The notes beneath the pieces are model-generated. The model ran no database searches, was not told the DNA's origin, and saw only the letters and a program-made list of their open reading frames with translations. From assembly GCA_002269645.1 (NCBI GenBank), contig NIVC01002429.1, forward strand, positions 1-64,000: 64,000 nucleotides of DNA, written 5' to 3'. Shown here piece by piece: positions 1 through 64,000 of the stretch; the stretch's first letter is position 1; each line of letters starts with the position of its first letter. The translations under genes and the position numbers were made by a program. The stretch is from Macrostomum lignano. Its lineage: Eukaryota.

Positions 1-727
1 TTCATAACGCCTAGAATTCAGCATTTTTGATGAAAATCTCTTTTCGGCGATGCAAAGTCCCTGGCTGGCAACAAAGACCCCGGAGCAGGAAGGAAACCAT
101 CTGGGTTATTTGAAAACACGGACACGGTCTGCAAGGCTACATTGAGACGGTTACAAACCGAGCTCTACTCGGGTCCAGGTGCGCGGGTCAAGTGAGGCGG
201 CGGAAGGCCTTCCCGGTCCGCGTGCCGCCAGCCACTCGGCTGCTCTTCTTTGAGACCGATTTACCGATTTTCTGTTTTTGACTTTTGGCTTCCCCGCTTC
301 TTCCGCCTCGTTTCCGCGGCCCAATTTGTCCGACGGCGCTGCGGCCTTGGCAACCAAAAGGGAGCCCAGCTCAGACTCAGAGCTCCGATCCCTAAGGGAT
401 TGCGGGCCGCCGTTTATAATTCGCTATTTTAAACAGTCAATATGCTAATTTGGCACCTGGAGTCCCGCTTTTTAAAAGAAGTCAAATGCTTCTTTAAGAG
501 ATAACTTCTATGGGGGTTGAACGCAGATTAATTGGGAATCCGTGGAAGATATGCAAAAAAGACTTGACAACTGGCCTGGAATCTTCCGGGCATCATCCTG
601 CACCCTGGTATCTAGCGGAACTTGACGTCACAATTTATCAATTTGCTTTTTTCTCACCACCCATCCTGTCTCAATGCTTTTCCTTCTGCCCATCCTCTTG
701 TTTCATATCTTTCTCCCATTTTATCCA

Positions 728-1322
728 CCTCTCTACCTTTCTCTACACCTCTCTACCTCTCTCTACACCGCTCTACCTTTCTCTACACCCCTTTACCTTC
801 TCTACACCTCACTACCTTTCTCTACACCCCTCTCCGTTTCTCTACACCTCTCTACCTTTCTCTACACCCCTCTCCATTTCTCTACACCTCTCTACCTTTC
901 TCTACACCCTCTCCGTTTCTCTACACCTCTCTACCTCTCTCTACACCTCTCTACCTTTCTCTACACTCTCTACCTCTCTCTACACCTCTCTACCTTTCTC
1001 TACACCTCTCTACCTCTCTCTACACCTCTCTACCTCCCTCTACACCTCTCTACCTTCTCTACACCTCTCTACCTCTCTCTACCTCTCTCTACACCTCTCT
1101 ACCTTTCTCTACACCTCTCTACTCTCTCTACACCTCTCTACCTTTCTCTACACCTCTCTACCTCTCTCTCTACACCGCTCTACCTCTCTCTACACCTCTC
1201 TACCTTTCTCTACACCTCTCTACCTTTCTCTACACCTCTCTACCTCTCTCTACACCGCTCTACCTTTCTCTACACCCCTTTACCCTTCTCTACACCTCAC
1301 TACCTTTCTCTACACCTCTCTC
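728..1322. repeat. Pyrimidine-rich tandem repeat of 10-bp units (CTCTCTACAC / CTCTCTACCT / TTCTCTACAC)
   Basis: Directly visible tandem array; it explains the low-complexity ORFs 510-1397, 622-1359 and 674-1345. Confidence 0.95.
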
Positions 1323-1960
1323 CGTTTCTTGTTCACTTGCAATAATTACACAAACCTAGTTTGCAAGTTAATAACTGAACAAAGTTATTTAAACTGAATT
1401 ATATATTTTTTTCGATCCAGTCATTAGCCTTACAGCTAGCTAGTCTAAACACTGAATTGGAAGAGACAGACTGTAAGTGAATGGAAGGAGACACAGAGAG
1501 AGATGATATACTTGCAGTTTTGGCTCCACCCCTGGGGGCAAACTTTGGCCAGACTACTTGAAAACAAACTTGCACAGTCCCGGGCCGATCACTGAGCTGG
1601 TGCTTCAGCTTCCTTGCGGTCTTGCACAACTGCAGTAGTATAAGTAGTAGTATATAGTTGAATATATCGCTGTTACTTAGCACCGGTTCCTTCCTGCATG
1701 TAGGCTAACTGCCGCCTTAAACCCCTGAGGCGAATTCCCTGTGAGCAGGGCTGCAGAGTAAAGGGATGAGAACAGCTGAGGATGCATTGTTCCCTTCGAT
1801 CCCACTATTTCCGGTTCTCCCAAAGACGCGCTTTCCCGAACCTGGGTAGAGAATTAAAAATTAAGGCCTTAGATATTTTCTCTGTTTTAAACTTTAAATA
1901 CTTACTCTTCTCAGTTGCAGAGCCTGGTTCCTTTTAGCCTGTTTGACTTGCGTTTTATGC

Positions 1961-2610
1961 GGGCTACCAGGGGTGACAGGAGTAACAGGGGTGACAGGAG
2001 TACCAGGGGTGACAGGGCTACCAGGGGTGACAGGAGTACCAGGGGTGACAGGGCTACCAGGGGTGACAGGAGTAACAGGGGTGACAGGAGTACCAGGGTG
2101 ACAGGAGTACCAGGGGTGACAGGAGTACCAGGGGTGACAGGGCTACCAGGGGTGACAGGAGTACCAGGGTGACAGGGCTACCAGGGGTGACAGGGCTACC
2201 AGGGGTGACAGGAGTACCAGGGGTGACAGGAGTACCAGGGGTGACAGGAGTACCAGGGGTGACAGGGCTACCAGGGGTGACAGGAGTACCAGGGGTGACA
2301 GGGCTACCAGGGGTGACAGGGCTACCAGGGGTGACAGGAGTAACAGGGGTGACAGGAGTACCAGGGGTGACAGGAGTACCAGGGGTGACAGGAGTACCAG
2401 GGGTGACAGGGCTACCAGGGGTGACAGGGCTACCAGGGGTGACAGGAGTACCAGGGGTGACAGGGCTACCAGGGGTGACAGGAGTACCAGGGGTGACAGG
2501 GCTACCAGGGGTGACAGGAGTAACAGGGGTGACAGGAGTACCAGGGGTGACAGGAGTACCAGGGGTGACAGGAGTACCAGGGGTGACAGGGCTACCAGGG
2601 GTGACAGGAG
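1961..2610. repeat. 18-bp minisatellite (GGGGTGACAGGAGTACCA / GGGGTGACAGGGCTACCA), about 36 units; left part of an array interrupted by LTR element 1
   Basis: Tandem units are visible and the array resumes at 11259. Two units have GGG instead of GGGG (2096-2098, 2167-2169). Confidence 0.97.
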
Positions 2611-3440
2611 TGTCATGAATGTGTTATTATGACTGTGTGTACTTTGCTACTTTGCTACGCCGGGCCAGTCGGCCGTCCTCTCCCCCCTCCTTAGATATTT
2701 TCTGACTCACCCCTGCACTTCTGCGCGTGCGTACCCCTCCCCTCCCTGCCTAGACCTTTTCTGTTGAGTCAAACCCCCCCATGCTCTGCGTGCGACCCCC
2801 CCCCTGTGCGACCCCGCCCCATTATTTTGTTAGCTTTGCTGCCCCGCCCCTGTTTGTGATTGGCTGCCAGTCCCAGTCTGCCGTGCTGCGCCCCGGCGAT
2901 TGGCTGGTACAGCTCATGCGTTGCCTTGGCTGATGTCTAAGCCCCCTTTTCTGCCTTTATCCCGCGCCCTCGACCCCCAGTTTGCTGCCTATTTATTCGG
3001 CCCCTTGAGACCCCATTCTCGTCGTCTTCGTGGCTCCTCGGCGATTGTGCCAGCGTTGGTTGCTGAATTGCTATTCCTCGCAGAATTGCTAGACAAATAT
3101 ATAAGTAAAGAATATCGAGATCACCACTGCTCTGACGGCGCTGTTTCTTGTACGACTGAAATCGCGGCTGGTAAGCCTTCCAATTTGTACGTCATTTGGG
3201 TCTGCATCTGTACTAGGCACCTTAGAGGGATTAAGTGCGTCGTACGCCGGTCCCACCCCAAGCAGCTCTGCGTCGTACGCGAGTCTGTAGGCTGTCGTGC
3301 GTCGTACGCTCGAGCAGCCTAGTCCCGACGGACACCGCGTCGTACGCGTGTCAGTGGAGGACCGCAGCCAGGGTCAGTACACGAACCCGGGTCTGGGAAA
3401 GGGGCACGAAAGGACCGAGCCCTTGAGCCCCATCATCACA
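2611..3440 (+). repeat. 5' LTR of element 1 (830 bp)
   Basis: Starts TGTCATG, ends CATCACA and matches 10420-11258. Contains two GATTGGCTG (reverse CCAAT) motifs and TATATAA at 3098-3104. Confidence 0.97.
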
Positions 3441-3443
3441 AAT

Positions 3444-3461
3444 TGGCATCCTTGGTGGGAC
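3444..3461 (+). promoter_or_regulatory. Primer-binding site of element 1 (probably tRNA-Arg type)
   Basis: TGGCATCCTTGGTGGGAC lies 3 nt after the LTR. Its complement GTCCCACCAAGGATG-CCA fits a tRNA T-stem/acceptor 3' end with a G discriminator. The Arg assignment is inferred from recalled tRNA-Arg ends. Confidence 0.75.
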
Positions 3462-3548
3462 CCTGCGCTGTGGAAGACTAAGCAAGGAAGAAAGCTCGAG
3501 GCGCGGAATATTGTGAGAAATTAAGGTTAGAAACTGTGACGCCGTGGT

Positions 3549-4624
3549 ATGGATGCTGGAGGTGCTGCTGGAGGTGCTGCTGGAGGTGCGGCTGGAGGTG
3601 CGGCTGGAGGTGCGGCTGGAGGTGCGGCTGGAGGTGCTGCTGGAGGTGCTGCTGGAGCCTTTGGTGTTAATGATCTGGTCGCCGCCTTGACTGCCCAGAT
3701 TCAGCAGAACATGCAGCAAGCGGGTGCCCTCAGGATTCAGAGGCCGGTGAAGTATGCTCCAGGAATGAATTTCGTGAAGTGGTTGAGGCTCTTCGTAGCT
3801 TATTGCGATGCCATGCAGATTCCGATGCAGAATCGGCGCGCTCAGTTGCTCAGCAACCTAGACTTCAGCACCTTCCAAGTTGTTGACAACATGAACCTTG
3901 GGACGACTTGCAGTTCGAAGAATTTACCCAGGCCTTGAGGGATAGGTTCACTATGCACCGTACCGTCGTCGACTACCGCACAGAACTGAGCAATAGAGAG
4001 CAGAGTGAGAAGGAGTCGGTAGAAGATTTCTCTGAAGCTGTGATTGAGTTGGTCGCAAACGCCTTTCCTGATGCGCCTGCCGATGTGCGCGATGATCTTG
4101 CGAAAGAGCGATTTATGCGAGGCGTCCGTGCGGGGGTGGCTGTGCGGGAGCGACTGTACATGAGCCAGCCGGAGACGTTAGCGGACGCAATGCGTCTGGT
4201 GCATCAGCTGGAAGCGGCGGTTAGGGCAAGTCATGGTCCACCAGGTCAGGTATCGAAAAGAACCGTTTGTGCTGTTACGACCGAGACCAGAAAGGAGGCT
4301 TCCGAAAGCAGTGAGGTCGAGATGCTTCGAAAACAGCTGGCGGCCATGGAGATGCGAATGAAAGAGATGGAGGAGCGGAGGTCTGAAGAAGCGGCAGAGC
4401 CGACCCCGGCGAGTCGGAAGGCTGTGCAGTGTTTTTCGTGTCGAGAGTGGGGCCATATCTCATCAAAGTGTCCGAAGAAGACCAGTCAGAAGAGTGAAAA
4501 CGGGAAATCGCCAGTACGATGTCACAAGTGCAACGGTGAAGGCCACCTATCCTTCAAGTGTCCGAAGTCGGGAAACGGGCCGAGGGGACCGACCGGGGAG
4601 AGTCGGGACCCTGCCAGGAAGTGA
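3549..4624 (+). CDS. gag: Gag of element 1, split by an apparent 1-nt deletion near 3900 (ORFs 3549-3938 and 3908-4624)
   Basis: ATG at 3549, Gly-Ala repeat N-terminus, capsid-like helical region and two CCHC knuckles (CFSCREWGHISSKC, CHKCNGEGHLSFKC). Adding one G to CTTGGGACGAC joins the two ORFs as NLGDDLQFEEF. Confidence 0.9.
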
Positions 4625-7600
4625 AGTCTCCCAGGAGCGAGGAACCGGGTTGCTCACTAACTCTGTAAATAAATCCAAGTGCGTCTCTGGTGATGGGAAT
4701 TCAAAGAGCAACCTGGTTCATGAGGCGTGTTCGTCGGTATCAACGGAGCCTCTGACAGTTTTTATTTCCGGTGCGGTTTCCGGCAAGCCAGTGGCTCTGC
4801 TGTTAGACAGTGGTGCGAGTGTGTCAGTGCTGAGCTGTGATGTTTTCCTGAGGCTGCCGCAAGAGGTGAGGGAGAGACTGACTGCAATGGACGGTTCCCT
4901 TTCAACGGCCAATGGAGGTGCGATGAGGATGAGAGGCTGCATTGTGCTGGACGTGGAGATTGGCGGCGAGCGGTGGTCAGCGAATTTCTTCGTAGTGGAC
5001 GGATTACGTTATGATGTCATTCTCGGGTCCGAATTTTTCAAACAGCATCGTTGCGTCATCAACTATTCAGAGTTTGTCTTTCGAGTGGGCGATGTTAGAG
5101 TTCCGATACGGCAGAAAGGCGAGCTGCCCGTGGTGTGTCGAATCAAAGCCGAGACAACGGTATTTCTGGAACCGGCGCAAGAAGTGATCATGCCAGCCAG
5201 GGTAGAGAAAAAGGGCGCAAGAAACTGCGGATCGGTCGGCATAACGGAAGAAAAGCCGGTGAAGGCCGCTGAGAAGGATTTGGCGCTGGCTCGAGCTCTG
5301 GTAGCGCCCGGCGTGGATGGACGGCTGCCGATGAGATTGCTGAATACGTCCAGTTGTAGGAAGAGGGTCAAGAAAGGAGAGACGATTGGCTGGTTTATTC
5401 CTTTGGAACCGAACGGAGGTATCAACGTGGTGCGCTTGGACGACGACGTAGAGGCCAAGAATGAAGCGGAGGCATGGGACCCGATCGAAGAATTCCGCGA
5501 GTGGGGTTCGTGTGGCCTGTCGGAGGAGGAGGAAGCCGACTTCAGGGAGCTGATTTCCCAACATCGGGCTGTCTTTGCTAAGGACTCCAAGGATCTCGGC
5601 GTACGACGGTGATGAAGCACGAGATCGACACTGGAGATGCCAGGCCTGTGAAAGAGGCGAGGCGGATTCCCCTACCTGCGGCAGGAAGTGGACAAGGAGT
5701 TGGATGACTTGCTGGAAGCTGGGAGAATCAGCGAGGTTCAGTCCCCATGGTGCTCTCCGGTGGTGTGCGTGAAAAAGAAGGACGGTTCCCTGAGGTTCTG
5801 TTGTGACTACCGGAAACTGAATGAAGTGACCAAGAAGGATGCAGTGCCGTTGCCCAGGACAGATGACCTGTTGGAGAGCCTAGGCGGTGCCAAGATTTTT
5901 TCGACCATGGACATGCAGTCGGGATACTGGCAGATGGCGGTGGAACCCAGCGACAGACTGAAGACGGCCTTTGGCGTTTCACACCGGGTACAGCAGTACG
6001 CCTGGAACGTTATGCCATTTGGATTGACAAATGCACCGGCTTCATTCAGCCGGCTAATGAATGTGGTGTTGGGGAAGTTGTGCTGGAAGACGTGTTTGGT
6101 GTATCTGGACGACCTGCTAGTGTGGTCACGAACGGTAGAAGAGCACCTGGAACGGTTGCAAACGGTTTTTCGACGGTTGCGAGCAGCGAACATCAAACTG
6201 AAGCCGAAGAAGTGCGCATTCCTGCTGAAGTCAGTGACCTTCCTGGGACACGTAGTGTCAGCTGATGGGATCGCCACGAGTCCAGAAAAGATTGCCGAAA
6301 TTCGTGACTGGCCAACTCCGAGGAATGTGAAGGAAGTAAGGTCATTCCTGGGACTGTGCGGGTATTACCGGCAATTCATCGCAGATTTTTCCCGCATTGC
6401 TGAGCCGATGCTGCGACGGACCCGACATGATTGCCCGTGGAGCTGGGATGAGGAGTGTCAAGCCGCATTCGAGGCCCTGAAGGAAAGGTTGCAGGGATCT
6501 GAGGTCATGGCGTTTCCAAACTTTGCGGAGGACGCTGGAGAATTCGTTTTAGACACAGACGGTAGCACAAAAGAAGGAATTGGCGCTGTGCTTTCGCAGG
6601 TGCAGAAAGATGGGAGTGAGAAGGTAATAGCTTACGGAAGCAGGACGTTGTCGCGAGAAGAACGGAATTACTGCACGACACGAGTCGAGTTGCTGGCCGT
6701 GGTGTTTTTCGTACAGAAGTTTCGTTATTACCTGATGGGGCGAGAGTTTCTAGTGCGCACCGATCACAGCAGCTTGAAGTGGCTGCATTCGCTGCGGGAC
6801 GTAGAAGGACAACTGGCCAGATGGCTGGAACTCTTGGCTCCGTACAGGTATCGCATCGAACATCGTCCGGGAGTGAAACATCAACACGCGGACGCTCTCT
6901 CCAGGAAGCCACGTCGGCGCCATCAAGGAAGCGAGAGTTGTCCTGGATGTGCACAAGAGCAGATCGGCGTGAACGCGTTGGGATTGCAGAAGTGGACCTC
7001 GGAGGAGATCAGAGAGAGCCAGAAGATGGACAGCGACATTCGTCAGGCGATGGAGCTGCTGGCTCACAGCGACGGAGAGATAACCGAAGAGCATTTGCGG
7101 CGCATATCACCGACGGCAAGGAGGATTGTCGAAAGACGTCGTGACCTTGAGGTGTCGGACAGTGAGGTGTTGCTGTGTCATACGGCCAGTAGACGTCAGC
7201 CGCAAGTGGTGTTGCCACGGAATATGCTGAGAGCGGTGCTGGAAGAAGCTCATGGTGGACGGAGTGGAGGGCACGTTGGGATTTTCAAGACCAAGGAGAA
7301 GGTGCGGCAATCGTTTTGGTGGCCGGGACTTGGCCGCGAGGTCGAAGAGCACGTAAAAGCCTGTTTGGACTGCACCAAGGCCAAAGCTGGCAAGAAACCA
7401 ATTGCACCGATGGAGCCGATTCCGAGTTCAAGCCCATTCGATATCGTGATGACGGACGTCATCGGGCCGCTGCCACGGAGCAAGAAAGGAAACTTCTACA
7501 TCCTCACGGTGCAAGATGCGTTCTCAAAGTGGCCTGACGCTTATGCCATCCGGAACCAGAAGTCGGCAACGATCGCAAGGGTGCTATTCGAACGCTGGAT

Positions 7601-8759
7601 TGCCAATCACGGGTGCCCCCGGGTACTTCACTCAGACCAAGGAAGGAACTTTGAGTCGGGGATCGTCAGGAAGCTGTGCGAGCTGTTGGGTGTGAAGAAG
7701 ACCAGGACGAGCGCCTACCACCCGAGTGGCAACGGACAGGTGGAACGATTTAACGGGTTCCTGAAGAACAGTTTGCGCACGTATCTGGTACAGAAGGGTC
7801 AGAACGCCTGGGAGGAGTACCTGCCAAGTGCCTTGATGGCTTATCGATCGACGGTCCAGGCGTCCACCGGTTACACGCCCTACTACATGCTGCATGGTCA
7901 GGAGATGCCGCTGGGATTCGAACCAGAGGACCTTAGGCGAAAGACGGACAGCTATCCCTTGTTTGTGCAAGAGATCCAGCAGAACCTGCTTCATGCCCAT
8001 GAACGCATTCGAGAAGGACGCGAGACGGTTCAGCGACGGCAGAAAATGAATTACGATCGGAAAGTAAAGGGCAAAGCGATTCAGAAGGGCGACTCTGTCT
8101 TGCTGTACTATCCGTGCTTGGAGATGGGAGAGAAAAGCAAGTTCCATATCAACTGGCGCGGCCCAGTGAAGGTCCTGGAGAAGCTGTCAGATGCGTTGTA
8201 CCGAGTGCAGGATCCGACACAGCCGCAGAAGACCAAGGTGGTGCACTTCAACAATCTCCGGCCGGTTCAGGGCCAGACGGAGGCGGCAGACGGTCAAGAG
8301 ACTAGAGAGGAAATTGGGAGGGCCAGTTCGGGAAAAACCAGGCCGCGACGTGATAATTCCACTGCTGGACGAAGCCGAAGGCAGAGAGTGCAACGGGGCG
8401 AGACCCAGAGGTGGACCGCAGCGCGAGGGCCGCAGGACCAGGAATCCGAGCAGGAAGATGAAGAGTTTGAAGATCTTCAGCTGCGGTTTCAAGATCCAAG
8501 AGATCACGCTCCACCGGACACCCGAAATCTGGCCGAAGACTGTGAGCCCGGACCTGAGCGTCGAGAAGCAGACGATGACGAAGAAGAGCACGACGATGAG
8601 TCGCGGTACGACGAGGAGCAGGACGAAGAGGATGAGGCAGAGCCGAACGACGCCAACGTACCCGAGCAGGAAGTGAGGACGGCACAGGAGGAAGCAGGGC
8701 GACCAAGACGTCTGCGGCGACCGCCAGATCGGTTTGGGGTCCCGGTGTACTACTACTGA
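4570..8759 (+). CDS. pol: Pol of element 1 (protease, RT, RNase H, integrase), with small frame disruptions around 5600-5680
   Basis: Protease LLDSGASVS; RT motifs PWCSP, LRFCCDYRKLN, DMQSGYWQ, MPFGL, YLDD; RNase H TDGS and VRTDHSSLKWL; integrase HHCC, DDE core (HSDQGRNF, GQVERFN), WRGP motif and acidic tail. The start coordinate is the predicted frameshift site. Confidence 0.93.
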
Positions 8760-8858
8760 AGAAGGGTCCGGTGTACGGCGCTTGGATAGCCAAAGGGGAA
8801 GGGAGGTACATGTCGTGCGTGTCTCATTGCTCATCGGAGTTAGGCCGGACTGTTACAG

Positions 8859-9845
8859 ATGGCGGACCTCTACGAGTGTCTTGGAGTGCAGCTGTGGGCG
8901 TCTGCGGCACAGATTCGGAAAGCGTTCTACGGTCGAGCACGCGAACTGCACCCTGACAAGAGCGCAACAGAGGAGACGCGAAAGAGATTCCAGGAGTGCG
9001 AAGAGGCGTACCGAATACTGTCGTGTCCGTTCCTTAGAAAGCTGTACGATATCTTTGGAAATGCTGTTCGTGACCGGGATGAGATGCTTCGGCTCGCAGA
9101 AGGGATGTTAGAGGATGAAGACATGCCCGACGATCTCCGAGAAGAGATAGAAAGACTACAAGAGAGCGACCGATTAGCTGAGGAGGCGTACGAGAGAGAA
9201 CAGGCGAGGAGGGATGAGGAGCACGTCAAGATGGAGGCAAGTGAGGAGGCCTCAGACGATGAGCAGGACGAAGAGATGAACGAGGCGAGTGAGACACTGC
9301 CGGAGGAGTACGAGGTCGAGAAGGTCTTAGGAGTACGAGTCACGGAGCGAGGAGCGGAGTATCTGCTGCAGTGGGCCGGTGTAGAGGAGCTTGAGACGTC
9401 ATGGGAAGCGGAGGAAGATTGTGCCGGATGTAGAAACCTGATTGAAGAATATCTGCAGAGAGCGTACCGGCTTCAGACAAGACCGTGCCGACCAGTGACC
9501 GTCGCGGAACTGGAGAACGTAGGACCCAGTCGGAAGAAACTGCACCAGGCAATGCGGAAGGGCGACCCGTGGGGCATCTTTGAGGTGCTGCTAGCCCTGA
9601 AGGGGAAGTGCGCCACTGCCTTGGTGGATTTCAAGGAATTCGGTCCGGAGTTGATGCTGCAAATCCTGGGCTACTTGGAGCGAGACGGTCGCAAGTATCC
9701 GGGGCACGGAGTTCGTCGGTGGAGTCGCCAAGCGTGTCAAGCTGTCTACATGTCGGTGATGGTGGTGTTCCCGCTGTTCGACCTGCGACGCCAGGGTTTG
9801 GTCCTGGGTGCCCTCCGTAGGCTGTGGGATTCGTGCTCTGACTGA
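8859..9845 (+). CDS. Accessory ORF3 of element 1: J-domain (HPD) + acidic/coiled linker + chromodomain + unassigned helical domain, 328 aa
   Basis: aa 2-67 DLYECLGV...IRKAF..RARELHPDK...FQECEEAYRILS...RKLYD is a DnaJ J-domain pattern. aa 150-199 EYEVEKVLG...YLLQWAG...TSWEAEEDC..C..LIEEY is a chromodomain pattern. The ORF is uninterrupted and lies inside the LTR boundaries. Confidence 0.9.
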   Translation: MADLYECLGVQLWASAAQIRKAFYGRARELHPDKSATEETRKRFQECEEAYRILSCPFLRKLYDIFGNAVRDRDEMLRLAEGMLEDEDMPDDLREEIERLQESDRLAEEAYEREQARRDEEHVKMEASEEASDDEQDEEMNEASETLPEEYEVEKVLGVRVTERGAEYLLQWAGVEELETSWEAEEDCAGCRNLIEEYLQRAYRLQTRPCRPVTVAELENVGPSRKKLHQAMRKGDPWGIFEVLLALKGKCATALVDFKEFGPELMLQILGYLERDGRKYPGHGVRRWSRQACQAVYMSVMVVFPLFDLRRQGLVLGALRRLWDSCSD

Positions 9846-10407
9846 GGCTATGTCTTCCTAGGGACTTTGGGGCTAGGGACTTTGCAGTGCAGACCCAGGG
9901 ACAGCGGAGCGGAGGTGGACCGGCCTTAACGGGTGCTGACGGAGCGACGCGGCTGTGCAGCAACCGCAGGACTCGACGACCAGCGCAGAGCGACCAGAGC
10001 AACCGGCGACAGTAGCGACAGGGAGACGAGGCACCAGAGCGACGGCCGTACTCGGCGGGATGCAGGGAAGCAGTGCTAGTATTACTTGTGAGGGTAAATG
10101 TTTGACGGTTTCATTTTTTTGTTTTTTGTGAACATTTAGCGTTTTTTTCGAACTTCAGCGTTTTTGTTAAAGTGAGTTTTTCCCAAAATTTGCGTATTGC
10201 TTCCCAATGATGCGTACTCACTATCCTATGTTTGAAGGTTTCTTCGTCATTTTTAAACGGTATAATCACTGCGGTTTTGTTTTTTGTTCGAACTAGTTGC
10301 CATGCGAGTCCAAAATATTTTTCAAATGCGGTTTGTTCCTCTGTTCAATTTTTTTGTTATAGTAGCATCATTTCAATATTCGACTTTTCGAACTCGAACT
10401 TTTGTCT

Positions 10408-10419
10408 AGGGGACGGGAG
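10408..10419 (+). promoter_or_regulatory. Polypurine tract of element 1
   Basis: AGGGGACGGGAG immediately precedes the TG of the 3' LTR. Confidence 0.9.
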
Positions 10420-11258
10420 TGTCATGAATGTGTTATTATGACTGTGTGTACTTTGCTACTTTGCTACGCCGGGCCAGTCGGCCGTCCTCTCCCCCCTCCT
10501 TAGATATTTTCTGACTCACCCACCTGCACTTCTGCGCGTGCGTACCCCTCCCCTCCCTGCCTAGACCTTTTCTGTTGAGTCAAACCCCCCCCCCCCCATG
10601 CTCTGCGTGCGACCCCCCCCTGTGCGACCCCGCCCCATTATTTTGTTAGCTTTGCTGCCCCGCCCCTGTTTGTGATTGGCTGCCAGTCCCAGTCTGCCGT
10701 GCTGCGCCCCGGCGATTGGCTGGTACAGCTCATGCGTTGCCTTGGCTGATGTCTAAGCCCCCTTTTCTGCCTTTATCCCGCGCCCTCGACCCCCAGTTTG
10801 CTGCCTATTTATTCGGCCCCCCTTGAGACCCCATTCTCGTCGTCTTCGTGGCTCCTCGGCGATTGTGCCAGCGTTGGTTGCTGAATTGCTATTCCTCGCA
10901 GAATTGCTAGACAAATATATAAGTAAAGAATATCGAGATCACCACTGCTCTGACGGCGCTGTTTCTTGTACGACTGAAATCGCGGCTGGTAAGCCTTCCA
11001 ATTTGTACGTCATTTGGGTCTGCATCTGTACTAGGCACCTTAGAGGGATTAAGTGCGTCGTACGCCGGTCCCACCCCAAGCAGCTCTGCGTCGTACGCGA
11101 GTCTGTAGGCTGTCGTGCGTCGTACGCTCGAGCAGCCTAGTCCCGACGGACACCGCGTCGTACGCGTGTCAGTGGAGGACCGCAGCCAGGGTCAGTACAC
11201 GAACCCGGGTCTGGGAAAGGGGCACGAAAGGACCGAGCCCTTGAGCCCCATCATCACA
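10420..11258 (+). repeat. 3' LTR of element 1 (839 bp)
   Basis: Matches the 5' LTR except for four small indels in or beside C-runs (+2, +6, -1, +2 = +9 bp). I saw no substitutions by eye. Confidence 0.97.
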
Positions 11259-11380
11259 GGAGTACCAGGGGTGACAGGGCTACCAGGGGTGACAGGAGTA
11301 CCAGGGGTGACAGGAGTAACAGGGGTGACAGGAGTACCAGGGGTGACAGGAGTACCAGGGATGACAGGGCTACCAGAGGT
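11259..11380. repeat. Right remainder of the 18-bp minisatellite (about 7 units)
   Basis: Same unit as 1961-2610, continuing in register after the TSD. Confidence 0.95.
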
Positions 11381-11954
11381 GTCAATGGCGTCGGGACTGT
11401 CGGATCAAAAAAAGGAAGAAATCCCAATTAAACTCGATCTTTGAAAGCTGACTCCACTACTGTCTCAATTGTACTGTGCCGACTGGGCCATGGTAGCGAA
11501 AGGTGACGCCCTCTGGGCTCTATTGGTCGTGCAACTTCATGTTTACACTTAAAGACAATGCTAATATTCAAACGCGCCGCCTCTGCCGCCTCCGTCGCCG
11601 CCACCGAGTCGCCGCGAAGAAACAGGGAAAAAAGAAACTTAAAAAAAGAGACTTTGAGTGAAAACGATCTATACTGAACCAATTTGACACCTTCCAAGTC
11701 TTCAGTTGCGCAAAGGTTTTTGTCTTGTCGAAACGCACTCGGTTAACACCTCACTGCTGACCAGTTCTGTGTGCAATGTGTATGCAAATTGATCATTAGA
11801 AGTGGATTGAGTATCAGAAGTAGCGAGAGCATGCAAGGTGATGATTGCAAGCACGACATGTCGGAGCCATGATTTTTTATTGAAGCAGTCGCGAGCGCTA
11901 TAGGAGAGGGGAAGAGTGGGGTGCCAGCAGAAGATGTCAGACAAGGTACCGTAA

Positions 11955-12412
11955 AGGAGGCACCAGCAAGGATGTCAGAGGGGGCACCAGCTAGCATGTC
12001 AGAGGAGACACCAGCAAGGATGTCAGAGGAGGCACCAGCAAGGATGTCAGAGGAGGCACCAGCTAGGATCTCAGAGGAGGCGCTAGCTAGGATGTCAGAG
12101 GAGGCGCTAGCTAGGATCTCAGAGGGAGCGCTAGCTAGAATGTCAGAGGGAGCGCTAGCTAGGATGTCAGAGGAGGCACCAGCTAGCATGTCAGAGGGAG
12201 CGCTAGCTAGGATGTCAGAGGAGGCACCAGCTAGGATGTCAGAGGGAGCGCTAGCTAGGATGTCAGAGGAGGCACCAGCTAGCATGTCAGAGGGAGCGCT
12301 AGCTAGGATGTCAGAGGGAGCGCTAGCTAGGATGTCAGAGGGAGCGCTAGCTAGCATGTCAGAGGAGGCGCTAGCTAGGATGTCAGAGGAGGCGCCAGCT
12401 AGCATGTCAGAG
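11955..12412. repeat. 24-bp minisatellite (GCTAGCTAGGATGTCAGAGG(G/A)(A/G)GC; reads EEAPARMS/EGALARMS on +)
   Basis: Visible tandem array of about 19 units. Coding status is unproven. Confidence 0.9.
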
Positions 12413-13511
12413 AAATCTCCATTAGAGACGGCCACTGCGTCAAAGCATCGAGTCCGATTGCTAACTGTTTTGCCTGCTATTTTCAAGCAGAAATTCAAAG
12501 CAACAACAGTCAAAAGAGAGGCAGCCGCCCCGCATCAATAAAACATTGATTAGCTTAGCTTAGCATCTGAGAAGACTCAACAAACAGAATAATTCTTGTC
12601 CCTACTAGTTTTTGCGCGGCTCTTTTTTGAGGAGAAGCGGGCCGCGGAGACAGCGCGCAGCAGTTCCCGTCGGCGTCGCAGTGGGGGAAAGCGGGCGGGC
12701 GGTGGGAGCGGCTGCCACATGCGCCCCCCCGCTCCCCCAATGAGACTCGCCCCGCGCAGCAATGCAGGCAGGCAAAGCAGGAAAAAAGTGAAGACTGAAG
12801 GAGAGATTTTGAAAGAAATTTTCCAGACTTCTCTGGAGAGAATTATTTCTTGAGCAGTTTTCTCTCTCCTAATATTAGTCATTTCCCGCCAATTCTCATT
12901 TTCGTGGCTTTCGCGATTGCTTAGAAGAGCTGCCTGCAGCACTCAGTCTTCCCTTCTCAAGCTGGGGAAAGAAATAAAAACTGTTGAGTTAATTTCTTTC
13001 AGCAACACACATCCCAGATCCCCACCTGCAATTTCCTGCGCCCCGTGGCAGTGGCAACAGAGTAATGCAGGCTGCTGCAGCGCTCTCTCAGCTCAGGCTA
13101 TCAAAATTCTCGCAATCCCGAAAACCGGGAAAAGCAATGAAAAACACTAGCGGAGTGCAGCGATGGTGTTTGGGGAGATTTTTCCCCAAATTGGCAATTC
13201 TCCCAGGGCTCTCCTATAGCCCTGCCAGAGCACTCAGCTGTCAGGCAGCCGCAGTTCTGCCCACAGATCAAAGAGGAGTTAAAAAACCCGGCAGAATGCA
13301 TCCAATTAACCTGCTCCCTCTTATACCACAAAATGCCCATGCCGCATATTTGACAAGCGGGGCAATGCAGTCTACACTGTTTGAGTCTAATTGCATGGAA
13401 AGACTGTGGAGGGTGCCAAAAACGAATGAAATATTTCCCAATTAAGCTGTGAAGCAGTTATTTTGCAGAGGAGTAACTGCTAAATAACCTGCATAAACTC
13501 ATCAAGGCTCA

Positions 13512-13992
13512 GCTTCTACTAACAGCTTCACAGGCTCTACCAACAGCTTCACAGGCTCTACCAACAGATTTACAGGCTTTACCAACAGATTTACAGGCTC
13601 TACCAACAGCTTTACAGGCTTTACCAACAGCTTTACAGGCTCTACCAACAGCTTTACAGGCTTTACCAACAGCTTTACAGGCTTTACCAACAGATTTACA
13701 GGCTCTACCAACAGCTTTACAGGCTTTACCAACAGCTTTACAGGCTCTACCAACAGCTTTACAGGCTTTACCAACAGCTTTACAGGCTTTACCAACAGAT
13801 TTACAGGCTTTACCAACAGATTTACAGGCTTTACCAACAGATTTACAGGCTTTACCGACAGATTTACAGGCTTTACCGACAGATTTACAGGCTTTACCAA
13901 CAGATTCACAGGCTCTACCAAAAGCTTCACAGGCTCTACCAACAGCTTTACAGGCTCTACCAACAGATTCACAGGCTCTACCAACAGCTTCA
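13512..13992. repeat. 21-bp minisatellite (ACAGGCT(T/C)TACCAACAG(C/A)TT(T/C))
   Basis: Visible tandem array of about 23 units. Confidence 0.93.
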
Positions 13993-15464
13993 CATCCTCC
14001 ACCACAGAAGCTTAAACAAAAAGCCAAAAAGGCCTCAGAAGACAAAAAGCAAGCCGGTACCAGCAAGACAGAGTCAGTCAGTCCCGTATATATCAGGTGA
14101 ACTAGCTTGCAGTGAAACAAAGCAAATTACTGTGCAATGGAGGGGGAGGGGAGGCATTGACTGGCAAACGCATGATTGAACTTGAAACCGCGGCAGACAA
14201 AAATTGCGTCACACACACAGCGCAACACAATTGGGCCCAATCTATTTGAAGTTTTCAACCCCCAAAGACCAGAATAAAGGTTGAATAGGAGCTGAAATTG
14301 CCCAGAGGGCGAATTGCTAAAAAGCTATAAGCCAGCAGATACAGTTGCATTGAAACACACAATCCAGTACAGTTGCCAGCCCAGCAAGTGTTCGCGCCGC
14401 TCTCTCATTTCTCGGGTGTCAGCCTGCGAACCTCTTAGAGCGTGCAAAACCTGCCACCCTCCCTCAGGCACAGGGGATGCCCACCTGCACACACACACAC
14501 ACACCTGTAAGGCAGGCCATCAGGGCTCCATGGCTGCGGACTGACAGGACAGAGAAAAGCATAATTTTAGCTTTATGATGAGGCGCCGCCTGTCAAAAAG
14601 TCATTTATTATTTTTTTATTCTGAGCAGCCAGTTAGCTAGCAGGTGGAGAGTCTCTTAATTGGATAGAAATATTGATAATTAATTAACTTCCCAAGTTGT
14701 CATTGCTTATTTTATAATTCACCATTATAAAGCATATCAGATAGCAAACAATGGAGACAATTATATTTCTTATTTATTTAACCCGATCATTTTTGTTTTA
14801 ATAAGCCACGCTAATTGTTGTTTTTTAAATATTATCTAAACATATCGGTAGGGTCGATTCATTCTAAAGTCGTATTTTTGGGTAGAAAAAATCCAAAAAA
14901 CCTGCAGTATAAAAAATCAATTTGCGATTTGATACAGACATTAGGAAAGCAAACTGAACTGTCAGTAATATACAATACTTATAATAATAAGTATTTAGCC
15001 AATAGGTAATAACACATATTTACATGACTATAGCACTGATTATACAGTAACAAATATAACATATCGCGCTAACAGGTTTACCGTGTGTGTGCATGTTATG
15101 ATTCGGGGAAAAGCAGACTGATTGCTAGGCTGGGCTGACACAGGCAATAAAGCAATAATAAGGTCGGCAAAGCTGTGGCCCTCGGGTCCTTTGAAACTTC
15201 ACAAATAGCGATCTGGCCAGATAAAGGCTTGTGTCTCTTCTCGGCTCTCTTCTCACCTTTTATCAACTTATCTATCCTTGCAGCTCCTCTCTCCTCTCAT
15301 CTTCTCTTACCCTTTTCACCCCTCTCATCCTCTCATCTCACTGCTTATCTATTCTCTAATCTGATCTCCCCTCTCTCATCTCTGAACTCATCTATTCTCT
15401 AATCTCATCTCTCCCTGTCTCATCTTCCAACTTATATATTCTCTAATATCCACATTACTCCTCT

Positions 15465-15715
15465 CTCACAGCTCATCTATTCTCTAAGCTCTTCTCTCCT
15501 CTCTCATCTCACAGCTCATCTATTCTCTAAGCTCTTCTCTCCTCTCTTATCTCACAGCTCATCTATTCTCTAAGCTCTTCTCTCCTCTCTCATCTCACAG
15601 CTCATCTATTCTCTAAGCTCTTCTCTCCTCTCTCATCTCACAGCTCATCTATTCTCTAAGTTCTTCTCTCCTCTCTCATCTCACAGCTCATCTATTCTCT
15701 AATCTCATCTCTCCC
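15465..15715. repeat. 43-bp CT-rich tandem repeat (about 6 units) within a CT-rich tract
   Basis: TCTCTAAGCT recurs at 43-nt spacing (15481, 15524, ...). Confidence 0.85.
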
Positions 15716-16346
15716 TCTCTCATTTCCTCCTCTCATCTGACCAGCAGCCATGCTCTAGATTGTTCATCCCGAGGTTACCAAAGCATGCCGACCCCAACTA
15801 GAATGCACAAAGATGCAAAAAAACTCGGAAGATCGGAAACTGTTGATTATAACTATTATAGCCAGTGGTATCCGCTGACAAGATTTCATATAATCGCGGG
15901 AACAAACTGCATTTTGCACTACTTAAACTAAGAACAGCCCAAGTAGTATAATAAGAAAATTAGCACAAGCATATTAGCAAAAGTTAAAATACGAGAACTA
16001 ACTCGGCGGCTAGGCTAAAATAGAAACCAGCATGTAAAAATTCAAATCACAATAAGCAGCAGGAAGGACCCTTAAAATTCTAATTTTTAGGCATTGTACA
16101 ACATTTTGCCAGCTAGCTTACAGAAAACTATGTATAACAGAATTTACTGACAAAAATCGAAGCGGTCCAATCAATAAAATCCGACAGACTAATAAAGTGA
16201 ATGAACTGCGATGCGGCTTATGAGAAGAATGAGCGGATGAAAAGTACAAATGACTAAATCCTGGCATGCACTGCAGGATCATAGATTGTGTGAGGCCGGG
16301 TGCGTTTAGCTGGCATTGCGCGAACACAGGGTAGCTATTGGCGAGG

Positions 16347-16965
16347 GACAGACAGACAGACAGACAGAAAGACTTAAGACAGAGACAGACAGACAGAAAG
16401 ACAGACAGACAGCCAGACAGACAGACAGACAGACACTAAGACAGACAGACACTATGACAGACAGACACTAAGACACTAAGACAGACAGACACTAAGACAC
16501 TAAGACAGACAGATACTAAGACAGACAGACACTATGACAGACAGACACTAAGACACTAAGACACTAAGACAGACAGACACTAAGACACTAAGACAGACAG
16601 ATACTAAGACAGACAGACACTATGACAGACAGACACTGAGACAGACAGACACTAAGACAGACAGACACTAAGACACTAAGACAGACAGACACTATGACAG
16701 ACAGACACTAAGACACTAAGACAGACAGACACTAAGACACTAAGACAGACAGACACTAAGACACTAAGACAGACAGACAGACAGACACTAAGACAGACAG
16801 ACACTATGACAGACAGACACTAAGACACTAAGACAGACAGACACTATGACAGACAGACACTAAGACAGACAGACACTATGACAGACAGACACTAAGACAC
16901 TAAGACAGACAGGCAGACAAACAGAAAGACAGACAGACAGACAAACACTAAGACAGACAGACAGG

Positions 16966-17000
<35 letters not shown>

Positions 17001-17044
17001 AAAGACAGACAGACAGACACTAAGACAGACAGACAGACAGACAA
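16347..17044. repeat. Compound (GACA)n / ACTAAGAC microsatellite
   Basis: Directly visible. Confidence 0.95.
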
Positions 17045-17558
17045 ACAACCAATATGCACACTTTAAGTGCCATAAATACAGAGAACTCAACCAGAACATG
17101 CTGTAGAATATTGCAAAGCGTATATTCAATATATGAATATGAGCATACCGTTAAAACAAAAATCAAGACCCAGTCACGAGTGCGATGCGCAAATATTATT
17201 GAAAACTGCGTTGAAAAACTAATACAAAAATATTATACACGTAGGCAAGGCAAAAAAGTTACATGTAAAAGATACAACTGAAGGTCAATGTGGACTGTTA
17301 GTTTATAAAAAATCCATGAAATTTTCAACATGTCAAACACAAATTTTCAATCAGAACAGTTTTACGCCGAAATTGACATGGCTAAGACAAGAGCTGACGA
17401 CCAATTGTTTGGCTTGATTTTATAAGCGAATAACAGCGGGCATATCAAAGCAAAGGGAAATCGTCATACATTTACTTATAGTACTTATAGTACTTATAGT
17501 AGCATTGACAGTAATTAGTGTAATTTTCAAAAATTTGAAAACTTTAACTGATGTTTAG

Positions 17559-18290
17559 GGGAAATTGAGGTCATTAGCATCGGGAATTCGGGTCATTAGT
17601 ATCGGGGAATTGGGGTCATTACTATCGGGGAATTCGGGTCATTACCATCGGGGAATCGGGGTCATTACTATCGGGAATTCGGGTCATTACCATCGGGGAA
17701 TTCGGGTCATTGCCATCGGGGAATTGGGGTCATTACTATCGGGGAATTCGGGTCATTACCATCGGGGAATTCGGGTCATTACCATCGGGGAATTGGGGTC
17801 ATTACTATCGGGGAATTCGGGTCATTACCATCGGGGAATTGGGGTCATTACTATCGGGGAATTGGGGTCATTACTATCGGGGAATTCGGGTCATTACCAT
17901 CGGGGAATTGGGGTCATTACTATCGGGGAATTCGGGTTATTACCATCGGGGAATTGGGGTCATTAGCATCGGGAATTCGGGTCATTACCATCGGGGTCAT
18001 TAATAGCGGGAAAGTGGGGTCATTACTATCGGGGAATTCGGGTCATTACTAGCGGGGAATTGGGGTAATTACTATCGGGGAATTCGGGTCATTACCATCG
18101 GGGAATTTCGGGTCATTACTATCGGGGAATTGGGGTCATTACTATCGGGGAATTCGGGTCATTACCATCGGGGAATTGGGGTCATTAGCATCGGGGTCAT
18201 TAATAGCGGGAAATTGGGGTCATTACTATCGGGGAATTCGGGTCATTACTATCGATGAATTCGGGTCATAAATATGGGGGAATTGTGGTT
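17559..18290. repeat. About 23-bp minisatellite (GGGGAATT(C/G)GGGTCATTAC(C/T)ATC)
   Basis: Directly visible tandem array. Confidence 0.93.
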
Positions 18291-18512
18291 ATTATTCGGA
18301 TAATCTCTATAAGTAAATTGGGGCCATTGTTGCATGCCAAACATGGGTTCAATATAAAAATCAAATCCATGGATTTCGAATCTACCCAGCGACCTGTCCT
18401 GTGTACATCCACGCACGCATAAAAATCATCCCATTGATCAAGAGATTCCTCAAAGCTATTTTCAAATCTAATAGCGATTAGTTTCAGAACTCATGCTCAC
18501 AATATCCTTGGC

Positions 18513-18787
18513 CTACACGGCTGCAGCAGCCTCCTGCATCTGGTGTCTGCCCTGCTTTCTCTGGTTGAACTTCTTCGACTGCTTGGCGTGCTCCTGCTCG
18601 AAGTCTTTAGTCGACAGTTCGAGTAGGAGAGCGGCCGGCAGCAGGCTGGAGGCTTCAGTCACCGAGGCGGGCAGGTTGCGCAGGCAGTCCAGCGTGTCCT
18701 CGAATGACTTCAGATGCCGGCGCTGCTGAGAAGAGCCGAGTATGCCGTTGAGCAGGGCTATCGCTACTCGGAAGATGATCTTGACGC
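18513..18787 (-). CDS. TBC1D10: TBC1D10-like RabGAP, coding exon 3 (last)
   Basis: CAG acceptor at 18790-18788 in phase 1 gives G-VKIIFRVAIALL...LRNLP...FEQEHAKQ, matching the TBC1D10 C-terminal helices. Stop TAG at 18515-18513. Confidence 0.85.
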
Positions 18788-18839
18788 CTGCGGGTGTTTG
18801 TATCAAGGTGGGCATGAGCTTGCCGCTTGATGAAGCTGT

Positions 18840-19985
18840 GGGATCTTGGGATTCCTATTGGGATTTCTAGTATTGTGATATTGGGATTCCTAGCATTGGG
18901 ATATTGGGATCCAAGCATTGGGATATTGTGATCCAAAATTTGGGATATTGGGTTTCAAGTATTGGGGTATTGGGATATTGGGGTTCAAGCATTGGAATAT
19001 TGGGATTCAAGTATTGGGGTATTGGGATATTGGGGTTCAAGCATTGGAATATTGGGATTTAAGCATTGGGGTATTGGGAAATAGGGATCCAAGCATTGGG
19101 GTATTGGGATATTGGGATTCAAGCATTGGAATATCGGGATTCAAGTATTGGGGTATTGGGATATTGGGATTCAAGCATTGGAATATTGGGATTCAAGTAT
19201 TGGGGTATTGGGATATTGGGGTTCAAGTATTGGGGTATTGGGATATTGGGGTTCAAGCATTGGAATATTGGGATTCAAGCATTGGGGTATTGGGAAATAG
19301 GGATCCAAGCATTGGGGTATTGGGATATTGGGATTCAAGCATTGGAATATTGGGATTCAAGTATTGGGGTATTGGGATATTGGGGTTCAAGCATTGGAAT
19401 ATTGGGATTCAAGTATTGGGGTATTGGGATATTGGGATCCAAGCATTGGGGTATTGGGACATTGGGATTCAAGCATTGGAATATTGGGATTCAAGTATTG
19501 GGGTATTGGGATATTGGGGTTCAAGCATTGGAATATTCGGATTCAAGCATTGGGGTATTGGGATATTGGGATCCAAGCATTGGAATATTGGGATTCAAGC
19601 ATTGGGGTATTGGGATATTGGGATCCAAGCATTGGGGTATTGGGATATTGGGATTCAAGCATTGGGGTATTGGGATATTGGGATTCAAGCATTGGGGTAT
19701 TGGGATATTGGGATATTGGGATCCAAGCATTGGGGTATTGGGATATTGGGATTCAAGCATTGGGGTATTGGGATATTGGGATTCAAGCATTGGGGTATTG
19801 TGATCCAAAATTTGGGATACTTATTGGGATCCAAGCATTGGGGTATTGGGATATTGGGATTCAAGCATAGGAATATTGGGATTCAAACATTGGGATATTG
19901 GGATTCAAGCATTGGGGTTTTGGGATATTGGGATTAAAACATTGGGATATTGGGATTCCTAAAATTGGGATATTAGGATTCCTAG
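18840..19985. repeat. Minisatellite of 10/20/30-bp subunits (GGGATATTGGGATTCAAGCATTGGGGTATT), interrupted by LTR element 2 and continuing at 24927-25030
   Basis: Visible array; related units resume to the right of the element. Confidence 0.93.
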
Positions 19986-20178
19986 TGTAAGACCGTGGGT
20001 TGAATTGCAGAGAATCAAAACGTGAGGAGACCTCACTGGCTCACGCCAATATATTTATTGCCAAGTTGGGGTGGGTGTAACCACCCTAAGCACGCACACG
20101 CCGCAGCGCTAAACCCCAACCCCCAAACCAGCCAGACGTGCACATCTAAGTGCACGCGCACCAACAAGCCAGACTACA
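19986..20178 (-). repeat. 3' LTR of element 2
   Basis: Direct repeat of 24734-24926; AATAAA on the minus strand at 20059-20054. Confidence 0.97.
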
Positions 20179-20191
20179 CTACTTTCCCCCT
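20179..20191 (-). promoter_or_regulatory. Polypurine tract of element 2
   Basis: Minus strand reads AGGGGGAAAGTAG directly before the 3' LTR. Confidence 0.9.
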
Positions 20192-20214
20192 AGAAGCAAA
20201 AGACAGTTCCAGAG

Positions 20215-23200
20215 TCAAGCAAAGCCCGCCATGTACAAGTCAGGTGGCCGCCGCTCTCTCGCCGACCGCCGCGGAACCGTGACCGGCTCGGCCGGTGCCG
20301 CCGGCTGCTCCTCGGGTGCCTCGTCTGCCTGCAGCTCGGGCCAGAAGGTCACCGCGTCGCCGCCAGGATCGGCCGCCTGCCCGGGCGGCTCAGCGACGGT
20401 GCCGTCGTTGTCGAAGTCGGCGGCCGGCGGCTGGTGGTCTGCTGCGGCCGGAAGCTCCAGTGACGCCCGCCGCTGCACGAAGCACTTGAGGCGGTCGTGG
20501 TGCACCACCAGCCGGCGCCTGCGGCCGGTCTCGTCCTGGATGCGGTAATTGACCTCGCCCAGGCGCCTCAGGACTCGGTACGGCCCCTTCCACTTGGCGC
20601 TCAAACACCGCGTCTGGCCGCGCTTGACGACGGAGTTGCGCAGCATCACGAGCTGGCCCTCTTCGAACGGCACAAACCGAGAGTCCTGGTTGGCCAGCCG
20701 GTTGCGCTCGGCCTGGGCGCTCCGCAGTCGGCCGTGCACCGTGTCGAAGGCGCTCTGCAGGTTCTCCTGAGTCCGCCGCAGGAAGCCGTGATGTCCACCG
20801 TCGGCTGCCGGCCGGTCGCCGCTTATCAGCCAGCTGTCGAGATCCAGCCTCGGTGGCCAGCCGTGGAGGACCTGGTACGGACTGAGGCCGATGGTGCTGT
20901 GCACGGAGGTGTTGTAGGCCCAGGTCACATATGGCAGCTTGCTGTCCCAATCCTGCTGGTTCTCGGCCACCGTCGTCGCCAGCATATCGCCGAGCGTCCG
21001 GTTGCCTCGCTCGACGATTCCGTTGCCGCTCGGATGAAACGGCGACGTGCGCGTCTTTTCGACGCCCAGCTTCTCGCAGAGCCGGCCGAACACCTCGCTC
21101 TCGAATTGCCGTCCCTGGTCACTGTGCAGCACCTGAGGAGCGCCGTGACGCAGAACCACCGACTTGAGCAGCGCATCCGCCACCGTAACCGCGTCGATCG
21201 CCGCCAGGGCTGCCGTCTCCATCCACTTGGAGAAGGCGTCGCACATGCTCAGGATGTACGCCTTGCCATCAGTCGTACGCGGAAGCGGCCCTTTGATGTC
21301 GATCTGCACCAGCTGCCACGGAGCCGTCGGCTGGCACGTCGACTGTAGCGGCGCCTTCTGCGGCTTGGTTGGACTCTTCTTGGCCAGGCAGACCGCACAG
21401 CTGGCCACCCAGTTCTCGACGTCCCGTCGCAGACCAGGCCACCAGCAGCGCTCAGACAATCTCGCTCCGGTCTTGTCGACGCCGAGGTGTCCGCTCTGGT
21501 CACACGAGTGCGCCTGCTGCAGGAAATGTGGCCGCAGATGACCGGGAATGACTGGCCGGCCACCGACCAGCAGGACTCCCGCCGAGCTCACCGAGGCCTC
21601 GTCCAGCAGCTCGCGAACCTGCGCCGCCCATGAATCGGACAGGCTGTCAATCCCTTCGGTCAGCGCCTGGAACGCCTTGCTCAGCAGCGGATCTTGCAGT
21701 TGCTCCTCGTGCAGGCGGCTGTCGTCCCACCGAGGCTGCAGGCGCGTGCCGGCCACCCGGCTCAGCGCATCCGGCACGACGTTGTCCATGCCAGGCCGGT
21801 ACAGCAGCTCGAACGAAAACTGCTGCAGCGTAGAAAGCCATCGCGCCAGCCGACCTTCGGGGTCCTTCGTTGCCAGCAGACCTTGCAGTGGCCGGTGGTC
21901 CGAGTAGACTCTGAAGCTCGGAACACTCAGCAGGTACGTCCTGAAGTGCTTCAAACTCCAGACAAGCGCCAGCAGCTCGCGGTCGGTCGCCGAGTAGTTG
22001 CGCTCGGCCTTGTTGAGGGTGCGAGAGGCGAACGCCACAGGCAGCTCGGCGTCACCGTGCAGCTGGCTGAGCACCGCGCCGACGGCGAACTGACTGCTGT
22101 CGCAGCTGAGCACAAACTGCTTGGTGAAATCTGGCAGTCGCAGCACCGGAGCTGTCGTCAGCCGGTCCTTCAACTCGCGGAACGCTCGCTCGCAGTCGCT
22201 GCTCCACGCGAAGTCCCTCGATTTCACGCTGACGTCGTGCAGGACCCTCGCCGTCTGGCTGAAGCCTGGGATGAACCGGCGGTAGAAACCCAGCATTCCA
22301 AGAAACCGCTTCACCTCCTCGTTCGTCGTTGGGCTGGGCATGCTGCGAATGGCCTCGACCTTGCCGGGATCCGGTGCGATGCCCTGCTCGCTGATCAGGT
22401 GTCCCAGGTACAGCACCCGGCGATGGCCGAACGCGCTCTTGGCCTTGTGCAGCTTGAGTCCCGCGTCTCGCAGCCGCTTAAAAACTTCCGCCAGCCTCTC
22501 TAAGTGCTCGTCGAACGTCCTGCTGAAGACAATGATGTCGTCGATATAAGTCAGCACGGACTCCCAGGACAGGCCGGACATCACCAGCTCCATGAGCCGC
22601 TGGAACGTCGCCGGGGCATTGCACATCCCGAAGCCCATCTTGCAGAATTGCATCAGGCCGCGCGTCGAATAGAAAGCCGTCTTGTACCGGTCCTCCTCCG
22701 CCACCTCCACCTGGTGGTAGCCCTGCCGGCAGTCGATGGTGGAGAACCAGGAGCATCCGACAAGCGCATCCATGGCCTGCTGCAGGTGCGGCAGCGGGTA
22801 TGCATCCTTGACCGTGCAGGCGTTGAGCTGCCGCCAGTCCGTGCACAGTCTGATGTCGCCGTTCTTCTTGCGGACCACCAGCAGGTTGCTGGCCCATGGC
22901 GATGTCGACGGTTCGATGATGCCGCTTTCCAGCATCTGACCGATCTTCTTGTCCACCTGGTCTCGCACAGACAGCGGCAGCCGGCGCTGGACCTGCCGGT
23001 GTGGCCGCGCTCCCGGCTCCAGCTCGATTTGGTGCTGCAGCAACGCCGTCGTGCCCAGGTCGTACTCGTGCCTGGCGAACAGGTCCTCGTTGCTCTCCAA
23101 CAGCTGTCGCAGCCTCGCAGCATCCGGTTCGGGCAGCTCCGCGTTGATGTTCCAACCGACGGGGTTCTCCTGGGCCGCCTCCTGGCGACCGTCCCCGTCT

Positions 23201-23931
23201 GTCATCGCGCCTTCGAACGTGCCGACCGCCTTGTTGGCGTACAGCAGCACGGGCTCCTCTGCAAGGTTGCACATTTTCACCGGGATGCGGCAGTCGTCCG
23301 AGACCGCCAGCACGCGGCCCGGCAGGACGGCAGTGGACTTCACGAAGTCCTCAGACGGCTCAAAGACTCCCTGCTCGCCGCTGGAATCCACCTTGAGCCA
23401 CACCAGCTTCTCGCTGCGGGCGGGCAGCTCCGTAGTTGCCGCCACACGCGCCACCAGGACACTCGGCACCAGGCGACAATCTGCTCGAGCCGGCTCGCTG
23501 CTGAAAGGCACAGCTGTGCCGTCGAACCTGACGACGCCTTCTTTAATGTCAATGGTCATCGCCTGCGACACCTCGCCAATGAAGTCCATGCCGATGATCA
23601 GGCTGGGCTGGATGCCGTCCACGACTGTGAAGCGATGGCGCACGCGGATGGTCTGGCCGATCGAAACATCCGCTGCTGACAGGCCAAGGCAGCGCAGCCG
23701 GGATCCGTCGACAGCCGTCGGCAGCGCACCGATGTCGGTGGAGTCGATCTTGCACTGCAGTCTGTCGAACAGTGACTTGTCCATCAACGAAACTTGCGCG
23801 CCGGTGTCGAGCAGAGCAGGCGCTGACACGCTGCCAAAGTGCACCTTCACGAAGACTGAAGGCGCTGATCTGAGGGCCCCTTTTGAGCGGGTCGGTGCTG
23901 GCCCCAGGCTGCCGACCCTCAGAAGTTTCCC
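20215..23931 (-). CDS. pol: Pol of element 2 (PR, RT, RNase H, integrase), reached by -1 frameshift
   Basis: LLDTGAQVS; PWASN, IRLCTDWRQLN, DCRQGYHQ, YIDD; SCDSS and YSDHRPLQGL; HHCC, HSDQGRQF, GIVERGN, WKGPY. The ORF (20215-24021) is open throughout and in the -1 frame relative to gag. Confidence 0.96.
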   Translation of the reverse strand, partial: GKLLRVGSLGPAPTRSKGALRSAPSVFVKVHFGSVSAPALLDTGAQVSLMDKSLFDRLQCKIDSTDIGALPTAVDGSRLRCLGLSAADVSIGQTIRVRHRFTVVDGIQPSLIIGMDFIGEVSQAMTIDIKEGVVRFDGTAVPFSSEPARADCRLVPSVLVARVAATTELPARSEKLVWLKVDSSGEQGVFEPSEDFVKSTAVLPGRVLAVSDDCRIPVKMCNLAEEPVLLYANKAVGTFEGAMTDGDGRQEAAQENPVGWNINAELPEPDAARLRQLLESNEDLFARHEYDLGTTALLQHQIELEPGARPHRQVQRRLPLSVRDQVDKKIGQMLESGIIEPSTSPWASNLLVVRKKNGDIRLCTDWRQLNACTVKDAYPLPHLQQAMDALVGCSWFSTIDCRQGYHQVEVAEEDRYKTAFYSTRGLMQFCKMGFGMCNAPATFQRLMELVMSGLSWESVLTYIDDIIVFSRTFDEHLERLAEVFKRLRDAGLKLHKAKSAFGHRRVLYLGHLISEQGIAPDPGKVEAIRSMPSPTTNEEVKRFLGMLGFYRRFIPGFSQTARVLHDVSVKSRDFAWSSDCERAFRELKDRLTTAPVLRLPDFTKQFVLSCDSSQFAVGAVLSQLHGDAELPVAFASRTLNKAERNYSATDRELLALVWSLKHFRTYLLSVPSFRVYSDHRPLQGLLATKDPEGRLARWLSTLQQFSFELLYRPGMDNVVPDALSRVAGTRLQPRWDDSRLHEEQLQDPLLSKAFQALTEGIDSLSDSWAAQVRELLDEASVSSAGVLLVGGRPVIPGHLRPHFLQQAHSCDQSGHLGVDKTGARLSERCWWPGLRRDVENWVASCAVCLAKKSPTKPQKAPLQSTCQPTAPWQLVQIDIKGPLPRTTDGKAYILSMCDAFSKWMETAALAAIDAVTVADALLKSVVLRHGAPQVLHSDQGRQFESEVFGRLCEKLGVEKTRTSPFHPSGNGIVERGNRTLGDMLATTVAENQQDWDSKLPYVTWAYNTSVHSTIGLSPYQVLHGWPPRLDLDSWLISGDRPAADGGHHGFLRRTQENLQSAFDTVHGRLRSAQAERNRLANQDSRFVPFEEGQLVMLRNSVVKRGQTRCLSAKWKGPYRVLRRLGEVNYRIQDETGRRRRLVVHHDRLKCFVQRRASLELPAAADHQPPAADFDNDGTVAEPPGQAADPGGDAVTFWPELQADEAPEEQPAAPAEPVTVPRRSARERRPPDLYMAGFA

Positions 23932-24713
23932 TGCGGCTGACCAGTTGGTGTCGGGCACACCGCGGCGGAGTGACCCTTGCCTGAGCACCGGCTGCAGCGG
24001 CTGCCGATCGCCTTTGGGCACCGCCTAGCAATGTGACCCGGCTCGCCGCAGCTGAAGCACTTAATGGGTCCCTTCTGACGCCTGTCTCTTCCGGGTGGTC
24101 CCGTTCGCACGCTGGCTGTCAGCTGCTGCATCTGCTGCTCCAGCTGGCTCAGCCGTCTGTCTTCTACCGACACCGCGGCTGATGAGGCTGTAGTTGCGTG
24201 GCTCACCAGCTCAAGCTGCGCAGCTCTGTCGACGATGGCGGCCAGCGAACACGAGTCCGCGTCCTGGTCCTTCAACAGCGCATCTCTCACGGCAGATGGC
24301 AGGAGGCGCATCAGACGAAACTTCACGTCCTTTTCCCGAGCCGCCACGGAGTCGTCCGGGCGGGCCCGAAGGTGGAGAAGCTTCAGGCTGTAAGCGAGCT
24401 CCCTCAGCGACTCGTTGGGCTGTCGCTTTCGCTCTTCAAACTCCTCCATTGCTCTGTAGCAGCTCAGACTGTTGCCGAAGCACTCGATCAGCTTCTCCTT
24501 CAGCCTTTCATAGCTGGCTGACACGTCTGCCGGCTGCTCCCAGACGAAGATTTGCGCTTCTCCTGTCACCAGCAGTCTCAGCTTCTTTGCCTTCTTCTTG
24601 TCGTCCCATTCGCAGTCGTCGGCGAAGTCCTCAAACGTGCTTAGCCACATTCTCACGTTGGAGTCGCCGCTGAACTTTGGAGGCAATAAACTGGCTTGCT
24701 CTGATTTGGCCAT
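23919..24713 (-). CDS. gag: Gag of element 2 (264 aa)
   Basis: PPKFSGD...WL..FE capsid-like start; two CCHC knuckles (CFSCGEPGHIARRC, CSRCSGKGHSAAVC). Confidence 0.95.
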   Translation of the reverse strand: MAKSEQASLLPPKFSGDSNVRMWLSTFEDFADDCEWDDKKKAKKLRLLVTGEAQIFVWEQPADVSASYERLKEKLIECFGNSLSCYRAMEEFEERKRQPNESLRELAYSLKLLHLRARPDDSVAAREKDVKFRLMRLLPSAVRDALLKDQDADSCSLAAIVDRAAQLELVSHATTASSAAVSVEDRRLSQLEQQMQQLTASVRTGPPGRDRRQKGPIKCFSCGEPGHIARRCPKAIGSRCSRCSGKGHSAAVCPTPTGQPQGNF

Positions 24714-24720
24714 ACTGAGA

Positions 24721-24732
24721 CCGCTGCCACCA
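24721..24732 (-). promoter_or_regulatory. Primer-binding site of element 2 (tRNA-Leu)
   Basis: Minus strand TGGTGGCAGCGG is complementary to the ...CCGCTGCCACCA 3' end of metazoan tRNA-Leu (AAG/UAG type), 1 nt from the 5' LTR. Confidence 0.88.
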
Positions 24733-24733
24733 G

Positions 24734-24926
24734 TGTAAGACCGTGGGTTGAATTGCAGAGAATCAAAACGTGAGGAGACCTCACTGGCTCACGCCAATAT
24801 ATTTATTGCCAAGTTGGGGTGGGTGTAACCACCCTAAGCACGCACACGCCGCAGCGCTAAACCCCAACCCCCAAACCAGCCAGACGTGCACATCTAAGTG
24901 CACGCGCACCAACAAGCCAGACTACA
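24734..24926 (-). repeat. 5' LTR of element 2
   Basis: Direct repeat of 19986-20178. Confidence 0.97.
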
Positions 24927-25153
24927 CTAGAAATGGAATATTGGGATTCATAGAAATGGGATGTTGGGATTCCTAGAAATGGGATATTGGGATTTCTGAT
25001 GTTGAGATCTTAGGGATTTCTTGAAATTGGGGGATTCTTTGGAACTTGAAATTGGTAAAGAAATAATTAGTAAGATTTTGTGTTCATTGTTCAATTAGTA
25101 ATCGTGATCGCTAATCACCAGGATCAAGAGCAGAGTGCTCACGCGAGACTCAC

Positions 25154-25601
25154 CTTCGCAAAAGTACACGTCCCACACTCTAAGCAGCGTTGGCCAGGGC
25201 AGGTTCCGCACGTATAGGCACATGAACCAATCTACCATAAAGTGCAGCGGTTCCACCTTGTACTTCACCAGATGCCTGTACACATCCGGGTACATTCGTT
25301 TCAACAGGCCGTACAAGATCTGGCCGTCGACTTGTACAGCTTCTAGTCCCGGCCTGAAGTAGTCGCGCATGTAGGTGTCGAACAGGCTGACCATGGTGTA
25401 GAAGGCGTCCAGCTCTGGCATGTGCAACAGCAGGGCGCCGGCCAGTGGCGCCATGGCCTGGCAATAGCCAACTTCCGGGTGGCAACCGGAGTAGGCTTGC
25501 AGTAGGCGGCGCAGTGCCTGCTGGCCGTGGCCCTGGTCCTGCACGAACAGCTCGTGATGAGGGAACTGCCGGCTGAGGTCTTTGTCGATTTCATCCAGTA
25601 C
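25154..25601 (-). CDS. TBC1D10: TBC1D10-like RabGAP, coding exon 2 (catalytic TBC core)
   Basis: VLDEIDKDLSRQFPHHELF (IxxDxxR arginine finger), GYCQAM (YxQ glutamine finger), WFMC, LRVWD..FCEG. CAG acceptor, GTGAG donor, phases 0 and 1. Confidence 0.95.
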
Positions 25602-26149
25602 CTGGAGGAAGTTGACGAAATCCCTATACAGCTACTTTACGACAATGTTTTACTACTAATAGTAAGATGTCGCAACCGGCTCAAGGAAAACTGAGCAAAG
25701 ATTCTTTCATGCGCAACTGGATTAGGCTGTAAACCCTACGAGTGTAAGCCTTTGTAAACGGCGCCTAAAGTCGTTTTTTTCACGCCAACAAACTGAATCT
25801 ACTTATATATTAGTATAGTAAGGCTATCGACAAAATTAATAGCATCTGGCCACTTCGCAGAACAACCGTAATTCACTACCGGTTCCGCTCCTTGCCGCGC
25901 AGGTGTAAAGGTGAAATTAGTGTAGTGAATGCTGCCAGAGAAAAGCTGAAGGCAAACTGCGTGCGTCACAGTGGCCAGTATGCTATTTTTAGTACTAGCA
26001 CAGCCCTGCATTAGCTGAAGGATTATCAACCCTGGCTTCATGACGTCCGAATCAGCTTAGCTTGAAATTGAAAGAATCGGCAAGGCGGGGACGGCAACTA
26101 ACGACGGAAGGAGAGGGGATAGAAAGAACATGGAGGAAGAGAAAGCAGA

Positions 26150-26832
26150 TAGAGGAGAGAGAGAGAGAGAGAGAAGGTAGAAGAGAGAGAAAAGGTACAG
26201 GGCAGAAACACAAGGTACAGGGGAAGAGAGACAGTAATAGGGAGAGAGAAGGTAGGGGGCGGAAGGAGAAAGCAGAAAGTGGAAAGTAGAGAGAGAGGAA
26301 AGAGAGGAGTAGAGGTAGAGAGGAAAAGAAGGCAGAGGGGAGAGCAGGCAGAGGGGAGAGCAGGCAGAGGGGGAGAGCAGGCAGGGGAGAGCAGGCAGAG
26401 GGGAGAGCAGGCAGAGGGGGAGAGCAGGCAGAGGGGGAGAGCAGGCAGAGGGGGAGAGCAGGCAGAGGGGGAGAGCAGGCAGAGGCGAGAGCAGGCAGAG
26501 GGGAAGAGCAGGCAGAGGGGGAGAGCAGGCAGAGGGGGAGAGCAGGCAGAGGGGGAGAGCAGGCAGAGGGGGAGAGCAGGCAGGGGAGAGCAGGCAGAGG
26601 GGGAGAGCAGGCAGAGGGGGAGAGCAGGCAGGGGAGAGCAGGCAGAGGGGAGAGCAGGCAGAGGGGGAGAGCAGGCAGAGGGGAGAGCAGGCAGAGGGGG
26701 AGAGCAGGCAGAGGGGGAGAGCAGGCAGAGGGGGAGAGCAGGCAGAGGGGGAGACCAGGCAGAGGGGGAGAGCAGGCAGAGGGGGAGAGCAGGCAGAGGG
26801 GGAGAGCAGGCAGAGGGGGAGAGCAGGCAGAG
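26150..26832. repeat. GA-rich tract plus 17/18-bp minisatellite (GAGAGCAGGCAGAGGGG(G))
   Basis: Directly visible; intron 1 of the TBC gene. Confidence 0.93.
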
Positions 26833-27654
26833 AACACACGGCTATTAATGAGATAGTAAAGCTCGGGACAGGCAGTGGTGCGGAAAGGACGAGATGAATT
26901 AACAAGCAGTAGCACAGCCTAAGCCCCTTGCTTCGATCTGTTCCCAATAAGAGCCGCAGGCATCCCATCCTCCCAAGGGTATTTTACCGGTGCCTGTTAA
27001 AACTGTAGATCCCGTATTCGCATTGCGGAGACCGCATCGGAGGTGGATGGAGTTCAAAGGCAAAGATATAGCAAGAAAATTGGTTGGTTGCCGGGCCAGC
27101 CCTCTATCCACTTCAGCCTAGTCCGATTATAAAAAAATAATAAAGTACACAGGAAGATCAGGGGGGAGACAGCAGCTGCCGGGATGGATAAATGATTCAA
27201 GCCCGGCAGCAAGTGCAGCAGCAGACCCATAAGCATCAAAATGCCCTTGCCCCCCCCCTACCCTTCCCCTGAGCAAATCTCCCGAATAATTGTCCCCTTG
27301 GCCTGGCTGCGCTTTGAAGGTCAGGCAACGGAAGGCGCTTTCGGAGCCTAAGGTCCGCATGGCACACGGGCTGCCTTTGACACAAAACAGGCAGCTGGCA
27401 CATCTGCGTTAACAGATAGATTCTGTCGTCTTACTAACTAAAGAGACAGTGTTTTGCTGGCAAGCTGACAACAGGGTCAGCAGCACGCATCAATTACACC
27501 CCTAAGTAGGTCGAGGCATTTTCCTAAGACCTCGAAAAACAAGGCAAAGACGAAAACTACAGGCTGGATAAGAAAAGTGAAATTATTTCGAGTTGTTATA
27601 AGGATTGCAATTAGCGACCCTTGGCTGCTGGGAAAATGACTGCGTGGATTGGCG

Positions 27655-28378
27655 TGGGACAGAAGGATGAAGGGGTGACACAGAAGGACGAAGGGGCGAG
27701 ACAGAAGGACGAAGGGGTGAGACAGAAGGACGAAGGGGTGAGACAGAAGGACGAGGGGGTGAGACAGAAGGATGAAGGGGTGACACAGAAGGACGAAGGG
27801 GTGAGACAGAAGGACGAAGGGGTGAGACAGAAGGACGAAGGGGTGAGACAGAAGGACGAAGGGGTGAGACAGAAGGACGAGGGGGTGAGACAGAAGGATG
27901 AAGGGGTGACACAGAAGGACGAATGGTTGACACAGAAGGACGAAGGGGTGACACAGAAGGACGAAGTGGTGAGACAGAAGAACGAAGGGTGAGACAGAAG
28001 GACGAATGGTTGACACAGAAGGATAAAGGGGTGAGACAGAAGGACGAAGTGGTGAGACAGAAGAACGAAGGGTGAGACAGAAGGACGAAGGGGTGAGACA
28101 GAAGGACAAAGGGTGAGACAGAAGGACAAAGGGGTGAGACAGAAGGACAAAGGGTGAGACAGAAGGACGAATGGTTGAGACAGAAGGACGAAGGGGTGAC
28201 ACAGAAGGACGAAGTGGTGAGACAGAAGAACGAAGGGTGAGACAGAAGGACGAAGGGTGAGACAGAAGGACGAATGGTTGACACAGAAGGACGAAGTGGT
28301 GAGACAGAAGAACGAAGGGTGAGACAGAAGGACGAAGGGGTGAGACAGAAGGACGAAGGGGTGACACAGAAGGAACGA
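27655..28378. repeat. 21-bp minisatellite (GACAGAAGGACGAAGGGGTGA) with 20-bp variants
   Basis: Directly visible. Confidence 0.94.
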
Positions 28379-28939
28379 ACATTATTTCAAGTAAATATTT
28401 GAAAGAAAAAGAAGAGATCTCACAGGCAGATAAAAGATGCAGAGGCAAGTGCAGCTGCAATGATAAAAGATGGCTAGCAGCAGAAGCAAAAGGACAGTCA
28501 GAAACAAATCAAAGCCAATATCAGTAGTTGCACAAACGCAGGCGGCTATACGGAACAGACTGCCTAGAATGCTGCTGCTGTGCTGCTGACAGAGTTGTCG
28601 ACCGCAGTGAAGCATAGCGGACAGAGACAGATAGGATAATCTAGCTGAGAGATCAGCCTGTGCGGCAGATAAATGCATATGCAGATAAGGATGCAGTGCC
28701 CGAGCAATACTTTTTTTGCAGAATTCACCAATGCTTAGTCTAGTTGCACTATTATGTACGAGCATATAGGACAGCAAAACAGCTCTGGGGCTGGGCTGCG
28801 ACACACTAACGAAGGAAGAAAATTATTTATAATAAGTTATGCCAGTTACGTATTCATATACACTAAACTAACTATAGGCGTTCTATTTCTCTCATTTCTA
28901 TTAATTAAACACCTTATGAAGATTGACATTTCAAGCCAT

Positions 28940-30530
28940 TTGAATTCGAATTCGAAGCATTCACATTAGAGGGATTTCAAGCATTCACATTAGAGGGATT
29001 TCAAGCATTCACATTAGAGGGATTTCAAGCATTCACATTAGGGATTTCAAGCATTCACATTAGAGGGATTTCAAGCATTCACATTAGGGATTTCAAGCAT
29101 TCACATTAGAGGGATTTCAAGCATTCACATTAGAGGGATTTCAAGCATTCACATTAGGGATTTCAAGCATTCACATTAGAGGGATTTCAAGCATTCACAT
29201 TAGGGATTTTAAGCATTCACATTAGAGGGATTTCAAGCATTCACATTAGGGATTTTAAGCATTCACATTAGGGATTTTAAGCATTCACATTAGGGATTTT
29301 AAGCATTCACATTAGGGATTTTAAGCATTCAAATTAGGGATTTCAAGCATTCACATTAGGGATTTCAAGCATTCACATTAGAGGAATTTCAAGCATTCAC
29401 ATTAGAGGGATTTCAAGCATTCACATTAGAGGGATTTCAAGCATTCACATTAGGGATTTTAAGCATTCACATTAGGGATTTTAAGCATTCACATTAGGGA
29501 TTTTAAGCATTCAGATTAGGGATTTCAAGCATTCACATTAGAGGAATTTCAAGCATTCACATTAGAGGGATTTCAAGCATTCACATTAGAGGGATTTCAA
29601 GCATTCACATTAGAGGGATTTCAAGCATTCACATTAGGGATTTCAAGCATTCACATTAGAGGGATTTCAAGCATTCACATTAGGGATTTCAAGCATTCAC
29701 ATTAGAGGGATTTCAAGCATTCACATTAGGGATTTCAAGCATTCACATTAGAGGGATTTCAAGCATTCACATTAGAGGGATTTCAAGCATTCACATTAGG
29801 GATTTCAAGCATTCACATTAGAGGGATTTCAAGCATTCACATTAGGGATTTTAAGCATTCACATTAGGGATTTTAAGCATTCACATTAGGGATTTCAAGC
29901 ATTCACATTAGGGATTTCAAGCATTCACATTAGGGATTTCAAGCATTCACATTAGAGGGATTTCAAGCATTCACATTAGGGATTTTAAGCATTCACATTA
30001 GGGATTTTAAGCATTCACATTAGGGATTTCAAGCATTCACATTAGAGGGATTTCAAGCATTCACATTAGGGATTTTAAGCATTCACATTAGGGATTTTAA
30101 GCATTCACATTAGGGATTTTAAGCATTCACATTAGGGATTTCAAGCATTCAAATTAGGGATTTTAAGCATTCTTATTAGGGATTTCAAGCATTCAAATTA
30201 GGAATTTCAAGCATCCAAATTAGGGATTTCAAGCCTTTTAATTAGGAATTTGAACATTCAAATTATGGAATTTAGCATTCAAATCAGGGATTTCAAGCCA
30301 TTAAATTATGGAATTTAAAGCATTCAAATTAGGGATTTCAAGCATTTTAATTAGGGATTTCAAGCATTCAAATTAGGGAATTTCAAGCATTTAAATTAGG
30401 GATTTCAAGCATTCAAATGAGGGAATTTCAAGCATTTAAATTAGGGATTTCAAGCATTTAAATTAGGGATTTCAAGCATTTAAATTAGAGATTTCAAGCA
30501 TTTAAATTAGGGATTTCAGGCATTCAAATT
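28940..30530. repeat. 22/24-bp minisatellite (GGGATTTCAAGCATTCACATTA(GA)), about 1.6 kb, degenerating toward the right
   Basis: Directly visible; ends about 20 nt from the exon-1 donor. Confidence 0.96.
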
Positions 30531-30555
30531 AGGATCTTCGGATAGGGATACTTAC

Positions 30556-30951
30556 CTTCTCATTAGGCTGCTTGGCCAGACATCGCTGGTACAGGTCCGG
30601 CTGGTCCCTCTGCATGAAGCAGGCGCCGCACAGGTAGTACCAGGCCCTGGCTCGCACAGAATCCGGAATGCCTTTCCTGCAGCGCTCGCGCAGCCGCGGG
30701 AACTCCTTGGCCACCACTCGGTCCCAGTTGTTGAACATGGCCAGCCATTTCTTTTCGCGTCGGCGGATTATACGGAGTGCGTCGTGACGGCGCTTGCCGC
30801 CGCCGCCGCCGCCAGCGGCAGCAGACGAGTCTGGCAGAGGCGTCGAGGGTGCGCCTGTGTAGAAGCCGTAGCGGTCGGGCACCGGTTCAGCGGCCGCGGC
30901 GCCGGCCAGACCGGCGGCGTGGGGAGGCAACGAAAAGTCACCCTGGAGCAT
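30556..30951 (-). CDS. TBC1D10: TBC1D10-like RabGAP, coding exon 1
   Basis: GCCATG start; DRYGF, RREKKWLAMFNNW, RCRKGIPDSVRARAW.YLCG motifs of the TBC1D10/EPI64 family; GTAAG donor, phase 0. Confidence 0.93.
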
Positions 30952-31049
30952 GGCGGGGCGGACTTCTCTGTCAAATATAGTGCTGCCGATTCTAGCGGGA
31001 GATGGAGGGGCCTAGAATACAACTGTTTGAGATCAAGGGTGAGAGGGAG

Positions 31050-31740
31050 ACAGATGTAGATAAGGGGTTTAGGGTGAGAGAGGTAGATGTAAATTACTAG
31101 ATGTAATTAAAAGGGTTTGGGTGAGAGCGGCGGAGATGTAGATAAGGCGTTTAAGGTAAGAGGGGTAAAGATGTAGATAAGGGGTTTAGGGTGAGAGGGG
31201 TAGAGAGAGGTAGATAAGGAATTTAGGTGAGAGGAGTAGAGATGTAGATACAGGGTTTGGGTGAGAGGGGTAGAGAGAGGTAGATAAGGGGTTTAGGGTG
31301 AGAGGGGTAGAGAGAGGTAGATAAGGGGTTTAGGGTGAGAGGGGTAGAGAGAGGTAGATAAGGGGTTTAGGGTGAGAGGGATAGAGAGAGGTAGATAAGG
31401 GGTTTAGGGTGAGAGGGGTAGAGAGAGGTAGATAAGGGGTTTAGGGTGAGAGGAGTAGAGATGTAGATACAGGGTTTGGGTGAGAGGAGTAGAGAGAGTT
31501 AGATAAGGGGTTTGGGGGAGACGGAGAGAGGTAGATAAGGGGTTTACGGTGAGAGGTAGATAAGGGGTTTACGGTGAGAGGTAGATAAGGGGTTTACGGT
31601 GAGAGGTAGATAAGGGGTTTACGGTGAGAGGTAGATAAGGGGTTTACGGTGAGAGGTAGATAAGGGGTTTACGGTGAGAGGTAGATAAGGGGTTTACGGT
31701 GAGAGGTAGATAAGGGGTTTGCGGTGAGAGGAACAGAGAG
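31050..31740. repeat. G-rich minisatellite with 37-bp then 25-bp units (core GAGAGGTAGATAAGGGGTTTA)
   Basis: ATAAGGGG recurs at 37-nt spacing (31321, 31358), then at 25-nt spacing (31571, 31596). Confidence 0.92.
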
Positions 31741-32609
31741 TAGAGCAGTTATAATGGTAGTTATACAAAGCCTTATGTTACCCAATACCACACAGTAGTC
31801 GTAAATAACAAGTCGGAACAGTCAATTTCAGCTGTAGTAAAAAACAGGAAAATGTGAACAATAATTTATTGATTAAGTTTTTGAATCGGACACATCTATA
31901 CTCATAAGATGTCAATCTAAGCACATAAAAAGGCTTCAATACAAGTTTAAAGCGTTTATAAATCAATTAATTATCTGGTGATAGAAGCAGACTAAAAAAT
32001 CTGTGCATCGGTCGGTAGTCAGAAGGATAAAAATATTAAAATAAACTATTCACAACACAGTAAATATGATTGCACAAACAACAATTCATTGGAAGTCTGC
32101 GTTTAGCTAAGATAAATTAGGAAAGAATCGGAATATATAGAAAATAATATGTCGTTAATATTGCTTTTGAAATTGCATTAAATTGGCTACATACCCATAA
32201 ATCCTAGAAATTATACTATCCAAGCCAAGCCTTTAGGTTTATAATCAAACTTCACGGAAGCTCCCCTGAGGGCGCAACTGCGCAGACAAAATAAGCAATA
32301 AAAAACTTAAACTGCGCAAATGCTGCGGGTAAACGGCGGGAGTAAATATAGCATTTTCAAATGCCCAAATACCTCGTCATTTAATTAGTATTTAAAACCC
32401 ATGCTACATTATAAGACAGTGTTCAAGCCGGTTCACTGGGGGCAAGCAGTCCTACCCACTTCCAGTGACCCCAGAGCAAGCAGACTCGCACAGGGTGTAC
32501 AACGGCAGACTTTCTCAACGTCAGACTACTGTGTCTTGGATGGTTGGCCTACATGGGCGAGAATAGCACCGTCTTAGTGATTTCTTCAGTTCATCTGCCC
32601 TCTTCTCTG

Positions 32610-32995
32610 TTTTATCTCTCTGTCTAGTTCAGTCTTGTTTTTATTCTTATCTCTCCCCCTTCCCTATCAGCCTTCTGATTGGCTCTTCAATCTGACCCCT
32701 TTCCCCAGTCGCGCACCCCAGCTTCTCTTCTCTTCTGTTTACACTGTTTTCTCTCCCTCTCTGTCTAGTTCAGTCTTGTTATTCTTATCTCTCTCCCTTC
32801 CCTACAGGCCTTCTGATTGGCTCTTCAATCTGACCTCTTTCCCCAGTCGCGCGCTCCACCCCTCGTCTCTGTTTACACTGTTTTCTTTCCCTCTCTGTCT
32901 AGTTCAGTCTCGTTATTCTTCTCTCTCCCTTCCCTATCAGCCTTCTGATTGGCTCTTCAATCTGACCCTTTTCCTCACTCGCACACCCCACCCCT
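32610..32995. repeat. Three tandem copies of a 134-141-bp unit, each with CTGATTGGCT
   Basis: CTGTCTAGTTCAGTC recurs at 32620, 32761 and 32895. Confidence 0.85.
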
Positions 32996-33730
32996 AATTT
33001 ATTATCAGCACCCACACTAGCCCCCTCAATTAATCTTGATAAATAGAATTTAGTTTGGGCCCTGCGCCCCACTCCCGATCCAAAAGCACAAGTCGTGGGT
33101 TTAAATTAATGATGTCAAACGTGATAACGAACCCTAAATGAGACACTTTAATGTGAGAGCTAGAAGGGCTCGTTACCGCTGTACTACCCTGAAAATGGTG
33201 TCACGCAAAACTCTTCTAGCCAATTTAAACCAAACAAAAGTAATTTTTTATAACATGATAGAATGGTTTTCCATATTATTTGCCACCAACACAGCTGTTC
33301 CCGCTGCCACCACCGCTGCTGCAGCTGTTAAGCCGGGCCATCTGGCTAGTGACATCCTTGAACAACAGTGGACTGCTGCTCTGGGCCTGATCATGACCGC
33401 TGCCAGTGCTAACAAGGCCGATGCCACCGCCGGGTTGAACAACTATTTCGGCTATGGCAGAGGTGGACAGGGCAAACCGGCGGCCCACCCGGCTGGAGCA
33501 GTGGAACTCGTCCAAGGTGAGGGCGTCATTAGATATCACTGAGCAGGCGGTTGCAACATTCCTGATTGTGAGTAGTTTTTGTGTACTTTGGTAAAAATCA
33601 AAGCTTCATTGATATTTATAACAATTTTAAACAAATACTTAATGATTTTTTATATTTGTTAATCACAAAGACGGACTATCGAACAGCTTTGTCGAACTTA
33701 TATGCCTTAGCTTCAAACCCTATGGCCTAT

Positions 33731-36700
33731 CATACATGCGCAACTTTGGGAATCACCCGGCATTTCTATTGGCAAAACACACATGTAAGTCGCTATTGGC
33801 TGAGTGCAGTAACGTGACTACTATTCTGTCCACTAGCGACTTACATGTGTGTGTTGCCCATAGAAATCGCCAGGTGGATCCCAAGGTTAGGCCCAAGTAT
33901 GCCTATGCTTCAGTTAGCAAACATATCAACCCAATGCAGGCATATAAAATAAAAAACTGAGTTATTTAACGGTAAGCCGACGGTTTTTAACGGTTAAGCA
34001 TTAAATCAGTGCCATTTGGCATTCTAGGTCAAATGCCAGGATGTCAAATTGAATACTAGGATGACAGCTACAACTATTCTAAAAAGTTCAAAAACAAATA
34101 AAATATTAACATCTCTCTCTCTACCTTAACTTTAATACCACTAAGTCTATCTAACCCGACATACACAAGCAACTGCTGTCTAACCCAACCAATCTAGCCA
34201 ATGTAAATTGCAGTAGATCAATGATAAGTTTCAAAATTAATAACTAAAAAATCTAAATTAAGCCAAAAAGTCAAAATCAATTGCATGGCCAATATATAGT
34301 TTCAAATGTTGCACATAAATAATACATGACCTACAAAAGTCACAGAAGTTTATAGACACAATGTTTATAAATTACTTAAATTTGACTATGGGTAAAAGTC
34401 TTGAAAATCAAAGAATTCAAGGAAATATAAAATTATATTACATTTTATATCAAGAAAATGAAAACTGGTAAAAAATATGTTAACATAAATATACTTGCAT
34501 ATTTAAAAAATATGTTTTAATATACTTAAAATTGTTGATCACACAGTCTGGCACACATTGCTCAAAGACCTTTGCCTTCTCTAAGGTGAGAGTTGAGTCA
34601 GTTCTAAAAATGGAACTGAGTCACATAATCTTATACACAATGGTGCACTAGGGGATTCCTAGTCAATGAATATGGATCTCTCTCACCTTTTTTCTACCAA
34701 TAAGTCTGTTTTCCCAGCTTTCAGTTATATTTCTGAGTTTCTTTTGTAGTTTCCCATCTCTTGTGTATAATTAAGCTATCTGTAATTGGCCTGACTAAAC
34801 TAAGATTACAAAGCCTACAAGAGACTAACTGACACTGTCCTCCAAACCATCTATTAGCCTAGCAGGATCTGCTGACTAGATGTCTTTGTGCATTGAAGTG
34901 CAAATCTGCATAAAGTTCCAAGTTCATTGACTTATTTCTTTTGTTCTAACAAGCTTACCTCATTGAAGGCTGAGACCTAAAGGAACTAGTAGCAGCACTA
35001 TCTATGCTAGGCTTCTAATCAGAAAAGGATAGAGAGCCCTACACAAACTATGCTAATGCAGCCTGAGAGAGAAGCATTAAGTACAATACTGGTTGTAGCA
35101 ATGGGATACTAAAGGCCTATCAAACCTATCCTAAGACAACTAACTATAACTATATAAATAAATGTTAATGTCAGTTACCAAAATAACTTGATGGCTATAA
35201 GCAACCTAAATTATATTTAAACCTAGCCTTAATTACAAGTAATATGTGTACAAATTTAAAACTAAATTCATTTATAGACTAGTTATAATAGACATAGGCT
35301 ATATTACAAATTATGGTTAGGACCTATGGGAAACAGAATTTTTTACCATTTATAAAAAACCCTATTGCCACATTGGAAAATATTTTATAAATAAACAATT
35401 ATTAGAAAAACTAGCTACTTTGGTAATAGTTTGATAATAGTCACTTTAGTGACATCTATTTTAGTAACAAGTTATTTTAGTACCAATGTGCATAGAACAT
35501 TTAGTATATATCAATTAAAAGTTTGATTTATTTTTTTAAGTTAGGATAAATATTTATAAATAATGCTTTATCATTGTTGTATCACTCTTTGAAATATCCT
35601 GCTTTTGTTATATTTATAAATTTTAAGTCTTGTTAATTTTTGTTACATTTTTCTCCTATACTTATTTTCCAAGTCTTACTATCTATGTTTATATCTATTT
35701 GTTATTTTTTTTTGATTTGTTAATTGAGATTTGATATTATTCTACATATAACTCACCTGATAGATATACCTGAGAATTGGTATTTCATTCATGCAACAGG
35801 TATATTTATATGAGAATGTTCTACATGTACATGGCCATTAATAGGGTGCTGCCAAATTTGTTAATATCTAATCTATCAACACTATTGACCAATTGGTTAT
35901 CTGACTATTTGCTTATATTATACACTAATGGATATAGATATTTGTGAAAATTTAAAAAAAATTGTAACTTTCAAAGTTAAACATTTTCTAGTTTTACAAA
36001 TGGCACATAAGTAGCTATATAGAAAATAATAAGGGCATAAGTTATTAACAGATTACCTAATTTATAAAGCAGATATATACTAGCCCCACACAATGGATGC
36101 CAAGTGTAATTGTAAGACAATAAAATATACACAGCATATAAGCTTTAAGACCTTAGCAGACTTTGAATATATATCTATATTATATTTGGATACTTTGTGA
36201 GTGATGAGGACAGACTGACATTTGTGTCGGAAAGTTTGGTGATGCAGCAAAGAATTTTTTAAGCTATTTGTTTCCTGGGCAAATGAATTTAATACTTTAA
36301 TGTTGCAAGGGAAAGGACATGCTATTATGTTTGAGGTTGCCAATGAGATGGGGGTTTCAATGTCTGTAGCACTGCCATATGTCACAAAGATTTACTAGCT
36401 TAGCTATCAGACAGTGGATAAAAATTGAGAACTTTTTTCCCCTATATGCAGCAACATTTCGACAATTTCATGAAGATAATGATTTTCCACTTCAGTACCT
36501 AGTTCTAGGAAATGACTTTTTAACTGACCTACGCTCTCTTTTGGACACCTTTAAGCCTTTTGTACAGCTCATGGAGCTTTAACTTCCAGTTTTATCACTG
36601 GAAGGCTGCAACATGGGGTAAATGCCTAATTTGCTGCATGGAAGCCAGACAGAAGTCCTTGTTGCAAAAACACCTGGCTGACAAAAAACTTTGGTTTAAG

Positions 36701-37790
36701 GGCACTCGTCTATATGAAGGCTAGCATCATATTTCTAGCTCTACTAATCAGCAAGTAGCAAGCATGCATGGCAGACCTAAAAATCTGCAGACACACACTT
36801 GGGAAGAAAGAACTATAGAGAGAGCTATAGAAGAATCTGAACTGTTTGCCATAGCTTTGCTAGAGAGCATTACTTCTTGACTTTAACTTGGAACTTCTCA
36901 ATGCTCAAAGATTGTAGCAGAATCTATGGACTTTGAAAAACTTCTTTAGAATCTGTCTGGCAGATGTATAGTATGTGAAAATACTGGAGTTGCAAAAAAT
37001 ATTCAAACCTGCTTTGATTTTGAAATATTTATGGTCATTGGTAAACAGGAATTCATGCAATTCTTTAACTAAGTTGTATCACAACTGCGCATTAAAAACA
37101 CTACTTAGGCAAGTGATTCAGAAATATCTCAGCTCATACCTGGTCTTCATGGAGCTGCTTATCTTAAGTTAAAGGTGATTATTGATATTTACATATACCA
37201 TTATTTCCATTATCCTGTGTACTACGCAATATATCCTTATTATTTATCAGACTTGTGTAAATTTCAAGGCACATTTGAGTAGCTTTTTGGGGAGAACTAG
37301 CCTCTCTTGGCATATCATGCCTATGCTTCAAATCAGACAAAAACTACAAGCCAGTAAGAGGACATGTTCTTCATTCTATAGAAATTGAAGATCAGTTTGA
37401 TTCTGTGCAACCACTTTTCAATGTGTCAACAGATGCTAGAGACTTTAAGAGCTGTCTGCTCAATGAACAGAAGCTAATGCAACCTTTCTACATGGAACCT
37501 GAAGTTTATGAAAAAGTTGGAATAGAGCTCTGTACATTATTAAATATAGCAGTGAACACTGGTGGAAGCAAGGCCCTTGCTCAATCATTCTATGGAGTAA
37601 TGAGATCGCAGCATATGCGTGGCCAGCAACAAAGCAAGACTCTGCAGCTACAAACAAAAATTGATTGGTTGTTGTCACCAGTTGGCAAAAAGATAGAACA
37701 AGCAATTGCAGACATTGCTAAGCAGTATCTAAAGATGGCTGCTACTCCTGTTGCCAAAGACCCCCAAACAATTGAAGGATATATTTAAAT
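33731..37790 (+). pseudogene. Decayed hAT-like DNA transposon: left TIR plus fragmented transposase-like coding remnants
   Basis: The TIR CATACATGCGCAACT at 33731 is identical to that of the 38522-40628 element. ORF fragments 36379-36582 and 37405-37788 (…TGGSKALAQSFYGVM…LQTKIDWLL) resemble, from memory, a hAT C-terminal dimerisation segment. No right end was found. Confidence 0.5.
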
Positions 37791-38734
37791 GAGAATATCT
37801 TCTAGCAAAGTGCAAAAGTGGAAAGACACTAAAAGAGCTTGAATTCAGTTTTTAATCTAACTTCATTGTGTATTGCAGTAATATATACACTCAGCAATAT
37901 TGAAAAGTTGCCGCTCTATGAGCCAGTGAGAAATTTCTCTTGGACTATTCTCAAATAAAAAGTGCAAGAAAACTGAGGGTAGCTTTAATCCGTCCAACTC
38001 TTGTACGCCGCTCCCCCATTTTATTCCTCGAAACTCAAGTCTAAGTTTTGTCACTTGCAAAGATTGAGAGATTACCTGCACTCTCAAAAGTGGCGACCAT
38101 AGACCAATAGACAGGATCTTCCATGATGGTGACTTTTCAATGTTGCTAAGTATTAGCTACATATAGCCATCTGTAACTAGCTATCTGTAGCTACATGTAT
38201 GATGATCAACGTAATATATATTTGCTTTTATCTAAGCATTAAAATGAATTAATTGTCCTTTGTTCTGATGAATTGTTAAATGTACTAGTTTTTGTCCAAT
38301 ATTATCTGTTTTCTTAGGTTCGATTCATATTGCCATCAAATAGGGCTAAATTTTGTGACTACCTGATTGGTTCACAATTTTCATCTCTAATTTGTACATT
38401 TACACTAGTCAATTGGTTTGATATCTCCTGTGATGGCAGTGGGAATTTTGATGTTACTGAGTATTAGCTAGAGGCCATTGATAAACTTTGTTGGTCACTT
38501 TAAACTATATATGCAGTTAGGCATACATGCGCAACTGCTGGCCGACCTGGCCGATCCGGCCACCGTAAATCGTGGCTGACCAGGGGTAAGTCGCAAAATT
38601 GAGTCAACCAAAAACAGAAAAACACAAGAACCAAGAAAGGCAAGAGGAAAGCGAAAGAAAGAGCAGTTCAGGGAAAATGGTGAAGCAAAAGAAAAACAAT
38701 TCGCAAAAGAAGCAAACTAAGTTGTAAAAATAAT

Positions 38735-39112
38735 CAGGTAAGTCGCAAAAAGGATCAGGTAAGTCGCAAAAGAAGCAAACTAAGTCGCAAAAAGGATCAG
38801 GTAAGTCGCAACAGGAATCAGGTAAGTCGCAAAAGGATCAGCTAAGTCGCAAAAGGATTAGGTAAGTCGCAAAAGGATTAGGTAAGTCGCAAAAGGGTTA
38901 GGTAAGTCGCAAAAGGATTAGGTAAGTCGCAAAAAGGATTAGGTAAGTCGCAAAAAGAATCAGGTAAGTCGCAAAAGGATCAGCTAAGTCGCAAAAGGAT
39001 TAGGTAAGTCACAAAAGGATTAGGTAAGTCGCAAAAGGGTTAGGTAAGTTGCAAAAAGGATTAGGTAAGTCGCAAAAAGAAGCAACTAAGTCGCAATAAG
39101 AGGGAAGTAAGT
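38735..39112. repeat. About 20-bp tandem array (GGTAAGTCGCAAAAGGATTA) inside the hAT element
   Basis: Directly visible; about 18 units. Confidence 0.92.
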
Positions 39113-39344
39113 CACAATCAGAGGCAATCAGGGGGTAGTAGGTGCAAGTGTGGCAAGAGAGCAAAAACAGAATAGAAGCCTTCAACCACAGACAAGATCT
39201 TTGAAATCAGAAGCCCGCGTCAACAGTTTCCCATTGATTTCTTAAACTCTGGAGCAGGGGTTGGCAAACTCCGGCTCGCGAAGCCCCTCTATCTGGCCCT
39301 CGCCCCTCGGGTTCTTTGAAACTTCCTAACTACGAGTAGCAAGG

Positions 39345-40040
39345 TTGGTGTCTCTTCAACTCTCATCTCTCTCTTCTTCTCTACCTTGCCTCCCCTCTTC
39401 TCTCTCTCCCCCTTTTCCCTCTTCTCTCTCATCTCATTTTTACTCTCCTCTCTTCTCCCCCTTTCTCTCTACCCTTTCTCCTCAATGCCCTCTTCTCTCC
39501 TCTTATCTTCAGCAAAAATATGTGCATATTTTCTTACTTCAAAGTAGAGGGAATAGAAGATTAGAGATAAGCAAACAGAGGAGAGGCGAGCGATGCGATG
39601 GGAGAAAAGATAGAAGAGGAGAGAAAAGCTGAGGGAGGAAAAAGAGATGAGAGAGAAGAGGAGATGAGAGGAAAGAGGAAAGAAAAGATGATGGATGAGA
39701 TCAGAAGAGAGGAAAGAGGAGAGAGTAGATGAGAGAAGAGAGGATAAAGAGGAGATGAGAGGAGAGTGAAGAGAGGAGAGATGAGAGAGTAGAAAAGAGA
39801 GGAGAGATAAGATGAGAGAGTAGAGTGGAGAGAGACGAGAGGGAAGATAAGATGAGAGAGTAGAGTGGAATGGAGAGAGACGAGAGGAGAGATAAGAATG
39901 TAGAGAGGAGACAGAAGAGATAGGAGAGGAGAGGAAAGAGAGGAGAGAGGAGAGGAAAGAGAGGAGAGAGGAGAGGAAAGAGAGAAGGGATAAGGGATGA
40001 GAGAGAAAAGAAAAAGAGGATGAGAAGATTGAGGAATGGA
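39345..40040. repeat. CT-rich then GA-rich low-complexity tracts inside the hAT element
   Basis: Directly visible. Confidence 0.85.
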
Positions 40041-41049
40041 GAGAATTTGCAAAGGCCTCAAATCTTAGTTTAACATGCATTACTCCCATCTTTGCCTTTT
40101 TCCTAACTGTTAACAAGTTTTTGTTTGAGCATGACTTCAAATTTAGAATCTATGCAAAAATAGTTCCGGGAATTAGAATTCAGTGGTTTAAAAATCTGTG
40201 GGTTTTCACAGCTTGTATCTCTACTGGATTCGTATTCTGCATCTGATGAGCCATCTGAATCAGGGCTCTCATCTTCCATGCCAAATCGTCTAGCAAATCG
40301 TTCTTGAGCTATAGGTCACACTGTATTCTCTTCACTTACTTCTGGACATTCATGAATCATGACTTTTGTAGTATGCTCACTACACTGTACTGACAATTTA
40401 CTAATTGCTTCATGCCGCCACTAGATGACATACTGATTAGCTGTTATAAAAACGCGAAATCTGCACGCAGCACTAATTAGCTGGCGAGGCAATTAGCTTT
40501 AAATTATGGTCATAGTTACTCCTGCCGTTTACCTAAAGTTTTTGCTTGGCTCTTTCATAGGTAAGTCGCATTTTTTATCGAAAACTAAGTCGCACGGCCA
40601 GCGTAATTTCAGAAGTTGCGCATGTATGCAGTTAGGTATATGTATTGACCCAATTTTAATACCATTAGTAGCTTAAAAGTCAAGTACATGCAGTGCTGGG
40701 TATTGTATACTTCTATAAAACGTATCAACCTAAAGGGATACTTTGATACCCAAATGATAATCATCGATACTAAATATCAGAGTATTGGACCTATGCCCAA
40801 CACTGTGTACATTTATATCTATCTTTACGTGATGTACTCATGTAGCCGCTCATGAACATAGCTATTGTGACATTATTATTGTCAGATTGTGACACTATTA
40901 ATAATCATTAAAAAAGTGTACTTTGTGCATATATTTCAATGTGCTTCTTTCCACACTCTGTTTTTTTCATTACTATATTGTTCATTATGTCTGCATACAT
41001 ACAATTTATTCAGAAAGTCGCATTGCCATGCAGCAAAAATTTTAGGATA

Positions 41050-42382
41050 CGAGGGGCTTTCAAAAAGTTTTGGCAACTGACCTAATATCTCCAAAAGTAC
41101 ATATCATAAAGCGTTGAAACTTTTTTTACAAAATTGCAAACATATATTCTGTTTGTGACACAGACATATATGACTTTTTCCCTCAAATGTGTTATACTTG
41201 CGCATGGCCAATGCAAGGTGGTGTTTTACACTCTGCCAAAAAATGGAGCAGTGCAACCAGACCAGTGGCAATTCTACGTTTTTATGCACTCACGACTTGG
41301 AGAAAATGTGGTCAAAATCCATGCAAACCTGGTCTAGATAGTTGGGGACCAAGCCCCTTCCTATCACACGGTTGCCAGGTAGATAGAGTCTATCAATGCC
41401 GGACTGGCCTCCTTGAATGACGAACCCCAGTCTGGACGACCCAGCACAGCTGTGACTGAAGCCAACATCGCTGCTGTCAGGGCTCTGGTGGACAAGGATC
41501 CAAACATTACCGTCACTGTGATTAGCGAGACTGTTGGTATTTCCGATGGCAGTGTGCACACCATCCTGCATAGCCACCTGGGCCTCCTCAAGGTCACCGC
41601 CTGCTGGGTGCCCCACCTCCTAACAGAAGAGCAGAAGAGGGAAAGGGTGCAGTGCAGCCAGGAATTCCTGCGCAACTTCAGTCCAGCAGGCAGCCAGAGG
41701 CTTTCTGACATTGTTACAGGTGATAAGAAATGGTTTTTTATTTTTAAGTGCCCCAGAAGATGCAGAACAAGGCCTGGGTGGGCTCTGGAAATGCGAGGCC
41801 AACTGTCCTACAGTCTAGCTTTTGGTCTCAGAAAGAGATGTTTGTTATCTTCATTAGCACATCTGGACCTGTGGCTGTCATCATGGTGCCTAATGGACAG
41901 AATGTGAACACCAGCTTCTACTCTGGTATGGTTCTGCCACAAGTCATGGTGTCACTTCATGCAACTCAGCCCTCACGGCTTCAAGCTGGGCGAGTTCACC
42001 TGCACCATGACAATGTGTCTAGTCACATAGTGGCCCTGATGACAAACTTTCTGGCAGCCAACAATATCAAGACTATCCGCCACCTACCTTACAGTCCTGG
42101 CTTGGCTCCTTGCGACTTCTGGGTGTTCGCCAAGCTAACTGAATGGCTGGCAGGATGGAATTTTCACCAATACCAGGACCTAGCTAAGTGCATCAATTCA
42201 GAGCTGAAGGCCATACCTGCTTCTGAGTACCATGGCGCATTTGAAGCATGGATTTGATGGCACCAAAAGTGCATTGAGAGAGGGGGAGACTACATTGAAG
42301 GATTATAACATGCTCAGTTGTTCTTTGCAGTTACTGATTTTTAATAGTTGACCAGTTGCCAAAACTTTTTGGGTGCCCCTCG
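41050..42382 (+). mobile_element. Mariner (Tc1/mariner, DD34D-type) transposon, 1333 bp, transposase frameshifted
   Basis: 30-bp TIRs CGAGGGGC(TTT/ACC)CAAAAAGTTTTGGCAACTG and TA TSD. ORF pieces carry SGRP, WVPHLL, TGDKKW, HHDNV and YSPGLAPCD (degenerate WVPHEL, TGDEKW, HDNA, YSPDLAPSD). Confidence 0.95.
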
Positions 42383-44548
42383 TAAATATATTACACTTCT
42401 CTTGAATGTTGGTATCGTATGACTGCATTTGAGTTGATTACATGTATGCCCTGCTCTGACCACGGATGACAAATTAAAATTTAAGAGACTTATTTTTGAG
42501 TGGCTGACTGTCTACAGCCGCTCATATAAATTTCATCTATTGCACTGAGAAATGCAGCGTAATTTCATTTGAAATCTAAAAAAGCTTGTGCATATGCACC
42601 TGTATACCAACTGCCTGGCCTAGTCCTAGCAAAACCTTTTAAACTTGGTGGCCCTAGATGGAATAAAGCATGCTTCATGTCACACTTTTTGAAGCATCTA
42701 GCTAATACTTAACGTACTCTCTTATCATATCACATTTAAATAGAAGAAAATGCATTCTTTTGTGTGTGTGTTGCCTTATTATAATAAAACAAAATTATTG
42801 CATTTTAAAGCAGTCACAGACTAGGCCTACTGCCTACAGAGTAAAGAAAATGATTAAAAACTCTTAGTATTTAAGAACATTTTGTATGGAAAAGCCTATA
42901 AAAAGTTGAGCATGAAATTTCAGTTCCACAAAACTTGCATCTTGTATCAATTTTGTGCGCAGCTTTCTATTCCGAAATTGCCTTGCAAAAATTCTATCCT
43001 AGACTATGCAGGGACATAGCCAAGAGGGAAAGGGTCATAGGGGTCATGTCATGACCCCCTAGCCGGCAGATCCAAGCCAAATTTTCAGACCCCCTCCCCC
43101 ATTGCAGAGGCCTAGCATAGCACCCTCTGCCCTTAGTTGCCACTGTGAGCCTATGACTGACTATGACCCCCTTCCTAGAAGGAAATCCAAGCTATGCCAC
43201 TGGAACTATGGTATATATATATATATATTTTTTTTTAATATTTATATTTATATATATCTGCATAGATCTAAAATTGGACCAAATAAAGTTTATAAAAATA
43301 AATAGAATCAAGGCTAAAATGAATTAGTAGGGAGTCAAGACCTATTAATAACATATGCAACTTGCAACTAATTAAGAAGTTGGCATACAAGCATTACTTT
43401 TTTAACTTTTATTCTGATATACACCTGCCATAATACTAATACTATGATCTAGACTATAAATATAGTAGTAATACATATAGGCCTATACAAATTTGCATAG
43501 CCCATAGGTTTACACTTTCAATCATCTTTAAAAGTAAAAAATAAATTAAAACTTTAAATAATAGACATAAAATGCACCATACACATTTGGCACTAAAGTA
43601 AACTGTCACCAAAATGGATGCCACCAAAAAAACTATTATTCATTACAAGGCTTTCTTGTAGGTGATGTTGTCTAAGACTAAGCCTTATTGAAAATTGTCA
43701 TAGTATAAGTAAGTAAGCATTCTGCCACTGGTATAAATAAATTAGTTGCAACACTATTTACATTAATTTAATTTACCCGTTATCAGCCATAAAAATCCTT
43801 GGAAGCTTGGTGGCGTTGATAAATGCTATAGATAGTCAGATGATAGATAATATTGATAGGTAAAACGAAATCTAGTAGGCCTAGTCTAGTACTACTACAA
43901 GGGATTAGGTTGCTGAACTGAATTCAACTTAAACTTGCAGCTACTGCAAAGCTAAGTTAATTGTAATTTATTTCCAGTTTGATTAGCTTTTTTAACAGCA
44001 CCTCTTTCTTTAATTTGGGATTTTTATTGTTGTTGCAATTTCTGATTTTGTTATAAAAAAATAGTGATTATACGGAAATTCATCTGTTCGCAGACTTTTT
44101 AGAAAATTAAAAAACTAACAAACGTACAGAGTAAGAACAATACTAAAGCACCTCTTTGTCATTAACTATTATTATTAATTCTTTAAACATAGAACACATT
44201 GTTTTTTATAGTTTTATAATAGAAAATTACTTACTGTGAATGTTGACAGTGTCACTATTAAGTGTTGAAACTTTCGTTGTTTTTTAAGCTCGACGAACAA
44301 ATTCGATATTGATTGATTGATTGATTCTATAATTTCTATCTGAAAATAGACGCTTCAAATTTAGGTTTAGCTTAGCTTGATATGCCAAAGTTAAGAGTTT
44401 TATGCAAGTAGTTTTGGTTCTTTAGTTATGTAGAAGAGAAGATAATATATCTTCTCTTGCATTATATTTGCTATCCGTCTGTTTCTGCTTACTTGACATA
44501 GTTTAATAAATTTTCCCCATGGAATGCTGATGTTGTTTAAGATTCAAA

Positions 44549-44672
44549 ATGTCAAAGAATTACGATTACCTTTTTAAAATTGTGATGATTGGAGACAGTG
44601 CTGTAGGAAAAACCAGTGTTTTGACTAGATTTGCCAATAACAATTTCAGTCAGTCCTTCATTGCTACAATAG
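44549..44672 (+). CDS. RAB8: Rab8-subfamily GTPase, exon 1
   Basis: [22 protein letters not shown]...FIATIG; GTAAG donor, phase 1. Confidence 0.93.
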
Positions 44673-45079
44673 GTAAGAGTACTTACCTAGCTTAGTTTGT
44701 CATTTATTTTTTTAATAAAAAATGGTTCAGCCTTTTTATACTTTCAAACAGCTAGTTTCTGAGTTTTAATTGACAAAAATTAATGAATCTATACAGAATA
44801 TTTTTGACTTGATAATTTTAGACCTTCATAAAGACATAATATCTATTCTTATAACTATCTATATGCAATAGAACAATCATGGAAACAGCCCTTCTAAAAT
44901 ACAGGCTAGTATCTCCCTGCCCTCTGTTAAGTATGAGCTCAAGGATTTGCTCCCTCACTAAATTTCTAATTTTTGAACTTGCAGATCTTAGGTATTATAT
45001 GGTATAATCATTATTTTATAATTTATGACTAAATTTTGATTAGCCAATAAGTCTCTTTTGCATTTTTTTTCAATTTTAG

Positions 45080-45140
45080 GGATTGACTTTACAATGCGCA
45101 CCATTGAGCTCGATGGCAAGAAAGTGAAACTTCAAGTTTG
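45080..45140 (+). CDS. RAB8: Rab8-subfamily GTPase, exon 2
   Basis: [20 protein letters not shown]; TTTTAG acceptor, GTAAG donor. Confidence 0.93.
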
Positions 45141-45348
45141 GTAAGTTCTAATCTTTATGTTTCTTTGTTTATTTATCTAACTTTATTGTTTCATTGAAGT
45201 TTCATTACAAACTTTAAGTTTGTTAAAACAAAACTCGCAGGATAAATGAGTTTAAACGAGTACAGGATATAGGCAGATCAAAACTTTTAATTGTAGGTTC
45301 TTCATTCTGAGATAGCCTTTAATAGTATAATCTCCACCTGTACCACAG

Positions 45349-45577
45349 GGACACAGCTGGTCAGGAGCGATTTCGAACTATTACCACCGCTTATTATCGT
45401 GGAGCAATGGGCATCGTCCTGGTCTATGACGTCACTGACGCCGAATCATTTGACAACATTAGCACGTGGATTAGCAACATTGATCAGCATGCTAGTAGCG
45501 ATGTAGAAAAACTGTTGCTAGCAAATAAATGTGACTTGGTCGATGAGCGAGCTGTCTCAGTGGAGCGCGGGGAGAAA
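45349..45577 (+). CDS. RAB8: Rab8-subfamily GTPase, exon 3
   Basis: [23 protein letters not shown] (Rab8/10/13 signature) and NKCD; CAG acceptor, GTACAT donor. Confidence 0.93.
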
Positions 45578-45617
45578 GTACATTTTCACTTTCTATTTAG
45601 ATAATAGGTGCCATCTT

Positions 45618-45662
45618 CTACAACTACTTTTACTACTACTACTAGTACTACTACTACTGCTG

Positions 45663-45750
<88 letters not shown>

Positions 45751-45777
45751 AAATACTACTACTACTACTACTACAAA

Positions 45778-45840
<63 letters not shown>

Positions 45841-45903
45841 AAATACTACTACTACTACTACTACTACAAATACTACTACTACTACTACTACTACTACTAC
45901 AAA

Positions 45904-45942
<39 letters not shown>

Positions 45943-45963
45943 AAATACTACTACTACTACAAA

Positions 45964-46017
<54 letters not shown>

Positions 46018-46032
46018 AAATACTACTACTGC
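45618..46032. repeat. (CTA)n microsatellite with CAAATA interruptions, filling Rab intron 3
   Basis: Directly visible. Confidence 0.97.
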
Positions 46033-46051
46033 TACCCCCAACTCCCCGCAG

Positions 46052-46321
46052 TTCGCCGCGGACAATCAAATGCGATTCTGCGAGTGCAGTGCCAAGACCG
46101 GCCAGGGCGTCCAGGAGGCTTTCACGCAGATCGCTCGCGACATCAAAGCAAAGCTCGACAGACGAAACGACGAATCCGCTGGCGCGAGCGGAGTCGCCGC
46201 CGGGGCCGGTCGAGGCGGTGGCAATTCCTCGAAACGACGATTCTTGATCGGCCGATTGCGGCGTCCTGGAGGTGGCGGTGGCAACGGCGGCGGCCACAAA
46301 ATCAAGTGCAGCCTGTTGTAG
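46052..46321 (+). CDS. RAB8: Rab8-subfamily GTPase, exon 4
   Basis: CAG acceptor; ECSAK G5 box, EAF..IARDI, C-terminal CaaX CSLL then stop. Confidence 0.92.
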   Translation, partial: FAADNQMRFCECSAKTGQGVQEAFTQIARDIKAKLDRRNDESAGASGVAAGAGRGGGNSSKRRFLIGRLRRPGGGGGNGGGHKIKCSLL

Positions 46322-49230
46322 AGGCGCTTTAATTTTGCTGTCCTTTTGTCGAATTTAATTGACCTTCATTTTGCGCCAACAAACGCTACTTATACTGCTA
46401 AAAGTAGCAAAACTCAGAAATGCGCACAGCATGACAAAAAATAAAAAGCTAGAATAAAATTTTAGGACATCATTCCTAGAATCTGATGTTTCTTGCAAGC
46501 TGCTTCTATTGATCGAGCACTTTCAATGACAGTTTTTTTACTGTATCTCCTGTCTGCATCAGCCTTTTTTCACGGCTGGAGACTGCAGGCATTTCTTTAC
46601 ACAAATTTGTGTGTGTTGATATTTAACTTTTTGTACTGTGATTTTTTCAAGACTGTAAACTAACTTCTCTAGTCACTGTAAACATTTTCACTGCACCGCT
46701 TATTTACCAGCACTTATGAGCTGACCTCGTAGCAGCAGCTTTGTTAGAAATCTGAATAAATAATTTGATACAGACCTCTGTGTGCTGAGCCAGTATTCAC
46801 TACTGGCACTACTCTATACATTGAAAAGTTTGAAGCGTTTGCATTTGATGCAGCTGTTTGTATTGCATTTGATTCGATTCGTATTTGAGTTTGACCTTTG
46901 GCCCACTACAGGCAGAGCGGCTCAGCGGTGGACGGGTTGTCTTGGCGGTTCGCACACACGAGGACCAACCCCCAAGGCACAGGGAGCGTACATGTCTGAC
47001 GATCAGAAAGTCAGGGCCGCTGTACACCCAGTATGAGCGAGTGTACGAGTGCTGTGCCTGCGTACAGTATTGGCGCGATTGTATGTGCTCACAAAAGCTC
47101 TCCTGCGACCATCTTTGACCCACGCGTCTTTCTGACTCATCTTGCCGTGTTAGTGAAGACAGTTAAAAAAAAGTATGCGCACAACTGAATCCAATGCACT
47201 AGCAGACTTACACGACAGGGCAGTTGCTATGGAAACGCCAACTCTTACAGTGTATCTTGCTGGTTACTTTATTGCTTAAATCAAATTCTAAAATGACACG
47301 AATTGAATTGGAAAGCAAGCGCAGAAGACAGGTAGCGGTTATGCAGGACTGACAGGTAACAAGCATTGGTGAATATAATTTGTACAGGAGCATAATGTTA
47401 AAAAAACGCTTATTAATTCATCCCACGCATTTAGTATGAAAATCTGATTTATGACACCATTTATCCATTGGTTGGTTTTTCAGGAAAGGTTTATGAAACA
47501 CGGCAGCAATGAAAGGAGAGCTGGGCTGGTAGACTGACAGACAGACAAACAAGCAAGTTTTTGTCATGATTTCGATAATTTTCCCGTTGAATAGGGTAAA
47601 CTCGTAATACTACTTATTAACGTGTATGATAGTAGTATCAAACGCATTGTTACAGTTCTGGTTTCAACATGCAAAAATAGCATTTTCTAATCGGTTTTGA
47701 CAGCTGCTTAAATCCGTTATTGAACTAGAACAAAAATGGACAAAGAAGGTCACTGCAACTGATTACACGGAGATATACATGTTCTTCTGGGACATGAACA
47801 GCTTCAGCAATCGCAGGAATCGATAGTTTATTAAAAAAAGATAATTGGCAAGATAAAAAACTGGTTATAATAATTGCATTGATATATGTAGATGATAAAT
47901 ATAGACTGCAGTTTTGCTGGAGGTAGCTTATGACAACAATAAACTCAGGTAGTTACTAAACTTTGTTCCTAATCGCTCTCAAGTATGCGTTGAAAATGTA
48001 ATTAGAAATCATTTTGAATAGCTTCTTGTAAGGGCAGTGTTTTTAATTGGCAGGTGTTTTTGTAACTGCCTAAATTGAAATTTACTCAAGCGTCTTCTGA
48101 AATCTCTGCTTTCAGCGTCATTAAAATTTCTAATACTTGGTTGATTTGACTCGCTTTCCACGGATGTCTCCCGCTTTTTCAGCAGAAACAAATCTCAACA
48201 AATTTGAAATAAATTTTCAAGTCCAGAAGGGGAAATATATTAGTGAATTTTATCTTGCAAAGTGCAGAGCCCTTCTGCTTCATGAATCTACTCCGAGAAT
48301 TGCCGTTTTCTTAGGAGTAGAACGCATTTGCCGCGTTTGAGGATTTGGGTTTTTTAGAGAGCAAAGAAAAGTGGAACGCTTGTCCTCAACTTGAGTCTCT
48401 CCCACCCCCCCCCCCCGGGATTGGCACCACTCAGTCTCGGGCGGCACTCTGTGATGAAGATAAAGCTGAGCTGCCCAGCCGCTGCCGCGCCGCCGCCTTC
48501 ATGGCGACAGTGAAGGGGAAGACGCTTAGAGATGCGGGCGGGAGGCTGGGGGAGGCCGACTCAGCTCTGGTCTCCTTTTGTACCGGCTAATCATCTAGAG
48601 AAATTCCGCAATACATTTCTTGTCAGCTCTCTAGGTTCATCCGCATATGCATTTTTTTCGCTAAATCCCCTCGACTCAGTTTATCGCTCGCCGCAGCAAG
48701 AGAATTAGCTGGCTAAGTGGGAAAATCAGAAATTGCTTAATAACAGCAGAGAGATCAGGGGTTCGACACCGGCCTTAACATAACACTCGCGCTTACTTCA
48801 ACTACAAAGGCAGATTAGCGGTTTGTCTGTCTGCCCTACCTGTCTCTGTCTGTCCAATAGGCTGCACCAGCCTGCTCAGCATTGATTGACAGGTGAATTA
48901 GGGGGGGGGGGATGAGCCGCGGCGGCGCTCAGATATGCATTGGCTGGAAGTCGCCAGTCTGTCTGTCTGGCGGAGGCGGCATTGGCAACACTCTGGGGCG
49001 AGGGGGAGAGAGGGGGAGAAGGCGGAACGAGGCGGGGCTGAGAGAACGATTGAGAGTCCCAAAACTTTTCTCCCAACAAGCCTACATCCCCTTCCCCCCT
49101 TAAACCCTAGCAGCCCAAATCCAGTCCATCTCTCTCAGGTCTGTAAATTTCGTCTATTATTTGCATTCACAGAGGCGGCTCGGCCGGCGGCAGTTGGCGG
49201 CCCAGCAGCAGCCTGGATGGCGGGATTTTG

Positions 49231-49272
49231 TCAGGTTGTGAGCAGCGGCTCAGGCACAGGTGCAGCCGGGTT
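49231..49272 (-). CDS. AHR: AHR-like gene, putative last coding exon (NPAAPVPEPLLTT*)
   Basis: CTCTCATTGCAG acceptor and phase-0 continuity only; no motif support. Confidence 0.45.
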   Translation of the reverse strand, partial: NPAAPVPEPLLTT

Positions 49273-49951
49273 CTGCAATGAGAGAAACACAGAGAGGGAG
49301 TAGATGTCATTGCGTATTTTAAAGGCAAAGCTCCAAGCCTAAGATAGAATTAATTTGCCAAAATTTGCGCTGGACACGACAAGACAGACACGCTAGCTGT
49401 CAAGTTGCATTAGATTCTAATTAGATTCTTATTACTGGAGTTGATGGCTCTGAATAAGGCGCTGTTGCATTCAAGGAACATGAGCATTGTTTCTGCGTTG
49501 CTAACTTTAAGATTGAACGTGACTGTTTTTTTAATTGATGCGCTTTTGCACACATAGTTACAGATTGTTTGTTTGAATATGCGATTTTGTTTCTATTGAT
49601 TTTTTTCAAATTCGTGCACACTCGTCGTTCATTGAAGGTTCCGACCATAGACAATTGATACTGAATTTCCAAAGTTATTTGAATAGAGGATTTTGTTTTT
49701 ATTAAATTTCCACAAGCTTTTTTTGGTGCAAAGTATGTGAATTAGGAAATTGCCTTTGTTTGAATGACATGGCAGTTTGTTTCTTGGAAAGTGACTTTGT
49801 TTGAATTAAACTCATTTGAGTTATTTCAATCGAATTTCTGATATAGTTTGGATTAAATTCGACTTTGTTCAAAATTGGAGGTAAAATGGTGCATTTGTCT
49901 GTGGTAAAACCCCTTTCAGTCACTTGTTCACCCCCGGAATAATGTACTCAC

Positions 49952-50072
49952 ATGATGATGATGATGATGCCCATAGGCTAAGCCGCCTTCGCTGCCGGGA
50001 TGCTGGGGCAGGTCAGAGCCCGGCTTCCACATGGAGTTGCGAACGACAGACACCGGGATTGAGGACTGGCTT
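49952..50072 (-). CDS. AHR: AHR-like gene, C-terminal exon (…GHHHHHH)
   Basis: CAG acceptor and GTGAG donor; phase 2 to 0 fits the previous exon. Confidence 0.65.
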
Positions 50073-50295
50073 CTGCGGGAATCGTAATTCGGAAAATATT
50101 TCTTTGCTAAAGCCTCTGTTAAGTATCTCCAAGGTTACCGAAATTTATCTAACGCTTGAGTCTGTTTAAGAACGTAGAAAGCAGCAATAATGTTTGCTAA
50201 TTATTTTTCAATTCAAATTTTCAATTTCGCAAGAAATCTAAAATTCGAACTTTTTCTAAGAAACAAAGTTCTTATTTTCCGAAAGTTTTCCTCAC

Positions 50296-50987
50296 CTGCC
50301 GTAGCCGTCCACGGAAGTGGCGTCAGAGGCGTAGCCGCGATATGCCGGATCGCCGCAGCCTCCGCTGATGTAGGCGGACGTCAGCGGCGGCGCATGCGAG
50401 GAATGCGTGGGCGGCGGGGGCGGATGCTGCGGCGGAGGCGGCGGAGGCAGCAGCGGAGGCGGCGGTGGACTGGCAACCGGAAGGGAGGCGTCGAACTTGG
50501 CGGCCCGCAGCAGGTCGCCCATGTGCGCCGGGTGCTGGTAGGGGGAGAGGTCGGCGAAGGGGCCGGACAGATCGGCGGGAGGAGCCGGAGACAGCTGAGG
50601 ATGCTGCTGCTGGTGATGATGATGATGCTGATGATGCTGGTGATGCTGATGGTGCAGCTGGTGCTGATGATTCTGCTGAGGCTGATAAGTCTGAAAGGCG
50701 ATTGGCTGGTAGGCGGAGCAGTCGACCCCCGCGTAACCATAGTAACCGGACGGATGGCCCGGGGCCGAGGAGCCGGACTGGAACCCCTGCCGGTAGGCGT
50801 CGGGACCGGCGTGCTCCGAGGAGAAGTGCAGCGCGGTGGCGGCCAGGTAGGGGCTGGGATTGGCGCAGAAGAAGCCGGAGTGGCCCTGGAACGGCGCCAG
50901 AGTGGCGAATGGCGAATAGGAGCTGTAGCCCATGTCCCTGTAGGGCGCCTTGCGCTTCCTGCTGGCCTGCAGGTAGTCCTTCAGCTG

Positions 50988-51020
<33 letters not shown>

Positions 51021-51116
51021 GCCGCCAGCTCCGGCGACGCTACCGGCAGAGCCGCTGGTAACCGCCGCTGTCGCTGCTGCCGCCGCCGCAGCTCTCTTGG
51101 CTGCTCCGCCACGCTT

Positions 51117-51148
<32 letters not shown>

Positions 51149-51294
51149 TGCCACCGCCGCCGAGGCCGCCGGCCGGACATTCCTGGCCGAATCCTTCGAT
51201 TTCGTCGCTTAGAGCCGTTTCCGGTTCGAGTAGCGGAAATGGCAGCTTGTACTCCGAGTTGCGCTTGGCCATGAGCTCGGCGCCCTCCTCTTCG
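50296..51294 (-). CDS. AHR: AHR-like gene, large exon: end of PAS-B region plus Gly/Ala/His/Gln/Pro-rich putative transactivation domain
   Basis: EEEGAELMAKRN..KLPF matches the AHR DEEG.EHL.KR...LPF motif; TTCCAG acceptor, GTGAG donor. Confidence 0.88.
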
Positions 51295-51339
51295 CTGGAA
51301 TTCATGGTTGAGTATTTTTTTAATTGGGAAAGCTGTTTT

Positions 51340-51835
51340 ATCTTCAAGCTGTGTGTAAGGAAATGTACACTAGGCCTGCTACCCTGGGATTGGGGGGTGG
51401 CAATGTACACAAGGCCTGCTACCCTGGGATTGGGGGGTGGCAATGTACACAAGGCCTGCTACCCTGGGATTGGGGGGTGGCAATGTACACAAGGCCTGCA
51501 AGCCTGGGATTGTGGGGGAGGGGTGGCAATGTACACTAGGCCTGCTACCCTGGGATTGGGGGGGTGGCAATGTACACTAGGCCTGCTACCCTGGGATTGG
51601 GGGGTGACAATGTACACTAGGCCTGCTACCCTGAGATTGGAGGAGGGGTGGCAATGTACACTAGGCCTGCTAGCCTGGGATCGGGGAGAGGTGGCAATGT
51701 ACACTAGGTCTTCTAGTCTGGGATTGGGGGAAGGGGTGGCAATGTACATTAGGTCTTCTAGTCTGGGATTGGGGGAGGGTGGCAATGTACACTATGCCTT
51801 CTAGCCTGGGATTGGGGGTGGCACTGTACATTAGC
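51340..51835. repeat. 40-bp G-rich minisatellite (GGGATTGGGGGGTGGCAATGTACAC(T/A)AGGCCTGCTACCCT)
   Basis: 40-nt periodicity (51386, 51426, ...); fills an AHR intron. Confidence 0.92.
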
Positions 51836-51847
51836 TCCCTTACTCAC

Positions 51848-51989
51848 CTGAGCTGCCTGTGAGTACAGATAATGCACTCCTGTTTGCCGCCTTTGAGCAC
51901 AATTTTCAAGCTCGACTGCAGCCAAATCCATTTGCCCGACTTGCTCAGCCAACGGCAGACAAGCAGGCCGAGAGAGTGCCTCTTTAGTA
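51848..51989 (-). CDS. AHR: AHR-like gene, PAS-B/PAC exon
   Basis: RWLSKSGKWIWLQSS...IICTHRQL; canonical splice sites and phases fit. Confidence 0.9.
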
Positions 51990-52083
51990 CTGGACAGAAT
52001 GTTGAATGGTTTATTGTTATTAAATAAGAATGTACACATACTGTAGATTATTCGTTAAAAAATATGTCAGTCACAAAACTCAC

Positions 52084-52190
52084 GCAGCTCGTGGCCTCTG
52101 GCCGCATAAGCCAGGTCGCTGGGATGCAGGATGTGGTAGAATCTCAGTTCGTTCATCTCCTTTTCTGAGTAGCCCAGGATCACTTTGGCT
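52084..52190 (-). CDS. AHR: AHR-like gene, PAS-B exon
   Basis: AKVILGYSEKE...YHILHPSDLAYAARGH; canonical splice sites. Confidence 0.9.
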
Positions 52191-53016
52191 CTGAATAATA
52201 ATGTTGAAAATGTTTAACTAGGTTTAGAATTTATTTTAACAAAATATCGCTTTCAATTATTTAACCGAGTAAGCTGCTGGTAACGCTAGGAAGAGGTTCC
52301 CAGGCCATCATCATCGGTGCATGAATTGCTAAGCGTTCTGCTCCCTGCTCCTCCTCCCAGTTAGAACTCCATCCGGAGAGATCCTTGCTCCCACTCCCCG
52401 CCCCCACTTCACTCCCATTACAGACGACCTCCCGCGGCGACCCCAATGTTCCGTAACTGCCCCGGCTCCGAAGCACGCAAGATGCTCACAGGCTCGTCCG
52501 TGAATGGCTATTCAGGTTTTGTATGATGAGGTTTTTTGTGCTGTGTTGTGTTGCAATTATTGTATGCCCCAGCATGAGACTTGATGACAAATGAGAGCAA
52601 AGTTTGCAAACATTTGGGGAACACGGGAGCGCGTTAGCGCAGCGGGTGGGGGGACGGCAGTTGAAGAAATTTTCGTTAAAAATTGTCGTAGCCATTTTCC
52701 CACCTCTCGTCAGCGTCGACAGGGTTTTGGTTGCCGCGGCCCTCATCACGGCATCCCCCCCCCCCTCCCTAGCGAGAGGATGGAGACAAAAGCTCAGCGC
52801 TCTGTTATGGTTTTGCAGGTGTTTTGTAGCGCCAAGCAATTAGCTCACCGCGAGGGCGAGGGAGGGGGGCGGTTGACTCGAGGGGTTTTAGCGAGAGCTC
52901 GCAACAAAATCCTAGCAATAATTTTTCCCACTGTGCGACACGCAGCCTCATCATCATGGTCGTCAGCTGCTCCCCGCGCCGAAATTGGATTCGACAAAGT
53001 TTGACGATTCACAAAT

Positions 53017-53252
<236 letters not shown>

Positions 53253-53289
53253 ATTAAATGAGAGTCCACAATCAGAGCCGGTAGCTCAC

Positions 53290-53477
53290 CGCACATCCAT
53301 GCTGACAATGTTCATATTCAGCCGGTGCTTGGACTTAAACGTGAGATCCTTCTGCGCCGCGTCCAGGCTGGGGATGGGGCCGAACGGGCTGCACACGGCG
53401 AAGAGGGCAACCTGAGCGTTCGGCGACTTTTTCGGCTGACCCTGCAGCTTCTGAATTCGACCGCTGATCTCCAGAGT
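53290..53477 (-). CDS. AHR: AHR-like gene, PAS-A/PAS-B junction exon
   Basis: TLEISGRIQKLQGQ...VALFAVCSP...FKSKHRLN; canonical splice sites. Confidence 0.9.
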
Positions 53478-53904
53478 CTGGGCAAATTTTATTGGGATAA
53501 AAAATTTTATTTAGCGAGATTTTATCAAGTTCAGGAAACAACAGACAGAACAGTTTTTTTCATTAAGAAAATTGTCAGGGTCCTAACCTAACAAAAAAGA
53601 GCAACATTAATAGTCTTATTGTTTTGGGGAAACATTTTTTCTTGCTGTGCTGTCTATCGGCGCTTTTAGAGCAGAATTTTTTAAAGAAAAAAGACAAACA
53701 AATTGGGGAAACTGTTGGAGATAAAAAAGTTTCTGGCAGAAGTTCCACGCTGTTTTGATTAATAGACAATTGCGGAACTGCCTTGCTGGCGAAACAGTCG
53801 TGAATCAGCCATTCCAATATGCATGGATTTGCTTTTTGTGTGCCAGAACAGTTTGCTATTCCGTTTTTTAAAGAGAATTTTTATAGCGGGGGCAAAGTCT
53901 TCCT

Positions 53905-55315
53905 GAACTGCAGTAGTTAGAACTGTCTATGGTAGATTCTACTAAAACCGCCAGAGTAGTTAGAAATGTCTATGGTAGATTCTCCTAAAACTGTCAGAGT
54001 AGTTAGAACTGTCTATGGTAGATTCTACTAAAACCGCCAGAGTAGTTAGAAATGTCTATGGTAGATTCTCCTAAAACTGCCAGAGTAGTTAGAACTGTCT
54101 ATGGTAGATTCTACTAAAACTGCCAGAGTAGTTAGAACTGTCTATGGTAGATTCTCCCAAAACTGCAAGAGTAGTTAGAAATGTCTATGGTAGATTCTAC
54201 TAAAACTGCCAGAGTAGTTAGAACTGTCTATGGTGGATTCTCCTAAAACTGCCAGAGTAGTTAGAACTGTCTATGGTAGATTCTACTAAAACTGTCAGAG
54301 TAGTTAGAACTGTCTATGGTAGATTCTCCTAAAACTGCCAGAGTAGTTAGAACTGTCTATGGTAGATTCTACTAAAACTGCCAGAGTAGTTAGAACTGTC
54401 TATGGTAGATTCTCCTAAAACTGCCAGAGTAGTTAGAACTGTCTATGGTAGATTCTCCTAAAACTGCCAGAGTAGTTAGAACTGTCTATGGTAGATTCTA
54501 CTAAAACTGTCAGAGTAGTTAGAACTGTCTATGGTAGATTCTCCTAAAACTGCCAGAGTAGTTAGAACTGTCTATGGTAGATTCTACTAAAACTGCCAGA
54601 GTAGTTAGAACTGTCTATGGTGGATTCTCCTAAAACTGCCAGAGTAGTTAGAACTGTCTATGGTGGATTCTCCTAAAACTGCCAGAGTAGTTAGAACTGT
54701 CTATGGTAGATTCTACTAAAACTGCCAGAGTAGTTAGAACTGTCTATGGTAGATTCTACTAAAACCGCCAGAGTAGTTAGAAATGTCTATGGTAGATTCT
54801 CCTAAAACTGTCAGAGTAGTTAGAACTGTCTATGGTAGATTCTACTAAAACCGCCAGAGTAGTTAGAAATGTCTATGGTAGATTCTCCTAAAACTGTCAG
54901 AGTAGTTAGAACTGTCTATGGTAGATTCTCCTAAAACTGCCAGAGTAGTTAGAAATGTCTATGGTAGATTCTCCTAAAACTGTCAGAGTAGTTAGAACTG
55001 TCTATGGTAGATTCTCCCAAAACTTCCAGAGTAGTTAGACCTGTCTATGGTAGATTCTCCTAAAACTGCCAGAGTAGTTAGAACTGTCTATGGTAGATTC
55101 TACTAAAACTGTCAGAGTAGTTAGAACTGTCTATGGTAGATTCTACTAAAACTGCCAGAGTAGTTAGAACTGTCTATGGTAGATTCTACTAAAACTGCCA
55201 GAGTAGTTAGAACTGTCTATGGTAGATTCTACTAAAACTGCCAGAGTAGTTAGAAATGTCTATGGTAGATTCTACTAAAACTGCCAGAGTAGTTAGAACT
55301 GTCTATGGTAGATTC
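53905..55315. repeat. 43-bp minisatellite (AGAGTAGTTAGAACTGTCTATGGTAGATTCT(A/C)CTAAAACTGCC), about 33 units
   Basis: 43-nt periodicity (54125, 54168, ...). Confidence 0.96.
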
Positions 55316-55399
55316 GCATCACAAACAGACACTGGCGGATTATGGCTTGTCAGATAAATCCAGCAAGCGCTGATCAAAAATGTCCAGCCCCAGACTCAC

Positions 55400-55479
55400 A
55401 ATGAACCCGGAAGTATTATCCAATAAGCACCGAAACCTGACGGTAAAACTTCTCTGCAGATTGGCGCTGCTGTTCGAGT
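55400..55479 (-). CDS. AHR: AHR-like gene, 80-bp PAS-A exon
   Basis: LQRSFTVRFRCLLDNTSGFI, the highly conserved AHR R.RCLLDN.SGF motif; CAG acceptor and GTGAG donor. Confidence 0.95.
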
Positions 55480-55692
55480 CTGGAAATTCACGGAGTTGCA
55501 AAATATTTTAGTTATCAAATTTCAGGAAGGACTCGTAATGGTTCGAGATCCTATCTTGAAAGCGGGCAAAGAGCGGAAGGCGGGAAACTTCCGTTTTTTT
55601 CCCCAGCAATTTTCGTTCCCGTTCGGAGAGATCGCCATGTAGGAGGGGGTTACGCGGGCGGTTGGGAACATGGATTTTAAGCCCTCAAAAAG

Positions 55693-55732
<40 letters not shown>

Positions 55733-56184
55733 CGTTTTGAGTTTCCCGGCTTTGCGTGCGGCCCCACTGCTTCTGTTGGGGGGGGGGTTGAGTTTCCTGT
55801 AAAATTATCGTAGCCAGGAGCGGGTACAGTATTAATAAGCATAAGACCTCAGCCGTTTATATGCTTGGCGTCAAGGCGACCTGCGTGCGGTAACCGAATT
55901 TGACATCCTGACAAAATTGTCGGCAAATCTGTGCGTAAATATATTCTCCAAGCAGATGCTCAAGCTATCAATATTGTCCACATAAAAACAAGAAGTTATT
56001 TTTCATGTCCTTCTGTCACGATGATTTTTTATGTAAAATATTGTGAAGGCGTGGCGGCTTGGGTCTGACCAAGATTCCAGCCCTGCTGTTTTATAGCCAT
56101 GTTTCACAATTTTAATGCTTTTTTCATGCCTTTCCTTGCTTCGGTTGGTAATGCTAATTGATCTGACTGCTAATTTTAAACCTA

Positions 56185-57300
56185 CCGAAACTACCATTCT
56201 AACAAAATTACCATTCTACTAAAACTACCATTCTAGCAAAACTACCATTCTAGCAATCCTACCATTCTACCAAAACTACCATTCTATCAAAACTACCATT
56301 CTACTAAAACTACCATTCTAGCAATCCTACCATTCTACCAAAACTACCATTCTATCAAAACTACCATTCTACTAAAACTACCATTCTAGCAATCCTACCA
56401 TTCTACCAAAACTACCATTCTACCAAAACTACCAATTCTACCAAAACTATCATTCTACCAAAACTACCAATTCTACCAAAGCTACCAATTCTACCAAAGC
56501 TACCAATTCTAGCAAAATTACCATTCTACCAAAACTACCATTCTACAAAACTACCATTCTAGCAAAACTACCAATTTTAGCAAAACTACCATTCTACCAA
56601 AACTACCATTCTACCAAAACTACCATTCTACCAAAGCTACCAATTCTAGCAAAATTACCATTCTACCAAAACTACCATTCTACAAAACTACCATTCTAGC
56701 AAAACTACCAATTTTAGCAAAACTACCATTCTACCAAAACTACCATTCTACCAAAACTACCATTCTACCAAAATTACCATTCTACTAAAACGACCATTCT
56801 AGCAAAACTACCATTCTAGCAAAACTACCATTCTAACAAAATTACCATTCTACTAAAACTACCATTCTAGCAAAACTAGGAGGGTTTGGTAATGCTAATT
56901 GATCTGACTGCTAATTTTAAACCTACCGAAACTACCATTCTACCAAATCTACCATTCTAACAAAATTACCATTCTACTAAAACTACCACTCTACCAAATC
57001 TACCATTCTAACAAAACTACCATTCTACCAAAACTACCATTCTAACAAAATTACCATTCTACTAAAACTACCATTCTACCAAAACTACCATTCTACCAAA
57101 TCTACCATTCTAACAAAACTACCATTCTACCAAAACTACCATTCTACCAAAACTACCATTCTACCAAAACTACCATTCTACTAAAACTACCATTCTACCA
57201 AAACTACCATTCTACCAAAACTACCATTCTACCAAAACTACCATTCTACCAAAACTACCATTCTACCAAAACTACCATTCTACCAAAACTACCATTCTAC
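56185..57300. repeat. 17-bp minisatellite (AAAACTACCATTCTACC) with an internal duplicated unique spacer
   Basis: 17-nt periodicity (57183, 57200, ...). Confidence 0.95.
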
Positions 57301-57310
57301 CAGCGCTCAC

Positions 57311-57452
57311 CAACTGCCGCAGCCTGCAGAGCGGCCAGTGGGTCTGCGCTGCCATCCCCGGGCAGGCGGCTCTGCCAGTCCAGCTGCCGCTTGAAGTCCT
57401 CGCGGTCCTCAGAGTGGATGAGCTCCAGCACGCTCTGGTGAATGATGTCCGA
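57311..57452 (-). CDS. AHR: AHR-like gene, PAS-A exon
   Basis: [26 protein letters not shown] matches AHR SDVIHQSVYELIH.EDR.EF.RQL.W. Confidence 0.95.
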
Positions 57453-58034
57453 CTGCAAAAATTTCAATTCATTTTTATAAATCATAAAATCTAGTTTTTT
57501 TCAAGATCAGTTATTCAACAAGCATAATTAATAAAGAGCCAGCAAAACATCTGTTCTCTTCTAGAAGTTGGAGAAAGAAGAGGCAAAAAAACACAAGGCA
57601 CGCCGCGTCTTTGTTTCTAACTGAAAAAGGAACCGCCTGGAAATCTCAACACTACCTCTTAGGATTTGAGCACAGTCTGATAACAGGCTGAGTTTGGCTG
57701 TTAGGCACTCTCAGACACGAGAGCGAAAGGAAGGCACGAGAGCGATCAAGGGGATTGATTAGAATCCCGATTGGGATCTCGGGATTCGGAGGGAACCGAA
57801 TACAGAGGGCGATGATGCAATGTGTCGAACAGATTGCACATTTTGCTTTCTACATTCCAAGTTGGCGACCAGATTGGGATCTGGGCAGGTTGAGTAGGAG
57901 GGGAGGGTCTGAAAGGAGTTGATCAGAAACAGTCGGAACTCAAGGACCCTTCGGTGCGAAATTATGATAAAGAAAGAAGCAGACTGTCAAGGCAGGCCAG
58001 CTGACAACAGGCCAGGCGGATGCTGCGGACTCAC

Positions 58035-58228
58035 CTGGTGAAATCCCAAGTAGAATTCCACGGTTTTTGATGCGTAGAAAACTTCGCCTTCGCAGGTAAT
58101 GATGAAGATGAAGCCGCCCAGACTCTGCAGCAGGGCGTCGGACTCCGTGAACACCTGGTCGAACGGGTAGCCGTGAAAATGCGAGTGAAGCCGTTGGGTC
58201 TCCAGCACCAGCTTCTCGCTGAATAGGC
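58035..58228 (-). CDS. AHR: AHR-like gene, PAS-A exon
   Basis: LLQSLGGFIFIITCEGEVFYASKTVEFYLGFHQ; canonical splice sites. Confidence 0.94.
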
Positions 58229-58269
58229 CTGCGGTACGGGTACGGGGGTTAAGGACAGGTGCCAACTGG

Positions 58270-58842
58270 CGGACACAAATGATCTACTGACAGACACAGA
58301 TGATCTACTGATAGACACAAATTATCTACTGACAGACACAAATGATCTACTGACAGACACAAATGATCTACTGACAGACACAAATGATCTAGTGAGAGAC
58401 ACACATGATCTACTGACAGACACAAATAATCTACTGACAGACACAAATAATCTACTGACAGACACAAATAATCTACTGACAGACACAAATAATCTACTGA
58501 CAGACACAAATGATCTACTGACCGACACAAATGATTTAATGACAGACACAGATGATTTAATGACAGACACAGATGATTTAATGACAGGCACAGATGATTT
58601 AATGACAGGCACAGATGATTTAATGACAGGCACAGATGATTTAATGACAGGCACAGATGATTTAATGTCAGACACAGATGATTTAATGACAGACACAGAT
58701 GATTAAATGACAGACACAGATGATTTAATGACAGACACAGATGATTAAATGACAGACACAGATGATTTAATGACAGACACAGATGATTTAATGACAGGCA
58801 CAGATGATTTAATGACAGGCACGGATGATTTAATGACAGACT
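58270..58842. repeat. 21-bp minisatellite (ACAGACACAAATGATCTACTG grading into ACAGACACAGATGATTTAATG)
   Basis: Directly visible. Confidence 0.94.
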
Positions 58843-59825
58843 AATATCGATAAAACCGATAAAAGATTAAAATACGCAAGCAGAATTCATTGCAAAAATG
58901 AAACTCAAGTTGGCATAAATAATTCAAATTGTCATCAGCTCAACTCACTGTTCTCAATCATACAATACACTAGCATAAATATCTTCTTAAAGCTTTCCAA
59001 TCCACTATAGCAGACAGGCGCAGGTTTCGGGCAACGGAGTGAGGGGGGGGCAGAGTCAGGGCCCCGATTCTGAATGCGATTTTTAATTAAATTAGCTCAG
59101 AGCCCCCGCACAATGCCTGCCTAAACTCATGGCGTGCTCACTAATTTGCCCGTTCCTGCAGTTTTTGACTGACATTTCCTCTGTCCCTCCTCCTGCAGAG
59201 GCTGAGGCGCAGATCACGCAATCGAGTTCTTCATCGGATGGCGCGCTGCTGCCTTCAACCCCGCCTCCTTTTTGCACGGATTGAAGCTAAACTTTAAATC
59301 TGCTTGAAATTTATAAAATAAGAATCGTATATGAGTTCAGTCTGTTACGGCTAGGCTGACACAACTTCGCTTTCACTGGGACAGCAAGGCGGAGAATTTC
59401 TTCTGTTTTACAAATTTGTTACCGCAACAGCAACTGCAACAGGTGTCCCAGATTCTGTCTGCCTGGGGCCAACCCATCTGCTGCTGCTGCTGCTGGGGGC
59501 GGGTTGGGGGGGCTTCGCTTCCCGACTGGAACTGGAGCAGTGAGCTCACGGGTGGGGACGGGGGGTTCAAGGCATCCGGGTCCGTGGCAGCCCCGAATGC
59601 TCGCTTCCTTCGAGTGGAAAGGAGCGGATGACAGTCATTGATCAAGGAGATGCTCCGCTGGGCTGCGGCACCGCCTTCCGCCATCCGAGTCTGAGACGGA
59701 GCCTCGGGAAGGGGGATCCGAGTGGTAGACCTGCATGACTTTTTTCTGGGTCGGCTGCTGGGTAATTGATGAAGCTGCTGCTGCTTTCGACTGGTTGAGA
59801 TTTGCTTGCTGCTAACAGACTGCAG

Positions 59826-60560
<735 letters not shown>

Positions 60561-62279
60561 ACACGCAGGCAGGCAGATACTGCAGCTGATCTCTAAAAGT
60601 GCAGCAGCCTGAAGCCGCGGGAACCCTTCAGCAAGTTCGTGAAGGGAAGCTCGCAGGCCAGGCCGCAAAGCCGCCAGCTTCTAGCAGCCCCAGCAAGTTG
60701 GCTAAGGCGGCTGGCGCACGAAATATTTCGTGACAAGCGGAGCAAAAAAAGGCCGAGCGGCCACCCACCCCCGGCTTTCTTTCGCAGCAATCTGCTTGTC
60801 CCGCCTTGAGAAATCAGCAGCGCTCGCGGAGCTCCCAGGGAGCGGGAGCAGAGCTTGGCGCAGAATTGATCCCCGAGTAGGGGGACTACAGTGGCGTTAT
60901 TGAATAGAGAGAAAGAGCTTCAGCAAGGCCAGATGCACCTGTATCGACCCGGCCAGGCCTGCAGATACTAAGTGTACATTCTGTGCATGTGTTAGCATGC
61001 TGTCTTCCAACCCGCAGCCTATATCGATCCATTGTCGAACTGCCGACTCGCCGTCGCGCGGTATACAGCGACTTGGTAATGTGCTGCATAAGGAATAATA
61101 GAAAGCAGAGGTACTGCCAGTCTACCTGGCAGGATCTCGCCGGGAAGAGAAGATGGGAAGATCACTAAAAAGGAGAGTGGCAGTGGCTCAGATCTTCGCA
61201 ACGCTTCGATAGGCTCAAAAAAGGCGAGCTTATTTTAACGAACTATCCGCGAGTTCTCAACGCAGCACCTGACGGAGTTTAGGGAATTCCGTGTCCCCGT
61301 GTGCAGCGTTTCCCACCACTGTAGAAAAGTTGGGCGAGCGAGATGAAGAGGCCAAGGAAGCAGCTCGGCGGGTGGTCTCGAATGTCGGAAATGAATGCAT
61401 GAAACTAGGGGCTCGGAGGCGCAAAACACACAGAGAGATCCTGCAGACAGCAGACAATGCTCAACTCGCTCGCGTGCGTCAACTCTCCGTTGAGCATTCA
61501 AGCTTGCTTAGAAAGCGAAGGACAAAAGCATGGCGGAAAAAAAACTATTATAAATAATTTTTCTCCATCCCCAGACTCCCGCATCGGGCTTCATCAACTC
61601 TGCCGGAACTGGCTTCGCCTCGCCACTTATAGTTTTTAAAATGTTAGCTTGAAGCATCACAACGGGCCTCTTGATTCCGCTTTAACTGGCTCTGAACAGG
61701 CTTTGCCTGCTCAGTTCCCAGACTATAATTCCCCATTATTCTGTTATCTATTGATAAGCCGCATAGCGCGTGCGGCGACTTCCCGCTGGGCTCGAGCCGG
61801 GCGAAACAAAACAGGTGGAGCTCGGGTTTGGGTGGAGCGACTAAAATGGGAGTCGCAACTCGGACTGAGGAGAAAGGGAGGAGGAGCCGAATGAAAGAGC
61901 TGCTTTGTAAAAGGCGATTCCAAAGACTGAGAGGAGGCAGAAGCTAACGAATAGCCGCTAGGGCAGGTAGGTAGACAGGTAGAGAGTAGGGGGGGGGGCT
62001 CGAGGCAATTAAAGTCGCCTTGGTTGCGTGCAGAGGCACCGGGGAAAGGGGGGAGAGGACGGGATTGGGATTTGACTTTGGCTATTGAGCAGCTGAAGGC
62101 AAAAAGGGGGAGGAGAGAGAGTGAGTCGGGGTGAGCAGTCTTTCTCCGCTTTCTTCTTTTTCTCTTTTCTCCGTTTTGCCTGCCTAAATAATCTTCTTTG
62201 GGGCAACTGTTTGGCTTATGTAGTTGCTTTCTTACTGGTTTAATCCTAATTGAATTGACCCTCGCTAATGTAGCCGGTG

Positions 62280-62682
62280 TGCTGTAGTCTGTAGCTACAG
62301 CAGTTACTGTCATTCAGTCTGTAGTCTGTAGCTACAGCAGTTACTGTCATTCAGTCTGTAGTCTGTAGCTACAGCAGTTACTGTCATTCAGTCTGTAGTC
62401 TGTAGCTACAGCAGTTACTGTCCTGCAGTCTGTAGTCTGTAGCTACAGCAGTTACTGTCATACAGTCTGTAGCTACAGCAGTTACTGTCATGCAGTCTGT
62501 AGTCTGTAGCTACAGCAGTTACTGTCATTCAGTCTGTAGTCTGTAGCTACAGCAGTTACTGTCCTGCAGTCTGTAGTCTGTAGCTACAGCAGTTACTGTC
62601 ATACAGTCTGTAGCTACAGCAGTTACTGTCATGCAGTCTGTAGCTACAGCAGTTACTGTCATACATTCTGTAGCTACAGCAG
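62280..62682. repeat. 37/30-bp minisatellite containing the palindrome CTGTAGCTACAG
   Basis: Directly visible; about 11 units. Confidence 0.92.
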
Positions 62683-63589
62683 CCTCTACTAGGCTACTGC
62701 TCCAGAGCTAAAATTATGGAAAACTCTGGCAAAATTTCAACATTAGCGCACACCCTCAGAGTTTCCAGAAAGTTTTTCCGCAGCAGCAAAAAGCTGGTAG
62801 TGTTTTTTGATGCCATTCCTTAGGAGCCGAAAAATTAATTTACTATTTAGCGACCAGTTTTTTTCACAATTGCTCTCTGAGTTGAAAAAAACCACCGAGA
62901 GAATTCTTTGTCTCGAGCTGCCCCACCACCTGGTTTTGGAGGCGGTGCCACAGCGGGGTGACCCACATGCGGCAAGCGAGGACGAACCCGGGCGGGACCC
63001 CCCGGACTCCCCGTAGATGCACACGGGCTCCTGCCTCCCCCCCCCCAGTGGCTGTTTTGAGTCCCTGCCGCCCCCCTGCCAGGCATGTTGGTGCCCCTCA
63101 GCTCAGCGGGTTCTATCCGTTCTCTCCCCTACACTTTGCCGCCCCTCCCAGTCATTCTTCCCGATTCTGGATGCTGCAGCTCGGCCCCCCTTTTTAAATA
63201 ATAATCGTCCTGAGGGGCACCGGCTGCGTTGATTAACAGCCTTAAAGGGCAGGAAATCCCTCCTATACCCATTCTGTCCCCGCTGATCCTTATCATCCCA
63301 GCACCCTTCCATTCCACACTAGTCTGGGTCATTAAAAACTACTCAGTATATACCTGTGTTTTTAAAGGGAAGATAATTACATACCAGAGGAGGAAAGTGC
63401 CACTTTTTCCGGGTTTCTATACTCCCGAGTTTCTGAAGTCGGCGAAAATGGGGCGGTTTGGTGGGAGTGGCACGTGTGGGCTGCTTCTGATTCAGAAGCA
63501 TAGTCCAGGAGAACAATGGAAATCTTGTTTCGGTTTATTTGGCACAGATGTACCAATTTGTCAGTTCTGGTAGTTGTTCACAGCTAAGT

Positions 63590-63685
63590 TTGTCATCTGT
63601 ACACAGCCAACTATAACATCCGTACACAGCCAGCTATAACATCCGTACACAGCCAGCTGTAACATCCGTACACAGCCAGCTCTAC
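63590..63685. repeat. Short 23-bp tandem repeat (AACATCCGTACACAGCCAGCT(A/G)T), about 4 units
   Basis: Directly visible. Confidence 0.8.
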
Positions 63686-63725
63686 CATCTTTAAGTGATA
63701 TACATGTACGCATAGTTTCGCTTAC

Positions 63726-63934
63726 TCTGAAAGAAGACTTTAATCCGCAGGTAGGACACGGCCAGCCGCAGGATTGACAGCTTGTCAAGTTTGGCGATGA
63801 CACTCTGATCGAACGGTAGCAGGCTGGCCAGGTGGTCCAGCTCGCCGTTGAGCCGCTCCCGGTGCCGCTTTGACGGATTGGACTTGGCGTTGCAGTCCTT
63901 GGCGCTCGGTGCGCAGCGCTTGGCGCCATTGTTG
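63726..63934 (-). CDS. AHR: AHR-like gene, bHLH exon (exon 2 equivalent; the 5' exon lies beyond the window)
   Basis: [53 protein letters not shown], a diagnostic AHR bHLH; TTTTAG acceptor, GTAAG donor, phase 1. Confidence 0.97.
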
Positions 63935-64000
63935 CTAAAATTATACGAATAGATAGATAGCTCTTTAAAATATAAGTTATAGTATCAACGAGGAGTTTCC

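Follow-up and report, generated by a model that had tools for sequence, protein, structure and literature searches.

To our knowledge, animal LTR elements have only a small number of accessory genes besides env, and for most of these no role has been explained. J-domains use their HPD motif to stimulate Hsp70 on clients held by the other domains of the same protein, while HP1-type chromodomains read methyl-lysine on histone H3. The polyomavirus T antigen is a parasite-encoded recruiter of Hsp70 acting through its J-domain, the VANC proteins of VANDAL transposons are transposon-encoded anti-silencers, and LEDGF/p75 is a tether that combines a reader with a helical bundle.

Among described LTR elements, the rotifer ORF3s (DEDDy exonuclease, GDSL esterase; PMC5408684) are captured, modular accessory genes located in the env position, the chromoviruses MAGGY and Tf1 are gypsy elements with a classical chromodomain at the integrase C-terminus (PMC3350952), and CERV of the C. 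elegans element Cer1 is an accessory regulator produced from spliced RNA (PMC10309623). On the host side, DNAJC9 (PMC8221569) and the plant DNAJs found with PKL (10.64898/2026.08.25.747133) are J-proteins acting on chromatin.

The gene analyzed here, ORF3, lies at positions 8859-9845 of the window, the whole 64,000-nt stretch of Macrostomum lignano DNA, inside a young Ty3/gypsy element. It resembles the rotifer ORF3s as a captured, modular gene in the env position, and a nuclease-type fold occurs both among them and in two of its lineages (N and O); the passages describing the rotifer genes name neither a J-domain nor a chromodomain, whereas the Macrostomum gene has a shared novel core with swappable add-ons (PMC5408684). 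Its chromodomain is classical, as in chromoviruses, but is encoded by a separate ORF, fused to a J-domain and confined to one sub-lineage (PMC3350952). ORF3 would share with CERV its origin from spliced RNA, with no common domain apparent from the description of CERV (PMC10309623), and with DNAJC9 it shares an N-terminal J-domain, an acidic stretch and a proposed client on the chromatin side (PMC8221569).

The gene is apparently unreported. No J-domain ORF3 in an LTR element was found in the open literature searched, so that an already catalogued architecture, named originally as a refutation, did not turn up there; Repbase, Dfam, GyDB and closed-access papers lay outside this scope, and one of these databases or the classification paper (ref. 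16 of PMC12801592) may list it. Term searches of PMC6338049 and PMC13524379 returned nothing relevant. The main text of the M. lignano LTR paper (PMC12801592) contained no DnaJ, chromo, Hsp40, J-domain or ORF, and in its supplement the matches shown, at the first places of each term, were host transcripts and one tree label. TatD was not mentioned in the one review of accessory domains that was searched.

Anatomy of the element and of ORF3

The element and the domains of ORF3 were mapped in the window as follows.

2607-2610, +: target-site duplication, left copy (GGAG), within an 18-bp minisatellite
2611-3440, +: 5' LTR (TG...CA), with a TATA-like box at 3098-3104
3168-3176, +: putative splice donor in the LTR, exon end 3170; equivalent site at 10988 in the 3' LTR
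3444-3461, +: primer-binding site, 18 nt, complementary to tRNA-Arg(TCT)
3549-4624, +: gag with two CCHC knuckles, in two frames in the window copy
4362-8759, +: pol (protease, RT, RNase H, integrase, acidic tail), frames broken in the window copy
8853-8858, +: candidate splice acceptor TTACAG, abutting the ORF3 ATG
8859-9845, +: ORF3, accessory gene, 328 aa
8859-9059, +: J-domain of ORF3 (Pfam PF00226), HPD at 8949-8957 (aa 31-33)
9060-9167, +: helical extension of the J-domain, kept in all lineages
9168-9305, +: acidic linker
9309-9461, +: chromodomain, HP1/Swi6-like; cage residues Y151 and W172, third position V175
9486-9842, +: C-terminal domain (CTD), predicted basic five-helix bundle with a Gly/Arg loop, of no known family
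10408-10419, +: polypurine tract
10420-11258, +: 3' LTR
11259-11262, +: target-site duplication, right copy (GGAG)

Four small indels separate the two LTRs, which show no substitutions between them, and the target-site duplication measures 4 bp. The M. lignano genome contains a tRNA-Arg(TCT) gene that matches the primer-binding site; of the two candidate places fetched, one was a tRNA. The TG...CA ends, the target duplication, the primer-binding site and the polypurine tract are those of a Ty3/gypsy element, as is the gene order assigned by Pfam (gag, then protease, RT, RNase H and integrase). The element is neither a chromovirus nor an env-carrying, errantivirus-like one: Pfam returned no Chromo match on pol or the integrase and no env family in ORF3. 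The pol product resembled that of Mlig-id38 by eye only (Gmr1/Osvaldo cluster as used in PMC12801592). The frame splits in gag and pol look specific to this copy or to the assembly, and ORF3 is unaffected by them. A second gypsy element occurs at 19984-24929 on the reverse strand, inside a tandem repeat; it has identical 198-bp LTRs and a polypurine tract almost directly after pol, and carries no ORF3.

The open frame of 328 aa described between the LTRs is present and starts 99 nt past the pol stop at 8759. Both domains named at first passed in Pfam: the DnaJ match (aa 3-64) scored 59.1 bits (E 4.7e-16) against a cut-off of 27.8, the Chromo match (aa 151-201) 47.7 bits (E 1.4e-12) against one of 25.1, and no other family passed. 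The J-domain is complete, as had been described, and its predicted structure was confident, superposing at about 1 Å rmsd on solved J-domains over 64-70 residues; its four helices, with HPD between helices II and III, are those of a class C Hsp40. The linker called very acidic holds 20 D/E against 5 K/R over aa 104-149. The absence of an env protein also held: in addition to the Pfam result, the best 19-residue Kyte-Doolittle mean was 1.35, so that ORF3 has no clear membrane helix, and the J-domain begins at residue 3, which speaks against a signal peptide.

The chromodomain, first placed at about 9306-9455, was corrected to 9309-9461. Its best solved matches were Swi6 and HP1/CBX (E 2e-10 to 3e-9), assigning it by sequence to the HP1-type fold. 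The aromatic cage of the HP1 chromodomain consists of Y24, W45 and Y48 (PMC3350952); the window protein has two of the three aromatics, Y151 and W172, with V175 at the third position. In the full-length model this region had a pLDDT under 50, since only two rows of the alignment include it.

A third folded domain, at aa 210-328, had been overlooked when the protein was described as J-domain, linker and chromodomain. This CTD was predicted as five helices (pLDDT 87.5, pTM 0.80, 17 sequences) and is basic (21 K/R, 12 D/E), with a conserved Gly/Arg loop. Pfam, fold and PDB sequence searches assigned it to no family: the best Foldseek E values were 0.31 (PDB) and 0.43 (viral), and the best VIA match (Z 7.9, rmsd 2.4, 80 aligned) fell in the range of generic helical bundles. 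The ESM Atlas gave no usable match to the whole ORF3 or to the C-terminal part of one homologue. The CTD is thus an unclassified module with a predicted stable fold.

Copies, lineages and selection of the ORF3 family

A search of the M. lignano genome (764 Mb in 5269 contigs) with ORF3 returned 138 matches, 17 of which were full-length, stop-free and 98-100% identical to the query. Copy counts are inflated because the assembly is described as redundant (PMC12801592). A 3' flank was obtained for 18 of the 29 loci of this window family that were fetched, giving 16 distinct starts, two of them seemingly one site. Tandem repeat was found in 6 of the 16 distinct insertion flanks, against 36% of the window (24.5% in a separate count), and this weak comparison, the window not being genome background, revealed no clear bias.

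The variant codons of 15 gap-free, full-length copies comprised 26 synonymous and 9 replacement ones, a pN/pS of 0.10 (binomial p 1e-10). Gapped copies were left out of this set and the loci were taken in order of similarity to the query, a procedure that tends to lower the number of replacements. The chromodomain contributed 3 synonymous variant codons and no replacement. The control counts, from four copies, were 9/5 in the integrase core and 8/21 in the pol tail. In some copies of the window family ORF3 is lost or broken; other copies keep it under purifying selection, as expected of the dedicated accessory gene that had been proposed, and the 17 near-identical, full-length matches are not those of a fragment in neutral decay. 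A one-off capture was rejected in view of the many copies, the purifying selection and six further lineages.

In seven lineages, A/B (the window's), E, F, G, H, N and O, ORF3 follows pol in the same orientation; the integrases of these lineages show about 40-59% likeness. Ten weaker-match regions comprised four host DnaJ genes without pol and six homologues behind a gypsy pol, and in three of the seven regions of one later batch the fetched flank contained no pol. Lineage E gave 21 full-length matches (20 stop-free), lineage H 15, and lineage O 15 stop-free ones of 92-100% identity over the first 303-307 residues. The ORF3 protein of lineage B is about 57% identical to that of the window, and those of E, F, G and H about 25-37%. 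A J or J-like domain, its helical extension and a CTD of about 115 aa are common to all lineages, and the CTD is the conserved core of the family.

Sister lineages gave dN/dS values of 0.075-0.294 in 12 of 15 segments, with upper bootstrap bounds of at most 0.51 and dS near saturation; two of the remaining segments were saturated and one was a recombinant tail without replacements. The chromodomain had a dN/dS of 0.24. Thirteen element-type J-domains formed one branch (96/94) against 23 host J-domains in a tree of 74 columns with weak deep branches, which singled out no nearest host gene; the single branch shows one origin of the element J-domains. The integrase, J-domain and CTD trees recovered the same sister pairs, with the deep branches open. 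DNAJC9 was not supported as donor, as the element J-domains did not group with L229, the host J-protein that we take for DNAJC9 from a motif; DnaJ and Chromo are, moreover, the sole Pfam families of ORF3. No host gene bearing the CTD was found by genome searches or by the CTD profile search.

Seven integrase relatives had no listed ORF3 match. One of them carries an O-type gene, one a TatD piece and one a short end recognized by eye; of the other four, one is cut by a LINE-like insert and three showed no ORF3. The close relatives L241, L242 and L243 have lost ORF3 wholly or mostly, and L241-family relatives without it occur in several copies. Its retention in some relatives and absence from others suggest that ORF3 is useful but not essential. 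In L239 (1163-3849), a close relative of the window family, a LINE-like endonuclease/RT, labelled by eye, is inserted just past the integrase. The lineage B loci L030 and L042 are recombinant and internally deleted, with an RT about 90% like that of the window family, a diverged J/chromo part and window-like last 50 ORF3 codons; their ORF3 holds a 640-nt AT-rich insert, for which an intron was ruled out by the lack of GT-AG ends, and the junction is also seen as a loose end in one run.

The add-on domains differ among lineages. Chromo exceeded the Pfam cut-off only in A, the database protein P0002 and B, that is, in one of the seven lineages, and a profile of these three chromodomains matched none of 13 other sequences, giving no support to a decayed chromodomain that visual inspection of lineage H and P0126 had suggested. 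The third cage position is Leu in P0002 and Phe in lineage B, whose cage has all three aromatics. Lineages N and O have a TatD-like tail instead of the chromodomain, located as follows.

L246, 60-1733; L247, 59-1732; L049, 2413-3066: TatD-like domain fused to ORF3 (lineages N and O)

The tail scored above its cut-off in lineage N (E 6.7e-8, 32.7 bits, cut-off 27) and below it in lineage O (E 5e-5). In alignment with solved TatD, His and Glu-Thr-Asp positions, presumably the TatD catalytic residues, are replaced, so that the tail is probably inactive.

HPD was intact in all 12 sequences examined (A, B, E, F, G, H, N1 and outside homologues) and also in E2, and is retained in six of seven lineages across saturated synonymous distances; two decayed copies have LRPD and HLD in its place. 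Lineage O, a young, multi-copy family, encodes a 558-aa ORF3 with a J-like domain from which HPD is absent in the three copies examined, so that Hsp70 recruitment would not be universal in the family. Two of its copies differ at 26 synonymous and 24 replacement codons, with a pN/pS of 0.13 in the CTD and 0.55 in the J-like part, from few changes. Neither chromodomain nor HPD is universal. The functional pairing of J-domain and chromodomain put forward originally was right in that both domains are real, but they are not a conserved unit, because only one lineage among the seven has a chromodomain, the window protein has Val as its third cage residue and an HPD-less family exists.

Among 5.8 billion proteins, the ORF3 query found only P0002 (76% identical; J-domain, chromodomain and partial CTD). 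Of the nine matches to a CTD profile run against 1.84 billion representatives, two are M. lignano models, one is P0002 and five come from run assemblies or metagenomes; the ninth, the repeat protein P0128 (E 5.5e-4), was dropped as a chance match. A J-domain stands at the start of three of the five run-assembly or metagenome homologues and of a longer cluster member of a fourth. Scans of IMG/VR and JGI contigs returned generic J-domains only, with a CTD or gypsy pol in none of 160 kept loci. The family thus appears rare in the sequence collections searched, its only named host so far being M. lignano. ORF3 is best explained, from these comparisons, as an old accessory gene of a Macrostomum Ty3/gypsy clade.

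Three homologues named Macrostomum lignano in UniRef/NCBI are chimeric models that join pol pieces to ORF3. The public gene models P0121, P0122 and P0003, named 'J domain-containing protein', combine element pol, ORF3 and host-like exons. Element copies account for about two fifths of the best 150 DnaJ matches in the genome, and the host DnaJ genes occur mostly in sets of three. ORF3 copies make the DnaJ genes of the genome look more numerous than they are, and have already entered chimeric gene models.

Probable expression from the LTR

In other elements env is made from spliced RNA. ORF3 is probably produced in the same way, from a transcript joining the LTR donor to an acceptor at its start codon. 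An AG lies at, or at most one base from, the first ORF3 codon in nine of the 12 loci compared, TTGCAG lies 16 nt upstream in the other three (H-type), and in lineage O the same motif lies 7 nt upstream. Four of the 12 loci have no ATG there and would thus need an upstream exon. The donor-like site is located downstream of the TATA box, and one contig (of X10, one of four runs) leaves the LTR exactly at the donor, with its exon end at 3170. The sequence that follows is a repeat, preceded directly by AG in nine of 24 genomic places, and the one such place examined has a canonical acceptor. On the basis of this contig the LTR donor appears to be used. No LTR copy was located beside the repeat places among 40 of 176 candidates scored. 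ORF3 was covered in all four runs, which consist of contigs and whose RNA nature is a guess; the joint from LTR donor to ORF3 was listed in none of the four, and contigs drop rare forms.

At L216:1503 and eight other places the LTR donor is seemingly spliced to an acceptor in unrelated, repeated coding-like sequence, which suggests LTR-driven chimeric transcripts. Heat induction of the window family was rejected, as no canonical heat-shock element (HSE) was found in the LTR of the window element. The HSE-bearing Gmr1/Osvaldo family of PMC12801592 is without ORF3, and none of six ORF3 start motifs was found in that paper's HSE-family file.

Possible functions of ORF3

The reading that we tentatively favour makes ORF3 an adaptor in the nucleus that guides Hsp70 to nucleoprotein complexes on the DNA or nascent RNA of its own element, most likely relieving silencing. 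Spliced RNA would yield the protein in the manner of env, the CTD would bind a target that is most likely the DNA, chromatin or nascent RNA of the element itself, and the J-domain would summon host Hsp70/Hsc70 to loosen a protein complex there. Targeting would be sharpened by lineage-specific add-ons, the HP1-type chromodomain here and the TatD-like fold in two lineages, and the gain would most likely be relief of silencing and more full-length element RNA. The basic CTD and both add-ons point to chromatin or nucleic acid, judging from their sequences; nuclear location, stimulation of Hsp70, the client and the anti-silencing effect are what we infer. ORF3 may act like the T-antigen J-domain or VANC without kinship to them, these and LEDGF/p75 being functional analogies only, for which our searches found no link in sequence or fold.

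It is unlikely, if conceivable, that ORF3 specifically reads methylated H3 and that Hsp70 strips HP1-type repressors from element copies. The protein combining J-domain and chromodomain belongs to a broader family of modular design; this adds to its evolutionary interest and makes the reading of methylated chromatin less certain. If true, an animal LTR element would encode a co-chaperone of its own as an anti-silencing factor driven by Hsp70, with a new targeting domain as its base and a reader swapped between lineages in an arms-race-like manner.

We regard as rather unlikely a replication-cycle cofactor in which ORF3 and Hsp70 act on the element's Gag, Pol or integration complex, assembling or opening particles or dismantling the complex after strand transfer, with the chromodomain as a free tether that steers insertion in trans as chromovirus integrases do in cis. 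ORF3 does travel with its element, the sister pairs agreeing across the three trees, its integrase has no chromodomain of its own, and MAGGY-type chromodomains bind H3K9me2/3 and have been proposed to target insertion (PMC3350952). However, the insertion flanks showed no clear bias (6/16 against 36%, a weak comparison), L241-family relatives without ORF3 occur in several copies, and the second gypsy element of the window has identical LTRs without it.

Doubtful to the same degree is a regulator at the RNA level, either a CERV- or Rev-like factor whose basic domain binds unspliced element RNA and aids its export or shields it, or one that weakens PIWI/piRNA complexes through Hsp70. Since the LTR donor appears to be used, full-length RNA would hold an intron and need export help, CERV of Cer1 being such a factor (PMC10309623); the conserved basic Gly/Arg loop would fit this role, the TatD-like tail would suit nucleic acid, and in flies Hsp70 can cause piRNA biogenesis to collapse (10.1101/423210). 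A selected HP1-type chromodomain fits chromatin better than RNA, and the CTD showed no likeness in sequence or fold to known export factors.

That ORF3 works independently of Hsp70, with the CTD doing the work, the J-fold as a scaffold and the chromodomain competing with host HP1, seems improbable: all but one of the seven lineages have preserved HPD although their synonymous distances are saturated, against which stand the young, multi-copy lineage O without HPD and its CTD as the most constrained part (pN/pS 0.13 against 0.55, two copies, few changes). It is very improbable that ORF3 is a neutral passenger, a piece of host sequence captured and carried along by a successful element: ORF3 is lost or broken in some copies and relatives, but it has one origin and long retention, evolves under purifying selection within and between lineages with dN/dS well under 1, and has no CTD-bearing host gene among those searched.

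In the favoured reading as an Hsp70 adaptor, this selected, multi-lineage J-protein family would offer a testable route by which a transposon turns host Hsp70 against silencing at the level of chromatin or RNA, in a model animal for which RNAi and transgenesis are available. The naturally occurring series of proteins with a chromodomain, with a TatD-like tail, with neither and with HPD lost is ready for structure-function comparison.

Elsewhere in the window, a fragment at 41760-42257 on the forward strand is weakly like a mariner/DDE transposase (E about 0.1). A 337-aa low-complexity ORF at 50292-51305 on the reverse strand, with Gly/Ala/His runs and no solid Pfam match, resembles an exon of a host regulatory gene.
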